The translations under genes and the position numbers were made by a program. The notes under the pieces are model-generated. The model did not search any database and was not told the DNA's origin. It saw only the letters and a program-made list of their open reading frames with translations. This document shows positions 1-64,000 of a stretch of DNA of 64,000 nt, in pieces. Source of the stretch: Thermodesulfobacteriota bacterium (GTDB lineage: Bacteria; Desulfobacterota_D; UBA1144; Nemesobacterales; JAJCZQ01); assembly GCA_965203965.1 (NCBI GenBank), contig CBDBDR010000017.1, forward strand, positions 992,001 through 1,056,000, written 5' to 3'. The number at the start of each line of letters is the position of its first letter. The first letter of the stretch is position 1.

Positions 1-1
1 T

Positions 2-496
2 GAAGAATACGGAAAAGGGGTGACGGGAGGTAGTAAAGTCAAAGCTATCTCTCCGGGAGGGTCTTCCTCAGCAGTTTTGACCGCTGAGGATCTTGATATG
101 TCTCTTGATTTTGACACTATGGCAAAAGCAGGTTCAATGCTCGGAACTGCAGGGGTAACCGTCATGGATGAATCAGTTTGCATGGTTAGAGTTGCTCAGA
201 ATTTAGCTCATTTTTACAGGGACGAATCATGCGGGCAGTGCGTGCAATGCAGGGAAGGTACATGGTGGCTTGAAAAGATGTTGAGAGAGATTGAAGAGGG
301 AAAAGGTTCCTCGCAACATGTTGACACAATACTTGATGCCTGCTCCCAGATGAGAGGAACAACGATCTGTGCACTTGCTGACGGATGTGCAATGCCAGTT
401 GATTCCATCGTCAGAAAATTCAGGAACGAATTTGAAGAACACATCAAACAGGGTAAATGCCCGTTTGACAATCCTTACATGGGTGATTGGGATTAG
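2..496 (+). CDS. nuoF: NADH-quinone oxidoreductase subunit F, C-terminal part (gene starts before window)
   Basis: PGGSS, GSMLGTAG, ESCGQCVQCREG and TICALAD 4Fe-4S motifs; frame open from window edge. Confidence 0.95.
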   Translation, partial: EEYGKGVTGGSKVKAISPGGSSSAVLTAEDLDMSLDFDTMAKAGSMLGTAGVTVMDESVCMVRVAQNLAHFYRDESCGQCVQCREGTWWLEKMLREIEEGKGSSQHVDTILDACSQMRGTTICALADGCAMPVDSIVRKFRNEFEEHIKQGKCPFDNPYMGDWD

Positions 497-573
497 TTCG
501 TATTATTATATCTATTAACTCTGACATGATCTTTCTAAGAAAGACCTGACCCTTTTTGTAATTAACAACTAAA

Positions 574-1608
574 TTAAGGGCGCATTTTTAATATATTCTG
601 CTCCATAACTTTCGCAAAACCATCCGTTTTCAGCCCTCCTCCCAAATCCCGTGTCGTTTCACCTTTGGCAAGTGCAATATTATAAGCCTTTTTAATCCTC
701 TCCGCAGACCTCCTCATATTATCCAGACCCTCTGTATCAGCTATATAATTAAGCATCATCGCTCCCGACATTATGAGGGCAAGCGGATTTGCAATGTTTA
801 ATCCGGCAATATCGGGTGCCGATCCATGTACGGCTTCAAAAACCGCGGACTCGTCACCTATATTTGACCCTGGCACAACTCCGAGTCCTCCGACAAGTCC
901 TGCACACAAGTCGCTCACCACGTCTCCGTAAAAATTTTCAAGCAGCAGAACATCAAAACTGTTAGGATCTTGAACTAACTTCATGCATCCCGCATCCACA
1001 ATGTATTCCTCGTATTCAACATCCTTATATTCTTTACTGATTTTCTTAGATTGTGAGATGAAAAGACCATCTGTTATCTTCATTATATTGGCTTTATGGA
1101 ATACTGTTATCTTTTTCCTGTTTCTTTTTCTTGCATATTCAAATGCCCACTTTGCAATTCTGCTACATCCTTTCTCGGTCGCCACTTTCATACTCACCAT
1201 AACACCTGGGGAAATATTGCTCTCGGCTCCGCTGTATAAACCTTCCGTATTCTCTCTGATAATGACAACGTCAATGTCTGAAAATCTTGTTTTTACTCCA
1301 TTTAGGCTTCGGATAGGTCTTACCGCTGCATAAAGATCAAGGGCTTTACGCAAATAAACGTTTACGGATGCAAATCCACCTCCTATAGGTGTCATACATG
1401 GACCCTTGAGTGCGACTTTATGCTCTTTTATCGCATCCAGTGTATTTTGAGGAAGGAGTTGATTGTATTTTTCAAGCGCCGATACGCCTGCACTTCTCAC
1501 AACCCACTCAATATTGGCACCGGAAACTTCAATTACTCTTTTAGTCGCTTCAACTATTTCTGGGCCAATGCCGTCGCCGGGAATTAATACGATCTTTCTA
1601 ACACTCAT
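574..1608 (-). CDS. icd: Isocitrate/isopropylmalate dehydrogenase family, likely NAD-dependent isocitrate dehydrogenase
   Basis: IPGDGIGPEI, RENTEG, HKANIMK, FEAVHGSAPDIAG motifs. Confidence 0.85.
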   Translation of the reverse strand: MSVRKIVLIPGDGIGPEIVEATKRVIEVSGANIEWVVRSAGVSALEKYNQLLPQNTLDAIKEHKVALKGPCMTPIGGGFASVNVYLRKALDLYAAVRPIRSLNGVKTRFSDIDVVIIRENTEGLYSGAESNISPGVMVSMKVATEKGCSRIAKWAFEYARKRNRKKITVFHKANIMKITDGLFISQSKKISKEYKDVEYEEYIVDAGCMKLVQDPNSFDVLLLENFYGDVVSDLCAGLVGGLGVVPGSNIGDESAVFEAVHGSAPDIAGLNIANPLALIMSGAMMLNYIADTEGLDNMRRSAERIKKAYNIALAKGETTRDLGGGLKTDGFAKVMEQNILKMRP

Positions 1609-1658
1609 AATTAACCATAAGCCAAAAACTGCAAAAGCCCTCTATTACAGCTACGATA

Positions 1659-2132
1659 CTAATCTTTAATAAGGTTCTCAACGACACTGTCAACTTTTTC
1701 TGGAGTGAGATTCTCATAAAGAATATCATCAGCCAGCATAACGGGAGCAGTACCACAAGATGCAAGACATTCAGCTTCCATCAATGTTATTTTGCCGTCT
1801 TTGCTAGTCTCGCCCGTTTTGATTTTCAGCTTGTCGCACAGGTAATGCTCAACATGTTCTGCACCTCTTAACGCACATGACAACGTCCGACACACCCATA
1901 TAACGTGCTCCCCTTTTGGCTTTGTAAAAAACATCGTGTAAAAAGTGGCAACGTTCTGAATTTGGGAGGGCGGAATATCCAGCATTTTTGATACCTCTTC
2001 CATAGATTCTTTAGAAAGCCAACCGTGATGGTTTTGAACTTCCCTCAAGACAGGAATCAGTGACGATCGCTTAGTTTCATGCGTTTCTACTAAACGGTTT
2101 ATTTTTTCTATTAAGTCAATGGGAAAAGACAT
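1659..2132 (-). CDS. nuoE: NADH-quinone oxidoreductase subunit E
   Basis: VATFYTMF, VCRTLSC and ECLASCGTAP 2Fe-2S motifs. Confidence 0.93.
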   Translation of the reverse strand: MSFPIDLIEKINRLVETHETKRSSLIPVLREVQNHHGWLSKESMEEVSKMLDIPPSQIQNVATFYTMFFTKPKGEHVIWVCRTLSCALRGAEHVEHYLCDKLKIKTGETSKDGKITLMEAECLASCGTAPVMLADDILYENLTPEKVDSVVENLIKD

Positions 2133-2240
2133 ATGGTATTGCTGTTTGTTTGAAATATAATTTAGTTTATTAGGGTAACATGCTTTAATTTCATCTTCAA
2201 TGCTTGTAGTCTTACTCTATCAGTTGAAATAGAGAAAAAA

Positions 2241-2783
2241 ATGAACAAATCAGAACTTGGTTCAAAAACTGCAAAAGGCGGGTTTGCAAATGAAAAGGCA
2301 ATATGTGAGAAATTCAATAAATGGAAAGAAGATAAAGAAGTGAAAGAATGGCTTAAAGTGATGGGGTATGAGATTGAAAAGATTGATTCTGTAAAAGCAA
2401 TTCATATCCCGATCAGAATGAGAGAAAAAAATAAACGGGCAAATCCGTTGGGAAAGGTTCCCGATGATGTATGGAAGTTTCCAAGAGCCTGCAGCACTTT
2501 CAAGGAACGGGTGGATAATCACATGCCTGAAGAGTTGTTAGGATTGATAATAAAAGCCAGCTCTAAAGAGAATGATTTGGTATTAGACCCTTTTGGTGGA
2601 ACTGGAACAACAGCGGCAGCCGCCAAAAAACTGAAACGAAATTTCATAACGATAGAAATCTCAAAAGAGTATCATAAGGCTATATTAAACCGTCTAAATC
2701 TCACCAAGGAACAACAAGAACCCCACAGTAAAATCTCAGAGACACAGTATCAAAAAACACTGTTTACAGAAAATCTGGTTTGA
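2241..2783 (+). pseudogene. Chimeric R-M remnant: HinP1I-like endonuclease N-terminus fused in frame to the C-terminal half of a beta-class N4/N6 DNA methyltransferase
   Basis: N-term ELGSKTAKGGFANEK resembles R.HinP1I; C-term GKVPDDVW...VLDPFGGTGTT is MTase motif I region; no DPPY/SPPY motif IV. Confidence 0.75.
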
Positions 2784-2793
2784 TCTTTAACAA

Positions 2794-3360
2794 ATGGCTA
2801 AAAAAAGAATTACAAGGGTTTATACAAAAACAGGGGACAAAGGAGAAACTATGCTGGTCAGTGGTGAAAAGGTCAGGAAATCCTCTCCAAGAGTTGTGGC
2901 ATACGGGGACGTGGATGAACTGAATTCGGTAATTGGTATTGTTATCAGTTGCGCAAAAGATACCTCGCTAAAAAGCATTTTAAGGAATATACAGAACGAT
3001 CTTTTCATTCTCGGCGGCGACTTGGCAACTCCTCAGGATTTTAAAGGCAAGATTCCAAGAATTGAAGAGAAAATGGTTGAATGGATTGAAAAATACATAG
3101 ATGAATTTCACGAGGAAGTTGGAGATCTAAAGGAGTTCATTCTTCCATCTGGAGTTCATAGTGCGCCCTATGTACATTTAGCAAGAACCGTGTGCAGACG
3201 CGCAGAAAGAAACCTTGTAAGACTGTCTGACAATGAGCCGATAAATCCACTGGGAATAAACTACTTGAACAGACTTTCAGATCTGCTCTTTATGATGGCA
3301 AGAATAGAAAATAAAAGAGCTGGTAACAAGGAAACTCTAGTTGATTTCGGTAAAAAATGA
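2794..3360 (+). CDS. PduO-type cob(I)alamin adenosyltransferase
   Basis: VYTKTGDKGET, AYGDVDELNS, ARTVCRRAER, YLNRLSDLLF. Confidence 0.93.
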   Translation: MAKKRITRVYTKTGDKGETMLVSGEKVRKSSPRVVAYGDVDELNSVIGIVISCAKDTSLKSILRNIQNDLFILGGDLATPQDFKGKIPRIEEKMVEWIEKYIDEFHEEVGDLKEFILPSGVHSAPYVHLARTVCRRAERNLVRLSDNEPINPLGINYLNRLSDLLFMMARIENKRAGNKETLVDFGKK

Positions 3361-3363
3361 ACA

Positions 3364-6003
3364 ATGACTAAAAATATCTCAAACTCCAAAAAGTTGTCCA
3401 AAGATGAAATCATTGAACAATTTAACAGGTCAAACTCACACCTATATAAAAAACATAAAAAACAAAGAAAACATAAATCCAGTTTCGGTCTTGAACTTTG
3501 TAGAGAAAGATCAAAAATACGTGACGAGCTGATTACCCGGTTCTCGGAAAATTTTGGCTTCAGTGAACTTAAAGGTGTTTCAATAGTGGCAATAGGGGGA
3601 TACGGACGTTATGAACTCTGCCCTCATTCGGATATTGACCTTCTGTTCCTTTACAAAAAAGGAACAAAATCACTTGTTAAAGAATTGGTGGAAAAACTGG
3701 TCTATTTTTTATGGGATTTAAAACTTGATATTGGACACTCCGTAAGAACCATAGAAGAATGTAAAAGTCTGTCTTATGATGAAGATACGACGGTTCTGAC
3801 TTCCATGATGGATTGCCATCACATACACGGTGATGAATCCTTGCACTTCAAGTTGAATGAGACAATCTATAACCAGGTTCTTCCAAAAATCTCCAACAAA
3901 TTCATAGAGCGTAAACTGGATGAAATTGAAAGACGAGTTAAAAAATTTGGCAGTTCTGTATATCTACTTGAGCCTAACATTAAAGAAGGCGAAGGTGGTC
4001 TGAGGGATTTACAGTCGGCACTTTGGATTGCACAAGCAAAATTCAAGGTTAGAAATTTACACGGTCTATTAGAAAAGGGAATTATCAACTCAAAGGAATA
4101 TCGTGTAATTGAAAGATTGCATAACTTTTTTCTTTCAATCAGGTCCGAGTTGCATTACCAGACGGGCAAGAGGGAAGACAGGCTGGGTTTTGAACTTCAG
4201 GAAAAATTAGCGGAAATGTTTGAATATCAGGATTCAAAATTCAAAGCAGTAGAAAAATTCATGAGAGTGTACTACCTGAGAGCCAGATTATGCCACTTGC
4301 ACTCAAGGAAGATAATTGATGAATGTGTAAAAACCACAACCGGCGCCTGGAATTTTTTCAAAAAGCCAAAGCAACTGGATCACAATTTCATTATAAAGGA
4401 AGGCTGTCTATCCACAGCAAACAAAAATATATTCAAAGAAGACCCTATTAACCTTATCCGTGCTTTTGAATATATAGATAAATACAACCTCAGAATGACC
4501 AACCATCTCAGGTGGATGATATGGGAAAATACGAGGCTAATAGATGATAACATTAGAATAAACAAGGATTTTAACAACATTTTTCTGAGAATACTAAAAC
4601 ACGGGAAAAATGTTGCAAATGTGCTTTTTCTAATGAACGAATTGAGAGTGCTTGCACACTACATACCCGAATTTGGGAAAATAGTATGCATGGTTCAACA
4701 CAATGCATACCACGTCTATACGGTTGATGTTCATTCTATAATGGTGGTTCAGGAGATGGAAAAACTCGTAAAATACAAATACGAAGAAGAATTTCAACTT
4801 CTGACCAAAGTTGCTGAATCCGTTATAAAGCGCGACGTTCTTTACCTTGCGGGACTTTTCCACGATATAGGAAAAGGATTAGGCAAAAATCATTCTGAGA
4901 AAGGAGCTGTAATAACAGCAAAAATTGCTGAAAGAATGGGTTTAGACAATAGAGATGTAAAACAGCTTGAGTTTTTGGTAAGGCACCACGTTATCATGTC
5001 TGACCTGTCTCAAAGGAGAGACATTCACGACTTAAGCATGATAGAAAGACTTACCCACATGCTGAGAAGTATGGAAACCCTGAATCTCCTTTACTTATTG
5101 ACGTTTGCTGACATAAGATCAGTAGGTCCCGAAGTCTGGACAACATGGAAAGACATGCTACTCAAAGAACTTTATTTAAGAACTTCAAAATGTTTTGAGG
5201 CGAGTGCTGATTACACGGGTAAATCAATTAGAGAAAGGCGCAACTACGTAATAGGTAAAACACTTAATATTGTAGAAAATGAAATAACAAAAGAAGAACT
5301 CTGTAATTTTATTGATAAAATGCCCGTTTCTTACCTTTACGCACATACCCCAAAATCCATAGCTAATCACGTCAGGATTGCAAGTAAAGCTGTATCGGAA
5401 ATTACTACCGGACTGGTGCATTATCCAAAAGAGGATTATGATGAATTTATTTTCTGGGGGAAGGATGAAAAAGGTCTTATATACAAAATCTGCGGTGTGT
5501 TGAGTTCAAGCAACGTGAATATACTGGGTGCCAGAATAACAACGACAAAGGACGGTCGTGCGCTGGATGTGTTTTATGTTAATAAACTGGGAAGATCAAC
5601 ATCCGACCAGCAAAATGGAATGTGGAAAAAAATAGACTCAAAAGCAAAAGACGTTCTTGAAGGCAATCTCAGTGTGGATGAGTTGGTTAAAAAACAAATG
5701 TCTGACCAACCCTTGTTCCAGAAAACCACCCCGAGACACCCTCCTGAAATTGAGATTGACAACGACTCGTCAGAACATTCCACTGTAATTGATATTTACG
5801 CTCATGACCGCACGGGACTGCTTTATAATATTACAAAGAGGCTGAACAAACTCGGACTTAACATAAACTATGCCAAAATATCAACAAAGGCAGATCAGGC
5901 AGCAGATGTGTTCTATGTATCTGACAAAAAAGGCGAAAAAATTTTTGATAGCAAGCGTATAGACAAAATAAAAAATGCTTTGATGGAATCTTTGATGAAT
6001 TGA
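3364..6003 (+). CDS. glnD: [Protein-PII] uridylyltransferase
   Basis: AIGGYGR..L.PHSDIDLL, NIKEGEGGLRD, HD domain (HVYTVDVH, LFHDIGKG), two C-terminal ACT domains. Confidence 0.96.
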   Translation: MTKNISNSKKLSKDEIIEQFNRSNSHLYKKHKKQRKHKSSFGLELCRERSKIRDELITRFSENFGFSELKGVSIVAIGGYGRYELCPHSDIDLLFLYKKGTKSLVKELVEKLVYFLWDLKLDIGHSVRTIEECKSLSYDEDTTVLTSMMDCHHIHGDESLHFKLNETIYNQVLPKISNKFIERKLDEIERRVKKFGSSVYLLEPNIKEGEGGLRDLQSALWIAQAKFKVRNLHGLLEKGIINSKEYRVIERLHNFFLSIRSELHYQTGKREDRLGFELQEKLAEMFEYQDSKFKAVEKFMRVYYLRARLCHLHSRKIIDECVKTTTGAWNFFKKPKQLDHNFIIKEGCLSTANKNIFKEDPINLIRAFEYIDKYNLRMTNHLRWMIWENTRLIDDNIRINKDFNNIFLRILKHGKNVANVLFLMNELRVLAHYIPEFGKIVCMVQHNAYHVYTVDVHSIMVVQEMEKLVKYKYEEEFQLLTKVAESVIKRDVLYLAGLFHDIGKGLGKNHSEKGAVITAKIAERMGLDNRDVKQLEFLVRHHVIMSDLSQRRDIHDLSMIERLTHMLRSMETLNLLYLLTFADIRSVGPEVWTTWKDMLLKELYLRTSKCFEASADYTGKSIRERRNYVIGKTLNIVENEITKEELCNFIDKMPVSYLYAHTPKSIANHVRIASKAVSEITTGLVHYPKEDYDEFIFWGKDEKGLIYKICGVLSSSNVNILGARITTTKDGRALDVFYVNKLGRSTSDQQNGMWKKIDSKAKDVLEGNLSVDELVKKQMSDQPLFQKTTPRHPPEIEIDNDSSEHSTVIDIYAHDRTGLLYNITKRLNKLGLNINYAKISTKADQAADVFYVSDKKGEKIFDSKRIDKIKNALMESLMN

Positions 6004-6024
6004 TATTTTTTAAATTGATAGCAC

Positions 6025-7617
6025 ATGACCCGCAGTTTGGATTTTTCAGAATTAAACACTGATTTTTTGATCATTGGCAGCGGCATAGCTGGGCTTTATG
6101 CTGCTAATTACGCATCTGACTATGGAGACGTGATTGTCGTTACTAAGTCAACACTTGTTGAGAGTAATTCCTACTGGGCGCAGGGTGGAATTGCAGCAGC
6201 AATTGATCCTGAAGATTCAGCCGTTTTTCATAAACAAGATACAATCAACGCCGGTGATGGACTTTGTAATACCGAAGCAGTTGACATACTTGTCAAAGAG
6301 GGAGTAGAGAGGGTTTTGGATCTTATTCAACTTGGCATGAAGTTTGATTCTGATGAAGAAGGACTTGTTTTCGGTTTGGAAGGAGGACATTCTAAACGAC
6401 GCGTTTTACACGCCGGGGGTAATGCAACCGGAGAAAAAATAGTGAATTTTCTCATATCATCCGTAACCAATAATCCAAAGATACGATTGTTTGAGCTCAC
6501 AACAATTACAGACCTTGTATCCGATGGCAGCCAATGCTCTGGTGCATGGGCATACAATCAGAATAATTTGAAATATATCCTGATCAGATCAAATTCAACA
6601 ATACTGGCAACAGGTGGAGCCTCAGCACTTTTTAAGCCTACCACGAACCCCGAGGGCTCAACAGGTGAAGGAATTGACCTCGGACACAGAGCAGGTGCAG
6701 AAATTATGGACATGGAGTTTATCCAATTTCATCCAACCGCATTTTACTCAGAAGAAGGAAAAACGTTTTTAATTACGGAGGCAGTTAGAGGAGAAGGAGC
6801 ACACCTTGTCAACACCAAAGGCAAAAGATTCATGCAAAATTATCATAATCTGGGAGAACTGGCGTCCAGAGATGTGGTATCCAAAGTAATTTTCAATGAG
6901 ATCAAACAATCGGACCATAAATGTGTTTACCTCTCATTAAAACACCTTAATAGTGATTATGTAAAGAAAAGATTTGCCAATATATATGATCTATGTTTGA
7001 AAAACGGCTATGACCTAACATCCGATCTAATCCCTGTTGCACCTGCGGCTCATTATACAATTGGGGGAATCAAAACCGGACTTAAAGGGGAAACCAATTT
7101 GAATGGCCTTTTTGCCTGCGGTGAGGTTGCATGTACTGGAGTGCACGGGGCAAATAGACTTGCGAGCAACTCTCTTTTGGAATGCATGGTATTTGCAAAA
7201 AGAGCAATTGATGGATACTTAAAACAGAAAGTCAAAACAGACATATGTTTAACGCCTGAACTTCCAATCTTAATTTATTCCAAACGAGGAGAGAACCGGA
7301 AGATATTCAATGTATTAAACAATAGGATACTGAACCAGAACAATAAAAAACTTGGCATAGTAAGGGATGGTGAAGCGATAAATTCACATCTCAAAGAGCT
7401 TGGGGATATAAAAGAGCAAGCAGAACAATTGGTCGGTTGGTTTAGATATAAAATTTCCAGTATGGTGAACGTAAGCACACTGATCGCAAGATCAGCATTA
7501 GCCAGACGGGAATCCAGAGGGTCTAACGTAAGAGCTGATTTTCCAGATAAAAATCAGGAACTTAAAGTCCATATTGGTATTAAAAAAAATTCCAAACCTT
7601 ATAAAATAGACCTCTAA
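6025..7617 (+). CDS. nadB: L-aspartate oxidase
   Basis: GSGIAG, WAQGGIAA, EGGHSKRRVLH, QFHPT, GVHGANRLASNSLLE; next to nadC/nadA. Confidence 0.95.
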   Translation: MTRSLDFSELNTDFLIIGSGIAGLYAANYASDYGDVIVVTKSTLVESNSYWAQGGIAAAIDPEDSAVFHKQDTINAGDGLCNTEAVDILVKEGVERVLDLIQLGMKFDSDEEGLVFGLEGGHSKRRVLHAGGNATGEKIVNFLISSVTNNPKIRLFELTTITDLVSDGSQCSGAWAYNQNNLKYILIRSNSTILATGGASALFKPTTNPEGSTGEGIDLGHRAGAEIMDMEFIQFHPTAFYSEEGKTFLITEAVRGEGAHLVNTKGKRFMQNYHNLGELASRDVVSKVIFNEIKQSDHKCVYLSLKHLNSDYVKKRFANIYDLCLKNGYDLTSDLIPVAPAAHYTIGGIKTGLKGETNLNGLFACGEVACTGVHGANRLASNSLLECMVFAKRAIDGYLKQKVKTDICLTPELPILIYSKRGENRKIFNVLNNRILNQNNKKLGIVRDGEAINSHLKELGDIKEQAEQLVGWFRYKISSMVNVSTLIARSALARRESRGSNVRADFPDKNQELKVHIGIKKNSKPYKIDL

Positions 7618-7694
7618 CCCTTTGCTTAACTCAAACCACAAAGAAAGGTTTATATTTACGGTTAAAAGGTCAAGTTGTATAATACATTCTCACA

Positions 7695-8540
7695 GTGAGA
7701 AATATTGATTTGCAATGGTCTGAAGTTGAAAAAATTATTGACCTAGCACTTGAAGAGGATATAGGTAAGGGAGACCTCACCACAGAATTGCTTTTTCCAG
7801 ATGACATCGAGTGTCATGCTGTGATCAGATGTAAGGAAAAAGGCATATTGGCAGGACTCCCCGTTGCAAATTCAGTGTTCAGAAAGCTGGACAGTTCGGT
7901 TGAGTTTTCAGAATCCAAGAAGGATGGGGATATCATCAAAACCGGCGACGTAATAGTCAAGATAAGAGGATCCCAGAAAAGTATTCTCACAGGCGAGCGG
8001 CTGGCGCTTAACATAATACAAAGGCTCAGTGGTATAGCAACAACTACATCCAAATACGTACAAGCCGTAGAAGGGTACAACGTTAGGATACTTGATACAA
8101 GAAAGACCCTTCCGGGTATGAGGACACTGAGCAAATATGCCGTAAGCATAGGAGGGGGAGAGAATCACAGAATAGGATTGTTTGACGGGATATTGGTAAA
8201 AGATAACCACATCAAACTGGCAGGAGGAATAAAAAAAGCAGTTGAAAGAATTAAGCGGAGTTCAAGTCCTAGTCAAAGAATTGAGGTTGAAACATCAAAT
8301 ATAGATCAGGTAAGGCAGTCCCTGGAAGCAGGAGCAGATATTATAATGCTTGATAATATGTCAGATGATTTGATTAAAGAGGCAGTGAGCTTGATAGGAA
8401 AAAGAGCATTGATAGAAGCTTCAGGCGGTATTACTTTAAACAGAGTAAGAAAAGTAGCAGAATCTGGAGTGGATTTTATTTCAATAGGCGCTTTAACCCA
8501 TTCCGCACAGGCTTTAGATATAAACCTTGATATGGTATAA
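7695..8540 (+). CDS. nadC: Nicotinate-nucleotide diphosphorylase (carboxylating)
   Basis: ILDTRKT.PG, NHRIGL.D, KDNH, IMLDN, EASGG. Confidence 0.96.
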   Translation: MRNIDLQWSEVEKIIDLALEEDIGKGDLTTELLFPDDIECHAVIRCKEKGILAGLPVANSVFRKLDSSVEFSESKKDGDIIKTGDVIVKIRGSQKSILTGERLALNIIQRLSGIATTTSKYVQAVEGYNVRILDTRKTLPGMRTLSKYAVSIGGGENHRIGLFDGILVKDNHIKLAGGIKKAVERIKRSSSPSQRIEVETSNIDQVRQSLEAGADIIMLDNMSDDLIKEAVSLIGKRALIEASGGITLNRVRKVAESGVDFISIGALTHSAQALDINLDMV

Positions 8541-8564
8541 TATGCAGGCAATAACCATGATAAA

Positions 8565-9512
8565 ATGAAAGACATAATTAAAGAAATAAATGAGTTAAGA
8601 AAGTATAAAAAAGCCGTTATTCTTGCACACAACTACCAACTTCCCGAAGTGCAGGATATTGCAGATTACGTTGGTGATTCACTTGGATTATCTCGTCAAG
8701 CAGCAAATACTGATTCCGAGATAATAGTTTTTTGTGGGGTTCATTTTATGGCTGAAACAGCCTGCATAATATCCCCAGGCAAGAAAGTTTTAATTCCCGA
8801 CCTCGGTGCTGGATGCTCTCTTGCCGACACCATAAACTTGGAGCAACTAAGGGAATGGAAAAATGAGCATCCCGGCGCAGTGGTTGTTTCTTACGTAAAC
8901 ACATCCGCTGAGGTAAAATCCGAGACCGATTACTGTGTTACTTCATCAAACGCAGTGCAAGTTGTGAAGGCAATTCCGGAGGACAGAAAAATACTGTTTT
9001 TGCCCGATATGTTTCTTGGTGCCTATGTGGCTAAAGTAACGGGAAGAAAAATTCAGATCTGGCCTGGAGAGTGTCACGTTCATTCCAAGATAAATTCCGG
9101 AGACATACAATCTGCAAAGGAAGAACACCCCGATGCGGATATTCTTGTTCATCCCGAATGTGGTTGTACAACAACCTACCTCTATCAAAAAGTGGACGAT
9201 GAAAACAATTTACCCAAAGACATAAGATTTCTATCCACGGATGGAATGATTCGGCACGGTATTGATTCCGAAGCAGATGAGTTCATTGTCGCAACGGAGA
9301 CCGGCATCCTTCACAGGATGAAAAAAGAAAACCCGGGTAAAAATTTCTTTCCAGCAAATAAAAACGCCGTCTGCGAATATATGAAGATGATAACAATTGA
9401 AAAAGTCCTGCACTCACTCCGAGAAGAAGTGTATGAAGTTCAGGTGCCGGGCGAAATTGCAGTAAGAGCTAAGAAATCAATTGACAGAATGCTTGATATA
9501 TCACGGGTTTAA
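8565..9512 (+). CDS. nadA: Quinolinate synthase
   Basis: LAHNYQ, FCGVHFMAE, AGCSLAD, YVNTSA, HPEC. Confidence 0.96.
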   Translation: MKDIIKEINELRKYKKAVILAHNYQLPEVQDIADYVGDSLGLSRQAANTDSEIIVFCGVHFMAETACIISPGKKVLIPDLGAGCSLADTINLEQLREWKNEHPGAVVVSYVNTSAEVKSETDYCVTSSNAVQVVKAIPEDRKILFLPDMFLGAYVAKVTGRKIQIWPGECHVHSKINSGDIQSAKEEHPDADILVHPECGCTTTYLYQKVDDENNLPKDIRFLSTDGMIRHGIDSEADEFIVATETGILHRMKKENPGKNFFPANKNAVCEYMKMITIEKVLHSLREEVYEVQVPGEIAVRAKKSIDRMLDISRV

Positions 9513-9559
9513 TTTGGATTCTCTTGCCTATGGTCAAATCAGGGATGTCCTCTAAGAGA

Positions 9560-9710
9560 AACTAGCAAAGGGGAAATTATACAACTCCGTCAGGTTTTGC
9601 CCGACACCACTACTAAATTCCTACCTCTGCAGGAACAACGTCTTTATTCCCTTCGTTGTCCCTGTGACAGAGTCAGTGGGATTGTATCAGGTCACTTTGC
9701 CTCTAAGTTC
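9560..9710 (-). ncRNA. Putative structured RNA (long rod with side hairpin; 6S-like is one hypothesis)
   Basis: Nested helices GCAAAG/CUUUGC, AUACAA/UUGUAU, CCACUG/UAGUGG, CUCUG/CAGAG, CAGGGACAACG/CGUUGUUCCUG plus hairpin GUCGGG-CAAAA-CCUGAC; G-U pairs work only on minus strand. Confidence 0.5.
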
Positions 9711-9719
9711 AAACGGCTA

Positions 9720-10598
9720 TCAATCCGCTAGCCTGTGCCAACCCGATATTCCTTTTAACAAAAAAATGTCTATATCGTTATTTGATGACAGGTAGTTATA
9801 TAATTCTTTAGCGGGTCTATCTTTCCTAAATACGGCAAAAATACAGGATCCGCTTCCAGACATTATTACCGATTTTGAGTCCAGTGATTGCATTAGCTTT
9901 TTGTATTTCTCCAGAGATGGACAAATACTAAAGGCCGGTCGTTCCAAGTCGTTGAATACAAACAACTCCGATATGGTGTTAGAAAAATTCCGAATCAACT
10001 CTTCAAATTCAGACTTCTCATCACTGTATTTAGAATTTAAGTTGTCCCATTTTTTGTAAACTTCCCAAGTTGAAATTGCAAATCTGGGATAAATAACCAC
10101 GTAATGAAAGACCGGAAAATTTTTAAGAGTTGTAACTTTTTCTCCTATTCCTTTAACAAATGCTGATCTGCATCTTATGAAAAATACCACATCTGCACCA
10201 AGCTCCAAAGATATCTCCATGAGCTCATTTTCATTCAAAATATTCAAAAGGCGGTTTAATCCGACCAATACTGCCGCCGCATTAGAGCTGCCACCGCCAA
10301 GACCAGCCCCTATGGGAATCACCTTATCAATTGAAATGATTATCTTCTTTCTGGTTCCGCTTCTCTTGAGATATAATTGTGCTGCCTTGTAAGCCAGATT
10401 GTCTTTTTCTCTTGGGATTTTTATGCCCCGCAAATTCAGTAGAATCTCATCTCCATTCTCAACTTCTATCTTCACAATATCAAAAAGGTCTACCGGCTGC
10501 ATTATAGATTCTATTTCGTGATAACCGTCGGTTCTTTTTCCTTGCACTTTGAGGGTTAGGTTGACCTTTGCGGGTGATAGTAAGGTTATGGACTTCAT
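9720..10598 (-). CDS. ispE: 4-diphosphocytidyl-2-C-methyl-D-erythritol kinase
   Basis: SPAKVNL, DGYHEI, IPIGAGLGGGSSNAA, MSGSGS. Confidence 0.95.
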   Translation of the reverse strand: MKSITLLSPAKVNLTLKVQGKRTDGYHEIESIMQPVDLFDIVKIEVENGDEILLNLRGIKIPREKDNLAYKAAQLYLKRSGTRKKIIISIDKVIPIGAGLGGGSSNAAAVLVGLNRLLNILNENELMEISLELGADVVFFIRCRSAFVKGIGEKVTTLKNFPVFHYVVIYPRFAISTWEVYKKWDNLNSKYSDEKSEFEELIRNFSNTISELFVFNDLERPAFSICPSLEKYKKLMQSLDSKSVIMSGSGSCIFAVFRKDRPAKELYNYLSSNNDIDIFLLKGISGWHRLAD

Positions 10599-11326
10599 TT
10601 TGGGATATTCGCATCCCGAACTTCTATAAATTCCATTATAATGCCGAACCCCTTTATATTTGCAGTCAAGCTCTTCAAAAACCCGGTTTCAAGGTTGAAA
10701 TTGTAGTTCAATTTTACTCCCACCTTATTGTTATGATCAGCATACGGTGATACTATTTTATACCTGTAAATAAAGGTCTTCTCGTTACTCTTCACTGCAA
10801 CACTGTATGGCTTACCCAGCAAAGCAAGGATTTTGTTAGTGGAGAATATTTCAGATTTGTCTTCAATTTTATATCTGGAACGCAACTCCCTATCTCTTTT
10901 TTTTACTTGTCCTTCGCCAAAAGCCTGAATGAACTTCCTGAGCATGGTTTTTGGAATGTATTGTATAAATCTTTTAGGAAACACAACCACTTTTAACTTC
11001 TCATTTTCAAATTCCAGCTTCAACGCAATATCAAATTTTTTCCTTTCACTAATTGCATCACTGTATCTCTTTTCAAGTTGATACACCCACTTTATCTCGG
11101 ACTGCTTCGTCGTTGGTTCAGCTGCCATAAAGGATGTTATATCCTTCTTGTTCAAAAGCGGTTTTAAGAATATCAGAGAGAGTTCCTTGTTATTAGCTAT
11201 TTTAAAATTGTCATCAAAATTTGCTGCTTGATTTTTAACTCTCCACAATTTTATAAACAAACAGCCTGTGGTGAAAAAAACCAGACAAAGAAAAATTACA
11301 AACCACCTTTTAGATCTGAATTTCAT
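10595..11326 (-). CDS. Hypothetical lipoprotein
   Basis: 243-aa ORF, basic N-term, hydrophobic stretch and lipobox-like TTGC; overlaps ispE start. Confidence 0.7.
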   Translation of the reverse strand: MKFRSKRWFVIFLCLVFFTTGCLFIKLWRVKNQAANFDDNFKIANNKELSLIFLKPLLNKKDITSFMAAEPTTKQSEIKWVYQLEKRYSDAISERKKFDIALKLEFENEKLKVVVFPKRFIQYIPKTMLRKFIQAFGEGQVKKRDRELRSRYKIEDKSEIFSTNKILALLGKPYSVAVKSNEKTFIYRYKIVSPYADHNNKVGVKLNYNFNLETGFLKSLTANIKGFGIIMEFIEVRDANIPK

Positions 11327-11384
11327 AAAAACTTTTCCATAATGACAACTAACTTTTTACGCTAATTGATATTATATTTTAAGT

Positions 11385-11774
11385 ATGTTTATAAAACTAA
11401 TCTCAATTTTCATTATTGTCCCGCTGGTTGAGCTTGCCATATTGATAAAAGCAAGTTCATATATTGGATTGTGGAACACAATCCTCATTGTTATCCTGAC
11501 AGGAATTTTAGGGGCAGCACTAACAAAACATCAGGGATTTATGGTTCTCAATAAGATAAGAGCAACTGCAAGCAGGGGCAGAGTACCCTCGCAGGAGCTA
11601 ATAGATGGATTTTTAGTGCTTGCAGGTGGTATTGTTCTTTTGACCCCGGGTTTTCTGACGGATATATGCGGATTTTTACTACTGATTCCGTGGACAAGGT
11701 CTTTATTCAAAAAATTTGTAAGTATTCAACTCGGCAAATACGCTGACTACAAAACCTCAATTACAGTCGAATAA
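11385..11774 (+). CDS. fxsA: FxsA family membrane protein
   Basis: FIIVPLVEL, LLTPGFLTDICG.LLLIPWTR signature. Confidence 0.9.
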   Translation: MFIKLISIFIIVPLVELAILIKASSYIGLWNTILIVILTGILGAALTKHQGFMVLNKIRATASRGRVPSQELIDGFLVLAGGIVLLTPGFLTDICGFLLLIPWTRSLFKKFVSIQLGKYADYKTSITVE

Positions 11775-11856
11775 AGAACGGGAGTGTTACCAACCCCTGT
11801 TTATTGGAAACACTCCCGTCTCATTAAAGGAGGATTAAAGATGATTCTTATGTTAC
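11770..11856 (-). ncRNA. Putative ~85-nt sRNA carrying an anti-Shine-Dalgarno tract
   Basis: Minus-strand TTGACT(11891-11886)-17-TATTCT(11868-11863) promoter, UCCUCCUUU tract, then terminator hairpin. Confidence 0.5.
11778..11819. terminator. Strong hairpin, likely bidirectional terminator
   Basis: ACGGGAGTGTT...AACACTCCCGT perfect 11-bp arms plus inner CCAA/TTGG; followed by UCUUUAUU on minus strand. Confidence 0.75.
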
Positions 11857-11933
11857 GTCTATAGAATAAATCAAATCAGATACAAAGTCAAGGAAAAATT
11901 AAATTTTTGACTTAATATTGTGAAAAAAGAAAA

Positions 11934-11980
11934 ATACTACATGTAGTTGTCATTTATAATTTAACCACTATATATCGATA
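11934..11980. promoter_or_regulatory. Tandem NrdR-box-like palindromes
   Basis: Cores CTACATGTAG (11937-11946) and CTATATATCG (11968-11977), 31 bp apart. Confidence 0.5.
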
Positions 11981-12192
11981 ATTATAAAAATATTCCCGTT
12001 TAAGAAGTCTTTTCGCAAAATTTTCAGCACAGTTTTTTAAGTTCTGCCTTTAAGACTTGAACGGCTCATGGTTGATACTATGTTACAGGTAAGGAGTTTT
12101 GAATGTATATTACAAGTTTCTGCAACCTAATTGTTGCAATTTATATACTTTTTTTTCACTTACCTTGTGGTTGGAGACTTCCACCACTCCGG

Positions 12193-13371
12193 TCAAGTCC
12201 TATATTGGGAGTTTATCCTCACGTATTCAGAAGTTAGATCACTTGTTAAGACGTATGAGTTTCCCACGCCTTCTTTAAGTTTGAGTGTCACGGTAAATTT
12301 TGGCTTTTTAAACACTCTGGCAAATTTTGATTCGGGTTGAAACTGCTCACCATCCTTCACCACCTTTTTATCATCAAAAAACATTTCTATTTTATCAGGA
12401 TTGAAGTTGACCCCTGCTCTTCCTGCAGCAGCTAGTATGCGTCCCCAGTTAGGATCCTGTCCGTAAAACGCCGTTTTTACAAGCTGGGAGTTGGCAATTG
12501 CTCTAGCAATTTTCCCTGCTTCCTTGTCTGTTCTAGCTTCTTTAACCTCAACTTTTACTACCTTTGTAGAACCTTCTCCATCCTTGACAATTAACTCCGC
12601 AATTTCTGAGTTCAAATCAGTCAGCGCACGTTCCAACTTACCATAATGACTGCTCTTAAGCGTTATTTCATTATTGCCGAGCATACCGTTTGCAAGAGCT
12701 ATTACCGAATCGTTTGTCGAAGTATCTCCATCAACAATAATTTTATTAAAAGAATTTTCCACTGAATTAACAAGAGCTTTTTTCAGGGCAGTTTTATTGA
12801 CGTTAATATCTGTAATTATAAAACAAAGCATTGTGGCCATTTTGGGAGAGATCATTCCAGCACCTTTTCCAACAGCTGCTATCGTGCCTGTTTTATTGGC
12901 TATTTTAAGCTGTCTTTGGGCAAATTTGGGGAATTTATCTGTGGTCATTATTGCTTCTGCCATTTCTTCAAGTCCGATAGGTTCCATGTTGGATAACAAG
13001 TTCGGAAGAGATTTTTTTATTTTGGAAAGGGGAAGTTGTCCACCGATCAAACCTGTTGATGCAGGAATTATAAGCTCTTCCTCAATTCCGAGCAAACTTG
13101 ACAGGTAGGTGGTTGACAAAGAAGCATTTTGATACCCTCTGGAACCCGTGAAAGCATTTGCAACACCACTGTTTATTAGCAAAGCCTGACACGTTCCCTG
13201 CTTGATCCTCTCTCGTCCTAAAAGCACGGGAGCAGCTTTGACAATATTGGTGGTAAAAACCCCTGCCGCCTTTGCTGGCATCTCGGAATAGATTAAAGCA
13301 AGGTCTTTTTTCCTGCTTTTTTTTATTCCTGAATATACACTACTGAATTGAAAACCTGGAACTTGTATCAT
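12193..13371 (-). CDS. argJ: Bifunctional glutamate N-acetyltransferase/amino-acid acetyltransferase
   Basis: AGVFTTN.VKAAPV, KGAGMISPKMATML, VDGDTSTND, KDGEG, DPNWGRI. Confidence 0.96.
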   Translation of the reverse strand: MIQVPGFQFSSVYSGIKKSRKKDLALIYSEMPAKAAGVFTTNIVKAAPVLLGRERIKQGTCQALLINSGVANAFTGSRGYQNASLSTTYLSSLLGIEEELIIPASTGLIGGQLPLSKIKKSLPNLLSNMEPIGLEEMAEAIMTTDKFPKFAQRQLKIANKTGTIAAVGKGAGMISPKMATMLCFIITDINVNKTALKKALVNSVENSFNKIIVDGDTSTNDSVIALANGMLGNNEITLKSSHYGKLERALTDLNSEIAELIVKDGEGSTKVVKVEVKEARTDKEAGKIARAIANSQLVKTAFYGQDPNWGRILAAAGRAGVNFNPDKIEMFFDDKKVVKDGEQFQPESKFARVFKKPKFTVTLKLKEGVGNSYVLTSDLTSEYVRINSQYRT

Positions 13372-13522
13372 TATCTACCTGCCTCAAAGGAAAATGGAAA
13401 CCTGTTAATAACATTCAAATTTAACTAACTGACACACTTTACAGAACCAACTTGCAGTATTTATGTTAGAATAAGATTATATGCTTCCGCTTATAATCTC
13501 AAATTTTACCAATAAACAAGAA

Positions 13523-14221
13523 TTAAAAAGACACTTTGCCGAGAAAGTCGGATGTCTTAAATTTTTTCTCAACATGGTGTTCAATGTAACTTGTAAGCAC
13601 TTTTGTATTGTGAACGGTTTTGCTCGGGAAAATTTCCATAAGTTCCGGTTTAGTAACAATATCCACATATAACACCTTGTATCTGTCGTTTAATGTCCTT
13701 TCTAACTTTTCATATAAACTCCCATCTGTTATATCAAGAATTACCTCTTCAAGATCGCAACTTTCAAAATCCGGCTTTATACCATTTATCTCAAGCAGCA
13801 CCAACTGAAACTTCAACAGTGTAGACACCAGATTACTACCTTTGTTTACAAGCTCAAAAACCTTAATGCTTTCGTTAAACAACTCTTCATTCTGCTGACA
13901 TTCATGGGTAAAAAAATCAACATTTTCAAGAATGAAGCTCGCAAATGCAAAAGATTCAAGACTGTTTATCATATTTGAATAAGCACTTACCAATGTAACA
14001 TGGTTCAGAACGTTAAACCTATTTTTGTTAATGGATATATCTGCTTTGAGAACAAGAAAAGGCTCCAGCATGCCCCCAAACCTCTTTTGGCTTTTTTTTG
14101 CATTTCTCGCAATTACCCTGACCTTTCCATACTTTTTTGTAAAAAGTGTTACCAGATAATCCGATTCGCCGTAAACCGATTTTCTTATAACTAATGCTTC
14201 ACATTCTTCCATCATCTGCAC
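13523..14221 (-). CDS. recO: DNA repair protein RecO
   Basis: YGESD..VTLFT..YGKV..IARNAKKS.KRFGG.LEPF. Confidence 0.9.
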   Translation of the reverse strand: MQMMEECEALVIRKSVYGESDYLVTLFTKKYGKVRVIARNAKKSQKRFGGMLEPFLVLKADISINKNRFNVLNHVTLVSAYSNMINSLESFAFASFILENVDFFTHECQQNEELFNESIKVFELVNKGSNLVSTLLKFQLVLLEINGIKPDFESCDLEEVILDITDGSLYEKLERTLNDRYKVLYVDIVTKPELMEIFPSKTVHNTKVLTSYIEHHVEKKFKTSDFLGKVSF

Positions 14222-14224
14222 CGT

Positions 14225-15595
14225 TTAAAAAAGGAGCATGGCTATAAGCAGGTAAAACAATGAACCGAATATATCGTTGGACATCGTGAGAAATGGCCCC
14301 GAGGATACTGCAGGATCAAACCCTGTTTTTAGTAACACTATTGGAGCTACCACTCCAATCAGGGAAGTAGCAATTGTAGCGGATAGCATGGCAAGAAACA
14401 CTGCAAGTCCAAGCCTCAACACCTGCGGTTCACTAAAGCTAATCAGAATACCAATGATAGAAGAAATAAGCCCACAGACAATTCCGAGAGATAATCCAAC
14501 AGTTACTTCCGAAAGCATGAGATTAAATATCTGTTTTACCCTGATTGTGCCCATGCCAAGACTCCTGACCATAATAGTGGTAGTCTGAAGTCCCACGTTA
14601 CCTCCAGTTGCCATTATCGCTGGCATAAAAGCCGCAAGTATTGCTACTTTCTGCAAAGTTGGTTCAAAAACTTTTATTATTACAAGTGCAATCAACAATT
14701 CCCCAACCAGTGTCAGGAGTAGCCATGGAGTTCTTGCTTTAACTCTTTCATAAGCGGGCGTATAGATCGGGTGAAGATGCTCTTTTAATCCCGCAAACTG
14801 GAACATGTCTTCCTCTGCCTCTTCCATAATAACATCTATTACGTCATCTGAGGTTATACGTCCCAGGAGGATTTTTTTGTCGTCAACGACTGGAAGCGTT
14901 GCAAGATCATATTTTTTAAATATTTTGGCGACCTCTTCCTGGTCTATACGCGGAGTGACGGAAACTTCAATACTATCCATTACGGACTTCACAGATGAAT
15001 TGGTGTTGGCAACTATCAACTTGTGAAGAGGTATAAATCCAAGGAGAACCCCAGATTTGTCCGTTACAAATATCCCACGAAAATTCTCCAGGTCATCAAC
15101 AATTAAACGTACCCAGTTAATAGCATCTCTTACATTGCTATCGTCCGTAATTTTAGCAAGCTCAGTCTGCATAATCCCGCCAGCTGTGTCATCTGGATAC
15201 TTGAGAAGTGATTCAACGTCTTTCGCCTCATCAGGATCCATTTTGGAAAAAACACTGTCTGCTTTTTGGTTGGGCAACTCACCGATAAGGTCTGCCGCAT
15301 CATCAGATTCCATTTCATCGGCAATATCAGCAATTTTTTCCTCATCAAGTTCGGTTATTATCTCCTCACGTTGCTTACTATCTAACTCAAAATAAATCTG
15401 TGAGGCAGTTTCAGGATTAAGTGAGTTGAGGATGAACGACTGCTTTGCGGGATCAATGTTCTGAATTATTGAGGCAATGGAAGAATGATGTATGTTCGCG
15501 AGCCTATTTTTAATGGCATCGCCGTTGCCATCTTCTATGTATTTGTTTATCTCATTTGTCAGATTTTTTATTTCCATTTTTGCATCATTTTTCAA
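14225..15595 (-). CDS. mgtE: Magnesium transporter MgtE
   Basis: MESDDAAD, YPDDTAGGIM, CBS pair, GGNVGLQ, DPAVSSGPFLT. Confidence 0.95.
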   Translation of the reverse strand: MKNDAKMEIKNLTNEINKYIEDGNGDAIKNRLANIHHSSIASIIQNIDPAKQSFILNSLNPETASQIYFELDSKQREEIITELDEEKIADIADEMESDDAADLIGELPNQKADSVFSKMDPDEAKDVESLLKYPDDTAGGIMQTELAKITDDSNVRDAINWVRLIVDDLENFRGIFVTDKSGVLLGFIPLHKLIVANTNSSVKSVMDSIEVSVTPRIDQEEVAKIFKKYDLATLPVVDDKKILLGRITSDDVIDVIMEEAEEDMFQFAGLKEHLHPIYTPAYERVKARTPWLLLTLVGELLIALVIIKVFEPTLQKVAILAAFMPAIMATGGNVGLQTTTIMVRSLGMGTIRVKQIFNLMLSEVTVGLSLGIVCGLISSIIGILISFSEPQVLRLGLAVFLAMLSATIATSLIGVVAPIVLLKTGFDPAVSSGPFLTMSNDIFGSLFYLLIAMLLF

Positions 15596-15850
15596 ATTTC
15601 AAACTTCTAACCATCTGTTCTTGAATTTTCCGCAGTGTCTTTTTGAAAGTCAGATTTGTGCAAAACAGGACAGTTCAGGCTTTCGTGCCCCCACTGAAAG
15701 GGTGTTAATTTGTGTCAAAGAAACAAAGTAACTGTTAAACGTGTTTGAAATTGTTTGCAACTCGTTTAGTTTTAGTAATAAATGCTATGCAAGCAGGTAT
15801 AGAAAGTCAATCAGTCCGATGTCTGAAATTCATCCCGCAAGGAGAAAACA

Positions 15851-16333
15851 ATACTGAAATCCAATAAACCGACTGTCTATCTGGCAAACCCCTATGGGTT
15901 TTCCGCACAACAGAAAGAGTTTATTCTGCCGCAGATAGTTGAGATTCTTGAAAGTGTGGGCGTTGAGGTATGGGAACCTTTTGAAAGAAACAACCAAAAG
16001 GATTTTTCAAAAACAGGATGGGCTTACGAAACAGGACAGGCCGATTCCAGAGATGTGCGCGATTCTGACGCTACTTTCGCCGTGGTAAACGGAGCACCAC
16101 CAGATGAAGGAGTTTGCGTTGAACTGGGAATGGCGATAGCTCTTGGTAAACCGACCTTCCTTTTCCGCGATGATTTTCGCAGGGTTACGGATTGTGAACA
16201 ATACCCACTGAACCTGATGCTGTTCACGGGACTACCCGAAAAAAACTGGCAGGATTACTATTACACTTCGCTGGACGAGATAAAATTGCCGAATAAGGGG
16301 TTTGTGAAATGGGTGAGAGAATGGCGGTATTAG
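15851..16333 (+). CDS. Nucleoside 2-deoxyribosyltransferase family protein (extends upstream of the called ORF; non-ATG start)
   Basis: In-frame upstream segment VYLANPYGFS plus PPDEGVCVELGMAIALGKPTFLFRDD; AAGGAG at 15839-15844. Confidence 0.8.
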   Translation: MLKSNKPTVYLANPYGFSAQQKEFILPQIVEILESVGVEVWEPFERNNQKDFSKTGWAYETGQADSRDVRDSDATFAVVNGAPPDEGVCVELGMAIALGKPTFLFRDDFRRVTDCEQYPLNLMLFTGLPEKNWQDYYYTSLDEIKLPNKGFVKWVREWRY

Positions 16334-16444
16334 TTCCGCAATTCTGATGGACATGATACTTAGCTCATTTTAACCCTCGGCGTCGTGTAACTTAATACCA
16401 CCAATCAATAATACTTTGACAAATACCGTAATTGTATCTCCTTA

Positions 16445-16837
16445 CTACCCAATCACTTTATCTTTCAATAGTTCGCGAACGCGGTCGTTTTCTTCTGTGG
16501 CTATAGCAACAAGGGAGTGTTCCCCCTCTCGTTTTATTATATGCATGCTACGGATGTTTATGCCTGAATCTCTCAGGTTCCCTGCCACTTTTGCGAGCGA
16601 GCCCGGTTTGTTTTTCAGTTTAATAACAAGTGCGTCTTCCGATACCACCTTGAATCCCGCGTCATTCAAGACTTTCAGGGCTTCATCATAATTGTCAGTC
16701 GTCAAAATTACTGCTCCGTGAGATTTTGAACCGCTTGTGTCAAGCTGCTCAATGTTAATTCCCCTCTCGGACAGAACTTGACTTATGTCTGCTATCACTC
16801 CCATTTTATTGTTGGCTACAACCACTATCTGTTTCAT
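16445..16837 (-). CDS. Tandem ACT-domain protein
   Basis: NKMGVIADISQVL..RGINIE and NKPGSLAKVA..L.DSGINI. Confidence 0.85.
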   Translation of the reverse strand: MKQIVVVANNKMGVIADISQVLSERGINIEQLDTSGSKSHGAVILTTDNYDEALKVLNDAGFKVVSEDALVIKLKNKPGSLAKVAGNLRDSGINIRSMHIIKREGEHSLVAIATEENDRVRELLKDKVIG

Positions 16838-18033
16838 CTTTCGGATTTTCTCCTTTTTTTTGCAAGGTCATGGGAAATTTCTTTCACGGCAGTTTCTATT
16901 TTTGCGCGACTCAGATGGGGAAGGGTAATAATGTGCGATATGTCATCCTTTGATGCTAGTTGCCATTTTTCCACAACTTTTTCCGAAGGCTTTGGAAAAA
17001 CCACAGTCAAGGAGTTTTCGTTCATCCAAGCCTTCACTCTGTTTTCCCTAAACCTTCTCACCGCAAACTCTGCTCGCTCAATTGATTCCCTGACGAGTTT
17101 TCTCAGTCCCGCCATGCCGTAGCGTTTTGCTGAATACCATAGGATGAGAGCGGCAAACGCGTTTCTTGAACCGCTGATTGTCGTGTCAAGAACACCCACA
17201 TACTCAATGTTTCGGGCTATGATGTTCACATTGTCCTTTTTCGCCAGAACCACACCGCATGGAAACGGGCTTCCAATCATCTTATGCCCGCTTATCGCTA
17301 TGCTATCCATTCCGGTCGGAAACCCAAATGGAGGAGGTTTCTTTACAAACGGTAGCACCATTCCGCTCAGCGCGGCATCACAGTGAATATAGGATTTTGT
17401 TATGGCGAGTTCAGAAAGTATAGAGCGTATTTCTCCGATGTCATCCACCGCGCCCTTCATTGTGGTTCCCACAGTCGCCATTATAATTGTCGGACAGTCT
17501 CTGTGAATTCGCACGGTTTCCCTCAAATCCTCATAGTCAATCTCACCGCCGGGGGCACTTCTTATCATTATATGCCGAGCGTCCAGAAGTCGCATTATTT
17601 TGGGAACGCTGTAGTGAGTATCTTCGGAAAAATAGATAATTGCATCCTTACCCATAAGCTCCCTTGCGAGGTAAAGCCCATACATGTTTCCCTCGGTTCC
17701 CCCGCCCGTTATGTAGCCCCACCAATTACCATTGGGAGCTTTTGTTATGTTTGCGAAAAAGCCGAGTATCTCGCGTTCTATTGAGCGTGTATTAGTCCCA
17801 AAGTTCGTGTCGCCAAAAGGGTCTCCCACATTGTTAATGTGGAATTCCAGAAATCTGTAGAGCTCAGAATAGTCAAACACCATGTTGCAGGGATAGCCCG
17901 CATGTGTGCTCCGCGCTTCGCACAGATCATGGTAAAGCTCGTCAAGATACTTTCTGTCTTTCACGCTGAGAGGTTTTGTGTATTCCGGCAAATAGTCCGT
18001 GTTGGTTCTATTGCGGTTTGCAGTTCTGTTCAC
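16834..18033 (-). CDS. hdc: PLP-dependent histidine decarboxylase-like group II decarboxylase
   Basis: GYPCN, NNVGDPF, GGTEGNMYGLYLARE, HCDAAL, ISGHKMIGSPFPCG, TISGSRN. Confidence 0.85.
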   Translation of the reverse strand: MNRTANRNRTNTDYLPEYTKPLSVKDRKYLDELYHDLCEARSTHAGYPCNMVFDYSELYRFLEFHINNVGDPFGDTNFGTNTRSIEREILGFFANITKAPNGNWWGYITGGGTEGNMYGLYLARELMGKDAIIYFSEDTHYSVPKIMRLLDARHIMIRSAPGGEIDYEDLRETVRIHRDCPTIIMATVGTTMKGAVDDIGEIRSILSELAITKSYIHCDAALSGMVLPFVKKPPPFGFPTGMDSIAISGHKMIGSPFPCGVVLAKKDNVNIIARNIEYVGVLDTTISGSRNAFAALILWYSAKRYGMAGLRKLVRESIERAEFAVRRFRENRVKAWMNENSLTVVFPKPSEKVVEKWQLASKDDISHIITLPHLSRAKIETAVKEISHDLAKKRRKSER

Positions 18034-18381
18034 GGTTTTATTATACTATATTACGCAGTCAATCGTTTGGATCTTTCCAAAGTTTGAAGTTCCCCAGCAA
18101 GACTCTCTTGAATTGAATCGCGAGCGTAAGTTCCAATTATCCAAATGAACAATCTCCCCAAACTTCAACCCCCGAACACACCGTTCAGAACGACAGAAAC
18201 AGCTACTACTTACGGAACTGAGATAAGCGGTATAAAAAGAGACAGTTCCCATGAGCGGGTTGTGTCTTTCACTGCCATTATTTCAGTGTGATTCGTTGCC
18301 GCTCTATTCATCAAAAAGTGAACGTATTGCCCGGAGCAGCAGCACAGTTCACCAGAACCTCTGTCCCCTCTTGCAACAAAG

Positions 18382-19410
18382 TTACTCTCCCGCTATCTCC
18401 GACAGCGTTCTCAGTGAAAACTCCCTGTCAGGACTGAAATCCCTGAATATGAAATGATTGACTCCTGCTTTCTGATATTCTTCAATTCTTTTTACTACCT
18501 CGTCCGGCGTTCCAAATATGACAAAATCCGCTAGCATTTCTCGCGTGTAGTATTTTTCTCCCATCTCCCTGAATTTTCGTATCATCTCCGTGTCAGTTGG
18601 TAGCACTTTCGTATAGGAAAGCCCTTTGTATTTGTCCGCAATTTCAATGTTGTATCCCGCATCCGCAAGAAGTTCGGGCCACACAAGGGCATGCTTCACC
18701 GGCTCAATTGTTGCATAAGCTTCATCCGTGTTTTTTGCAACCGAGACGAACATAAAAATGCATTTCTCAAAGTTTGTGTTTGCGGATTTACCACCGACCG
18801 CTTCAAGTTTTTTCGAAAAAACGCGAGGAGGCATTGCATTTGTAACCCAACCGTCCCCGATTTCTCCGGCAATTTGAAGCGCTTTCGGCCCCGTCGCGGC
18901 AATATAAAGAGGAACTTTTTTATCAGCTCCCACAGGAGTTATGGTCAGGTTTGCTTTTTCAAGGCAGAAGAACTCTCCGTCAAAGTCCGTTCGTTCTCCC
19001 GTCCAAAGTTTTCTTATAACCTCCACGGACTCTTCAAGCCGTTTGAGCGGCTTGTTCCATTCAATCCCATAGGGATCTGTGTTCATTTTTTCCCCGTAAC
19101 CGAGGCAGGCGAATATTCTCCCTCCGGTAATGTGTGAAACGGTCGCAATTCGCTGGGCAAAAATAGCAGGATGAATCCGGTGTGGGTCGCCAATTGTTCC
19201 CATTTGTATTTTTGAAGTTGCTCCCGCCGCAGCGGTGATTACTGACCATGCTTCGGGCGTTTCCCTATCCGCGATAAAAACTACGTGGTCGGGAATCCAA
19301 AGGGAATCAAAACCTGTTTCTTCACATTTGACAATAAAATCAACAAGTCTGCCGACTGAAGTTCCAGGAACTGGGGCAGTTATTCCGAATTTTGTTTTGG
19401 TGGCCATCAT
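18382..19410 (-). CDS. LLM-class (luciferase-like, flavin/F420-dependent) oxidoreductase
   Basis: GFDSLWIPDH, RIHPAIFAQ, PLYIAATGPKAL..AGEIGDGW, GTPDEV. Confidence 0.88.
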   Translation of the reverse strand: MMATKTKFGITAPVPGTSVGRLVDFIVKCEETGFDSLWIPDHVVFIADRETPEAWSVITAAAGATSKIQMGTIGDPHRIHPAIFAQRIATVSHITGGRIFACLGYGEKMNTDPYGIEWNKPLKRLEESVEVIRKLWTGERTDFDGEFFCLEKANLTITPVGADKKVPLYIAATGPKALQIAGEIGDGWVTNAMPPRVFSKKLEAVGGKSANTNFEKCIFMFVSVAKNTDEAYATIEPVKHALVWPELLADAGYNIEIADKYKGLSYTKVLPTDTEMIRKFREMGEKYYTREMLADFVIFGTPDEVVKRIEEYQKAGVNHFIFRDFSPDREFSLRTLSEIAGE

Positions 19411-19731
19411 GGAATGAGTTTAACATAAGTAATTAAGTAGCATAATATATACACAGGCTGCCACATCGTTTTATTTAACAAAAATTCTCGTTCGTGGATG
19501 CCGTGATTGTTTACACCCAGTCCCGATCAAAAGCATGCTGTTGATCGTAAATCGTCAAGTAATACTTTCGGCATGAGTGTTGAGGAAATGACAATAAAGG
19601 GTGTTTTGATTTGTTTTCCTTTTTCTTCAGCTAAACCCATTGATTGCAAACTGACTTTTTGGGTTCTGCCATGTCTCTATTCCCTTTGAAATTCAGTCTT
19701 CCAATATAACTAATACTCTAACCTCCATACT

Positions 19732-20619
19732 TCAAACCTCTCTCATACTGACCGAACCGAAAAACTCTCTCAATTCCTCAACCGTTCCTTCCGCATCCTC
19801 TTCGGGAATAAAATGCCCGCATGGCATCGCTCGTCCCGTGACCTTTGCCATTGTGTATCTCTCCCATACCTTCAAGGGATTAAACTTCCTTCCCACAACT
19901 CCCTTCTCACCCCATAAGACATGAAGCGGAATATCCATCGGTTTATGCCTGTCCGCCCTGTCATGTTCTAGGTCAATGGTTGCCGAAGCGCGGTAGTCCT
20001 CACATGAGGCGTGAATATGTTCGGGACAACTGAAAGAGTTCACATACATCTCTTCCATCTGGCCAAAATCAAAACCACCCGACCAGTTTTGCAGACACAT
20101 CCTTACCCATGCCCCGGGGTCGGTCGCTATCATCCGCTCTGGTACATCCGGGGGTTGGATCAGAAAAAACCAATGAAAATAGGCAGAGGCAAAATCCATG
20201 TCCGCTGCCTCATACATATCAAGTGTTGGACAGATATCAAGGACTGTCAGAGCCTTTACGTGGTCGCGGTGGTCTTTTGCCAGACGGTGTGCTACTCTAC
20301 CACCTCTGTCATGACCGGCTATGAAAAATTTCTCAAAACCTAAACTGTCCATCAATTGAACCATATCGTCCGCCATTGCACGTTTGGAATAGGAAAAATG
20401 GTCTGGTGTTGAAGGCGGAGCCATGCTGTCACCGTAACCTCTTAGGTCGGGGATTATAACGGTGAAATCCCGTGCAAGTTCGGGGGCGGTCTTGTGCCAC
20501 ATCAAGTGCGTCTGGGGATAGCCGTGGAGCAAAAGTAGAGGGAAACCATCACCCGCGGAAAGGCAGAGAATTTTTCCCTCATCAACGTTAACAAATTGCC
20601 GCTTAAAACCATCAAACAT
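19732..20619 (-). CDS. Haloacetate/fluoroacetate dehalogenase-like alpha/beta hydrolase
   Basis: LLLHGYPQT, GHDRGGRV, YFHWFF, CEDYRA, GHFIPEE; start moved to ATG 20619 (AAGGA 8 nt upstream). Confidence 0.85.
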   Translation of the reverse strand: MFDGFKRQFVNVDEGKILCLSAGDGFPLLLLHGYPQTHLMWHKTAPELARDFTVIIPDLRGYGDSMAPPSTPDHFSYSKRAMADDMVQLMDSLGFEKFFIAGHDRGGRVAHRLAKDHRDHVKALTVLDICPTLDMYEAADMDFASAYFHWFFLIQPPDVPERMIATDPGAWVRMCLQNWSGGFDFGQMEEMYVNSFSCPEHIHASCEDYRASATIDLEHDRADRHKPMDIPLHVLWGEKGVVGRKFNPLKVWERYTMAKVTGRAMPCGHFIPEEDAEGTVEELREFFGSVSMREV

Positions 20620-20632
20620 TTTTGCCATCCTT

Positions 20633-20662
20633 GTCAATAATCCCGTGAAAGCGAGAATCCAG
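20633..20662 (+). repeat. Degenerate REP-like palindrome of the GTCATTCCCGCGAAAGCGGGAATCCAG type
   Basis: GTCAATAATCCCGTGAAAGCGAGAATCCAG; single copy in window. Confidence 0.4.
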
Positions 20663-20934
20663 CCTCGCACTCCACTTTATTGGATATGGAAAACAATGCC
20701 TACAGAACACACTACCAAGCCCAATGCTGATGTTTGATACTGCTCAAAATTTTACACATTTTTTACTCATTGGACAATTTTCCATTTTGTCTTTCTTTTT
20801 GTTCAACGGATTAATAAGGCATTGCTAACCAAAGATTATCATCGCAGTAGAGTAAATTTTTGTTCACTAACTTGCATGAAATGCCCTTTTACGGACATTC
20901 TCTTGCTTGTATAGTGTATCATTTTCCATTCTTT

Positions 20935-21777
20935 ATGAATAAGGTCCGCAGTTACAGAAAATTTATCAAAATTGAGCATACACTTTTCTCTTTTCCCGTG
21001 GTGCTTGCCGGATCTTTTCTCGCATCCGAAGGTATTCCGCCATTGTATCTGCTTATGCTCATACTAATAGCCGCATCAGGTGCAAGAACTGCTGCAATGG
21101 GACTTAACAGGATAATTGACAGAAAGATCGACTACCTGAATCCGAGAACAAAAAACAGGGAACTGCCCAGTGGAAAAATATCTTTAAATGAAAGCTACAC
21201 GATTACAGGTTTTGGTCTGGGTTTTTATTTTGCAAGTTGTTTTCTTATCTGTGATCTAGTTTTTTACCTCTCTCCAATACCATTGGTCGTTTTTGTTACC
21301 TACCCGTATATGAAGCGATTTACCCCACTGTGTCATTTTGGTGTCGGACTTGCTCTGGCTTTCGCACCACTCGGTGGATGGATTGCTGTAACGTGTTCGC
21401 TAAATGGATTGGGACAGCCATTACTTCTCGCACTGTTCACTTTATTTTGGGTGTCAGGTTTTGACATTATCTATGCCACACTGGACGAGAAATTTGATCT
21501 TAAAAATAATATTTACTCAATAGTTTCAGCTTATGGAAAAGATAAAGCTCTTAAATTTTCAGCCGTTTGTCATGTCCTTGCATTTGTATGTTTAGTTGCG
21601 ATTTATTTAATGTATTTCGCTGGGATAATACCAGCAGTTACTTTGGTTATTACAGGTCTGCTTTTGCTCTTTGAACACAGAAAATCTTCAGATGTTGACT
21701 TGGCATTTTTTAAGATCAATATCCTTATTGGCACGTCTGTGTTCCTTTTTGTCTTGTGTGGTATATATTTAGGTTAA
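20935..21777 (+). CDS. UbiA-family prenyltransferase (MqnP-like, futalosine pathway)
   Basis: IKIEHTLF, ARTAAMGLNRIIDR.ID..NPRT..RELP, GFDIIYA; clustered with ubiX/ubiD/mqnE. Confidence 0.9.
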   Translation: MNKVRSYRKFIKIEHTLFSFPVVLAGSFLASEGIPPLYLLMLILIAASGARTAAMGLNRIIDRKIDYLNPRTKNRELPSGKISLNESYTITGFGLGFYFASCFLICDLVFYLSPIPLVVFVTYPYMKRFTPLCHFGVGLALAFAPLGGWIAVTCSLNGLGQPLLLALFTLFWVSGFDIIYATLDEKFDLKNNIYSIVSAYGKDKALKFSAVCHVLAFVCLVAIYLMYFAGIIPAVTLVITGLLLLFEHRKSSDVDLAFFKINILIGTSVFLFVLCGIYLG

Positions 21778-22329
21778 ATGAGAACGATTATTGGAATTAC
21801 AGGTGCTTCTGGAGTTACATACGGGGTGGATTTTGTGAGAAGATGCCCAGATGATAAATATCTGATTGCCAGCAAATGGGGTAAACACGTTCTCAATGAA
21901 GAACTTGAGTTGAAAGTTGACGAATTGAAACCCTGGGTCAACAAAATATATAGCGACTCTGATCTATCTTCACCTTTTTCATCCGGTAGCAATCATTTTG
22001 ATTCCTTAGTTATCGTTCCATGCACAATATCCACTCTTGCCAAGATAGCAAACGGTATTTCAGATACCCTGATAACAAGAATTGCTCAAGTTGCCCTCAA
22101 GGAAAAAAGACAACTTGTAATAGCCCTTAGGGAAACTCCTTTAAGTTCCATAGCCCTTGAAAACGCACTGAAGCTCTCGCGGGAAGGTGCAGTGATAATG
22201 CCAATAAGCTCACCACACTATTTGAAATCCGAGAAGGTAAGCGATTTAGTGGAAGCCTACGTTGACAAACTACTTGGCATTGTCGGAGTGCAAAACGGCA
22301 GCGGATGGAAAAGCGAGGAGCTTGATTGA
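21778..22329 (+). CDS. ubiX: Flavin prenyltransferase
   Basis: GITGASG, SSGS, PCTISTLAKIA.G, LKEKR.LV...RETP. Confidence 0.93.
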   Translation: MRTIIGITGASGVTYGVDFVRRCPDDKYLIASKWGKHVLNEELELKVDELKPWVNKIYSDSDLSSPFSSGSNHFDSLVIVPCTISTLAKIANGISDTLITRIAQVALKEKRQLVIALRETPLSSIALENALKLSREGAVIMPISSPHYLKSEKVSDLVEAYVDKLLGIVGVQNGSGWKSEELD

Positions 22330-22404
22330 CAAATAAGAAAGAGTCCAAGCCTCTTTATCTCATTGCTTAAATTTCTGAGTTGATAAAAGAGCATTTGCGA
22401 AAGA

Positions 22405-22539
22405 TTGGGAGAAGCAGACCTTCCCGGGATAGATGCGCTCTTTGACCTGATCATTATATCTCCTCTCTTGCTGATCGGTGGCTTTCTTGTTCTTTGTTTA
22501 ATTCTTAACATCATCGGACTTATCTTTGGTATTGGTTAA
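22405..22539 (+). CDS. Possible 44-aa hydrophobic membrane peptide or gene fragment
   Basis: TTG-start frame LGEADLPGIDALFDLIIISPLLLIGGFLVLCLILNIIGLIFGIG*; no clear RBS. Confidence 0.3.
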   Translation: MGEADLPGIDALFDLIIISPLLLIGGFLVLCLILNIIGLIFGIG

Positions 22540-22588
22540 ATACCCTGTATTTCACTACCCCGTTTAACACTGCTCCATCATAGGAAGG

Positions 22589-22641
22589 GACTACCCCGTC
22601 ATTGCCTGATGGCAATGCCACCCCTTCAGGGAAGGGGAATT
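22589..22641 (-). repeat. REP-like double-hairpin repeat, copy 1
   Basis: Minus strand AATTCCCCTTCCCTGAAGGGGTGGCA-ttgccatcaggcaa-TGACGGGGTAGTC; matches 23622 and 55491 copies. Confidence 0.8.
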
Positions 22642-22700
22642 TTAAAGAAAATATACCGCGTTAAACACTGTTAAAACGGCGTTTAAATCGTGTTTAATCA

Positions 22701-22840
22701 CTATTCTCTACCTCTTGGTGAACTCACTGTCTGAACGCTGAACTCCCCAGTTACACCACCGATCGTAACAGTTGCAATAACTATCCGGACAAACTGGCTT
22801 GCCGCCGTTACCCTGACCGCTACGGTCTTCCCACTGGCAA
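22701..22840 (-). pseudogene. C-terminal fragment of a beta-rich surface/phage protein
   Basis: GKTVAVRVTAASQF...ATVTIGGVTGEFSVQT resembles repeat modules of large secreted proteins; no credible start. Confidence 0.35.
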
Positions 22841-22844
22841 AGTA

Positions 22845-23351
22845 GTGTTGCCACACGCCAGCTTTGGCTTTAATCCCTACAAAGCTACTTACCAACCTGA
22901 TTTAAATAAATATAGCTATCCTACAGCGAGGCACTTTGCCACAAATATTGCTTCCAGCCCTAACGCCAAGTTGTTTTTTGAAGGCAGAATTGGAGGAAAA
23001 CTTACGACGGCAGTGGTAGACCCTGCCACCTCAAAAACAATAGGGGCAGAGAACAACACAGTGTGGATACACGCTGACAAAATGAGACATATAAGAAAGA
23101 AACACGAGGACATAACCTCAGCAGACCTTGCAAAAATTCAAGATATAGTTGAGAAAGGAGAAGTTATCACCAATCCCAAAGGTTTTTCTGACTTCCTTCT
23201 TTTTAAAAAAATTCAAAACAAAGAATACACCGTGCCTGTGAGCGTGGTAAAAAATGGTGTGAACGTAAATACGTTCTTTGAAGCGAATCTTGATTACAGA
23301 GAACACATAATTAAAATTGGGGGAAAAGTTATGAAGAAAGAGGAAAATTGA
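22845..23351 (+). CDS. Truncated Mu-like phage head morphogenesis (MuF) protein: linker plus C-terminal BECR-fold (PBECR-like) putative RNase domain
   Basis: PHASFGFNPYKA.YQPDLNKY resembles the end of MuF/gpF; VWI..DKMRHIRKKH.DI..DL..I.DIVE.G ... NTFF resembles PBECR-type nucleases; MuF core absent. Confidence 0.55.
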   Translation: MLPHASFGFNPYKATYQPDLNKYSYPTARHFATNIASSPNAKLFFEGRIGGKLTTAVVDPATSKTIGAENNTVWIHADKMRHIRKKHEDITSADLAKIQDIVEKGEVITNPKGFSDFLLFKKIQNKEYTVPVSVVKNGVNVNTFFEANLDYREHIIKIGGKVMKKEEN

Positions 23352-23483
23352 GGGGTCGCCTGGTTCCCTCTGGGGTGAGCTGAGGACTCGCTTTTCCCTC
23401 TCTGCCTTCTTAGGGGCTACTTCTTCAGTCTCCAGGGTTTACCTAACCGTAACGGTGACCGAGATTTTGCTGCCCACCCTTTG
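23345..23483 (-). ncRNA. Putative ~140-nt structured RNA convergent with the nuclease gene
   Basis: TTGACA(23518-23513)-17-TAGGTT(23495-23490) promoter; GC-rich; GGGUGGGC/GCUCACCC helix, GAGGG/UCCUC and GAGGG/CCCUC hairpins. Confidence 0.6.
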
Positions 23484-23621
23484 AACAAAAACCTACTTAA
23501 TTTCAAGCAATTTGTCAATTCCCCTCTTTAAGCACAACGCATTTGTCTTAAATGGAAATATAGCAAAAAATGCAATAAATACAGTGAGTTAGCAGTTGCA
23601 AATAAGAGTAGATGTTTAAAT

Positions 23622-23669
23622 AATTCCCCTCCTGTGGAGGGGTGGCAGGCAAAGCCTGACGGGGTGGTT
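23622..23669 (+). repeat. REP-like double-hairpin repeat, copy 2
   Basis: AATTCCCCTCCTGTGGAGGGGTGGCA-ggcaaagcc-TGACGGGGTGGTT. Confidence 0.8.
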
Positions 23670-23800
23670 AAAAAAAGGGGAATCCCTGACGCTCCCTTAT
23701 GTGTGCGAGGGGGACTCGGGTAACTCCCCTACATAACTTATTGGGCATCAGGCATGCACTCAGCAATCGCTCCGAGCAGTTTTTGCCGCAACACACTTGA
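23670..23800 (-). ncRNA. Second putative structured RNA with U-tail
   Basis: TTGACG at 23835-23830, weak -10; long stem CCUGAUGC/GCGUCAGG, UUAUGU/ACAUAA, GGGGA/UCCCC; ends in 7 U. Confidence 0.5.
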
Positions 23801-23960
23801 TAACCTATATAACACAAGTGAGAGGTAGTCGTCAAGTAGTCTATTCACCACCCCATAGCAGAACTCACTGGTTGCAATAGGTCAGGATTTTACCATAAAA
23901 TAAAAATGACCCTAAAGTTGCTTATTATTATAATTGTTCTTATCTTTATAGTTTATTACC

Positions 23961-25736
23961 ATGTCTAATTCCAAACCCAATTTTTATGACCTGAGTGGAT
24001 ATATTGACCATCTGGAAAGGATAGGCGATGTCAGTAGGATCAAGGCTGAAGTCGATCCAGTGCTTGAAGTAACCGAAATTGCAGACAGAGTGATAAAGGA
24101 AAACGGACCTGCGTTAATCTTTGAGAACGTAAAAGGATCCAATTTCCCATTGGCAATGAACCTATTTGGCACAGAGGAAAGGGTGGAGTTGGCTTTGGGC
24201 AGAAAACCCGCTGATGTAGGTAATGAACTCGTTGAAATATTTCAGAAACTTAATCCACCTTCAATAAGAGCTTTTTTTTCAATACTTCCTAGCGCTTACA
24301 GCCTGATCAATATGCGTACTAAAACTGTTAAGTCGGGACTTGTGCAATACAATGAATTCAGTCCGGATCTGTCAAGACTCCCAGTAATCAAGTGCTGGCC
24401 CAAAGACGGGGGTAAGTTCATTACACTGGGTTTGGTGCTAACTCAAGATCCTGTATCAAAAAGAAGAAATCTGGGTATTTACAGGATGCAGATCTATGAT
24501 AAAGAAACCACCGGAATGCACTGGCATCCACACAAGGGTGGTGCCGCACACTATCATGAAGCAACAAAACTCAATAAAGACCTTGAAGTAGCCGTGGTGT
24601 TGGGTGGAGATCCTAAAATGATATTCAGTGCAATTGCCCCTCTGCCTGAAGGCATGGACGAACTTGCTTTTGCCAGCTTTCTCAGAAAAAAACCAATACC
24701 TATGGTCAAGGGAAAAACAATATCTCAAACCGTGCCCGCAAATGCGGACATAATAATTGAAGGAATTGTCCCGCAGAACATCGTAAGAGAAGAAGGTCCA
24801 TTTGGCGACCATTTTGGTCACTATTCAATGGAAGCAGATTTTCCCATATTGAAGGTAAAGACAATTACCCATAAACATAATGCAATATACCCAGCAACGG
24901 TTGTCGGCAAACCTCCCAAGGAAGATATATTCCTCGGCATCGCAGCGGGAGAGATGTTCTCTCCACTTATTAGAATCATACAACCTGAAGTAAAAGATAT
25001 GTGGGCTTATCCGGAAGCCGGTTTTCATAACCTACTTGCTGTATCAGTTGATGAACGTTTCCCGAAAAACGGGATAAAAGCCATGCTCGCGCTTTGGGGT
25101 ATAGGTCAACTACTTCTAACAAAGTGTATGATCACCGTCTCAAGTGACGTTGATCCAAGGGATTTCAATGCAGTGCTGAATGAGATAGGGGAAAATTTTG
25201 ACCCCAGAGAAGATTTTCTCCTTATTCCCTGGGCCCCGCTTGATACGCTGGATTTTACAAGTGGAAAACTCAACGTGGGAAGCAAAATGGGCATTAACGC
25301 TACCAGAAAAACCGGGGCAGGAAAGAAAAAATATGCCAAACGAGTTCCCAATCCGAAGGAAAAGCACGAAAATATACTGAACTACAGATTGTTGAACGGT
25401 GGTTTTTTGGTTTTGCAGGTTAGGGATAAACCGAAAGAAATGATTGAAAAGATATTTGAAACTCCTGGTTTTGACAATATCCGTATCATCGCCGTGGTAA
25501 GTGAGGACATTGATCTGAGCAATGATACGGATTTGATCTGGGGTATATTTACCCGTTTTGATCCCTACCTTGACGTTGTTTTTGAACACACTGAACTAAA
25601 AGGTTCGGCAGTGGTTTACAACGGTAGAATGGGAATAGATGCAACAATAAAAAAATGGTATCCTGAGGTGATTGAAATGTCTGAGGATATAAAAAATAAG
25701 GTGATCGAAAAGTGGAACAGCTATTGGAAAATGTAA
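23961..25736 (+). CDS. ubiD: UbiD-family menaquinone biosynthesis decarboxylase (MqnL-like)
   Basis: RNLGIYRMQ, MHWH.HKGGA.H, EGPFGDHFGHYS, VGKPPKED. Confidence 0.93.
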   Translation: MSNSKPNFYDLSGYIDHLERIGDVSRIKAEVDPVLEVTEIADRVIKENGPALIFENVKGSNFPLAMNLFGTEERVELALGRKPADVGNELVEIFQKLNPPSIRAFFSILPSAYSLINMRTKTVKSGLVQYNEFSPDLSRLPVIKCWPKDGGKFITLGLVLTQDPVSKRRNLGIYRMQIYDKETTGMHWHPHKGGAAHYHEATKLNKDLEVAVVLGGDPKMIFSAIAPLPEGMDELAFASFLRKKPIPMVKGKTISQTVPANADIIIEGIVPQNIVREEGPFGDHFGHYSMEADFPILKVKTITHKHNAIYPATVVGKPPKEDIFLGIAAGEMFSPLIRIIQPEVKDMWAYPEAGFHNLLAVSVDERFPKNGIKAMLALWGIGQLLLTKCMITVSSDVDPRDFNAVLNEIGENFDPREDFLLIPWAPLDTLDFTSGKLNVGSKMGINATRKTGAGKKKYAKRVPNPKEKHENILNYRLLNGGFLVLQVRDKPKEMIEKIFETPGFDNIRIIAVVSEDIDLSNDTDLIWGIFTRFDPYLDVVFEHTELKGSAVVYNGRMGIDATIKKWYPEVIEMSEDIKNKVIEKWNSYWKM

Positions 25737-26818
25737 AATACTTCTGCAACGACAAGTCCTTGATACCTATAATGGAAAAAGTGGAAAGCGGTGAACGTAT
25801 CAGTTTTGAAGACGGTATGAAAATAATGGAGTCCGACGATCTTGGCACAATTGGTATGATGGCAGATTACGTTAAAAGAAAAAGGACAGATGATAAAGTG
25901 TATTTTGTGGTCAACAGGCACGTTAATCCTTCAAACATTTGTGCTATATCCTGCCGTTTTTGTGCATTTGGCACTACCAAAAAGTCCGCGAATGCCTATG
26001 AGCTTTCACATGAACAGATACTTTCAATGCTGAATGATGAGATACGTGAAGTTCACATTGTCGGTGGACTTCATCCTGACTGGAAATTTGAACAATACCT
26101 TGATATTGTGAGACTCATAAAAAATGAATATCCCAAAACTCACATAAAAGCCTTTACCGCAGTTGAAATTGACTGGTTCACCGAAATCAGTGGTGCATCA
26201 ATAGAAGACGTGCTTATTAGTTTGAAAGAAAGTGGTATTGATGCCCTAACCGGTGGTGGGGCTGAAATTCTTCATCCTGATATCAGAAAGAAAATCTGTT
26301 CACCTAAAACTGTTGCTACCCGCTGGGAAGAAATTCACAAGGTCGCACACAGCCTTTCAATTCCCTCCAATGCAACTATTCTCTATGGTCACCTGGAAAA
26401 GCCGTTTCATGTCGTAGATCATCTGGAAAGACTTAGAAACATTGAAGATGAATCTCCGGGGTTTTTTGCGTTCATACCTGTTTTGTTCCAACCTGAAAAC
26501 ACGGGACTAAAAAACATCAAACCATTCCCTGCCTCTTACGATATGAAGATCCACGCACTTGCAAGACTCTACCTTGATAATTTTCCCCATATAAAAGCAT
26601 ACTGGATAACTCTGGGTGAAAAAGCCGCGCAGGTAGCTCTTCATTATGGAGCAAGTGACGCGGATGGAACAATTATGAGAGAAAAGATCATCCATGATGC
26701 TGGCGCCCCATCAGAAGTTGGACATAGCAGGGAGTTTATGATCAACTTAATAAAAAATTCCGGCTATACACCTGTTGAAAGAGATGCTCTCTATAATGAA
26801 GTGCAGGTTTATAGTTAG
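25712..26818 (+). CDS. mqnE: Aminofutalosine synthase (radical SAM, CofH-like)
   Basis: NRHVNPSNICAISCRFCAF, EVHIVGGLHP, GGGAEI, RLYLDNFPHIKAYW. Confidence 0.88.
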   Translation: MEQLLENVKYFCNDKSLIPIMEKVESGERISFEDGMKIMESDDLGTIGMMADYVKRKRTDDKVYFVVNRHVNPSNICAISCRFCAFGTTKKSANAYELSHEQILSMLNDEIREVHIVGGLHPDWKFEQYLDIVRLIKNEYPKTHIKAFTAVEIDWFTEISGASIEDVLISLKESGIDALTGGGAEILHPDIRKKICSPKTVATRWEEIHKVAHSLSIPSNATILYGHLEKPFHVVDHLERLRNIEDESPGFFAFIPVLFQPENTGLKNIKPFPASYDMKIHALARLYLDNFPHIKAYWITLGEKAAQVALHYGASDADGTIMREKIIHDAGAPSEVGHSREFMINLIKNSGYTPVERDALYNEVQVYS

Positions 26819-26911
26819 TTGCAAGATCATACCTTATTATTGAAAGACGAAAATCAGACAAAAATGTCCAAGGTTTAACGAATGGATCAAGAAGTTGAAG
26901 GAAGTTGGTCA

Positions 26912-27367
26912 ATGAAAGGGACAAAACTTTTTTTAATTTTATTTTTTCTAGTGTTTGGAGTTGGCACTAACTCCTATGGGAAAACATGTAAATATGTAGA
27001 TAAGAATGGGAAAACTATATTTACAAATAAACACTGTCCAAATAATTCCAAAGCAGAAAAGCTAAAGAGCCATACTAAAAAGAATGCATCTAGGCCACAA
27101 AAAATGACCACAGATGATAAATATGATGTATTGAGTCAATGTGAACGGTACTATAAGGAATTGTTTGAATCAGAGATACAGTATAACCAGTTTGTGAAAG
27201 AAGATTTTGATATATGGAGTTGGAAAATGAAACTTGCAAATGATAGGTGGGAAAGGAAACTTGCATTAAATGAGTATAAATTGCAAATTTGTGTAAATTG
27301 CCAAAATTGTCGAAAGCAATGCCAAGTAGTTTATTCCAGTAACAAGAGTGTTTACAGCAATGCATAA
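26912..27367 (+). CDS. Secreted DUF4124-like protein
   Basis: Signal peptide then KYVDKNGKTIFTNKHCP; start moved to ATG 26912. Confidence 0.65.
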   Translation: MKGTKLFLILFFLVFGVGTNSYGKTCKYVDKNGKTIFTNKHCPNNSKAEKLKSHTKKNASRPQKMTTDDKYDVLSQCERYYKELFESEIQYNQFVKEDFDIWSWKMKLANDRWERKLALNEYKLQICVNCQNCRKQCQVVYSSNKSVYSNA

Positions 27368-27410
27368 TTAGTTGGAAGATATGCCCATAGTATCCGTATA
27401 GTGTTACCCA

Positions 27411-28538
27411 ATGACAAATAAAAACCATCTAATAATTGATTCAAGCGAAAGTAACTCTGACCTCTACTACAAGACAAGATTCTTTGTGCCAGATCCTGTT
27501 ACTTTTATAGACAGTAAAGGAAAAATCACTCTTGTTCTAAGTGACCTTGAATATGAGAGAGGAAAATCACGATCGGATGCAGATGAGGTCATTTCTTACT
27601 CCTCCTGTGTTGATGAGTTGAGAAAAAAGAAAATCAAAAAAATTAACTACATTGATATTGTTGAATTGGTTTTAAAGCAAAAGAGGATTAAAAATCTTAT
27701 TGTTCAAAAAGAGTTTCCCTTGCATTATGCCGATGAGTTAAGAAAACGGGGATACAAAATAAAGTCAATCAATAGTCATAGCCTCTATCCGGAAAGGTTA
27801 GTGAAATCTCAACAAGAATTGAAAATTCTTAAAAATTCAATCAAAAAAACCGTAGAGGCAATGGATTTGGCAATTTCAACAATATCACGTTCTGTCATTA
27901 AAAATAACAGGCTCTATTTTCAAAAAAGTGTCCTAACATCAGAAAAAGTTAAAGGTTTAATTGACAGTTACTTGGCGCAAAATGGTTTCACTTCAACTCA
28001 TACAATTGTTGCATGCGGCAAGCATTCATGGATGCCTCATAACACTGGACATGGTCAACTATACGCTAATAAGCCAATAATTATTGATATATTTCCAAAG
28101 TCCCAATCCACAGGCTACTTTGGTGATATGACAAGAACTATCGTCAAAGGAAATCCCCCTGAAAAACTGGTAGAGATGTATAATACCGTGCTTGAGGGAC
28201 AGAAACTCGCAATAAGTATGATCAAAAGCGGGATAAAAAGCAGAAATATTCATTCTAAAATATTAAGACTTTTTGAAAGCAAAGGTTTTAAGACGGAAAG
28301 TATAGATAATAAACCGCAGGGATTTATCCACTCAACGGGTCATGGACTTGGACTTGACATACATGAACCTCCAAGAATTGGCTTATGTAACGATATACTG
28401 AAAGAAGGGAACGTTGTAACGGTGGAACCGGGTCTATATTATGAAAAACTTGGCGGGATAAGAATTGAAGACGTGGTTTACGTTACAGGTAAAGGATGTG
28501 AGAATCTAACTAAATACAAAAAGAATTTTGTAGTTTAA
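27411..28538 (+). CDS. Xaa-Pro aminopeptidase (M24 family)
   Basis: GYFGDMTRT, HSTGHGLGLDIHEPP, VTVEPGLY, GGIRIED. Confidence 0.93.
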   Translation: MTNKNHLIIDSSESNSDLYYKTRFFVPDPVTFIDSKGKITLVLSDLEYERGKSRSDADEVISYSSCVDELRKKKIKKINYIDIVELVLKQKRIKNLIVQKEFPLHYADELRKRGYKIKSINSHSLYPERLVKSQQELKILKNSIKKTVEAMDLAISTISRSVIKNNRLYFQKSVLTSEKVKGLIDSYLAQNGFTSTHTIVACGKHSWMPHNTGHGQLYANKPIIIDIFPKSQSTGYFGDMTRTIVKGNPPEKLVEMYNTVLEGQKLAISMIKSGIKSRNIHSKILRLFESKGFKTESIDNKPQGFIHSTGHGLGLDIHEPPRIGLCNDILKEGNVVTVEPGLYYEKLGGIRIEDVVYVTGKGCENLTKYKKNFVV

Positions 28539-28560
28539 TTGTCCATAAACTCAAACAATT

Positions 28561-29343
28561 ATGGCAAAGAAAAATTTTGAAGATCTTATAAAACTGGCAA
28601 AACATCTACGTGGAACTGAAGGCTGTCCATGGGATAGGGAACAGAATCTGTCGTCCATAAAAAGCTATATCATTGAAGAGGCGTATGAAGTAGTTCAAGC
28701 AATAGAGTCAGGTAACAAGGATGAAATGATTGAAGAGCTTGGGGATCTGTTATTTCAGGTGGTGTTTGCCTCTCAAATTGCAGAGGATGAAGGAAATTTT
28801 AAGATTGATGAAGTTATTGATCGGCTCCACAACAAACTGGTCAGGCGTCACCCACATGTGTTTGGTGAGGAAAGAGCAAAGGATGCCGAAGAAGCAATCA
28901 AAATGTGGCACAAGCAAAAATTGAAAGAAAAGAAAAACAAGAACAATCTGCTGGACGTGCCAAAGTCCATGCCGGCACTGTTGAGATCACAAAGAGTAGG
29001 GGAGAAAGCATCCCAGGTCGGATTTGATTGGAGTAATATTTGTGAGGTATTAGACAAAATAAAAGAAGAAGTTGCGGAAATTGAAGAAGAGTTAAAGAAA
29101 AACGACAAGCAAAAACTGGAAAAAGAATGGGGGGATCTTTTATTTGCCACCGTTAATCTGGCTCGCCATTTGAAAATTGATAGTGAATCCGCGGCGCACA
29201 GATCAGTAGAGAAATTTACAGAACGGTTTGAAAAAGTGAAAAACAAAGCAAAGCAAAAAGGAAAAACACTGATAGATATATCCCCCGGTGAAATGGATGA
29301 ATTTTGGGAAGATGTGAAAAGCAAGGAAGTAAATAATCCTTAG
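28561..29343 (+). CDS. mazG: Nucleoside triphosphate pyrophosphohydrolase
   Basis: GCPWDREQ, EEAYE, EELGDLLFQV, RRHPHVFG, two MazG domains. Confidence 0.95.
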   Translation: MAKKNFEDLIKLAKHLRGTEGCPWDREQNLSSIKSYIIEEAYEVVQAIESGNKDEMIEELGDLLFQVVFASQIAEDEGNFKIDEVIDRLHNKLVRRHPHVFGEERAKDAEEAIKMWHKQKLKEKKNKNNLLDVPKSMPALLRSQRVGEKASQVGFDWSNICEVLDKIKEEVAEIEEELKKNDKQKLEKEWGDLLFATVNLARHLKIDSESAAHRSVEKFTERFEKVKNKAKQKGKTLIDISPGEMDEFWEDVKSKEVNNP

Positions 29344-29359
29344 CGCAAGGAGCGTAATA
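29302..29359 (+). repeat. att-like direct repeat (mazG 3' end), copy 1
   Basis: 54/58 identical to 31236-31293. Confidence 0.9.
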
Positions 29360-29592
29360 CTAAAAAATACAACAAGTGATGTCTATAATAAAAGTCAAAA
29401 AATATTTCGATACTTTTTATATCACATTATATGAAGTTTCTAAATATTCTTGTTTAAGTGATTGGACAATTAATTTTCACAATATGTTAAAATATAAATT
29501 ATTGGTCACCCAAAATGGAAACCTAGCTCAAAAGAATAGGTTTAATGTATTAGAACACCTAATAGAGAGAATAGAATAACAGGTCAGTTAAA

Positions 29593-31227
29593 TTGAGAAT
29601 CAATACCAAAGATGAACCTTTAAGAGATATTCTAAGCAGTCGTAAGAAATATTTCGTCCCTAAATTTCAGAGAGACTATTCTTGGGAAAGCGAACAGTTA
29701 GAAGATTTATGGCATGATATTTATATTATGAAAGAAGATGATTATCACTACATGGGGTATTTGGTCATTCAAGAACAGGACAGAAATACTTTTAAAATTA
29801 TTGATGGCCAACAAAGACTGACGACTTTTTCATTAATGATTTTAGCTGCTATGAAAAAATTAAAAAAAGAGAATGAACAAGAACGGCAAAAAGAATTGTA
29901 TCGCGATTTCATTGGAACAAAGAACATTGAAACATTAGAAGTTGAAAACAAATTAAAACTCAATAAAAACAACGATTATTACTATGGGGAAGCTGCTGAA
30001 GGTAGAGATTTGCCTACAAGGGGGCAAAAAAGAACTGTTCATTTGATGGAAAAAAGTATAACTTACTTTTATGATCAATTCCAGTCTATGAACGCAAAAG
30101 AAATAGCAAAATTAATAGAAAAAATAAGTAGTAATCTGCTTTTTACGACCATTTACATCAGTGATGAAATCAGTGCTTATAAAGTTTTTGAAACACTTAA
30201 TTCTAGAGGAGTACAACTTTCTTCTGGAGACTTGATCAAGAATTATCTCTTTACAATCATAGATGAAAACAATACTGCCCCAGGCAATGTTATTGATAAA
30301 ATAGAAGAAAGATGGGCAAAAATAGGCGATGATATAGGAGATAAAAGTTATACCAATTATATCCTAGACGAGTGGAACAGTCGCAATGAACTCATCCGTA
30401 AAAGTGCGCTTTTTAGAGAGATCCGCAAGAAAATAAACACAAAGCAAAAAGCCGATAATTATTTGATTAAACTAACTGAATATAGCCAATTGTATAATGC
30501 TCTTAATAATAATGAAGATGAATTTTGGAAGGATCACAAAGATTATCTTGAAATAAAAAAGGACTTACATTTTCTTAAACTTTTTAATATAAAGCAACCG
30601 ACAAGCCTGTTGTTGATTAGTTACATCAAGTGGAGAGAAAAATTTTCTCAAATATTGAAGTGGATTAAAGTGCTTTCTTTGCGCTACAATGTGATTTGTA
30701 GAGAACACACGGGTGAACAGGAAATACTGTACAATAAAATTTGTTTGATGATATACAAAGATTGTAATGTCCAAAAAATTAAAGAAAAAATGTTATCTAT
30801 TTATCCTAAAGATGAAAAATTTAAGTTGGATTTTGCCGAAAAAACAATGCCTACAAAGCAAAGTAACAAAAAAGCTCGTTATCTTTTAGCAAGATTAGAA
30901 GAAGAAAAAATCAAAGGGAGTATTGATGAAACAAGCCAAACTATAGAACATATTCTTCCATTAAATCCTAAAGGTAATTGGGCTGATTTTAAAGATTTGT
31001 CATTATTTAATCAACGATTAGGAAATATGGCATTAGTGGACGAGAAAACCAATAAAAACTTGGCACAAAAAACATTCGAAGAAAAAAGGGAAATTTTAAA
31101 CAAAAAAGATTCTATTAATAACATTAGCGATTATAATGAATGGAACTTTAAATCCATAGAATCAAGACAAAAAACAATGGCTAAGTTAGCCTCTCAATTA
31201 TGGAGAATAGATAATCAAAATCACTAA
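29593..31227 (+). CDS. DUF262-DUF1524 (GmrSD-like, putative type IV restriction) protein
   Basis: VPKFQRDYSW, IIDGQQRLTT, FETLNSRG; C-terminal TIEHILP...RLGNM HNH-like motif. Confidence 0.88.
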   Translation: MRINTKDEPLRDILSSRKKYFVPKFQRDYSWESEQLEDLWHDIYIMKEDDYHYMGYLVIQEQDRNTFKIIDGQQRLTTFSLMILAAMKKLKKENEQERQKELYRDFIGTKNIETLEVENKLKLNKNNDYYYGEAAEGRDLPTRGQKRTVHLMEKSITYFYDQFQSMNAKEIAKLIEKISSNLLFTTIYISDEISAYKVFETLNSRGVQLSSGDLIKNYLFTIIDENNTAPGNVIDKIEERWAKIGDDIGDKSYTNYILDEWNSRNELIRKSALFREIRKKINTKQKADNYLIKLTEYSQLYNALNNNEDEFWKDHKDYLEIKKDLHFLKLFNIKQPTSLLLISYIKWREKFSQILKWIKVLSLRYNVICREHTGEQEILYNKICLMIYKDCNVQKIKEKMLSIYPKDEKFKLDFAEKTMPTKQSNKKARYLLARLEEEKIKGSIDETSQTIEHILPLNPKGNWADFKDLSLFNQRLGNMALVDEKTNKNLAQKTFEEKREILNKKDSINNISDYNEWNFKSIESRQKTMAKLASQLWRIDNQNH

Positions 31228-31235
31228 GGGAGTTT

Positions 31236-31293
31236 TTCTGGGAAGATGTAAAAAGCAAGGAAGTAAATAATCCTTAGTGCAATGAGCGTAATA
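31236..31293 (+). repeat. att-like direct repeat (mazG 3' end), copy 2
   Basis: Encodes FWEDVKSKEVNNP* as in mazG, with synonymous changes. Confidence 0.9.
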
Positions 31294-31416
31294 TTATTTG
31301 AGTGGATGTTCAAAAATCAAAAAAACCATCTCAACAAAGTATGAGTATGACCCAAGTTGACTGAAGTATAAATAATAGCTTTGACAAATTAGTTGGAATG
31401 AACAAGTTTTAATAAA

Positions 31417-32301
31417 GTGATGAAATATCAAATAGTAAATGGAAATTGTTTAAATGTATTTGCCGATTTAAAAAAGAACATCAAAAAAATTGATTTAACA
31501 TTCTTAGATCCTCCATTCAATCAACAAAAGAACTATAGACTTCACAACGACAATATGAATGAAAAAGAGTATTGGCAAATGATGAAATCTGTGTGTCTTC
31601 AAATATTTCAAATTACAAGTGAAGGCGGAGCCATCTACTTCATGCAGAGAGAAAAAAATACGGAATTTGTTTTAAATACACTTAGGGAAACTGGTTGGTC
31701 ATTTCAAAATCTTATTATTTGGAAGAAGAAGACTTCTGCCGTCCCTGTTCCAAATAAATTCGGCAAGCAGTATCAAGTTATTGGTTATGCCACTAAAGGC
31801 AACAAAGCACGAGTGTTCAATCGCTTGAGAATAAATCCTGAATTACCTTCAACATATAAGTATAAGAGAGAAAATGGAATATTTATAACAGATGTGTGGG
31901 ATGATATAAGGGAGCTTACTTCGGGTTTCTTCGCAGGGAATGAAGCCATACGTCACAAAAACGGCGAACGTTTCCATAAACAACAATCTCCCATTGCGTT
32001 ACTATTACGGATTATCCTAACTTCTTCTTCCGTAGGAGATACCATTCTTGATCCATTTGCAGGTACAGGAACAGCTCCTTTGGTTGCTCAACAGTTAAAG
32101 CGCAATTCCGTGGCTATAGAAGTAGATCCTGCAAATGTTGAACTTATAAAAAAGCGAATTAGCGCCGTTCAAGAATTTGATCTAATACAAAAATATTACA
32201 AAGACTATATATATACTGAAAAATTACCTGAGATTTGGGGACATAGGCTTGAGGAATTTACAAAGTCCGAGCAACAAAACACACTGTCTTTGTTCAATTA
32301 A
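31417..32301 (+). CDS. Beta-class N6/N4 DNA methyltransferase
   Basis: Motif IV FLDPPFN before motif I ILDPFAGTGT. Confidence 0.92.
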   Translation: MMKYQIVNGNCLNVFADLKKNIKKIDLTFLDPPFNQQKNYRLHNDNMNEKEYWQMMKSVCLQIFQITSEGGAIYFMQREKNTEFVLNTLRETGWSFQNLIIWKKKTSAVPVPNKFGKQYQVIGYATKGNKARVFNRLRINPELPSTYKYKRENGIFITDVWDDIRELTSGFFAGNEAIRHKNGERFHKQQSPIALLLRIILTSSSVGDTILDPFAGTGTAPLVAQQLKRNSVAIEVDPANVELIKKRISAVQEFDLIQKYYKDYIYTEKLPEIWGHRLEEFTKSEQQNTLSLFN

Positions 32302-32306
32302 AACAA

Positions 32307-33143
32307 GTGTACTCTATTTATCATTTTTATAAAAGCCTTGTTGTTAATAGGAAAACATTTTTAAAAATAAAAGCACTAGATCAATTCCCATTCGATAAAA
32401 CTTTACTTGCCAGTAGGGCTAAAGGTAAGTTCCCCGACCTATCTATTAGGTTAAATACAGATCCTAAAATCTTTACAGGTGGAGAACTCATAGAACTTAA
32501 AGACAGCAAAAGTTACACTGTGTCTTCCTTCAATTCCACTATTCCAACTGGAAAAAAACAAATAAATACCATTATCAAAGGAAAGAGCAGCATAATAAAG
32601 AAACAAATGGAAGATGCAGGAAACAAAATTAAATCTCTGCCCACTAGGGAAGTATTCTACCTTATTAGAGGAAAAAATATAAAACAGGGATCACAAAAAA
32701 TTTTACTGATACATGGCAGTTTTTTTGAAACAATCACTAAAGAAGACTTGATAAGTCAATCTTTTTTGCAGGTGTTGGAAGAAAGATCAGAAGAAACAAA
32801 TATAAACATCAAACCTGAATTGAAATCATTATTGACTTCCTTATTTTCACAACAAGAGAATTTTAGTAAAGTTCGTAACTTAGACAAAGCATCTGTAAAA
32901 TTACGTTTTCGTATAATGACTGAAGTTAAAGCAGAAGGAAATATACTAAATTCAAAGAAATATCCAGCCATTTTAGACAACACTTTAAACTTTGTTTTGC
33001 CTTATCACAGTGAGCAAGATAAAAATGTGACACTAAAGAAAATGAATATCGTATTTAGCAAAGAAGAACTGAAAGAAATAAAAGAACTTAAAATTAAGCA
33101 CCATCTCAATGGAAACTTTCTTGTATTTCAGAAACAAATATAA
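32307..33143 (+). CDS. Putative type II restriction endonuclease (PD-(D/E)xK)
   Basis: FPDL...IELKD motif; directly downstream of MTase. Confidence 0.65.
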   Translation: MYSIYHFYKSLVVNRKTFLKIKALDQFPFDKTLLASRAKGKFPDLSIRLNTDPKIFTGGELIELKDSKSYTVSSFNSTIPTGKKQINTIIKGKSSIIKKQMEDAGNKIKSLPTREVFYLIRGKNIKQGSQKILLIHGSFFETITKEDLISQSFLQVLEERSEETNINIKPELKSLLTSLFSQQENFSKVRNLDKASVKLRFRIMTEVKAEGNILNSKKYPAILDNTLNFVLPYHSEQDKNVTLKKMNIVFSKEELKEIKELKIKHHLNGNFLVFQKQI

Positions 33144-33183
33144 AAATGTCAAACAACAAAAAGCAAGAAACGCACCACTGAAA

Positions 33184-34413
33184 CTAAATATGTAACTCCT
33201 CAAAAACAGGACCCTCCGGTCTCTCCCTCGACAACTGTTCGGCGCTTTTGAACTCATCATCAAAATTTCCCTTTTCAATTAAACAGGCAAGCGCCTCCGC
33301 CGCTCCATAGGAAATCATAAGCCCCCTGCCCGTGTGTCCAAAACATTCGTAAACATTTTCAAGCCTTCGTACTTTTCCCAAATAGCCCGACCTGTCAGCC
33401 GTTTCCGCATACATTCCCGCCCAGCCCCTGATGAATTTCATATTTTCAAACGCTTTAATCCGTTTCGCAAGAGGCTCCCAAACCTGAGTTACAAAAGGAC
33501 CATCTTCACTCAAATCGTAAAAATCGTAACCGTAGTTGACGCCGAACGGCTCATCCGGGTTGGAAAAACCTATAAGAATTCCACTACCTTCACGGTGAAA
33601 ATATACATCGCTTGTGTCAATAACCATTCCAACTTTTGAAAGATTGAGTTCGGGGCATTTCACAATCTGCAACTGACGCCTGCGTGGCTTTGCCTCTTCT
33701 TCCGTAATTCCGTAAAGTGCGGAAATCTTTGGTGCCCATGCTCCCGCCGTGTTTATCAAAACACCACAAGAATAAATATTCTCGCAGGCGTTTGAACTTA
33801 AATCCCGTCCCACAAGCAGATTCTCAACAACTCCTGCCCCCTCCACTTTCCCCGCAAAAACCCTTTTCACTTCTCCATCCTCAACCTCAATTCGGCGGAC
33901 AAAATTTCTGTCCACAAATTCCACACCCCTGTATTTTGCCTCTTTTCTGTAAAACTCCCTAAGTGCATAGTGGTCAATAAATCCGGCGTCGCGCGACACG
34001 GAAAGACTCTCTATTCCTTCCGTATTAGTTACAAAATCCAGATACCGCGTGACTTTATCCACCCCGTAAATGTCAACCTTCAAACCGCACTCGTGGTAAA
34101 GCAGAAGATTTTCCCGCATTTCCACGTTGGTTTTTTCGTCGTGAAGCCAATAGTAACCGGACTGCTTGAACAAAACGATATCGGCGATTTTTTCGTAAAA
34201 CTGTATTGAGCGTGCACAAAGTTCTACATTCGCCCTTCCACGCCACGTAGCCCGAACCCCACCTGCATTCTTTAAAGAAGATGAAAACTCTCCATCAAGA
34301 TCGGGGTCAAGAACAATGATTTTTGCCTTGGGAAACCGGAGAGAAACAGAGTAAGCGCAAGCTGAACCCATTATTCCCGCGCCAATGATGAGAAAATCGC
34401 AATGTTTAACCAT
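33184..34413 (-). CDS. FAD-dependent oxidoreductase (DAO/sarcosine oxidase beta-like)
   Basis: IIGAGIMG, NAGGVR, NTAGAWA, GWAGMY, GHTGRGLM. Confidence 0.85.
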   Translation of the reverse strand: MVKHCDFLIIGAGIMGSACAYSVSLRFPKAKIIVLDPDLDGEFSSSLKNAGGVRATWRGRANVELCARSIQFYEKIADIVLFKQSGYYWLHDEKTNVEMRENLLLYHECGLKVDIYGVDKVTRYLDFVTNTEGIESLSVSRDAGFIDHYALREFYRKEAKYRGVEFVDRNFVRRIEVEDGEVKRVFAGKVEGAGVVENLLVGRDLSSNACENIYSCGVLINTAGAWAPKISALYGITEEEAKPRRRQLQIVKCPELNLSKVGMVIDTSDVYFHREGSGILIGFSNPDEPFGVNYGYDFYDLSEDGPFVTQVWEPLAKRIKAFENMKFIRGWAGMYAETADRSGYLGKVRRLENVYECFGHTGRGLMISYGAAEALACLIEKGNFDDEFKSAEQLSRERPEGPVFEELHI

Positions 34414-34587
34414 TATAGAATTATATCGGAAAAGCATTTAATCCAAAGGCAACGGTTTTGTTGTTCCACACTTTAACAAGAAACCCATCCAGAACGAAAA
34501 CATCGCTTACGGTTTATAACTAAAATACAGGAACACAATCATCTCATTTATTAAAAGAGAGGACAATAATACATAACCCAAAAAAAT

Positions 34588-35796
34588 TTAATTCTTTTCC
34601 AAAAGCATTCCCATCAATTTCCACCCTTCCTTAATATGAACACCTGTTGCTACTGCAGAGTCCTCTGTGTAGGCAAATGATCTGTTCTTTACGACCATGT
34701 CTGATGAGTCCATTATGGCAAAAGGGACGGGCTCATTCACGTGAGTTCTTACATCAATTGGGGTGGGATGATCGGACATAACAAGTATCCTATAATTTTT
34801 ATACTTTGTGATACCCTTTAGCACTCTTCCAACAACTCGTTTGTCAAAATCCTCTATCGCCTGAATTTTTAACTCTGATTTTCCAACGTGTCCCGTTTCA
34901 TCGGTTGATTCAATATGGATCATTGCCAGATCAACTTGATCTAAAGAGTTCAGAGCATAATCAACTTTACCCTCATAATTAGTATCCAAATAACCCGTGG
35001 CACCTGGAACGTCAACTACTTTCATGCCCGCATAATGCCCTATACCCTTGACCAAATCCACAGCTGAAATTACAGAACCCTTTACACTGTATAGCTCTTC
35101 AAGTGTAGGCATATTCGGTGCAGTTCCCTGACCCCAAAGCCAGATACTGTTGGCAGGATTTTTTCCCTCTTTTACCCTATTCATATTTACTGGATGATCC
35201 TTGAGGATTTGCCTTGATCTTTTGATCAACTCATTTAACTTGTCTGCACCTTCACCAACAGGAAAGTGGTTATCTACCTCTTTTCCTGATATATCATGTG
35301 GCGGGGTTGTTTTTATATCTTTATTTCCATCCTCCCAGACCAGCAAGTGTCTGTAGCTAACACCCGGGTGAAAAACCATACTAACTTCTTCAAGCTCATT
35401 TTTAACATCACTTAATATCTCATGTGCCTCATCTGTTGTAATATGACCTGCGCTGTAGTCTTCCATTATTGTCTTGCCATTTTGTTCCTTCAAGGTTACA
35501 AGGTTACATCTCAAGGTAACGTCATTCGGTTTCAGATCAACGCCAATGCTGGCAGCCTCAAGAGGAGATCTTCCCGTGTAGTAAACTACTGGGTCATATC
35601 CAAGAACGGCAAGATTGCCAACGTCACTGCCAGGTGGGAGATTGTCCGGAATTGTCTTAGCCATGCCAAAAGTTTCGGAAACTTGAGCAATAAAATCCAA
35701 ATTGGACGTATTTGCAACTTCAAGCGGAGTTTTATTTCCCAACTCAGGCAGCTTATGATCAGGCATGCCATCGCCTTGGAGGATTATGTATTTCAT
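34588..35796 (-). CDS. apgM: Cofactor-independent phosphoglycerate mutase (ApgM family)
   Basis: GDGMPD, KTPLE.A, PGSDV, YTGRSPLEA, DETGH, SDHPTP. Confidence 0.92.
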   Translation of the reverse strand: MKYIILQGDGMPDHKLPELGNKTPLEVANTSNLDFIAQVSETFGMAKTIPDNLPPGSDVGNLAVLGYDPVVYYTGRSPLEAASIGVDLKPNDVTLRCNLVTLKEQNGKTIMEDYSAGHITTDEAHEILSDVKNELEEVSMVFHPGVSYRHLLVWEDGNKDIKTTPPHDISGKEVDNHFPVGEGADKLNELIKRSRQILKDHPVNMNRVKEGKNPANSIWLWGQGTAPNMPTLEELYSVKGSVISAVDLVKGIGHYAGMKVVDVPGATGYLDTNYEGKVDYALNSLDQVDLAMIHIESTDETGHVGKSELKIQAIEDFDKRVVGRVLKGITKYKNYRILVMSDHPTPIDVRTHVNEPVPFAIMDSSDMVVKNRSFAYTEDSAVATGVHIKEGWKLMGMLLEKN

Positions 35797-35941
35797 GTCG
35801 GTAAGAGATTAAATATTCTTAGTGAATAAGCAAGGGTAGACATAAAGTATTAGTTGTTCTTCAACACTAAATTGATGTAATTTGAATTTTTGAATAGAAT
35901 TTTAACTCTAAAATATATTTTATCGGTAATTTGACGACCTC

Positions 35942-37336
35942 ATGCTAACAAAAGAACAAATTAGTTACTACAAAAAACAGAACAACGGGAAATTACCGAG
36001 TTTTATTAAAGGTGGTTCTGACAACAAAAGTATTCTTTTTATCCTAAAAAACCTTGGATACCTTCCTCAAAATTTTGATGATAGTTGGGTAATCCCCTTA
36101 TTACAAAACAGTAATCAAAAAATACGTTTTTGGTCAGTAAAAACATTGGGAAAGACGAAAAAAACAGAAAATATAGAAATACTAAAAAGAATAGCATTAC
36201 AAGATGAATCAACTGAGATTAGAAGAGAAGCAGTTTCATCAATAGGAAGATTAAAAACAGAGGGAATTATCCCTGTTCTAATTGAATTTCTAAATGACGA
36301 TGATCCTAAAATCATTTTACAAGCAATCAGAGGACTTTTGCCCTTTAAAAAATATGAGGAGGTAAGCAATGAATTTAAATCTTTACGAGGTCATCCAAAT
36401 GAGATAATTCAAAAGGTAATTGAAAAGGAATGTTTTGGATACTCTGTATCTAATAAAAAAAATACCTTTAACCAAACACATAAGGACTCTCATAATTTTT
36501 TGAGAAATGCAATAGTTCTCGGTGACGTTAGAGAAATACTAAATTATGTTCCAGATGAGAGTTTTCATCTTACTTTTACTTCACCACCTTACTATAATGC
36601 GAGAGACTATTCAATTTATAAAAGCTATCAGGAGTATTTAGATTTTCTTGAAGAGGTTTTTGATCTTACCTATCAGAAGACAAAAGAAGGTCGTTTTCTG
36701 GTAGTCAACACTTCACCTGTTATTATTCCGAGGGTTAGTCGTCAACATTCTAGCAAAAGGTATCCTATTCCTTTCGATATTCATGCCTTTCTAGTCAAAA
36801 TAGGATGGGAATTTATTGATGATATAGTGTGGAAAAAGCCAGAAACAAGTGTAAAGAATAGAAATGCAGGATTTTTACAACATCGTAAACCACTGGGATA
36901 TAAACCAAATCCAGTTACTGAATATCTTATGGTCTACAGAAAAAAGAGTGATAGATTGATAGATTGGAATATACATCAATATGATAGGAAAACCGTTAGT
37001 GAAAGTAAAGTTGAGGATGGTTATGAAACCTCAAACGTCTGGAATATAGACCCAAAATATGACAAAGTTCACTCGGCTGTGTTTCCCATTGAGTTGTGCA
37101 ACAAAATTATAAAGTATTACTCATTCAAAGGAGATCTAGTTTTTGACCCTTTTGCTGGTAGTGGAACATTCGGTAAATCAGCAAAAAATCTTGGTAGATA
37201 TTTCTTCCTCACAGAAAAAGAACTCAAGTATTTTAATTATATGAAAACGTTTCTCGCCCAAAAAAATATGTTTGAAGAAGAAAAAAAAAGCCGTTTTGTA
37301 ACGCTTAACGAATATAAAAATATTGCAAACAAATGA
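35942..37336 (+). CDS. N4-cytosine DNA methyltransferase with N-terminal HEAT-like repeats
   Basis: IRFWSVKTLG / IRREAVSSIG / IILQAIRGL repeats; FTSPPYY; HSAVFP; VFDPFAGSGT. Confidence 0.9.
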   Translation: MLTKEQISYYKKQNNGKLPSFIKGGSDNKSILFILKNLGYLPQNFDDSWVIPLLQNSNQKIRFWSVKTLGKTKKTENIEILKRIALQDESTEIRREAVSSIGRLKTEGIIPVLIEFLNDDDPKIILQAIRGLLPFKKYEEVSNEFKSLRGHPNEIIQKVIEKECFGYSVSNKKNTFNQTHKDSHNFLRNAIVLGDVREILNYVPDESFHLTFTSPPYYNARDYSIYKSYQEYLDFLEEVFDLTYQKTKEGRFLVVNTSPVIIPRVSRQHSSKRYPIPFDIHAFLVKIGWEFIDDIVWKKPETSVKNRNAGFLQHRKPLGYKPNPVTEYLMVYRKKSDRLIDWNIHQYDRKTVSESKVEDGYETSNVWNIDPKYDKVHSAVFPIELCNKIIKYYSFKGDLVFDPFAGSGTFGKSAKNLGRYFFLTEKELKYFNYMKTFLAQKNMFEEEKKSRFVTLNEYKNIANK

Positions 37337-38247
37337 CACTTACAGAACAGGTAGTAAAAACCATTATCAGAAAACTTCTCAAGGGTGAGGATTACAGAAT
37401 AGAAATCGTCACCCTCATAAACACCGAATTTCTGCAATTTGCAATAGAGTTCTTCAAGAAAATCATCAATGCAAAATTAAATAATCAAGGTGTAACCGTT
37501 GATTGGTATAAAAAAGAGTTTCTTTACCCAGAACTTCCAAAAGAAGACATAGCAATAAATTCCGGACTAAATATGAAAACCATCAGTAACATGTTTAATT
37601 CGGGAAGAAAAGAGGTAGTAATAGATGCATCAAACGATCATTATGATGCTTTGTATGAATCAATCAAAAGTCTTGTAAACAATTCAGAAGAAGACCTTGA
37701 ATTAACACTGACTCTGAAGTTTCAAGGTGTGAGTGTAGATTTGAATGTAAGCGAGACTTTGATAGTTATTAACACACTTGCCGTTAAGAGAGCTGCATTA
37801 AGAGGTGGCTTATGGAGCACTGCAGGAAAAAGAGTTGAAAAACCTCTTATGGAAACATTATGCAAACTGTATGGAGTTTCCAATGATAATTGGAAATCTG
37901 AATTGAAGGAATTAGGGGAAAAGGGAGATTTCACTCGCGAGATTGATTTTTACCTAACGGAAGATGGATCAAATTACAAATGTGAAGTAAAACTGATGGG
38001 AAAAGGTAATCCTGAAAGTGCAGATGCAGTTATTGCAAGAGGTAGCAAAGTTTTTATTGCTGATAAACTGTCTAATACTAACAAGAGACAGCTTAACAGT
38101 TTGGGTGTGGAATGGGTTGAGTTGAGAACTACTGGAGGTTTTCAAAGATTTGAAACAGTCCTGGAAAATCTTGAAATACCTTTTACAGGCATTAACTTGA
38201 AAACCATCGAACCTGATATTGAAAAAATATTTGATCAGATTTTTTAG
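37333..38247 (+). CDS. CfrBI-family type II restriction endonuclease
   Basis: LLKGEDYR.E...LIN..FLQFAIEFFKK, LRGGLWSTAGKRVEKPLM, REIDFYL...CEVKLMGKGNPESADA; ATGA overlap with MTase. Confidence 0.8.
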   Translation: MTLTEQVVKTIIRKLLKGEDYRIEIVTLINTEFLQFAIEFFKKIINAKLNNQGVTVDWYKKEFLYPELPKEDIAINSGLNMKTISNMFNSGRKEVVIDASNDHYDALYESIKSLVNNSEEDLELTLTLKFQGVSVDLNVSETLIVINTLAVKRAALRGGLWSTAGKRVEKPLMETLCKLYGVSNDNWKSELKELGEKGDFTREIDFYLTEDGSNYKCEVKLMGKGNPESADAVIARGSKVFIADKLSNTNKRQLNSLGVEWVELRTTGGFQRFETVLENLEIPFTGINLKTIEPDIEKIFDQIF

Positions 38248-38313
38248 AAAAAATGATTAGTAGTTACTCCACGTTATGTTGTTTAGTATAAAATTACTGA
38301 TTACACAAACATA

Positions 38314-38691
38314 TCACAGCAGATCAATTGCATACTTTTTTAGATCTTCCAAAGAAAGAACTTTAAGTGCTGATTCATGAGTTGACTGAAGATACACGCA
38401 AGGAGCTTTACCCACCTCCAAAGCCTCCTGCCAACGCATTGAACACAAGCACCACCTGTCACCTGCTTTCAATCCGGGAAAATTAAACTCAGGTTTTGGC
38501 GTAGACAGATCATTGCCTCTGTTTTTTGAAAATTCTAAAAACTCACCTGTAATCTCCACGCATACAACATGGCGCCCAAGATCCTGATCACTCGTTCTGC
38601 AACAACCATCTCTGAAAAAACCTGTCATTGGTTTGGTGCTGCATGTAGTCAACTCACCACCCAGTACGTTTTTTTCTTTATAACTCTTCAT
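38314..38691 (-). CDS. DUF2237 family protein
   Basis: NVLGG.L..CS..PMTGFFRDGCC, GNDLSTP, GDRWCLC. Confidence 0.9.
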   Translation of the reverse strand: MKSYKEKNVLGGELTTCSTKPMTGFFRDGCCRTSDQDLGRHVVCVEITGEFLEFSKNRGNDLSTPKPEFNFPGLKAGDRWCLCSMRWQEALEVGKAPCVYLQSTHESALKVLSLEDLKKYAIDLL

Positions 38692-39625
38692 GATCTACTC
38701 TACACAAATTGCCAGACAACTTCGTCAATTGCTTCTCAGCATGGTAGGAACTTCGGACGAGCGGTCCCGACTCTATATGGGGAATACCGACTATTTTTTC
38801 ACCGTATTGCTTAAGCGATTCAAATTCCGTTGGATGATAATACTTTGACACGGGTATATGATCAATCGTGGGTTGCAAATACTGTCCGATAGTAACAATA
38901 TCACAATTTATTGCTTTCAAATCTCTAAGAGTTTCAATAACCTCATAATAAGCCTCTCCAAGCCCCAACATAACCCCTGTTTTAGTAAGCAACCCACTGT
39001 TTTTAGATCTCTCAAGTAATTCAAGAGACCTTTCATAAACCGCCTGTGGTCGGACGTACCTTATGTTGCCCGAATGCGATCTTTGAGGGTGATTGTATAA
39101 TCTGGGAACCGTTTCCATATTGTGATTCAATATATCAGGTTTTGCCTTGATGACTTCATCAATCGATAGATTATCACCCTTAAAATCTGGTATCAGAACC
39201 TCTATTTTAATTTCAGGATTTTTCTCTTTTATTTCCCTGATAGTCTTAGCAAAAATGCAGGCACTTTCATAATTTTTGTCATCGCGGTTCACAGAGGTTA
39301 CAACTATGTGCTTAATAGATGCGTTGTTCCGAGTAAGTGTTCTCACGGCATCAGACACTCTGCAAGGCTCGTTCCAATCAAGCTCACCACCCTTTCCGGT
39401 CTTCACGTGACAGAAACCACAACTTCTGGTGCACGTATCACCTAATATCATAAAAGTCAGTGTACCAGCTCCCCAACATTCACCTATATTAGGACATTTT
39501 GCCTCTTCACAGACGGTGTTCAACTCCAGCTTTCTCATGAGGCTCTTAAGGTGGTTGTAGTTCTTTCCACCGGGCAATTTGGCTTTGATCCAGCTGGGCT
39601 TAGAACGTGTTTGCATATAACCCAT
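38678..39625 (-). CDS. lipA: Lipoyl synthase
   Basis: TVCEEAKCPNIGECW, CTRSCGFC, GQYLQP, VRSSYHA. Confidence 0.96.
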   Translation of the reverse strand: MGYMQTRSKPSWIKAKLPGGKNYNHLKSLMRKLELNTVCEEAKCPNIGECWGAGTLTFMILGDTCTRSCGFCHVKTGKGGELDWNEPCRVSDAVRTLTRNNASIKHIVVTSVNRDDKNYESACIFAKTIREIKEKNPEIKIEVLIPDFKGDNLSIDEVIKAKPDILNHNMETVPRLYNHPQRSHSGNIRYVRPQAVYERSLELLERSKNSGLLTKTGVMLGLGEAYYEVIETLRDLKAINCDIVTIGQYLQPTIDHIPVSKYYHPTEFESLKQYGEKIVGIPHIESGPLVRSSYHAEKQLTKLSGNLCRVDHEEL

Positions 39626-39628
39626 TAA

Positions 39629-40003
39629 TTAAGTGCGTGGGACTACAAATGGAGAAGATGAAGAACTTTGGGATGTCACAACGTTTGAATTTGTTTCGGA
39701 TGTCTTTGACTTTCTTATATCCGAGAGTTCGTTCTCAAGCTCTTTGATCCTACGGTTCTTATTTTTAATTTCAGAACGTTTACCGCAAGAGCTAAAAATA
39801 CCAAGGAACAATGAAAGAACAACTCCGAATGCAAATGCAAATGCTAATAGTGCATAGTTCTTAACATGATAAACAGGTGTCTGGTAAAGAGTAAGATCAA
39901 GACCAAATTTGTAGTTATGACTGAAAACATCCACATTCTGAAAAACGGCCAGAAAAAAGATGAGAATAATCATGGCTACTATGACGAGTTTTATATATTT
40001 CAT
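39629..40003 (-). CDS. LapA-family membrane protein
   Basis: Two TM segments (FQN after the first), coiled-coil tail; downstream of rpsA-sppA. Confidence 0.65.
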   Translation of the reverse strand: MKYIKLVIVAMIILIFFLAVFQNVDVFSHNYKFGLDLTLYQTPVYHVKNYALLAFAFAFGVVLSLFLGIFSSCGKRSEIKNKNRRIKELENELSDIRKSKTSETNSNVVTSQSSSSSPFVVPRT

Positions 40004-40056
40004 TAATCCACCTCTTAATTTGTAAAAAATTGCCGACAACAATCAATATATTTAAG

Positions 40057-40923
40057 TCAATGAATAATATCAACAATATAAAATAATCCGAAACTGCTGG
40101 ATGAGGGAACCTTTCTAAAGCTATCGATCTGGAAAGACAGATTTAACTTTGAAAACAGCAATTCAGAAAGTGGAGATTTCTTTTCAGGATAGTTCAAAAT
40201 TATAGGTTCGCCCGTAATTCCTGACTGATCGACAGCATAATTGATTGCACTGTTTAGATTGCCAAGTCTATCAACAAGTTTAAGATTAAGTGCCTGTTCA
40301 CCTGAAAATATCTTTCCATCGGCAACTTTCTCAACACTGCTTTTATCTATTTTTCTATTTACTTCAACTGTGCTTTTAAACTGGTTGTGAACATTATCAA
40401 TCAAAGTCTGTATGTAATCTATTTCTTCTTTACTCATAGTTTTAAGGGGAGAACCCAAATCTTTGAAATCTCCACTTTTTACGACCTCAACATCTATTTT
40501 TGCCCATTCAAGCAACTGTTTGTAACTCAAAAACTGTGCAACTACACCTATACTACCTGTTATAGTTCCTGGGTTTGCAAAGATTGAGTCTGCAGCACAG
40601 GCAATATAGTAACCGCCGGAAGCCGCCACGGCACCCATACTTGCCACAACCGGCAACTCGCTTTTTATATCTTCAAGTTCACTGTAAATTTCTTGTGAAG
40701 GTCCAACTGCACCACCTGGGGAGTTTATTCTTACAACAAGTGCTCTTATTGACTTATCTTTTCTAATTGCATCCAGACTTTCCAGATACTCATCAGAGGT
40801 TAGGATAACACCCTCTATGTTTAGTACAGCAACTTTAGGCCCATCACTAAAAATTTTTACAACAACCGAGTATGCAATAAAAACAACAATTAAAGTTAAT
40901 ATTGTCAGAAGAACAAATCTCAA
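40057..40923 (-). CDS. sppA: Signal peptide peptidase SppA (S49)
   Basis: RINSPGG, SMGAVAASGGYY, TGSIGV. Confidence 0.93.
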   Translation of the reverse strand: MRFVLLTILTLIVVFIAYSVVVKIFSDGPKVAVLNIEGVILTSDEYLESLDAIRKDKSIRALVVRINSPGGAVGPSQEIYSELEDIKSELPVVASMGAVAASGGYYIACAADSIFANPGTITGSIGVVAQFLSYKQLLEWAKIDVEVVKSGDFKDLGSPLKTMSKEEIDYIQTLIDNVHNQFKSTVEVNRKIDKSSVEKVADGKIFSGEQALNLKLVDRLGNLNSAINYAVDQSGITGEPIILNYPEKKSPLSELLFSKLNLSFQIDSFRKVPSSSSFGLFYIVDIIH

Positions 40924-40933
40924 AGTTTTCCCC

Positions 40934-42646
40934 TCAGTTATCCAGCGATTTTAGTTCTTCGGCTAGAATATCACCAAACCTTGTATTTGACTCCTGGCTA
41001 GAAGCAACAAAATGTTCCATCTGCTCTTTTTCTCGCTTTTTTTCTAACTTCTTAATGCTCAAGTTTATCTGGTGTCTGTTTTTGTCAAAACCAGTCACTA
41101 AACCCGTCACTTCTTCTCCTATCTTGTATTTTTTACTGTCGTTATCAATCGTTTCAAATTCAGAGTTTTTGTAAAAACCCTCCAATTCATTTTCCAACTC
41201 AACAGTAATCCCATTAGGCTTGATTTCTTTTACCTTACCGACCAATACCGTCTCACCTATCTTGTATTTGCGCTTTACCAATTCCCATGGATTATCGCTC
41301 AACTGTTTAATACCAAGAGCAATTTTTTGATTTGGAATGTCTATATGAAGCAAAGAAACGTCAATTTTTTCCCCTATTTTATCACTGCCATAAATATTCA
41401 ACGGATTTACTCTGCCCTTCCATACAATATTTTCAGGTCTGACCAACCCGACCATGCCCTCTTCAACCTCCACAAATATTCCATGCTCGTTTATATTTTT
41501 TATGGTGCCGTTGATAACACTCCCTATTTTGTGACTACTTCTGAACATCTCCCAGGGAGTTGGCTCAACCTGTTTTAAACTCAACGACAGTTTTTTCTCC
41601 TCTTTGTTTACTGCTATTATGACCACTTCTACAATGCTTCCCTGCTGAACCATTTCTCTGGGATGGCGGAAGTTCTTTATCCAGGCAAGCTCGGTTACAT
41701 GAATCAACCCTTCTATACCGGGTTCAACTTCAACAAAAACACCAAACTCCTTGATTGAAACTATCTTGCCTTTTACCTTCGAGCCCCTTGGGTATTTTTC
41801 CTTAATACTTTCCCATGGGTCAGCAGACATCTGCTTTAGGCTGAGAGTGACGCGATTTCCATCATTCTCTATCTTTACAACCTTCAACTCCAAAGTTTGC
41901 TTTTCGGAGATAGCTTCAGATGGATGCTTTATCCTGCACCATGACATTTCGCCAATAGGTATAAAACCTGTTACTCCTGACACATCAACAAATGCACCAC
42001 TGTCAATTATCTTTACCACTTCACCTGAAGTGTTTTCCCCTTCCTTTAGACAAGAAAGAGTTTGCTGTCTCTTAATTTCTCTTTCTTCTTCAACAAGCAC
42101 CCTTCTTGAAATTACCAAACTGTTGTTGTCATTTTGTATTATCCTGACTTGGATTGGCTTTCCCATAATATTCTCACCCATATCAGGGTAAAGGCTGACC
42201 TGCGAAAATGGTAGGAAAACTCTTAACTGCGACTCTTTATTATTAACATTGCAGAGATAGCCACCCTTTACTTTAGTTGCAGGAACAACGGTTATGGCAG
42301 TTTTTTCCTGAAATGATTTGCTTAGAAATTCTTGTTCTTTTATAAGGTCAGCTTTTCTTTTTGAAACCTTGAAACCCCCAAAACCAAATCTTTCAACAAA
42401 AATATCTACCTCAGCACCAACCTCAATCTCTTTATCATCTCTTCCCCCAAATTCTTCTATAGGGATTATGCCTTCGGACTTGTAACCAAAATCAACAAAA
42501 ACAATGTCCTTATCAACTCTCACAACTGTCCCCTTGGTAATGTTTCCCTTTTCCTCATCTTCACGGATATTGAGACTTTCTTCAAGCAGATCTTCAAAAC
42601 TTTTCTCTTTATGCTCGTGCTGTTCCTGAGTTTTGTTTTCTCTCAT
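40934..42646 (-). CDS. rpsA: 30S ribosomal protein S1
   Basis: Repeated S1 domains (FGVFVE...EGLIHVTEL); cmk-rpsA synteny. Confidence 0.93.
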   Translation of the reverse strand: MRENKTQEQHEHKEKSFEDLLEESLNIREDEEKGNITKGTVVRVDKDIVFVDFGYKSEGIIPIEEFGGRDDKEIEVGAEVDIFVERFGFGGFKVSKRKADLIKEQEFLSKSFQEKTAITVVPATKVKGGYLCNVNNKESQLRVFLPFSQVSLYPDMGENIMGKPIQVRIIQNDNNSLVISRRVLVEEEREIKRQQTLSCLKEGENTSGEVVKIIDSGAFVDVSGVTGFIPIGEMSWCRIKHPSEAISEKQTLELKVVKIENDGNRVTLSLKQMSADPWESIKEKYPRGSKVKGKIVSIKEFGVFVEVEPGIEGLIHVTELAWIKNFRHPREMVQQGSIVEVVIIAVNKEEKKLSLSLKQVEPTPWEMFRSSHKIGSVINGTIKNINEHGIFVEVEEGMVGLVRPENIVWKGRVNPLNIYGSDKIGEKIDVSLLHIDIPNQKIALGIKQLSDNPWELVKRKYKIGETVLVGKVKEIKPNGITVELENELEGFYKNSEFETIDNDSKKYKIGEEVTGLVTGFDKNRHQINLSIKKLEKKREKEQMEHFVASSQESNTRFGDILAEELKSLDN

Positions 42647-42656
42647 AACGGTTGCC

Positions 42657-43349
42657 CTACGTTGATGGTTTTCTCAAGACTTTCATTATTTTACCCGCAA
42701 TCTCGTGAGGGGAAAATTTTGTGGTATTTATTATTACAGCATTAATTGACGGATACAAGGGAGACTCTTTTCTCTCCATGTCCTGCTTATCCCTTTTTAT
42801 TATACTTTCCAATACTTCATCATAGGATATTTTTACATCTCCTCTACTTTCAGCTAATTCCCTGAATCGCCTTCGAGCTCTTTCCTCAATTTCAGCATTC
42901 AGAAAAAATTTATGCTTGGCTTCAGGGAAGACACGAGTACCCATATCCCTACCTTCGGCGACCAGACCACCTTTTAGCTTTAGCACAAATTGTCTCTGCA
43001 AACCCTCAAGATACTTTCGCACGTTCCTCATTCTGGCAATATCTGATGAAAGCTTTGTCACCTCAGACTCTCTTATCTTATCCGTAATGTCCGTGTTGTT
43101 TATAATGTATCTCATCTTGCCTTTTTCATCTTTTCTTATCTCAAAGGTAAGGCCGTCCAACAAACCTCTGATAGCTCCCTCATCATTTGTGTTTACTCTC
43201 TTGTCTTTGATTGCCACAGCCACGGTTCTATACATCGCCCCGGTATCCAGATAGAAATACCCCATATTATCTGCAACTATTTTTGCAACTGTGCTTTTAC
43301 CGGAACCCGCGGGACCGTCAATGGTGATAACATCGTTTCTCAAAATCAC
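42657..43349 (-). CDS. cmk: Cytidylate kinase
   Basis: ITIDGPAGSGKST, LDTGAMYR, EGRDMGT. Confidence 0.96.
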   Translation of the reverse strand: MILRNDVITIDGPAGSGKSTVAKIVADNMGYFYLDTGAMYRTVAVAIKDKRVNTNDEGAIRGLLDGLTFEIRKDEKGKMRYIINNTDITDKIRESEVTKLSSDIARMRNVRKYLEGLQRQFVLKLKGGLVAEGRDMGTRVFPEAKHKFFLNAEIEERARRRFRELAESRGDVKISYDEVLESIIKRDKQDMERKESPLYPSINAVIINTTKFSPHEIAGKIMKVLRKPST

Positions 43350-44665
43350 GACCCTCTTAATCGTTCAAGGGTTTGAAAAAATCCTGGGTAGGAAATATTC
43401 ACACAGTCTGCCCCGTTGATAATGGTCTCACCCTTTGCCCTTGTTGCAGCAATGGAAAGCGACATTGCTACTCTGTGATCACCCCAGCTTTCACATACCG
43501 AACCTCTTAGGTTTTCTGTCCCCTCAATTATCATGCCATCTTCAAGTTCAGTAACCTGCACACCAAATTTCTGCAACTCAAACGTCATGGCTTTAATTCT
43601 ATCAACTTCCTTAACTCTCAACTCTTTTGCCCCTGAAATTATCGTCTTTCCCTCTGCAAAACATGAGGCAACAGCTATAATCGGAAGCTCATCTATGGTT
43701 TTTGGAATTAAATCGCCCTTGATCTCAATCCCTTTCAAATCACTGCTTTTAATTAAAATATCGCCCACGGGTTCACCGCACTCTTCCCTTTGGTCCAGCA
43801 CCTTAATATCTCCACCCATTTTAATTAACACCTTTATAATTCCCGCTCTTTCACTGTTAAGTCCAACGTTATTTATGAGCAATTCGGATCCATTGTTCAA
43901 AAGTGCACCAACCATAAAAAACGATGCCGAAGATATATCCGAAGGTATTATAAGGTTGGCGGCTTTATATTCACGGTTTTCCAAAACGGCTGTCTTATTA
44001 CCTGATACATCAATATTCACCCCAAAGTGGCGTAGCATCCTTTCGGTGTGGTCCCTGGTTTTTTGTGGCTCAATTATTTCTGTTATACCGTCAGCATACA
44101 GCCCCGCCAGAATTAAAGCGGATTTAACCTGAGCACTTGCAACTGGTAGTTTGTATGATATTCCTTGTAGTTTTTGTCCTTTGATACACAGAGGAAGATT
44201 GTTCTTGTTTTTTTCACCTGAAAATTCCGCACCCATCAACTCCAGTGGTCTTACAACTCTTTCCATAGGACGTTTTTTCAGATACCTGTCCCCCGTGATC
44301 CGGGAGGTAAAAGATTGTCCACTTAGTAAACCTAACAATAATCTCGCAGTGGTACCGGAATTTCCTGCATCTATGGCATTTGTCGGCTCGTTCAATCCCC
44401 TTAATCCCCTGCCTCTGATAATTAGATCTGGGTTACCAGATTTCTGCTCAAATCTTACTGGAACATTTTCTATTTCTGTTCCAAGGTTTGCAAGAGCCTT
44501 CAAGGTTGAGAGTGTATCCTCACTGTTCAAAAATCCCCTTATTCTTGACCTACCATTGGCAATCGCACTTAAAATAGCTGCCCTGTGAGAAATAGATTTG
44601 TCCCCAGGCGGGATAAATTCACCAATAAACGGGCCTTTGTTTCCTGATATTGCTGCCTTTGTCAC
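43346..44665 (-). CDS. aroA: 3-phosphoshikimate 1-carboxyvinyltransferase
   Basis: PGDKSISHR, GNSGTT, ASAQVKSA, ELRVKE.DR, DHRVAM. Confidence 0.96.
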   Translation of the reverse strand: MTKAAISGNKGPFIGEFIPPGDKSISHRAAILSAIANGRSRIRGFLNSEDTLSTLKALANLGTEIENVPVRFEQKSGNPDLIIRGRGLRGLNEPTNAIDAGNSGTTARLLLGLLSGQSFTSRITGDRYLKKRPMERVVRPLELMGAEFSGEKNKNNLPLCIKGQKLQGISYKLPVASAQVKSALILAGLYADGITEIIEPQKTRDHTERMLRHFGVNIDVSGNKTAVLENREYKAANLIIPSDISSASFFMVGALLNNGSELLINNVGLNSERAGIIKVLIKMGGDIKVLDQREECGEPVGDILIKSSDLKGIEIKGDLIPKTIDELPIIAVASCFAEGKTIISGAKELRVKEVDRIKAMTFELQKFGVQVTELEDGMIIEGTENLRGSVCESWGDHRVAMSLSIAATRAKGETIINGADCVNISYPGFFQTLERLRGS

Positions 44666-44712
44666 AGAAAACTTAGACTACCACAATGACAAATGGTAAC
44701 AATTTTTATAAA

Positions 44713-45108
44713 TCAGGAAATGATTATATTGCTGTCTTTAGGTTTTGCTCCTTCACCAGTACCTTTTTGTCCAGACTTTGCCTCAATTAGTGCAAACAAC
44801 CTATTTTTAAAGCCTTCTTCAAAAGCACATACAGAAGGAATTATGAAACCCAAGAGGGCTACCTGAAGAAAAAATTCCGTATTTGCAATAAGAAACTCCT
44901 CTTTATACTGACCACCGTAAGATTTGGAGAGATTCTCGTATATTTGTTGTCCCAACTCCGGAGCCACCTCTGCCACGCTTTTCAGATGAGCGGAAGACTG
45001 GTTAGCGGCAACCCCCATATTGAACGCCATTGTGACGGAAGTCATTAAATCCGTTTCCGGAGATTGAGATGTTTTCTCCTCTTTTTTCTCATTGTCTTTT
45101 TCAGCCAT
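44713..45108 (-). CDS. Hypothetical protein
   Basis: Clean ORF; ATG 45108 preceded by GGGGGT. Confidence 0.6.
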   Translation of the reverse strand: MAEKDNEKKEEKTSQSPETDLMTSVTMAFNMGVAANQSSAHLKSVAEVAPELGQQIYENLSKSYGGQYKEEFLIANTEFFLQVALLGFIIPSVCAFEEGFKNRLFALIEAKSGQKGTGEGAKPKDSNIIIS

Positions 45109-45237
45109 GATGCGACCCCCGTGGACAAAGCACTCTATATTGCAATGCAAATTTAGGTTATATATAGTATATTCATACTCTTGGAATTAGCAAATATGCC
45201 TCTTGTGTATTAAACACTCGCTATTTAAGTATATCCC

Positions 45238-45738
45238 ATGACAGCTAAACAGTTGATCACCCGACTGGGTTTGAAACCACTTAAAAGAGAAGGGGGATAT
45301 TATTTTGAAACTTTTAGAAGCGGAGAAAAACTGGCGGCTCCAAACCTTCCTGAAAGGTATGGGACTGACAGGTGTCTCTCAACAGCAATCTACTATCTTT
45401 TGACATCAGAAACCAGATCTGAAATCCACAGGGTTTTTTCCGATGAGGTTTTCCATTTTTATCTTGGCGATCCCGTGCAGATGCTTCATTTGAATCCCAA
45501 TGGAAGTTCCAATATTTTTTTCCTTGGTAACAACATAACATCCGGGCAGAGGCCTCAGGTTGTAGTCCCAGCAGAAGTGTGGCAGGGCTGTAAACTGGTG
45601 GAAGGGGGAGAGTTTGCCCTAATGGGAACAACCGTTGCCCCAGGGTATGAACCTGCAGATTATGAACATGGAAACAGAAATGAATTGATTAAAATGTTCC
45701 CTCAGCATGAAAAAATTATCAATGAGCTAACAGAGTGA
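45238..45738 (+). CDS. Cupin domain protein (DUF985)
   Basis: EGGYY.ETFRS, STAIYYLL, DEVFHFYLGDP, GTTVAPG. Confidence 0.9.
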   Translation: MTAKQLITRLGLKPLKREGGYYFETFRSGEKLAAPNLPERYGTDRCLSTAIYYLLTSETRSEIHRVFSDEVFHFYLGDPVQMLHLNPNGSSNIFFLGNNITSGQRPQVVVPAEVWQGCKLVEGGEFALMGTTVAPGYEPADYEHGNRNELIKMFPQHEKIINELTE

Positions 45739-45744
45739 AAGATC

Positions 45745-46212
45745 ATGATTAATGATGAACTTGAGTATGCAGGTTTTTGGAGCAGAGTTTTGGCAAGTAT
45801 TATAGACTATTTTTTGCTGTTAATAATTTCCTCACTACTGCTTTTTTATATTTACGGAGAGGAGTATTTTTCACAAACAGAATATTTTCTTGCCGGTCCT
45901 GCGGATTTTGTCATTCTCTATTTGTTTCCATTCCTTGCCACTGTTCTCTTCTGGATCTATCGCCAAGCCACACCGGGTAAAATGGTTATTTCAGCAAAGA
46001 TCGTTGATGCCCGCACGGGAAAAAAACCTTCAACAGGTCAGTTTATAGGCAGGTATTTGGGGTATATTCCGTCGGGCCTATTCCTGGGCATGGGATTTTT
46101 ATGGGTTGCTTTTGATAAACAGAAACAAGGCTGGCATGACAAACTCGCCGGCACAGTGGTAATTAGAAATCGGATTAAAGTGGAAAAAGTTGAATTTGAA
46201 AAAGCTACTTAG
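45745..46212 (+). CDS. RDD family protein
   Basis: [29 protein letters not shown]. Confidence 0.92.
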
Positions 46213-47083
46213 CCTCAGCTATAGCTTCTTTTAACGTCTGCCCTATTTCAGCAGGGCTTTGGGCGGTTTTTACCCCTGCTTCGTTAAGTGCTTTAAATTT
46301 ACCCTCTGCACTGCCTGAACTTCCTGATATTATAGCTCCTGCATGCCCCATCCTTTTGCCCTTGGGTGCCGTCGCACCTGCTATAAAAGCAGCCACGGGT
46401 TTTGTAATACTCTCGCTTATAAAAGCTGCTGCTTCCTCTTCATCACTTCCACCGATCTCACCTATTAGAACAATCCCCTCTGTGGCAGGGTCGTCCTGAA
46501 ACAATTGCAACGCATCTATGAAAGTTGTGCCAATTATGGGGTCGCCTCCAATACCTATACACGTAGATTGACCAATGCCAAGCTCAGTGAGTTGCCAAAC
46601 TGCTTCATAAGTCAATGTTCCACTCCTGGAAATTATGCCGATTTTACCCGGCGTGTGAATATATGCGGGCATAATTCCAATTTTTGTCTCACCAGGGGTG
46701 ATAATACCGGGACAATTGGGACCAATCAGTCTTGAATCCGAGTTTTTAAGCGCATCCTTTGCCTTAATAATATCCAAGGTGGGAATGCCTTCAGTGATGC
46801 AGATAATTAATTTCACATACGCAGAGGCAGCTTCCAGTATTGAATCCAGAGCAAAAGCAGCGGGAACAAAAATTAGAGATACATCAGCATCTGTATGTTT
46901 CACAGCTTCCTCAACTGTGTTGTAAACCGGAAAACCTTCCACTTCGGAACCACCTTTGCCCGGGGTAACACCACTTACGATCTGAGTCCCATATTGCCTG
47001 CATTGAGTTGCATGAAATAAACCCTGACTACCTGTTATTCCCTGCACTAATACCTTACTGTTCTTGTCTACTAAAATACTCAT
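46205..47083 (-). CDS. sucD: Succinyl-CoA ligase alpha subunit
   Basis: [36 protein letters not shown]. Confidence 0.97.
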
Positions 47084-47167
47084 CTACTATAACTCCTGAA
47101 TACCAAAAAGTGTGCAATTTGCGGAGCAAAATAATAACACGTCAATTTTATTGTTCAAACCCACGGG

Positions 47168-48037
47168 CTACTCTATGTTCTGTATCTGCTCTCTGATCTT
47201 TTCCAATTCTGAACGGAGATCAATTACATGGTGTGAAATTACTGCATCTTTGGATTTGGCAGAAATTGTCCCAGCCTCCCTGTTCATCTCCTGAACCAAA
47301 AAATCAAGCTCTTTTCCTATGGGCACGCTTTTTTCCAGAGTTTCAGTGAATTTTTCAATATGAGCGTCAAGCCTGACAAGTTCCTCTGTTATATCACTTC
47401 TTTCTGTTTGAATTGCAATTTCCTGATATAAACGTTGGTTATCAACGCTTACATCTTTCAATAGAGTTTCCACTTTTACCTTGAGCTTTTTGAATGCCTG
47501 TTGTGAAAAATTATTTCTTTTTCTCTTGACCCTTCTCACATGAGATTCACATATTTTAATTCTTTTAATGAGTTCTTTTTTTAGTTTTTTCCCTTCGTTG
47601 CCCCTGTTTGCGTCTAAGTTTTTCAGCGCCGCAATCAATGTGTCCCTGACTTTAACTAAAGATGACTCTGATAATTGATCATTAAAATTATTGGCAAAAA
47701 GCTCTTTGAAAGCCAACAGGTGATTGAGACCTACTTCATCTTTTATTCCCAGATCGGAAACAAAACTTTTGAGATCTTTGGTAAATTGCTTGCCCATTTC
47801 CTTGTTGAAGTTGGAAAATCTGCCATTTTTACTTTCTATTAAAATTACCACTTTTAGCTTGCCCCTTGATATACCCTTTTTAATAAGTTTTAAAAACTCA
47901 TGCTCAGATGAGTTGAGAGAGTCAGAAATTTGGAGTTTGCAATCTAGGAAACGATGGTTCTCTGACCTTATTTCAACTAAAACTTTGCCATTATTTATTG
48001 ACCTTTCACTGCTTGAATAACCCGTCATGCTTTTCAT
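47168..48037 (-). CDS. yicC: YicC/YloC family endoribonuclease
   Basis: KSMTGY, NHRFLD, DITEELVRL, LDFLVQEMNRE, KIREQIQNIE. Confidence 0.93.
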   Translation of the reverse strand: MKSMTGYSSSERSINNGKVLVEIRSENHRFLDCKLQISDSLNSSEHEFLKLIKKGISRGKLKVVILIESKNGRFSNFNKEMGKQFTKDLKSFVSDLGIKDEVGLNHLLAFKELFANNFNDQLSESSLVKVRDTLIAALKNLDANRGNEGKKLKKELIKRIKICESHVRRVKRKRNNFSQQAFKKLKVKVETLLKDVSVDNQRLYQEIAIQTERSDITEELVRLDAHIEKFTETLEKSVPIGKELDFLVQEMNREAGTISAKSKDAVISHHVIDLRSELEKIREQIQNIE

Positions 48038-48177
48038 AATTAATTCCCTAGACTGGCAAAAATAGTTCTGAACCTACAACAAAGTGCTTGCTCACCGGTG
48101 ATTATTTCTTGATATTTAATTCCTGCAAACTATTTTATACAGATAACCCTGATTATCATAGATAATAAAGTACATTG

Positions 48178-48615
48178 ATGAAATATCTTACAGCTTTCTT
48201 GCTGGTATTCTTATTTTTTCTCAACTCCTGCGTGCTGACACATCAAAAAACCCCCACGGGGGTGGTAATCACTTTTCATGAAGCTCTCAAGAATGAAGAT
48301 TATGGAAAGGCTTATGACCAGATATATACTTTCTTTTCGGACAAGGAAGGTTACGTAGGCACAATGAAGAATACTTCGGAGAAGCTTCAGACCAGGCTGA
48401 TTAGCTACAAAGTGCTTGGAACTCAAATTTTTAAGTATAGTGCAATAGTGGTTGTAGAACTTCAGACGGACAGGAATATAAACGGTAACACTGAAAAAAC
48501 AATTACAAAACAACAATTTGATCTCAAACTATTTGAAAATAAGTGGAAAATTATAAAAGGAAGATGTATTGAAAACTGCCCGGTAAGTAGTGAATTTGAG
48601 GTAAAAACAAAATGA
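48178..48615 (+). CDS. Hypothetical lipoprotein
   Basis: Signal peptide with LNSC lipobox; ATGA overlap with dapB. Confidence 0.7.
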   Translation: MKYLTAFLLVFLFFLNSCVLTHQKTPTGVVITFHEALKNEDYGKAYDQIYTFFSDKEGYVGTMKNTSEKLQTRLISYKVLGTQIFKYSAIVVVELQTDRNINGNTEKTITKQQFDLKLFENKWKIIKGRCIENCPVSSEFEVKTK

Positions 48616-49412
48616 TCAAGGTAGCAGTATGCGGTGCCGCGGGCAGGATGGGTAAAAGCATTCTTAATTCTTTGTTCAATGACGCTGAAATGGAGGTGGT
48701 AGGGGCAACCGAGTCAAGCGGTCATTCACTGGTGGGAAGTGATCTGGGACTTATCGCAAACTCAGCGGGCAAAAATATACTCATAACTGACGATTTAAAT
48801 TCAGCGTTTAAGGATGCTGACGTCGTCATTGATTTTACCACCACCTCATCAACCCTCCTTATAGGGGAGAATTGCAGTCGTAATAAAAAATCCCTTGTAA
48901 TTGGAACAACAGGATTTTCAAGTGAAGAAAAGAAAAAATTGGAAAAGAGCATTGAAAAAGTGCCAACTGTAATTTCACCTAACATGAGTATTGGGGTAAA
49001 CCTTGTTTTTGAAGTCTCAAAATTTTTAGCTGACCGTCTTGGAAATGAATTTGACATTGAAGTAATGGAGACTCACCACAGGGACAAAGTTGATGCACCA
49101 AGTGGAACGGCACTTAAGCTGGCGGAGTCAGTCGCTGAGGGACGCTGTATTGATTTGAATAAATATGCAAAGTTTGAAAGATATGGAAACACGGGCAGAA
49201 GAAAACAAGAGGAAATAGGCATACAAACTTTAAGGGGTGGGGATGTTGTAGGCGACCACACCGTAATGTTTCTCGGCAATGGAGAGAGGATTGAACTTAC
49301 ACACAGGGCTCTCAGCAGAGAGAACTTTTCCAGAGGTGTTTTAAGAGCTGCTAAATGGATTATCGGAAAACCCCCGGGCATATACAGCATGAAGGATGTA
49401 TTGGGAATATGA
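48612..49412 (+). CDS. dapB: 4-hydroxy-tetrahydrodipicolinate reductase
   Basis: GAAGRMG, VIGTTG, ETHHRDKVDAPSGTA. Confidence 0.96.
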   Translation: MIKVAVCGAAGRMGKSILNSLFNDAEMEVVGATESSGHSLVGSDLGLIANSAGKNILITDDLNSAFKDADVVIDFTTTSSTLLIGENCSRNKKSLVIGTTGFSSEEKKKLEKSIEKVPTVISPNMSIGVNLVFEVSKFLADRLGNEFDIEVMETHHRDKVDAPSGTALKLAESVAEGRCIDLNKYAKFERYGNTGRRKQEEIGIQTLRGGDVVGDHTVMFLGNGERIELTHRALSRENFSRGVLRAAKWIIGKPPGIYSMKDVLGI

Positions 49413-49435
49413 AAGCGGAACACCTTTTTATTTGA

Positions 49436-50928
<1,493 letters not shown>

Positions 50929-50929
50929 A

Positions 50930-52534
50930 GTGAGGAAATTACCCAGAGGTTGGATAATCACTATTTTACTTATCTCTGTTTTGTCGTTGGTTTTTCTTGT
51001 TCCGACTTTTGCAGGAGATAACCTTCCATCTTGGTGGTCAAAAATTTTTCCGAGCAAGGGTATAAGGTTAGGACTTGACCTGAAAGGGGGAATATTCCTA
51101 CTGCTGGACGTTCAGACTGAAAAATCCATTGAGCAAGAGCTAAATTCCATCAATGACATAGTTAAACAGGATCTAACCGAAAGCAGGGGGATCATAAAAT
51201 CATCAGGTGTAAGTGGAAGTTCATTAATTATAGACTTCTATTCAAAAGATGACCTCTCAAAAGCCAAAGAAGCAGCAACCAGCAATTTCTCAAATGTAGC
51301 TTCAATCAGTGAAGAGAATTTAACTCTAAGGGTAACACTGAATCCCAATTACGTTACCGACCTGAAAAAGAACTCTTTATCTCAGGTAAAGCAAGTTATA
51401 GAAAATAGGGTCCTTGACTTCGGACTGATAGAACCTTCTATCCAAACAACCGGTGAAAACAGAATATTGATCCAAGTGCCAGGTGCATCACAACAGGACA
51501 GGCAAAGAATAGTTGATCTGATAAAAAAGGCGGCGGTCCTTGAATTTAAACTTGTCAGGTCGGCAGGGGTCAGCAAAGAAGCAATACTACAATCAGAGGA
51601 AATACAGAACGAGGATGAATTGAAATCCAAGAAACTTGAAATACATAGGGGTGAAACCGGCAATCAGAATGAGGCGTTTTTCTTGACTGATGAAGAGCCC
51701 CAAGTTACGGGTGAATACATATCGGATTCAAGAATAACATTTGACAACTTTGGAAGGCCCGCGGTGCTTTTCAGATTCAGAGGAGAAGGTGCCAAGAAGT
51801 TTGGCGAATTAACAGGAAACAATATAGAGGAGAGGCTTGCCATTGTGCTTGACGGAGTTATTAAATCTGCTCCGGTTATTAACGACAAAATAACCTACGA
51901 GGGCACCATAACGGGCATGTTCACACCGGAAGAAGCAAGGGATCTTGCACTGGTGCTGAGATCCGGATCCCTTCCCGTTCCCGTAACGGTGCAACAGGAA
52001 AGATCGGTAGGTCCTTCTTTGGGGCAGGACTCCATAGAAAAAGGACGGATTTCTATGATAGTTGGAGGAATTCTTGTGATTGTTTTCATGGCTTTTTTCT
52101 ACAAACTACAAGGGTTTATAGCAGACGTTGCACTTTTGCTTAACATGCTTTTCATAATGGGCTTTCTATCCGCCTTTGGCATAACACTAACACTACCCGG
52201 TATTGCCGGACTTGTGCTGACACTGGGCATGGCAGTTGACGGCAACATCATCATATTTGAGAGGATCAAAGAAGAGACCAGAATAGGAAAATCCCCAATT
52301 GCAGCCATAGACGCCGGTTATGCAAGGTCATTCTGGACAATTCTTGATGCTAACATCACGACCCTGTTGACGGCGTTAATACTATTCTGGTTCGGAACGG
52401 GGCCGATTAAAGGTTTTGCGGCAACTTTATCAATAGGAATTATTTCAACTGTTTTCAGCAACATTATTGCGGCAAGGATAATTACAAACTATTTTTACAG
52501 AGATAAACAGTTGACGGACAACATAAGTATATAG
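50930..52534 (+). CDS. secD: Protein translocase subunit SecD
   Basis: LGLDLKGG, LRSGSLP, VGPSLG, LTLPGIAG, DANITT; start at GTG 50930. Confidence 0.95.
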   Translation: MRKLPRGWIITILLISVLSLVFLVPTFAGDNLPSWWSKIFPSKGIRLGLDLKGGIFLLLDVQTEKSIEQELNSINDIVKQDLTESRGIIKSSGVSGSSLIIDFYSKDDLSKAKEAATSNFSNVASISEENLTLRVTLNPNYVTDLKKNSLSQVKQVIENRVLDFGLIEPSIQTTGENRILIQVPGASQQDRQRIVDLIKKAAVLEFKLVRSAGVSKEAILQSEEIQNEDELKSKKLEIHRGETGNQNEAFFLTDEEPQVTGEYISDSRITFDNFGRPAVLFRFRGEGAKKFGELTGNNIEERLAIVLDGVIKSAPVINDKITYEGTITGMFTPEEARDLALVLRSGSLPVPVTVQQERSVGPSLGQDSIEKGRISMIVGGILVIVFMAFFYKLQGFIADVALLLNMLFIMGFLSAFGITLTLPGIAGLVLTLGMAVDGNIIIFERIKEETRIGKSPIAAIDAGYARSFWTILDANITTLLTALILFWFGTGPIKGFAATLSIGIISTVFSNIIAARIITNYFYRDKQLTDNISI

Positions 52535-52557
52535 AAGACAACAGAGAGGATGCTAAA

Positions 52558-53478
52558 TTGTGGATAGTTAGATTAGACACTACTTATAATTTTGTCAGCA
52601 AAATGCCCATGGCAGCTAAACTATCAGCATTGTTGATAGTTATCTCACTTGGTTCGCTCATTTACCATGGGGGACCTAACTGGGGTGTGGAATTTACCGG
52701 TGGCACGGAAATTCAGATTAAGTTTCCCGAAGGTCCCCGCACGGACGTTATAAGGAATAAAATGTCAGAAAACGGTTACGAAACCGAGACAGTTCAGCAG
52801 TTTGGACTTGCCTCGGATAGGGAATACCTTATATCTCTGTCCCCAAAAGTTGTGAGCTTTGACCAGATACAATCATTTAAGAACGCGCTTAACAAAGTCA
52901 TTGCAAGCACTCCGGAGTTCAAGGGTGCACAAATCCAGAGGATAGATTACATAGGTCCGAAGATCGGCAAGGAATTGGTGCAAAAAGCCATATTGTCAAT
53001 AATGATTGCATGCGTCGGCATTCTCATCTATTTGGTATTCAGGTTTGAAATGGGGTTTGCCATCGGTGCGGTTGCTGCACTATTTCACGACACAATTATA
53101 ACCCTTGGTGCAATCTCACTGACAAACAAGGAATTTAATCTGGCAATTGTCGCAGCACTACTCACCGTAATTGGTTACTCCGTAAATGACACCATTGTTA
53201 TTTTTGACAGGATAAGGGAAAACATTTCCAAGTCCCTGTCAAAGAGTTTCGGGGAAATAGTAAACGAAGGTATCACGCAGACTCTATCCAGAACAATACT
53301 AACAGGAGTAACGGTTTTTATAGTCTTAATACCCCTTTTCTTCCTGGGTGGTGCCGTTATACATGATTTTGCTTTCACTCTAATTGTGGGCGTTATGGTG
53401 GGAACTTATTCTTCAATATTTGTCGCAAGCTCATTTGTCATGTATTGGAGAAAAAGGAAATCAACCAACCAGTCCTGA
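52558..53478 (+). CDS. secF: Protein translocase subunit SecF
   Basis: GVEFTGG, IGPKIG, GYSVNDTIVIFDRIRE, GTYSSIF. Confidence 0.95.
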   Translation: MWIVRLDTTYNFVSKMPMAAKLSALLIVISLGSLIYHGGPNWGVEFTGGTEIQIKFPEGPRTDVIRNKMSENGYETETVQQFGLASDREYLISLSPKVVSFDQIQSFKNALNKVIASTPEFKGAQIQRIDYIGPKIGKELVQKAILSIMIACVGILIYLVFRFEMGFAIGAVAALFHDTIITLGAISLTNKEFNLAIVAALLTVIGYSVNDTIVIFDRIRENISKSLSKSFGEIVNEGITQTLSRTILTGVTVFIVLIPLFFLGGAVIHDFAFTLIVGVMVGTYSSIFVASSFVMYWRKRKSTNQS

Positions 53479-53485
53479 ATTAAAA

Positions 53486-53992
53486 GTGGAAATCCTTGCA
53501 CTGGTAACTTTCATCATCCTCTCTTCTATAGCCATTATGGGCCATCTTTTAGGATTACCGTGCAACTGGGCAATACTTGTCTTTTCATTCCTGCTTGCAT
53601 GGTTAGGGGACTTTAACAAAATACAAATTCCTTCGCTGATTGTTCTGTTTTCATTGTCTTTTTTGGGTGAAATTATGGAGTTTGTTATAGGAATTATCGG
53701 TGCAAAAAAAGTCAAGACAAGCAACTGGGCAATCGTGGCGTCTTTCATTTTTGGTTTGGCAGGTGCCATATTGGGTGCACCTTTTTTCCTCGGAATAGGA
53801 GCGATAATTGGGGCATTTGCCGGCGCTTTCATAGGAACGTTCACAGTCGAGCTATTTATAGGAAAAAATCTACATCAATCCATTTTAGCAGGATGGGGAA
53901 CATTGCTTGGGAAATTAGGCGGCTCATTTGCAAAAATGACCATCGGGATTACCATGGTCGTAGTTACGCTTACCACTTATTTTAAGAATTGA
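53486..53992 (+). CDS. DUF456 family membrane protein
   Basis: Hydrophobic Gly-rich helices; probable start GTG 53486 after secF stop. Confidence 0.75.
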   Translation: MEILALVTFIILSSIAIMGHLLGLPCNWAILVFSFLLAWLGDFNKIQIPSLIVLFSLSFLGEIMEFVIGIIGAKKVKTSNWAIVASFIFGLAGAILGAPFFLGIGAIIGAFAGAFIGTFTVELFIGKNLHQSILAGWGTLLGKLGGSFAKMTIGITMVVVTLTTYFKN

Positions 53993-54422
53993 TATTTTTT
54001 GCAAATCTATTAATGTTTGTAAAACGAAAGACAAATATGACTACAAGATTTGCAATGTTTGCCATTGTTTGAAACCAGTAAAACAATTCAGTCGCAATCA
54101 AAATAATAAGCACGGCACAGTTCGCAGATCTAGTTGCATGAAATGTAGAACTGATATAGACAAAAGAGCACCCAAGAGCAGTCAAGCAAAGCGGATGGAG
54201 AGGAAACGACCAGCGATAGGTGACATTTCAGGTGCCCAATTTGTAGAAAGAGGTCTATTGTCAGTAGCACGGCAAAAGTTGTTGCTGACCATAACCACCA
54301 TACAGGCGACATTAGGGATTTTATTTGTGATAGTTGTAATACTGGGTTGGGACGATTTAAAAATTGTGAAAATTATCTTATGAACGCTGTAACTTATCTA
54401 AAACAAAGGGATACATTTTTTA

Positions 54423-55460
54423 ATGAGTAATGAGGAAAAGTTAAAAGAGTTTCAGGACATTGTTAGGGATATTAAAGAGGCCGATTTACCAACTATCAGC
54501 GATGAAGTATCGTTGCAACAGTTAAAATCCAAGTATCTTGGCAAAAAAGGCATCGTTACTGATATGCTCAAATCCATGAGAGATTTGCCGGACGAGCAAA
54601 AAAAGGAGTTCGGCAAAACTATAAACTGTGTTAAAAACAGTATTGAAACCCTCATAAATGAAAAGCATAACGAGCTGAAGGAAAAGAAAAAAGCCAGCTC
54701 ACTCGCCAAGGATCAAATAGACGTAACTTTACCTGATCGCGGACCTGCTCTGGGAGCCAAACATCCAATATCAAGAGTTACGGACGAGATAGTTTACACT
54801 TTTGAAAGAATGGGCTTTAGTGTGGCTGAGGGACCCGAAGTGGAACTTGATTACTACAATTTTGAAGCATTGAACATACCTAAAAACCACCCAGCAAGAG
54901 ACATGCAAGACACTTTCTATATATCGGATGACGTAGTTTTGAGAACGCATACATCACCGGTGCAAATCAGGGTGATGGAAAGACAACCACCACCAGTGAA
55001 GATAATTGTTCCCGGTAAGGTTTACAGGTGCGATAGCGATATTTCTCACACCCCTATGTTTCACCAGATTGAAGGACTATTTGTAGATAGGGGAATAACC
55101 TTAGGCAATTTGAAAGCAGTCGTGACCCAGTTTGCCCATCTCACCTTTGGCAAGGATACAAACGTTCGATTCAGACCGAGTTTTTTCCCGTTCACAGAGC
55201 CAAGTGCTGAAGTAGATATAGAATGCACAATGTGTAAAGGAAAAGGATGCCGTGTGTGCAAGCAAACAGGCTGGCTTGAGATAATGGGCTGCGGAATGGT
55301 TGACCCCGAAGTTTTTAAAGCAGTAGGTTATGAGCCGAAAGTATATACAGGTTTTGCTTTCGGCATGGGAATTGAAAGAATTACAATGCTGAAATACGGC
55401 ATTAATGACATAAGGTTGTTTTTTGAGAATGATCTGAGATTTTTAAGGCAGTTTGTTTGA
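54423..55460 (+). CDS. pheS: Phenylalanine--tRNA ligase alpha subunit
   Basis: HPARDMQDTFY, LRTHTSPVQ, FRPSFFPFTEPS, GFAFGMGIER. Confidence 0.97.
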   Translation: MSNEEKLKEFQDIVRDIKEADLPTISDEVSLQQLKSKYLGKKGIVTDMLKSMRDLPDEQKKEFGKTINCVKNSIETLINEKHNELKEKKKASSLAKDQIDVTLPDRGPALGAKHPISRVTDEIVYTFERMGFSVAEGPEVELDYYNFEALNIPKNHPARDMQDTFYISDDVVLRTHTSPVQIRVMERQPPPVKIIVPGKVYRCDSDISHTPMFHQIEGLFVDRGITLGNLKAVVTQFAHLTFGKDTNVRFRPSFFPFTEPSAEVDIECTMCKGKGCRVCKQTGWLEIMGCGMVDPEVFKAVGYEPKVYTGFAFGMGIERITMLKYGINDIRLFFENDLRFLRQFV

Positions 55461-55490
55461 CGCAGACTTCCGCAGGAATGGTGGAGAGGT

Positions 55491-55541
55491 AATTCCCCTT
55501 CTCTGAAGGGATGGCAGTCTGAAAGGACTGACGGGGTAGTC
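55491..55541 (+). repeat. REP-like double-hairpin repeat, copy 3
   Basis: AATTCCCCTTCTCTGAAGGGATGGCA-gtctgaaaggac-TGACGGGGTAGTC, between convergent pheS and coaE. Confidence 0.8.
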
Positions 55542-55577
55542 TCCAAGTCAGGAGGCGGATTTTGCACAGGAATAGGA

Positions 55578-56168
55578 TTATAAAGATTCCCAGATCTTTT
55601 TAACTTGCCCCTCTGTCCTTTCAACATTCCCTGCGTTATCTATTAAAAAATCAGCCAAATCGACCTTCTCTTTGTTACTAAACTGCGACCGTATTCTTGA
55701 AAGTATCTCTTCGTCTGTGAGATTATCTCTTTCTTTGATCCTCTTTAGCCGTGATCTTTCATCAACTGAAACAACGATCAACTCATCAACAAGACTTAAC
55801 AATCCTTTTTTTTCAACCAACAGTGCAGCTTCTATTATCACGACTTTGGCTTTTTGTGACCTGTATTCATCAATTCTGCACATGATTTCATCCCGTATTT
55901 TCGGATGCACTATACCGTTCAACTTCTCCCTTTTGGTGTCATCTTTAAACACCATATCGGCTACCAAACCTCTGTTAAGAGACCTGTCTTCATTCAATAT
56001 CATCTCGCCAAACTCCGATACTAATTCTTTCCATGCGGTTTTGTATGGCTCAACTATCTCTCTGGCAATTTGGTCTGCATCAATTATTTTCGCTCCGAGA
56101 CTTCGGAACATTTTTGCGACCGTGGATTTACCTGACCCTATACCCCCGGTGAGACCAATTATTTTCAT
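55578..56168 (-). CDS. coaE: Dephospho-CoA kinase
   Basis: IGLTGGIGSGKSTV, IDAD.IAR, IVHP. Confidence 0.95.
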   Translation of the reverse strand: MKIIGLTGGIGSGKSTVAKMFRSLGAKIIDADQIAREIVEPYKTAWKELVSEFGEMILNEDRSLNRGLVADMVFKDDTKREKLNGIVHPKIRDEIMCRIDEYRSQKAKVVIIEAALLVEKKGLLSLVDELIVVSVDERSRLKRIKERDNLTDEEILSRIRSQFSNKEKVDLADFLIDNAGNVERTEGQVKKIWESL

Positions 56169-56186
56169 AGTACCCTATAGTGGGCA

Positions 56187-56258
56187 TGGCGACGGGTGGA
56201 TTTGAACCACCGACAAATGCCTTATGAGAGCACTGCTCTGCCCCTGAGCTACGCCGCC
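56187..56258 (-). tRNA. tRNA-Met(CAT), probably elongator; CCA not encoded
   Basis: GGCGGCG TAGCTCAG...GTGCT CTCATAA GGCAT...GGTTCAAATCC...CGTCGCCA cloverleaf; G1-C72 paired so not initiator; Ile2 not fully excluded. Confidence 0.9.
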
Positions 56259-56355
56259 ATTAAAGACTTAATTATAATATCACTATCACAAAACAGCAAT
56301 TGCCAATCACTGGGAAACAGGAAGTTTACAACTACATCACTATTTTTTTGGATAG

Positions 56356-56877
56356 CTATTTCAAAGCAGTGTATGCAGTTTTCAGCTTTTCCTTACTTTT
56401 TATTTCAGTCGCATATTGACAGGCTTTTTTTCTGTCATTGAACTCCCCAACACTGACCCTATACCACTTCTTACCTTTCACTACAGCTTCCGTTACGGAA
56501 CTCGCGTAGCCTCTGTTCTTTAGCGATTTTGACAATCTATGCGCATTGCCCACTTTCTTAAAAGAACCAACTCTAACCGTATATACGGTGCCTGGGCGTG
56601 TTATAGGAACACTGGATACAGCCTTTTCTGGTTTTGAGGGTTTCTTTTTAACAACATCGGATTTTTTAGTAGTATCCGAACCTTTACCTTGTATGACATT
56701 AGGTTCCATTTCCTTAGGAATTGAACTGATGGAATGCTTCTCCTTTTCCTTTTTGTATGAAGCCGCTTTCCTTTCAGTAACCAACTTGCCAACTGTCACT
56801 CCTAAAGCAAAAATCAGAAAGAAAATCAAGAATAAAAATAAACTCTGAAAATCTTTATTTTTGTATCCTTTTTCCAA
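56356..56877 (-). CDS. SPOR-domain cell division protein (FtsN/DedD-like)
   Basis: N-terminal TM, low-complexity linker, YTVRVGSF...WYRVSVG; follows argS. Confidence 0.85.
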   Translation of the reverse strand: MEKGYKNKDFQSLFLFLIFFLIFALGVTVGKLVTERKAASYKKEKEKHSISSIPKEMEPNVIQGKGSDTTKKSDVVKKKPSKPEKAVSSVPITRPGTVYTVRVGSFKKVGNAHRLSKSLKNRGYASSVTEAVVKGKKWYRVSVGEFNDRKKACQYATEIKSKEKLKTAYTALK

Positions 56878-56878
56878 A

Positions 56879-58555
56879 TCACATCCTCCTTGGAGCTTTA
56901 ACTCCCAAAAGTTTAAGACCGTTTTTTATAACCGCCTTTATACATATTATAAGATATAATCTGGCTGATGTTAATTCTTTATCTTCAGTCAGTATTTTAT
57001 TGCCGTTGTAGTAGGAGTGAAAATCAGAAGCCAGTTCTAACAAGTAAAAGGCTATTGTGTGCGGAGAAAGAGACTTGGCACTTGTTAGGATAACTTCTTG
57101 AAAATTCAACAGTTTTTTTGCCAGATAAAACTCCACTTTAAGGGTGAGTAATCCCAGATGCTCATCCATAGGCAAATTCCCTTCTCGTTTTGCCTTAGTC
57201 AGCACGCTTTCTATCCTTGCGTGAGCATACTGTATATAGTAAACCGGATTTTCGTTTGACTCTTTCTTTGCGAGATCAATGTCAAAATCCAAATGGCGGT
57301 CTATACTCCTCATTAAAAGAAAAAATATTGCCACATCCGACCCAACTTCATTAACAACTTCACGCAAAGTTACAAAACTGCCTTCTCTTTTGGACATTGA
57401 AACCTCTTTACCTTCCTTTACAAGTCTTACAAACTGGATCAGAATACAATTAAGTATAGAGTCATCACCGCTAAATGCTTTTATAGCCGATTTAAGCCTT
57501 GAAACGTGACTGTGATGGTCGGCTCCCCAAACGTTAATTAACCTGTTATAGCCTCTTTTTATCTTGTCATAGTGGTAGGCTATGTCAGAGTAAAAGTAAG
57601 TCGGCTCACCATTACTTTTAACCAATACCCAGTCCTGACCGTCTCCGTAATCTGTTGCCTTAAACCAAAGAGCACCCTCGTTTTCATATATGGAATTTTT
57701 TCTCTCCAATTCCTCTTTTACTTCCTCCAGTTTGCTCAAGGCCTCCGTTTCATTATGAATTTCACCTCTTTCACTATACCAACTGTCAAATTCAACCCCC
57801 GCTTTATAAAGATCATCTTTTATACCGTCAAGCAATACTTTGTAGGCAAATTTCGTGCATCGCTCTACCGCTTCAGATTTATCCAAGCCGTTCAGACTGT
57901 CTCCTGATTTAGCTATTAATTCCCTGGCAATTGATCCAATGTATTCTCCCTTGTAACCATCTTTGGGAAGTTCGGCGCCATTAATTCCAAGTAGCTGCTT
58001 GTATTTTACCAGCACTGACTCTCCAAGTAGTCGCATCTGCCTGCCCGCGTCATTTATGTAAAACTCTTTTGTTACCTCATAACCGCAAAACTGCAAGATC
58101 CTTGAGATTGACTCCCCAACGGCAGCGTTTCTTGCATGGCCAAAATGCAGGTAGCCAGTAGGATTGGCACTTACAAACTCTATAAGAACTTTCTCATTGT
58201 TGCCTATGTCCGACTTACCCCAACTATCCCCAGCGGTGTATATCTCCACTAATCCGTTTAGAAATACAGACTCGGCAACTGTAAAATTGATAAAACCCGG
58301 TCCTGCCACCTCAATTTTTTTTAGAAATCGTCCGCCTTCAGACTCCATAAACCCCACAAGCCCAGCGGCAACGTCTCCGGGACTTTCACCCGCTTTTTTT
58401 GGCAATACCAATGCGACGTTCGTTGAATAATCCCCAAACTTCTCATTTTTCGGTATCTCAATATCAAAATCCGGATTGACCGTGTCCATACCATTGTCAA
58501 TCAGATACTTCTCCGCCGATCTTAAAACTATACGCCTTATCCTGTCTTTGATCAT
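56879..58555 (-). CDS. argS: Arginine--tRNA ligase
   Basis: EFVSANPTGYLHFGHAR, WGADH, MSKR.G, NPVYYIQYAHAR. Confidence 0.97.
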   Translation of the reverse strand: MIKDRIRRIVLRSAEKYLIDNGMDTVNPDFDIEIPKNEKFGDYSTNVALVLPKKAGESPGDVAAGLVGFMESEGGRFLKKIEVAGPGFINFTVAESVFLNGLVEIYTAGDSWGKSDIGNNEKVLIEFVSANPTGYLHFGHARNAAVGESISRILQFCGYEVTKEFYINDAGRQMRLLGESVLVKYKQLLGINGAELPKDGYKGEYIGSIARELIAKSGDSLNGLDKSEAVERCTKFAYKVLLDGIKDDLYKAGVEFDSWYSERGEIHNETEALSKLEEVKEELERKNSIYENEGALWFKATDYGDGQDWVLVKSNGEPTYFYSDIAYHYDKIKRGYNRLINVWGADHHSHVSRLKSAIKAFSGDDSILNCILIQFVRLVKEGKEVSMSKREGSFVTLREVVNEVGSDVAIFFLLMRSIDRHLDFDIDLAKKESNENPVYYIQYAHARIESVLTKAKREGNLPMDEHLGLLTLKVEFYLAKKLLNFQEVILTSAKSLSPHTIAFYLLELASDFHSYYNGNKILTEDKELTSARLYLIICIKAVIKNGLKLLGVKAPRRM

Positions 58556-58564
58556 TGAAATACT

Positions 58565-59173
58565 TTAAGTTATATGTGAAGTGTCGCTGAGTAACTCAAT
58601 TCTAAAACCTTCGCTACCACAATTAATCACCGTTTTGGAAGTTGCATCAATGTTAAATTCCATAAATGATTTGAGAGATTTACCTGAAATCTTACACAGC
58701 AAAGTAACTATTGTTAAATTATGTGCCACAACAATAATATTCTTTTTGTTGTATTTGCTCATCAGATTGTTAAAAGCCAGCCATGCTCTGCTCTGTACTT
58801 CCGTCAAGGATTCACCCCCTGGTATCCGTACCGTCTCAGGCTCCTCCCTCCACTTTTTAAGCACGTCAGAGTAGTTCTCTCTTATGTATTTGAAATCAAG
58901 CCCTTCAAAATCACCTTGATCCATCTCTCTGAACCTCTCATCCTTCTGCACTTCAACATCGTGGTATTTGGAAATACATTCAGCTGTATTGATTGCTCTC
59001 TGCAAATCGCTTGAAAAAATAGCGTGTATATTCTCATTCCTTAAGGAATAGCCAAGCTCTCTTGCCTGCTTTCTTCCCGTGGAATTAAGGGGGACGTCAC
59101 TTATTCCCTGACACTTACCAAACCTGTTCCAATCAGTTTCCCCGTGTCTTACAAGTATTAATCTCATCAACAA
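58565..59173 (-). CDS. Histidine phosphatase family protein
   Basis: LVRHGETDWN, SSDLQRA, PGGES, VVAH. Confidence 0.9.
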   Translation of the reverse strand: MLMRLILVRHGETDWNRFGKCQGISDVPLNSTGRKQARELGYSLRNENIHAIFSSDLQRAINTAECISKYHDVEVQKDERFREMDQGDFEGLDFKYIRENYSDVLKKWREEPETVRIPGGESLTEVQSRAWLAFNNLMSKYNKKNIIVVAHNLTIVTLLCKISGKSLKSFMEFNIDATSKTVINCGSEGFRIELLSDTSHIT

Positions 59174-59200
59174 TTAGCCGTAACTAATCAATTTTCCAAA

Positions 59201-60193
59201 TTAATTAATTTTATTATCCAGAGCAATTTCAAGCCCTTCTTCAAATACCTGTTTGGCAACATCATCGGGAGGAAGTGGAAATGGAGACGAAGATTTAATG
59301 GTCTTTATACAGAAACTATCAAAGACCGAGTTGCCGGAAGACTCTTTGATATTCACTTTTGATAGCACTCCGTTTCTATCCATTTCAAAAAAGATCTTTG
59401 CCACCAATAAGCCATCACGAGGGACACTTTCGGGTATTGTAAAACTGTCCTGTATTTTAGCAGTTACCTTCTTAGTATAATCACCCAGTATAACTTCTCT
59501 TTTACTGATAAACTGCAAGTCAGCTTCTTCCGGGTCAACTTTTTCCTCCCTGAGTTGTTTAATCAACTTATCTTTCTTCAAATCCTTTAGAATTGACTCA
59601 ACCTTTGCTTTTCTTTCAGCCTCTGCCTTTTTCTTAGCTTCTGCCTTCCTCTTGACTTCGGCTTTCCTTTCAGCTTCTACCTTCCTCTTAGCCTCTGCTT
59701 TCTTTTCAGCCTCTGCCTTTTTCTTAGCTTCTGCCTTCCTCTTGACTTCAGCTTTCCTTTCAGCTTCTATTTTCCTCTTAGCTTCCGCCTTCTTTTCAGC
59801 CTCTGCCTTTTTCTTAGCTTCTGCCTTCCTCCTGACTTCAGCTTTCCTTTCAGCTTCTACCTTCTTCTTAGCCTCTGCTTTCTTCTCGGCTGATCGTGCA
59901 GGCTGAAAAGGTATTTGGGGAGTCTGAGTTGATACTTTTTTCTCATGCACGGATTGCTCCGTTTTTTTATCGGGTTCATCTTGTTTAGCAGGCTGAGTTT
60001 CATCTACAACCTGCTCTTTTTCTTCACTAATTGATGCTATGTTAATGTGTTTATCACGGGAGGGAGTATCAGACTTGGAACTATGCAGTTGCATTCCCAG
60101 GGCTATTGCAAGAATTACAATAATAAAATGAAAAAACAAAGATAAGAAAAACCCCCAAAAGTATAAGCTTTTGTTTTTATCTTCTCCTGACAT
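59201..60193 (-). CDS. tolA: TolA-like protein
   Basis: TM with S...H motif, K/A/E-rich helical repeats, TonB/TolA C-terminal domain (SSGN..FD); follows tolQ-tolR. Confidence 0.85.
   Translation of the reverse strand: MSGEDKNKSLYFWGFFLSLFFHFIIVILAIALGMQLHSSKSDTPSRDKHINIASISEEKEQVVDETQPAKQDEPDKKTEQSVHEKKVSTQTPQIPFQPARSAEKKAEAKKKVEAERKAEVRRKAEAKKKAEAEKKAEAKRKIEAERKAEVKRKAEAKKKAEAEKKAEAKRKVEAERKAEVKRKAEAKKKAEAERKAKVESILKDLKKDKLIKQLREEKVDPEEADLQFISKREVILGDYTKKVTAKIQDSFTIPESVPRDGLLVAKIFFEMDRNGVLSKVNIKESSGNSVFDSFCIKTIKSSSPFPLPPDDVAKQVFEEGLEIALDNKIN
59612..59886 (-). repeat. Intragenic tandem repeat, 90-bp unit x ~3
   Basis: Near-identical blocks at 59641, 59731, 59821; unit AEAEKKAEAKRKxEAERKAEVKRKAEAKKK. 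Confidence 0.9.
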
Positions 60194-60201
60194 TTTGGAT
60201 T

Positions 60202-60639
60202 TTAATTCTTACTGGTCGGATTAGTTATCAGTCCTATATTTTGCACACCTGCTTCTTGAATTTTACTCATTAACTCAACTACTTTGCCGTAAGGAATAGA
60301 CCTGTCTGCCTTTAGAAATACTTGTTCTTGTCCCAGTTGTGTGCGGTTACCTGATACAAATTCCCTTACTTTTAATTTTATCTCGGATAAATCGTATTGT
60401 TTCTCTTCTATAAAGAACTCGCCTCTCTGATTGATCGTAATAATGATTTTCTTTTCCTTTTGTAGAGATTGTATCGGTGGTGAAGTTGTTTCAGGTAGAT
60501 TAACGTCTATACCCTGATACAGAATTGGTGTGGTAACCATGAATATAACAAGTAAGACAAGCATTACATCAACGAATGGTGTAACGTTAATTTCAGATAA
60601 AACTGTGCGGTGATCGCCGTTTTGGCTTTTGATTCCCAT
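60202..60639 (-). CDS. tolR: TolR/ExbD family protein
   Basis: SEINVTPFVDVMLVLLVIFMVT. Confidence 0.9.
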   Translation of the reverse strand: MGIKSQNGDHRTVLSEINVTPFVDVMLVLLVIFMVTTPILYQGIDVNLPETTSPPIQSLQKEKKIIITINQRGEFFIEEKQYDLSEIKLKVREFVSGNRTQLGQEQVFLKADRSIPYGKVVELMSKIQEAGVQNIGLITNPTSKN

Positions 60640-60641
60640 TA

Positions 60642-61385
60642 TTACAACCAGGATTTCTTCAAATATCTCTCTACAATATTCAGAAACTCGGATGCAAAAC
60701 CTTCCATTTCCAAGTTGATTTTCCTGACCTTGCCTATGAAGTAGTTATAAGCAATGGATGCGGGTATTGCCGCTGCAAGACCCATAGCAGTGGCAATGAG
60801 TGCTTCAGCTATACCGGGTGCTACTAATTGCAATGAAGGCACTCCCTCGCCTCCAGCAAGACTCATAAACGACGTCATTATTCCCCATACAGTTCCGAAC
60901 AAACCTATAAAAGGTGCGGTGGTTCCAGTAGTTGCAAGAAAAATAAGGGAACTTTCCAATTTGGATATCTGTGTGGACATTGACCTCTTCAATTCCCTTT
61001 CCACCAGACCGACTATATCAATCTCGGGTATCGTACTACCGTTCTCGCCGTCTTGCTTTTCCCTGCTGGAGATAACTCTGGCTTTTTTGAATTTGACTAT
61101 TTCTCCATAACTATCTCTGAACAGCTCCGTGATCGATCCATCCATCCCCTTTATTGATGAATGTAGCTTACTGTAACTATTGCTTGCTCTATAAATTTGC
61201 AGAAATTTTTTAGTTTCCCTCTCATCCGACCTTATAATGATCCATTTCGAAAAAATAATTGCCCACGAAACAATAGACATTACAACAAGGATCAGCATCA
61301 CTAGTTGAACTACTATGCTCGCAGACGATATTAGGTTAATCACCCCGTCTCCACTTAAAGTGTCTGTTAAAATTTTTGTATCCAT
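60642..61385 (-). CDS. tolQ: TolQ/ExbB family protein
   Basis: APFIGLFGTVWGIM, VAPGIAEALIATAMGL. Confidence 0.92.
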   Translation of the reverse strand: MDTKILTDTLSGDGVINLISSASIVVQLVMLILVVMSIVSWAIIFSKWIIIRSDERETKKFLQIYRASNSYSKLHSSIKGMDGSITELFRDSYGEIVKFKKARVISSREKQDGENGSTIPEIDIVGLVERELKRSMSTQISKLESSLIFLATTGTTAPFIGLFGTVWGIMTSFMSLAGGEGVPSLQLVAPGIAEALIATAMGLAAAIPASIAYNYFIGKVRKINLEMEGFASEFLNIVERYLKKSWL

Positions 61386-61546
61386 TACAGTTTGATCTGA
61401 GCTTATAAAATAAGGGAAAACACTGGGAAACTTTACAGTTGAATTGGTCTAAAAGCAAATGATCTGAACCTGCACGACAAGCAAAACTGTTGACCTATAT
61501 TTTATAATTGTTATAGATAAACTAACACTAAAACGGAGGTGCTTTT

Positions 61547-61993
61547 ATGACAAGATATTTAATATCTTTTGCCCTACTGCCACTGCTACTCAACATCATG
61601 CTGGTCGGCAACGGACATACAAAGAAAGATGGTTATAAAACCGTGATTGAGGAAAGCTACTACGTTGTAGATGAGAAAAACAAAGAGAAATTCATACGTA
61701 TCTACAAATCAAGGCTTTTTCCCTTCTGGCAAAAAATGAAGGAAATGGGACTAATCGTAGATGACTACAGAATGTATTCTCAGAGAATACACACTCTGAA
61801 ACCCTTGTGGACGTATAAAACTACGGTGAAATTCAAAAACTATCAAGCAATAGACAAATGGCTTGAGATCAGGGATGAAGTTTATAACAAGATGTTTCCC
61901 GGTGAAGGCGGTTACAAGGGACCGAGAAAAAAGATAAACCTTATCACTGAAAAGCACTGGGACGAGTTCATTAGAGAGATACCCTTGAGGTAA
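61547..61993 (+). CDS. Hypothetical exported protein
   Basis: Strong RBS GGAGGT, signal-peptide-like N-terminus. Confidence 0.75.
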   Translation: MTRYLISFALLPLLLNIMLVGNGHTKKDGYKTVIEESYYVVDEKNKEKFIRIYKSRLFPFWQKMKEMGLIVDDYRMYSQRIHTLKPLWTYKTTVKFKNYQAIDKWLEIRDEVYNKMFPGEGGYKGPRKKINLITEKHWDEFIREIPLR

Positions 61994-62101
61994 TTCTGTA
62001 TAGAACGTATAGAACTAAGTAAGGAAGTTGATTAAAGACAACGGAAGAAATTTAGGGTGCATTAGCCAAGTTCAAATGGTTCTGTGTAACTGGCAAAACC
62101 T

Positions 62102-63121
62102 CTAATTAAAAAGCCCTTCCTGATCCCCGGGACTTTTGATATTCAAGTGCTGGAATGCAAGATGCGTTACTTTCCTACCCCTGGGTGTTTTCTCAATAAA
62201 ACCTTCCCTTATAAGAAACGGTTCGTAAACGTCTTCAATAGTATCTTTTTCTTCACTTATGGCGGCTGCAATGGTATCTATACCAACCGGTCCACCATTA
62301 AATTTTGTAATTATGACCTCAAGAATAGCCCTATCCAGATTATCAAGCCCCTTTGCATCCACTTCAAACATTTCCAAAGCAGATCTTGCAACTTCTCTGT
62401 TTATAACACCGTCAGCCCTCACCTCGGCGTAATCCCTCACGCGTTTCAACAATCTATTGGCAATCCTCGGTGTTCCCCTAGCTCTTGAACTTAGCTCATT
62501 GGCACCTTCATCATTAATCTCAATCTTCAGAAGTCGTGCAGACCTTTGTATTATCTGCTTTAACTCTTCATTAGAGTAATAATCCAATCTCAGATTCACG
62601 CCAAACCTTGACCTCAAAGGTGACGTAAGCAATCCCGTTCTGGTCGTAGCACCAATAAGAGTGAATCTGTTGAGATTTATTTTCATTGATCTGGCAGTTG
62701 GTCCTTCTCCTATCATAAGATCAATAGTGAAGTCCTCCATTGCCGAATACAGATATTCCTCTATAACTCTGTTGAGTCTGTGTATCTCATCTATGAACAA
62801 AACGTCTCTTTCAGACAGGTTTGTCAACATTGAGGCAAGATCCCCTGTTCTTTCAACCACGGGGCCGGAAGTTGAGTGAAAATTCACCTCAAGCTCACTT
62901 GATACAACGTGTGCCAGTGTTGTTTTGCCAAGTCCTGGGGGACCGCACAGGAGCACGTGATCAAGCGCTTCTCCTCTTTTTTTCGCAGCCTCTGTAAATA
63001 TCCTGACATTCTCCTTTACTTTTGGTTGCCCCAGATACTCTTCAAGATTTCTTGGTCTGAGGCTTACATCAAGCACTTCCTCTTGATCCATAGGACTTAC
63101 TACTCTCTCTATCTCTTTCAT
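62102..63121 (-). CDS. ruvB: Holliday junction branch migration helicase RuvB
   Basis: [33 protein letters not shown]. Confidence 0.97.
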
Positions 63122-63149
63122 AGTTGTTCTCTACCCATCACTTCCTGCA

Positions 63150-63737
63150 TCATAATTTCCTCATAATTTTCAGAGACTCTCTCACCAGATCTTCCATATT
63201 TCCCGTTACGGCTGATACCTTGTTCAAGTGATCTCTGTTATCCTCAATTTCATTTCTGGTAAAACCGAGATTCAAAAGCACGGATATGACATCATCCATA
63301 AGACTATTATTAGTGCTTGTGGATTCTTTATAGCCGTGGCTAACAAGTTTGTCTTTCAACTCATTTATTATTCTGCTTGACGTTTTAGCTCCTATTCCCG
63401 GCACTTTTTTCGCCGCTAAATCACCCGTAATAATTGAATTGATTAACTCCTGCGGTGTTATATTGGATAAAATGTTAATTGCCCCCTTGGGACCTATACC
63501 CGTAACTCCAATAAGACACTTGAACAGCTTTTTTTCGCCATCCGTGAGAAAACCAAAAAGCTCAATAGAATTTTCTCTGGCATGGGTATATATATTTAAT
63601 TGCACCTCTGCTCCCATGTCCGGCAGGTTTGAAAACATTGACAGTGGAACCGTAACCTCATACCCCACGCCTCCTACATCCACAATTAGGGATCCTTCAT
63701 ATTTCCCTGCAATTTTACCTCTTAACAGTGATATCAT
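63150..63737 (-). CDS. ruvA: Holliday junction branch migration protein RuvA
   Basis: VGGVGYEV, LFGF, GIGPK, VPGIGAK. Confidence 0.95.
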   Translation of the reverse strand: MISLLRGKIAGKYEGSLIVDVGGVGYEVTVPLSMFSNLPDMGAEVQLNIYTHARENSIELFGFLTDGEKKLFKCLIGVTGIGPKGAINILSNITPQELINSIITGDLAAKKVPGIGAKTSSRIINELKDKLVSHGYKESTSTNNSLMDDVISVLLNLGFTRNEIEDNRDHLNKVSAVTGNMEDLVRESLKIMRKL

Positions 63738-64000
63738 TTAAAGTAAATTGTGAGCGTTTTCTTGTTGATCTGGACTTTACATCTAAATTAGCCAGGTTTG
63801 GATATTTGGAAAAATTAATGTGGCAAAGTGCTATTGCCAGTGCATCCGAAATATCAGCTTTCTCAAAATCATTGATACCAAGCACGTAAGAAAGCATTTT
63901 CATAATTTCAAATTTTTTTGCTCTACCCCTCCCTGTTATGGCAAGTTTTACCTTTGTCGGAGCGTATTCGTAAATTTTCAAACCTTCATTTTCAGCCGCA
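63715..64000 (-). CDS. ruvC: Crossover junction endodeoxyribonuclease RuvC, C-terminal part
   Basis: EYAPTKVK.AITG.GRA.K, D.SDALAIALCH; upstream of ruvA. Confidence 0.92.
   Translation of the reverse strand, partial: AAENEGLKIYEYAPTKVKLAITGRGRAKKFEIMKMLSYVLGINDFEKADISDALAIALCHINFSKYPNLANLDVKSRSTRKRSQFTLNDITVKR

Follow-up and report, generated by a model that had tools for sequence, protein, structure and literature searches.

A predicted family of structured small RNAs encoded tail-to-tail with MuF-PBECR3 genes of Mu-like phages

In type III toxin-antitoxin systems, an antitoxin RNA made of tandem repeats (34-36 nt) is encoded upstream of, and co-transcribed with, a ToxN-like toxin. Type I antitoxin RNAs overlap the mRNA of their toxin, a small membrane peptide, and the OOP RNA of phage lambda is a short RNA with its own promoter that converges on a phage gene and overlaps its 3' end. 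The pRNA of phage phi29 oligomerises via two complementary loops. RNases of the BECR fold (colicins D and E5, CdiA-CT, RelE, PBECR) are known to have proteins as their immunity or antitoxin partners, and the MuF polymorphic toxins are likewise said to come with protein immunity. According to the sections of Iyer (2017; PMC5512222) that treat these proteins, MuF plus PBECR is the native architecture of the orthologues of phage Mu gp30, the C-terminal domain of MuF is predicted to bind or cut RNA, and active PBECR domains carry a histidine in the N-terminal helix and a serine or threonine near the C-terminus; the PBECR domain that ends phage Mu's own gp30 is described there as inactive.

The window analysed here, the whole of a 64,000-nucleotide stretch of a Thermodesulfobacteriota genome, holds a decayed cassette of a Mu-like phage, in which a truncated MuF-PBECR3 gene lies tail-to-tail with two genes of one RNA family. 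As in the type III systems ToxIN, CptIN and TenpIN, a protein of endoribonuclease type is encoded beside the gene of a pseudoknotted non-coding RNA, in a setting of phage-host conflict. Yet the protein is a PBECR3 domain fused to a phage head protein and not a toxin of the ToxN/AbiQ type (PBECR3 is the sole family above cut-off in the open reading frame, ORF, of the window), and the RNA is a single unit of ~140 nt, encoded downstream under a promoter of its own; of the 22 copies adjoining a MuF gene end, 21 converge on it. The pair does not belong to the type III toxin-antitoxin families. A type I or other cis-antisense pair was also considered and set aside: RNA and gene do overlap as such a pair would, but the gene encodes a 400-aa head protein that includes an RNase-fold domain. 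With lambda OOP and the type I antitoxins that overlap 3' ends, the RNA shares its short length, its own promoter and its convergence on the 3' end of a phage gene; it differs from OOP in its complex, conserved tertiary fold as predicted, in a coding overlap of ~9 nt, and in occurring also co-directionally and solo. It shares with phi29 pRNA a phage origin, a length in the range of ~120-170 nt, a connection with the portal region and a pair of complementary loops that covary, but it has no sequence or Rfam similarity to pRNA and persists outside phages.

On the protein side, the closest parallels are the MuF polymorphic toxins and phage Mu gp30 itself. As far as the available portion of Jamet (2017) describes the former, both have a conserved N-terminal MuF part, a variable C-terminus and orphan C-terminal cassettes, and in both the element after the toxin domain changes together with the domain. 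Unlike the toxins in that portion, however, the proteins found here are gp30-sized (~400 aa) with a native MuF-C/PBECR domain, and an opposite-strand RNA gene follows them, not a small ORF. In domain architecture and in position within the head module (portal-F-G), the present proteins agree with phage Mu gp30, whereas the histidine is invariant here and the Mu domain is described as inactive; an RNA gene between F and G is not described in the sections on phage Mu (Iyer, 2017).

The ORF of the window (22845-23351, plus strand; GTG start, 168 aa) had been predicted to stem from a MuF gene with a BECR-type nuclease domain. This is borne out by a match to Pfam PBECR3 (PF18812) on residues 63-148 (32.8 bits, curated cut-off 30) and by a full-length 406-aa copy in the same genome (C17:1418554-1419774) that carries both Phage_Mu_F and PBECR3. 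The window ORF aligns with residues 231-406 of this paralogue (87.5% over 176 aa), and DNA similarity to it begins at 22806, delimiting a 5'-truncated copy of the MuF+PBECR3 gene at 22806..23351 (+) that retains the 3' 40% of a gp30-type MuF gene. The Phage_Mu_F core domain (PF04233) has no match in the window ORF and is present in the full-length paralogues and the phage homologues; the missing MuF core and the lack of a clear start context, both of which the original prediction had pointed out, are explained by the 5' truncation. The paralogues score below the PBECR3 cut-off (26.4, 22, 17.1 and 16.3 bits).

Among 11 aligned C-terminal domains (24-87% identical to the window ORF), His87, which sits in ...RKKH..., is invariant, and most of them also retain a T or S in the ...NTFF... 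strand close to the C-terminus, so that the window-type domain displays the His plus Ser/Thr pattern of PBECR. An AF2 model of the domain (pLDDT 87.8) had no Foldseek match in the PDB at E <= 0.001. With VIA-align, its best matches were the CdiA-CT tRNase (Z 6.5), BrnT (6.4), RelE-type toxins, colicin D (4.6) and colicin E5; they are consistent in kind, with Z below 8 and so below the level that is safe for this tool. Taken with the invariant histidine and the kept Ser/Thr, these BECR-type fold matches suggest that the domain resembles an active RNase.

The genome to which the window belongs amounts to 1.99 Mb in 17 contigs. A search with the window ORF for related loci in a collection of genome contigs gave one locus; besides the full-length copy, four further related loci are present in the genome. 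A second 406-aa gene is near-identical to the first in its N-terminal part and differs in its C-terminal domain, and contig C13 represents an alternative version of the locus of this second gene that carries the window-type C-terminal domain. Between C17 (~464 kb) and C13, the PBECR domain and the RNA thus differ together at one and the same locus. The RNA is present at all five MuF loci and at the orphan cassette of this genome, in which 12 family copies were matched by the covariance model R2. The end of the ORF together with the adjoining block occurs three times in the genome (87-89% identity) and was also found in another family of the order.

The block behind the ORF is a real RNA gene on the minus strand with its own sigma-70-type promoter. 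This gene, RNA1 (23339..23492, minus strand, in the limits set by the covariance model), scores 167.7 bits with covariance model R1 and 121.5 bits with R2. Its promoter (23490..23518) consists of a -35 hexamer TTGACA (23518-23513), a 17-nt spacer and a -10 hexamer TAGGTT (23495-23490); the label "near-consensus" that it had been given suits the -35 hexamer and not the -10, in which only 3 of 6 positions match. The transcript probably extends from ~23483 to the U-tract at ~23344. The predicted fold, all on the minus strand, begins with a closing helix P1, in which GGGUGGGC (23472..23479) pairs with GCUCACCC (23373..23380) with one G-U pair and 9 of 10 pairs change both sides among homologues. 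An A-rich junction (GCAAAAU, conserved) leads to the 5' arm of P2, CUCG (23460..23463), whose 3' arm CGAG (23387..23390) lies within the loop of P4 (4/4 pairs change both sides; 96.3% paired). The P3 stem is weak in RNA1, with three pairs (23443-23441 with 23429-23427), and surrounds the loop L3, whose bases CCUGG (23432..23436) form one half of a loop-loop pseudoknot. The P4 hairpin (23382..23400; GAGG 23400-23397 with CCUC 23385-23382) crosses P2, and the terminal hairpin (23344..23370; GAGGG 23370-23366 with CCCUC 23354-23350, 4/5 pairs changing both sides) exposes in its 11-nt loop the CCAGG (23363-23359) that would pair with the P3 loop; it is followed by UUUU at 23347-23344 and overlaps the stop codon of the ORF. 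The coordinates of the ORF, hexamers, arms, hairpin and CCUGG/CCAGG given in the original prediction were all found correct in the sequence.

A second, more divergent copy of the family, RNA2, lies further along on the same strand (23666..23810, minus; R1 25.6 bits, E 1.4e-5; R2 78.4 bits, E 2.7e-18). Its loops are CCUGA for L3 (23752-23748) and UCAGG for the terminal loop (23689-23685), seven U follow the terminal hairpin (23676-23670), and a promoter-like site was read by eye at 23806..23835 (minus strand; TTGACG 23835-23830, 18-nt spacer, TATATA 23811-23806); a generic promoter scan did not report it.

Single-sequence stability gave no signal for this fold (RNA1 minimum free energy -42.7 kcal/mol versus -43.3 +/- 4.0 for shuffles, z = +0.14), and the evidence for it comes from covariation. 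Compensatory changes were visible in the closing helix and the terminal hairpin among the first seven sequences. In an alignment of 34 copies, made by model R1, whose fitting covered P1, P2 and the terminal hairpin and left P3 and the loop-loop helix free, 92.3% of 930 cells are standard pairs and 24 of 28 pairs change on both sides; none of 500 shuffles reached any of five measures, and sliding the partners by 1-3 columns as a control left 27-50% paired. A plain MAFFT alignment of 21 copies with six helices has 94.4% of its cells paired (P1 94.7%, P2 91.7%, P3 90.5%, P4 99.2% with 4 of 6 pairs changing both sides, terminal hairpin 92.4%, loop-loop helix 95.2%), and 0/500 shuffles matched it on four measures, while its further pair types were no better than shuffles (168/500). 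The two alignments back P1, P2, P3, P4 and the terminal hairpin, in line with the covariation among homologues that had been called for. The pairing of CCUGG with CCAGG, put forward as a pseudoknot, also stands: it is 95% paired with compensatory changes, though absent from the covariance model, and appears as CCUGA/UCAGG in several lineages and in RNA2 and as CUUGG/CCAAG in one. In the MAFFT alignment, P2 (columns 31-34 with 94-97) and P4 (81-86 with 99-104) cross, so the RNA would have a pseudoknot here or two alternative states. The unpaired stretches GCAAAAUCU, CUGAGG and AAGUUCCGUAG are strongly conserved.

The promoter is likewise a feature of the family. A site of the form TTGAYN-N15-19-TAnnnT ends just upstream of the RNA in 27 of 34 copies when searched by script, which agrees with the claim that the facing block is promoter-driven in homologues; three more were recognised by eye (L012, RNA2 and L081), and L082 has a -10 only. 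The hexamers are conserved across copies and the spacers vary. A generic promoter and terminator scan listed neither the RNA promoter nor the terminator, because in RNA1 the -10 matches at 3 of 6 positions and the hairpin loops exceed 8 nt. In several genomes the upstream unit ends in a terminator hairpin immediately before the -35, and the 3' hairpin with its U-run is retained even in copies whose protein gene is lost.

No match to the covariance models of Rfam 15 was obtained at E <= 1 on either strand of positions 21500-25000, which span both RNA genes, and a tRNA/tmRNA scan gave nothing in the RNA region. An RNA beside MuF or PBECR is not described in the portions of the literature covered, a scope outside which lie the supplements of Weinberg (2017; 224 motif diagrams) and Iyer (2017), and a 2026 BECR preprint mentions, in its available portion, only protein partners (DUF4926). 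Collectively, the sequence comparisons show a new family of structured small RNAs of ~140 nt, each with its own predicted promoter and terminator. Whatever its function, an RNA class of this size with a double pseudoknot would stand out by its unusually clean covariation, and it is directly testable since it has a defined promoter, a terminator, a protein neighbour, and both phage and chromosomal copies.

The distribution of the RNA appears narrow, with three families of one order and two viral contigs; the metagenome collection was scanned once, with a pattern too narrow for most RNA subtypes. Of 101 genomes of the order, 21 contain matches to model R1; in 120 genomes of the phylum, model R2, built on 34 copies, found 49 matches, spread over 24 genomes. 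With this genome excluded, R2-positive genomes make up 18/37 in family f7, 5/33 in f8 and 0/4 in f1, and R2 had no match in f2 (15 genomes), f3 (2), f4 (1), f5 (6), f6 (2) and f9 (19). The two viral contigs, from IMG/VR, came from the second of three pattern scans (model scores of 122.7 and 117.3 bits). The first scan, whose pattern was fitted to one RNA subtype only, returned 1 viral and 37 metagenome matches; none of these 38 has the hairpin arms, and they are therefore regarded as chance matches. The third gave five viral matches, none of which fits the covariance model. Among GenBank phages, neither the RNA (blastn) nor the ORF (tblastn) found a match.

Where phage genes surround it, the RNA takes a consistent place. 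Both the viral contig L103 and genome G056 have a terminase gene, then a Mu-type portal gene, MuF, the antisense RNA and finally a Mu G-type virion morphogenesis gene, the RNA promoter of L103 lying ~40 nt from the start of G; in L104, MuF, RNA and G stand beside a Mu-type transposase and a repressor. By this order, the RNA is an element of Mu-like phages that fills the spacer between F and G. We surveyed the arrangement of 51 copies (the 49 genome matches and 2 viral ones). In 21 of them the RNA is convergent with, and abuts, the 3' end of a MuF/PBECR homologue, with a gap of -20 to +69 nt, mostly -9, so that its hairpin and U-tract overlap the last ~9 nt of the protein gene; the conservation of a pseudoknotted RNA downstream of the ORF's homologues had been anticipated from the window. 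One copy (1/51), in G089, is co-directional, 32 nt behind the stop, and has its own promoter and no U-tract. Four (4/51) lie next to another RNA copy or within 1.5 kb of a MuF gene, and 25 (25/51) are solo, with no MuF detectable with six queries; at least one of these 25 has a short PBECR-like ORF that tblastn missed.

The MuF-RNA junction is kept across paralogues that are only 25-37% identical. In the 120 genomes, 9 of 14 Phage_Mu_F matches have an adjoining RNA, most of them in open frames of ~400-450 aa, and the 5 others lie in open frames of 309, 334, 565, 576 and 1557 aa. The RNA family is tightly joined to the 3' ends of MuF genes of the gp30 type whose products bear a PBECR3-type domain. 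At E <= 1e-5, Phage_Mu_F is matched in 6 of the 24 RNA-bearing genomes, 18 being without, and none was obtained at E <= 0.001 in five genomes that each hold one solo RNA. The solo copies take the form of a dispersed cassette of ~300-350 nt with unrelated flanks, enclosed by a 12-nt inverted repeat, and some of them (L081, L083) are decaying. By these arrangements, the family originates in Mu-like phages and outlives the MuF genes in host chromosomes.

As to function, we tentatively favour the view that the RNA is a trans-acting inhibitor of, or immunity factor for, the PBECR RNase. It would bind the PBECR domain in trans as a protein partner and so silence the RNase in the producing cell; made constitutively from prophages and their remnants, it might also protect against this RNase when the virion of a related phage delivers it, working like a type III antitoxin though outside those families. 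In favour of this view, the partner is a probable RNase, domain and RNA have been exchanged together at one locus, antisense action would not call for nearly so elaborate a fold, and the RNA is linked to the RNase domain at a fixed junction across diverged paralogues. Trans action seems to fit better than cis action with the co-directional copy that has its own promoter, with the solo copies in genomes lacking any MuF match and with the strongly conserved junction and loop sequences. Against the inhibitor view, phage Mu's own PBECR domain is described as inactive in the sections cited above (Iyer, 2017), known RNA antitoxins are built and arranged differently, and some solo copies are decaying. 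The 25 of 51 solo copies and the 18 of 24 genomes without MuF also indicate that a resident toxin is not what keeps most copies, and the linkage to PBECR could be positional only, because the RNA fills the intergenic space between F and G of the phage. If true, RNA-based antitoxicity would no longer be confined to the ToxN-like type III systems but would reach toxins that phages carry in their virions. In any case, the C-terminal domain of Mu F, predicted in the available sections to bind or cut RNA (Iyer, 2017), now has a specific candidate RNA encoded alongside it.

The same geometry would also suit an OOP-like antisense regulator of the phage late operon, which we consider a somewhat unlikely yet serious alternative. 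Such an RNA would base-pair with the late transcript where F meets G, acting in cis or on that of an incoming relative, and trigger cleavage, silencing leaky F (the RNase) or G in lysogens. The convergent orientation in 21 of the 22 MuF-abutting copies, the overlap with the 3' end of F, the filling of the F-G spacer, the promoter ~40 nt from the start of G in L103 and the constitutive type of the RNA promoter in general all speak for it. Plain antisense action, though, needs neither a covarying fold with two pseudoknots nor conserved unpaired stretches; one copy is co-directional, the solo copies have no complementary sequence at their locus, and the coding overlap is only ~9 nt.

The solo copies lend themselves to another explanation, to which we give a smaller chance, namely that the RNA is a stand-alone phage "moron" small RNA or a small selfish cassette with a function unrelated to MuF. 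Host regulation, ligand binding or catalysis would be conceivable roles, and the F-G spacer would be no more than the usual landing place of the RNA. That 25 of 51 copies are solo, dispersed as a ~300-350 nt cassette with a 12-nt inverted repeat and unrelated flanks, and that every copy is its own transcription unit would agree with this; yet diverged paralogues keep the same junction between gene end and RNA, the RNA is found at every examined MuF of the gp30+PBECR3 type, and no Rfam ribozyme or riboswitch matches it. The location of the RNA within the head-morphogenesis module (TerL-portal-MuF-RNA-G) would suit still another role: a structural or assembly cofactor of the virion that docks at the portal on the PBECR domain of MuF. 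Oligomers could form if the two 5-nt loops, which covary, paired between molecules; the RNA might be packaged, and RNA binding by the MuF C-domain is predicted in the sections available (Iyer, 2017). We regard this as decidedly unlikely, since the RNA persists in genomes that lack MuF, lies also beside MuF genes with no other phage genes nearby, and runs antisense to the late operon from a promoter of the housekeeping type.

Assembly and inhibition could be combined in a speculative and very improbable form, in which the RNA is a stoichiometric partner of MuF that docks on PBECR at the portal, links copies via its loops and rides in the virion while masking the RNase. Were this so, one RNA would serve as assembly cofactor and as safety catch for an injected RNase, and the RNA of prophage remnants would confer an RNA-based superinfection immunity; phages would then have a structural RNA besides phi29 pRNA, the second of its kind, and BECR-fold toxins their first RNA immunity factor.

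That there is no RNA at all, and that the block is a small plus-strand immunity ORF or a DNA-level element, is scarcely credible: the frame starting "MRGRLVPSG..." (64-87 aa) is open in 2 of 3 local copies, the two other genomic ones, where it overlaps the MuF stop by 4 nt, but in the window it closes after 11 codons, and from one homologue to the next it shifts, so that it is not coding, and the changes are compensatory in pairs, not synonymous, with conservation confined to the hairpin part. As had been stated, no immunity ORF follows the toxin domain, none being conserved in the local copies or in other genomes. The excess of G-U/U-G over A-C/C-A cells (96 versus 32, or 66 versus 32 without one constant G-U pair), a count biased somewhat by the fitting of the alignment on the minus strand, also indicates the strand opposite to that frame.

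A weak hint of expression comes from metatranscriptome contigs of four runs of one study, which carry no strand information. One run holds a 153-nt exact contig over 23319-23470 (RNA1); their absence over the ORF is not evidence of its silence. Three runs hold exact contigs over RNA2 (23670-23858, 23670-23862 and 23709-23895). Since these contigs break off at the borders of repeats, their ends are not taken as ends of the RNAs. A REP-like palindromic repeat with many copies in the genome lies between both RNA genes, at 23622..23680.

The window cassette, which comprises a 5'-truncated copy of MuF (the gp30-type Phage_Mu_F gene) with its PBECR3 domain and the genes of the small structured RNA, appears to have been inserted between a putative ubiX and a putative ubiD. 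The flanking genes (window 20860-22329 and 23961-26818), judged by eye only, look like those of a UbiA-type prenyltransferase, UbiX, UbiD and a radical-SAM enzyme of the futalosine route to menaquinone. The pieces of the cassette are bordered by GC-rich, REP-like palindromes (window 22583-22643 and 23622-23680) with the core ...CCCCTCC...GGAGGGG..., which occur at more than 10 places in contig C17 of the same genome. The promoter of RNA1, the first of the two RNA genes, lies at the end of a 180-nt block (window 23499-23678) that is found at three further places in C17 (1417838-1418017, 1123809-1123998 and 462824-462996) with 95-98% identity to the window copy. One of these recurrences faces a pair of ORFs that, by eye, looks like a putative DNA methylase and its partner, and another drives the second RNA of a full-length MuF locus. 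RNA1 seems to have acquired its upstream block through recombination at the shared promoter core.

The same genome holds one chromosomal locus in two versions (C13:1-2900 and C17:462800-466300), which share their flanking genes. The C13 version differs from that of C17 in both the PBECR C-terminal cassette and the type of RNA; in addition, a stop codon and shifts of frame disrupt the MuF gene of C13. The two versions look like the outcome of a cassette exchange at the population level. Directly behind the MuF-RNA pair lie two ORFs of 168 aa and 122 aa (C17:462995-463870 and C13:33-908), the first of which resembles, by eye, a Panacea/DUF4065-type antitoxin domain, while the second has a hydrophobic C-terminal stretch; together they may form a separate, putative toxin-antitoxin pair.

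Among the solo RNA copies, which have no detectable MuF, four (L075, L076, L090 and L091) reside inside a dispersed cassette of ~350 nt (alignment A10, columns about 45-395), where promoter and RNA are bracketed by a 12-nt inverted repeat (CAAAAATGGTTT / AAACCATTTTTG) that could represent protein-binding sites or remnants of mobile-element ends. At another locus, L068, the RNA copy is convergent with an ORF of 82 aa on the minus strand (oriented segment 1629-1877; G060:C1, about 1.7639 Mb), which overlaps the 3' end of the RNA. By eye this ORF resembles a PBECR domain (...LKHYQDV..., with a Lys-rich tail). It was missed by all six tblastn queries for MuF/PBECR, and the count of solo RNAs is therefore an upper bound.

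On a viral contig from IMG/VR (L104, 12.4 kb), MuF, the RNA and the Mu gene G immediately adjoin a LexA-like repressor and a Mu-type transposase, with no portal gene between them on the part of the contig covered; the contig may carry a Mu-like element in rearranged or minimal form. In another genome (L096:6699-8217 and 9904-9954, corresponding to G042:C1, about 1.300-1.304 Mb), a CRISPR array with about 21 repeats, adjoining cas4-cas1, has at its end a Mu-like phage fragment of 1.7 kb, in which a 3'-terminal piece of MuF is followed by the RNA and gene G. Because the final CRISPR repeat is cut and joined to the MuF fragment on one side, and a partial repeat comes after the G gene on the other, the fragment is placed like an oversized spacer.
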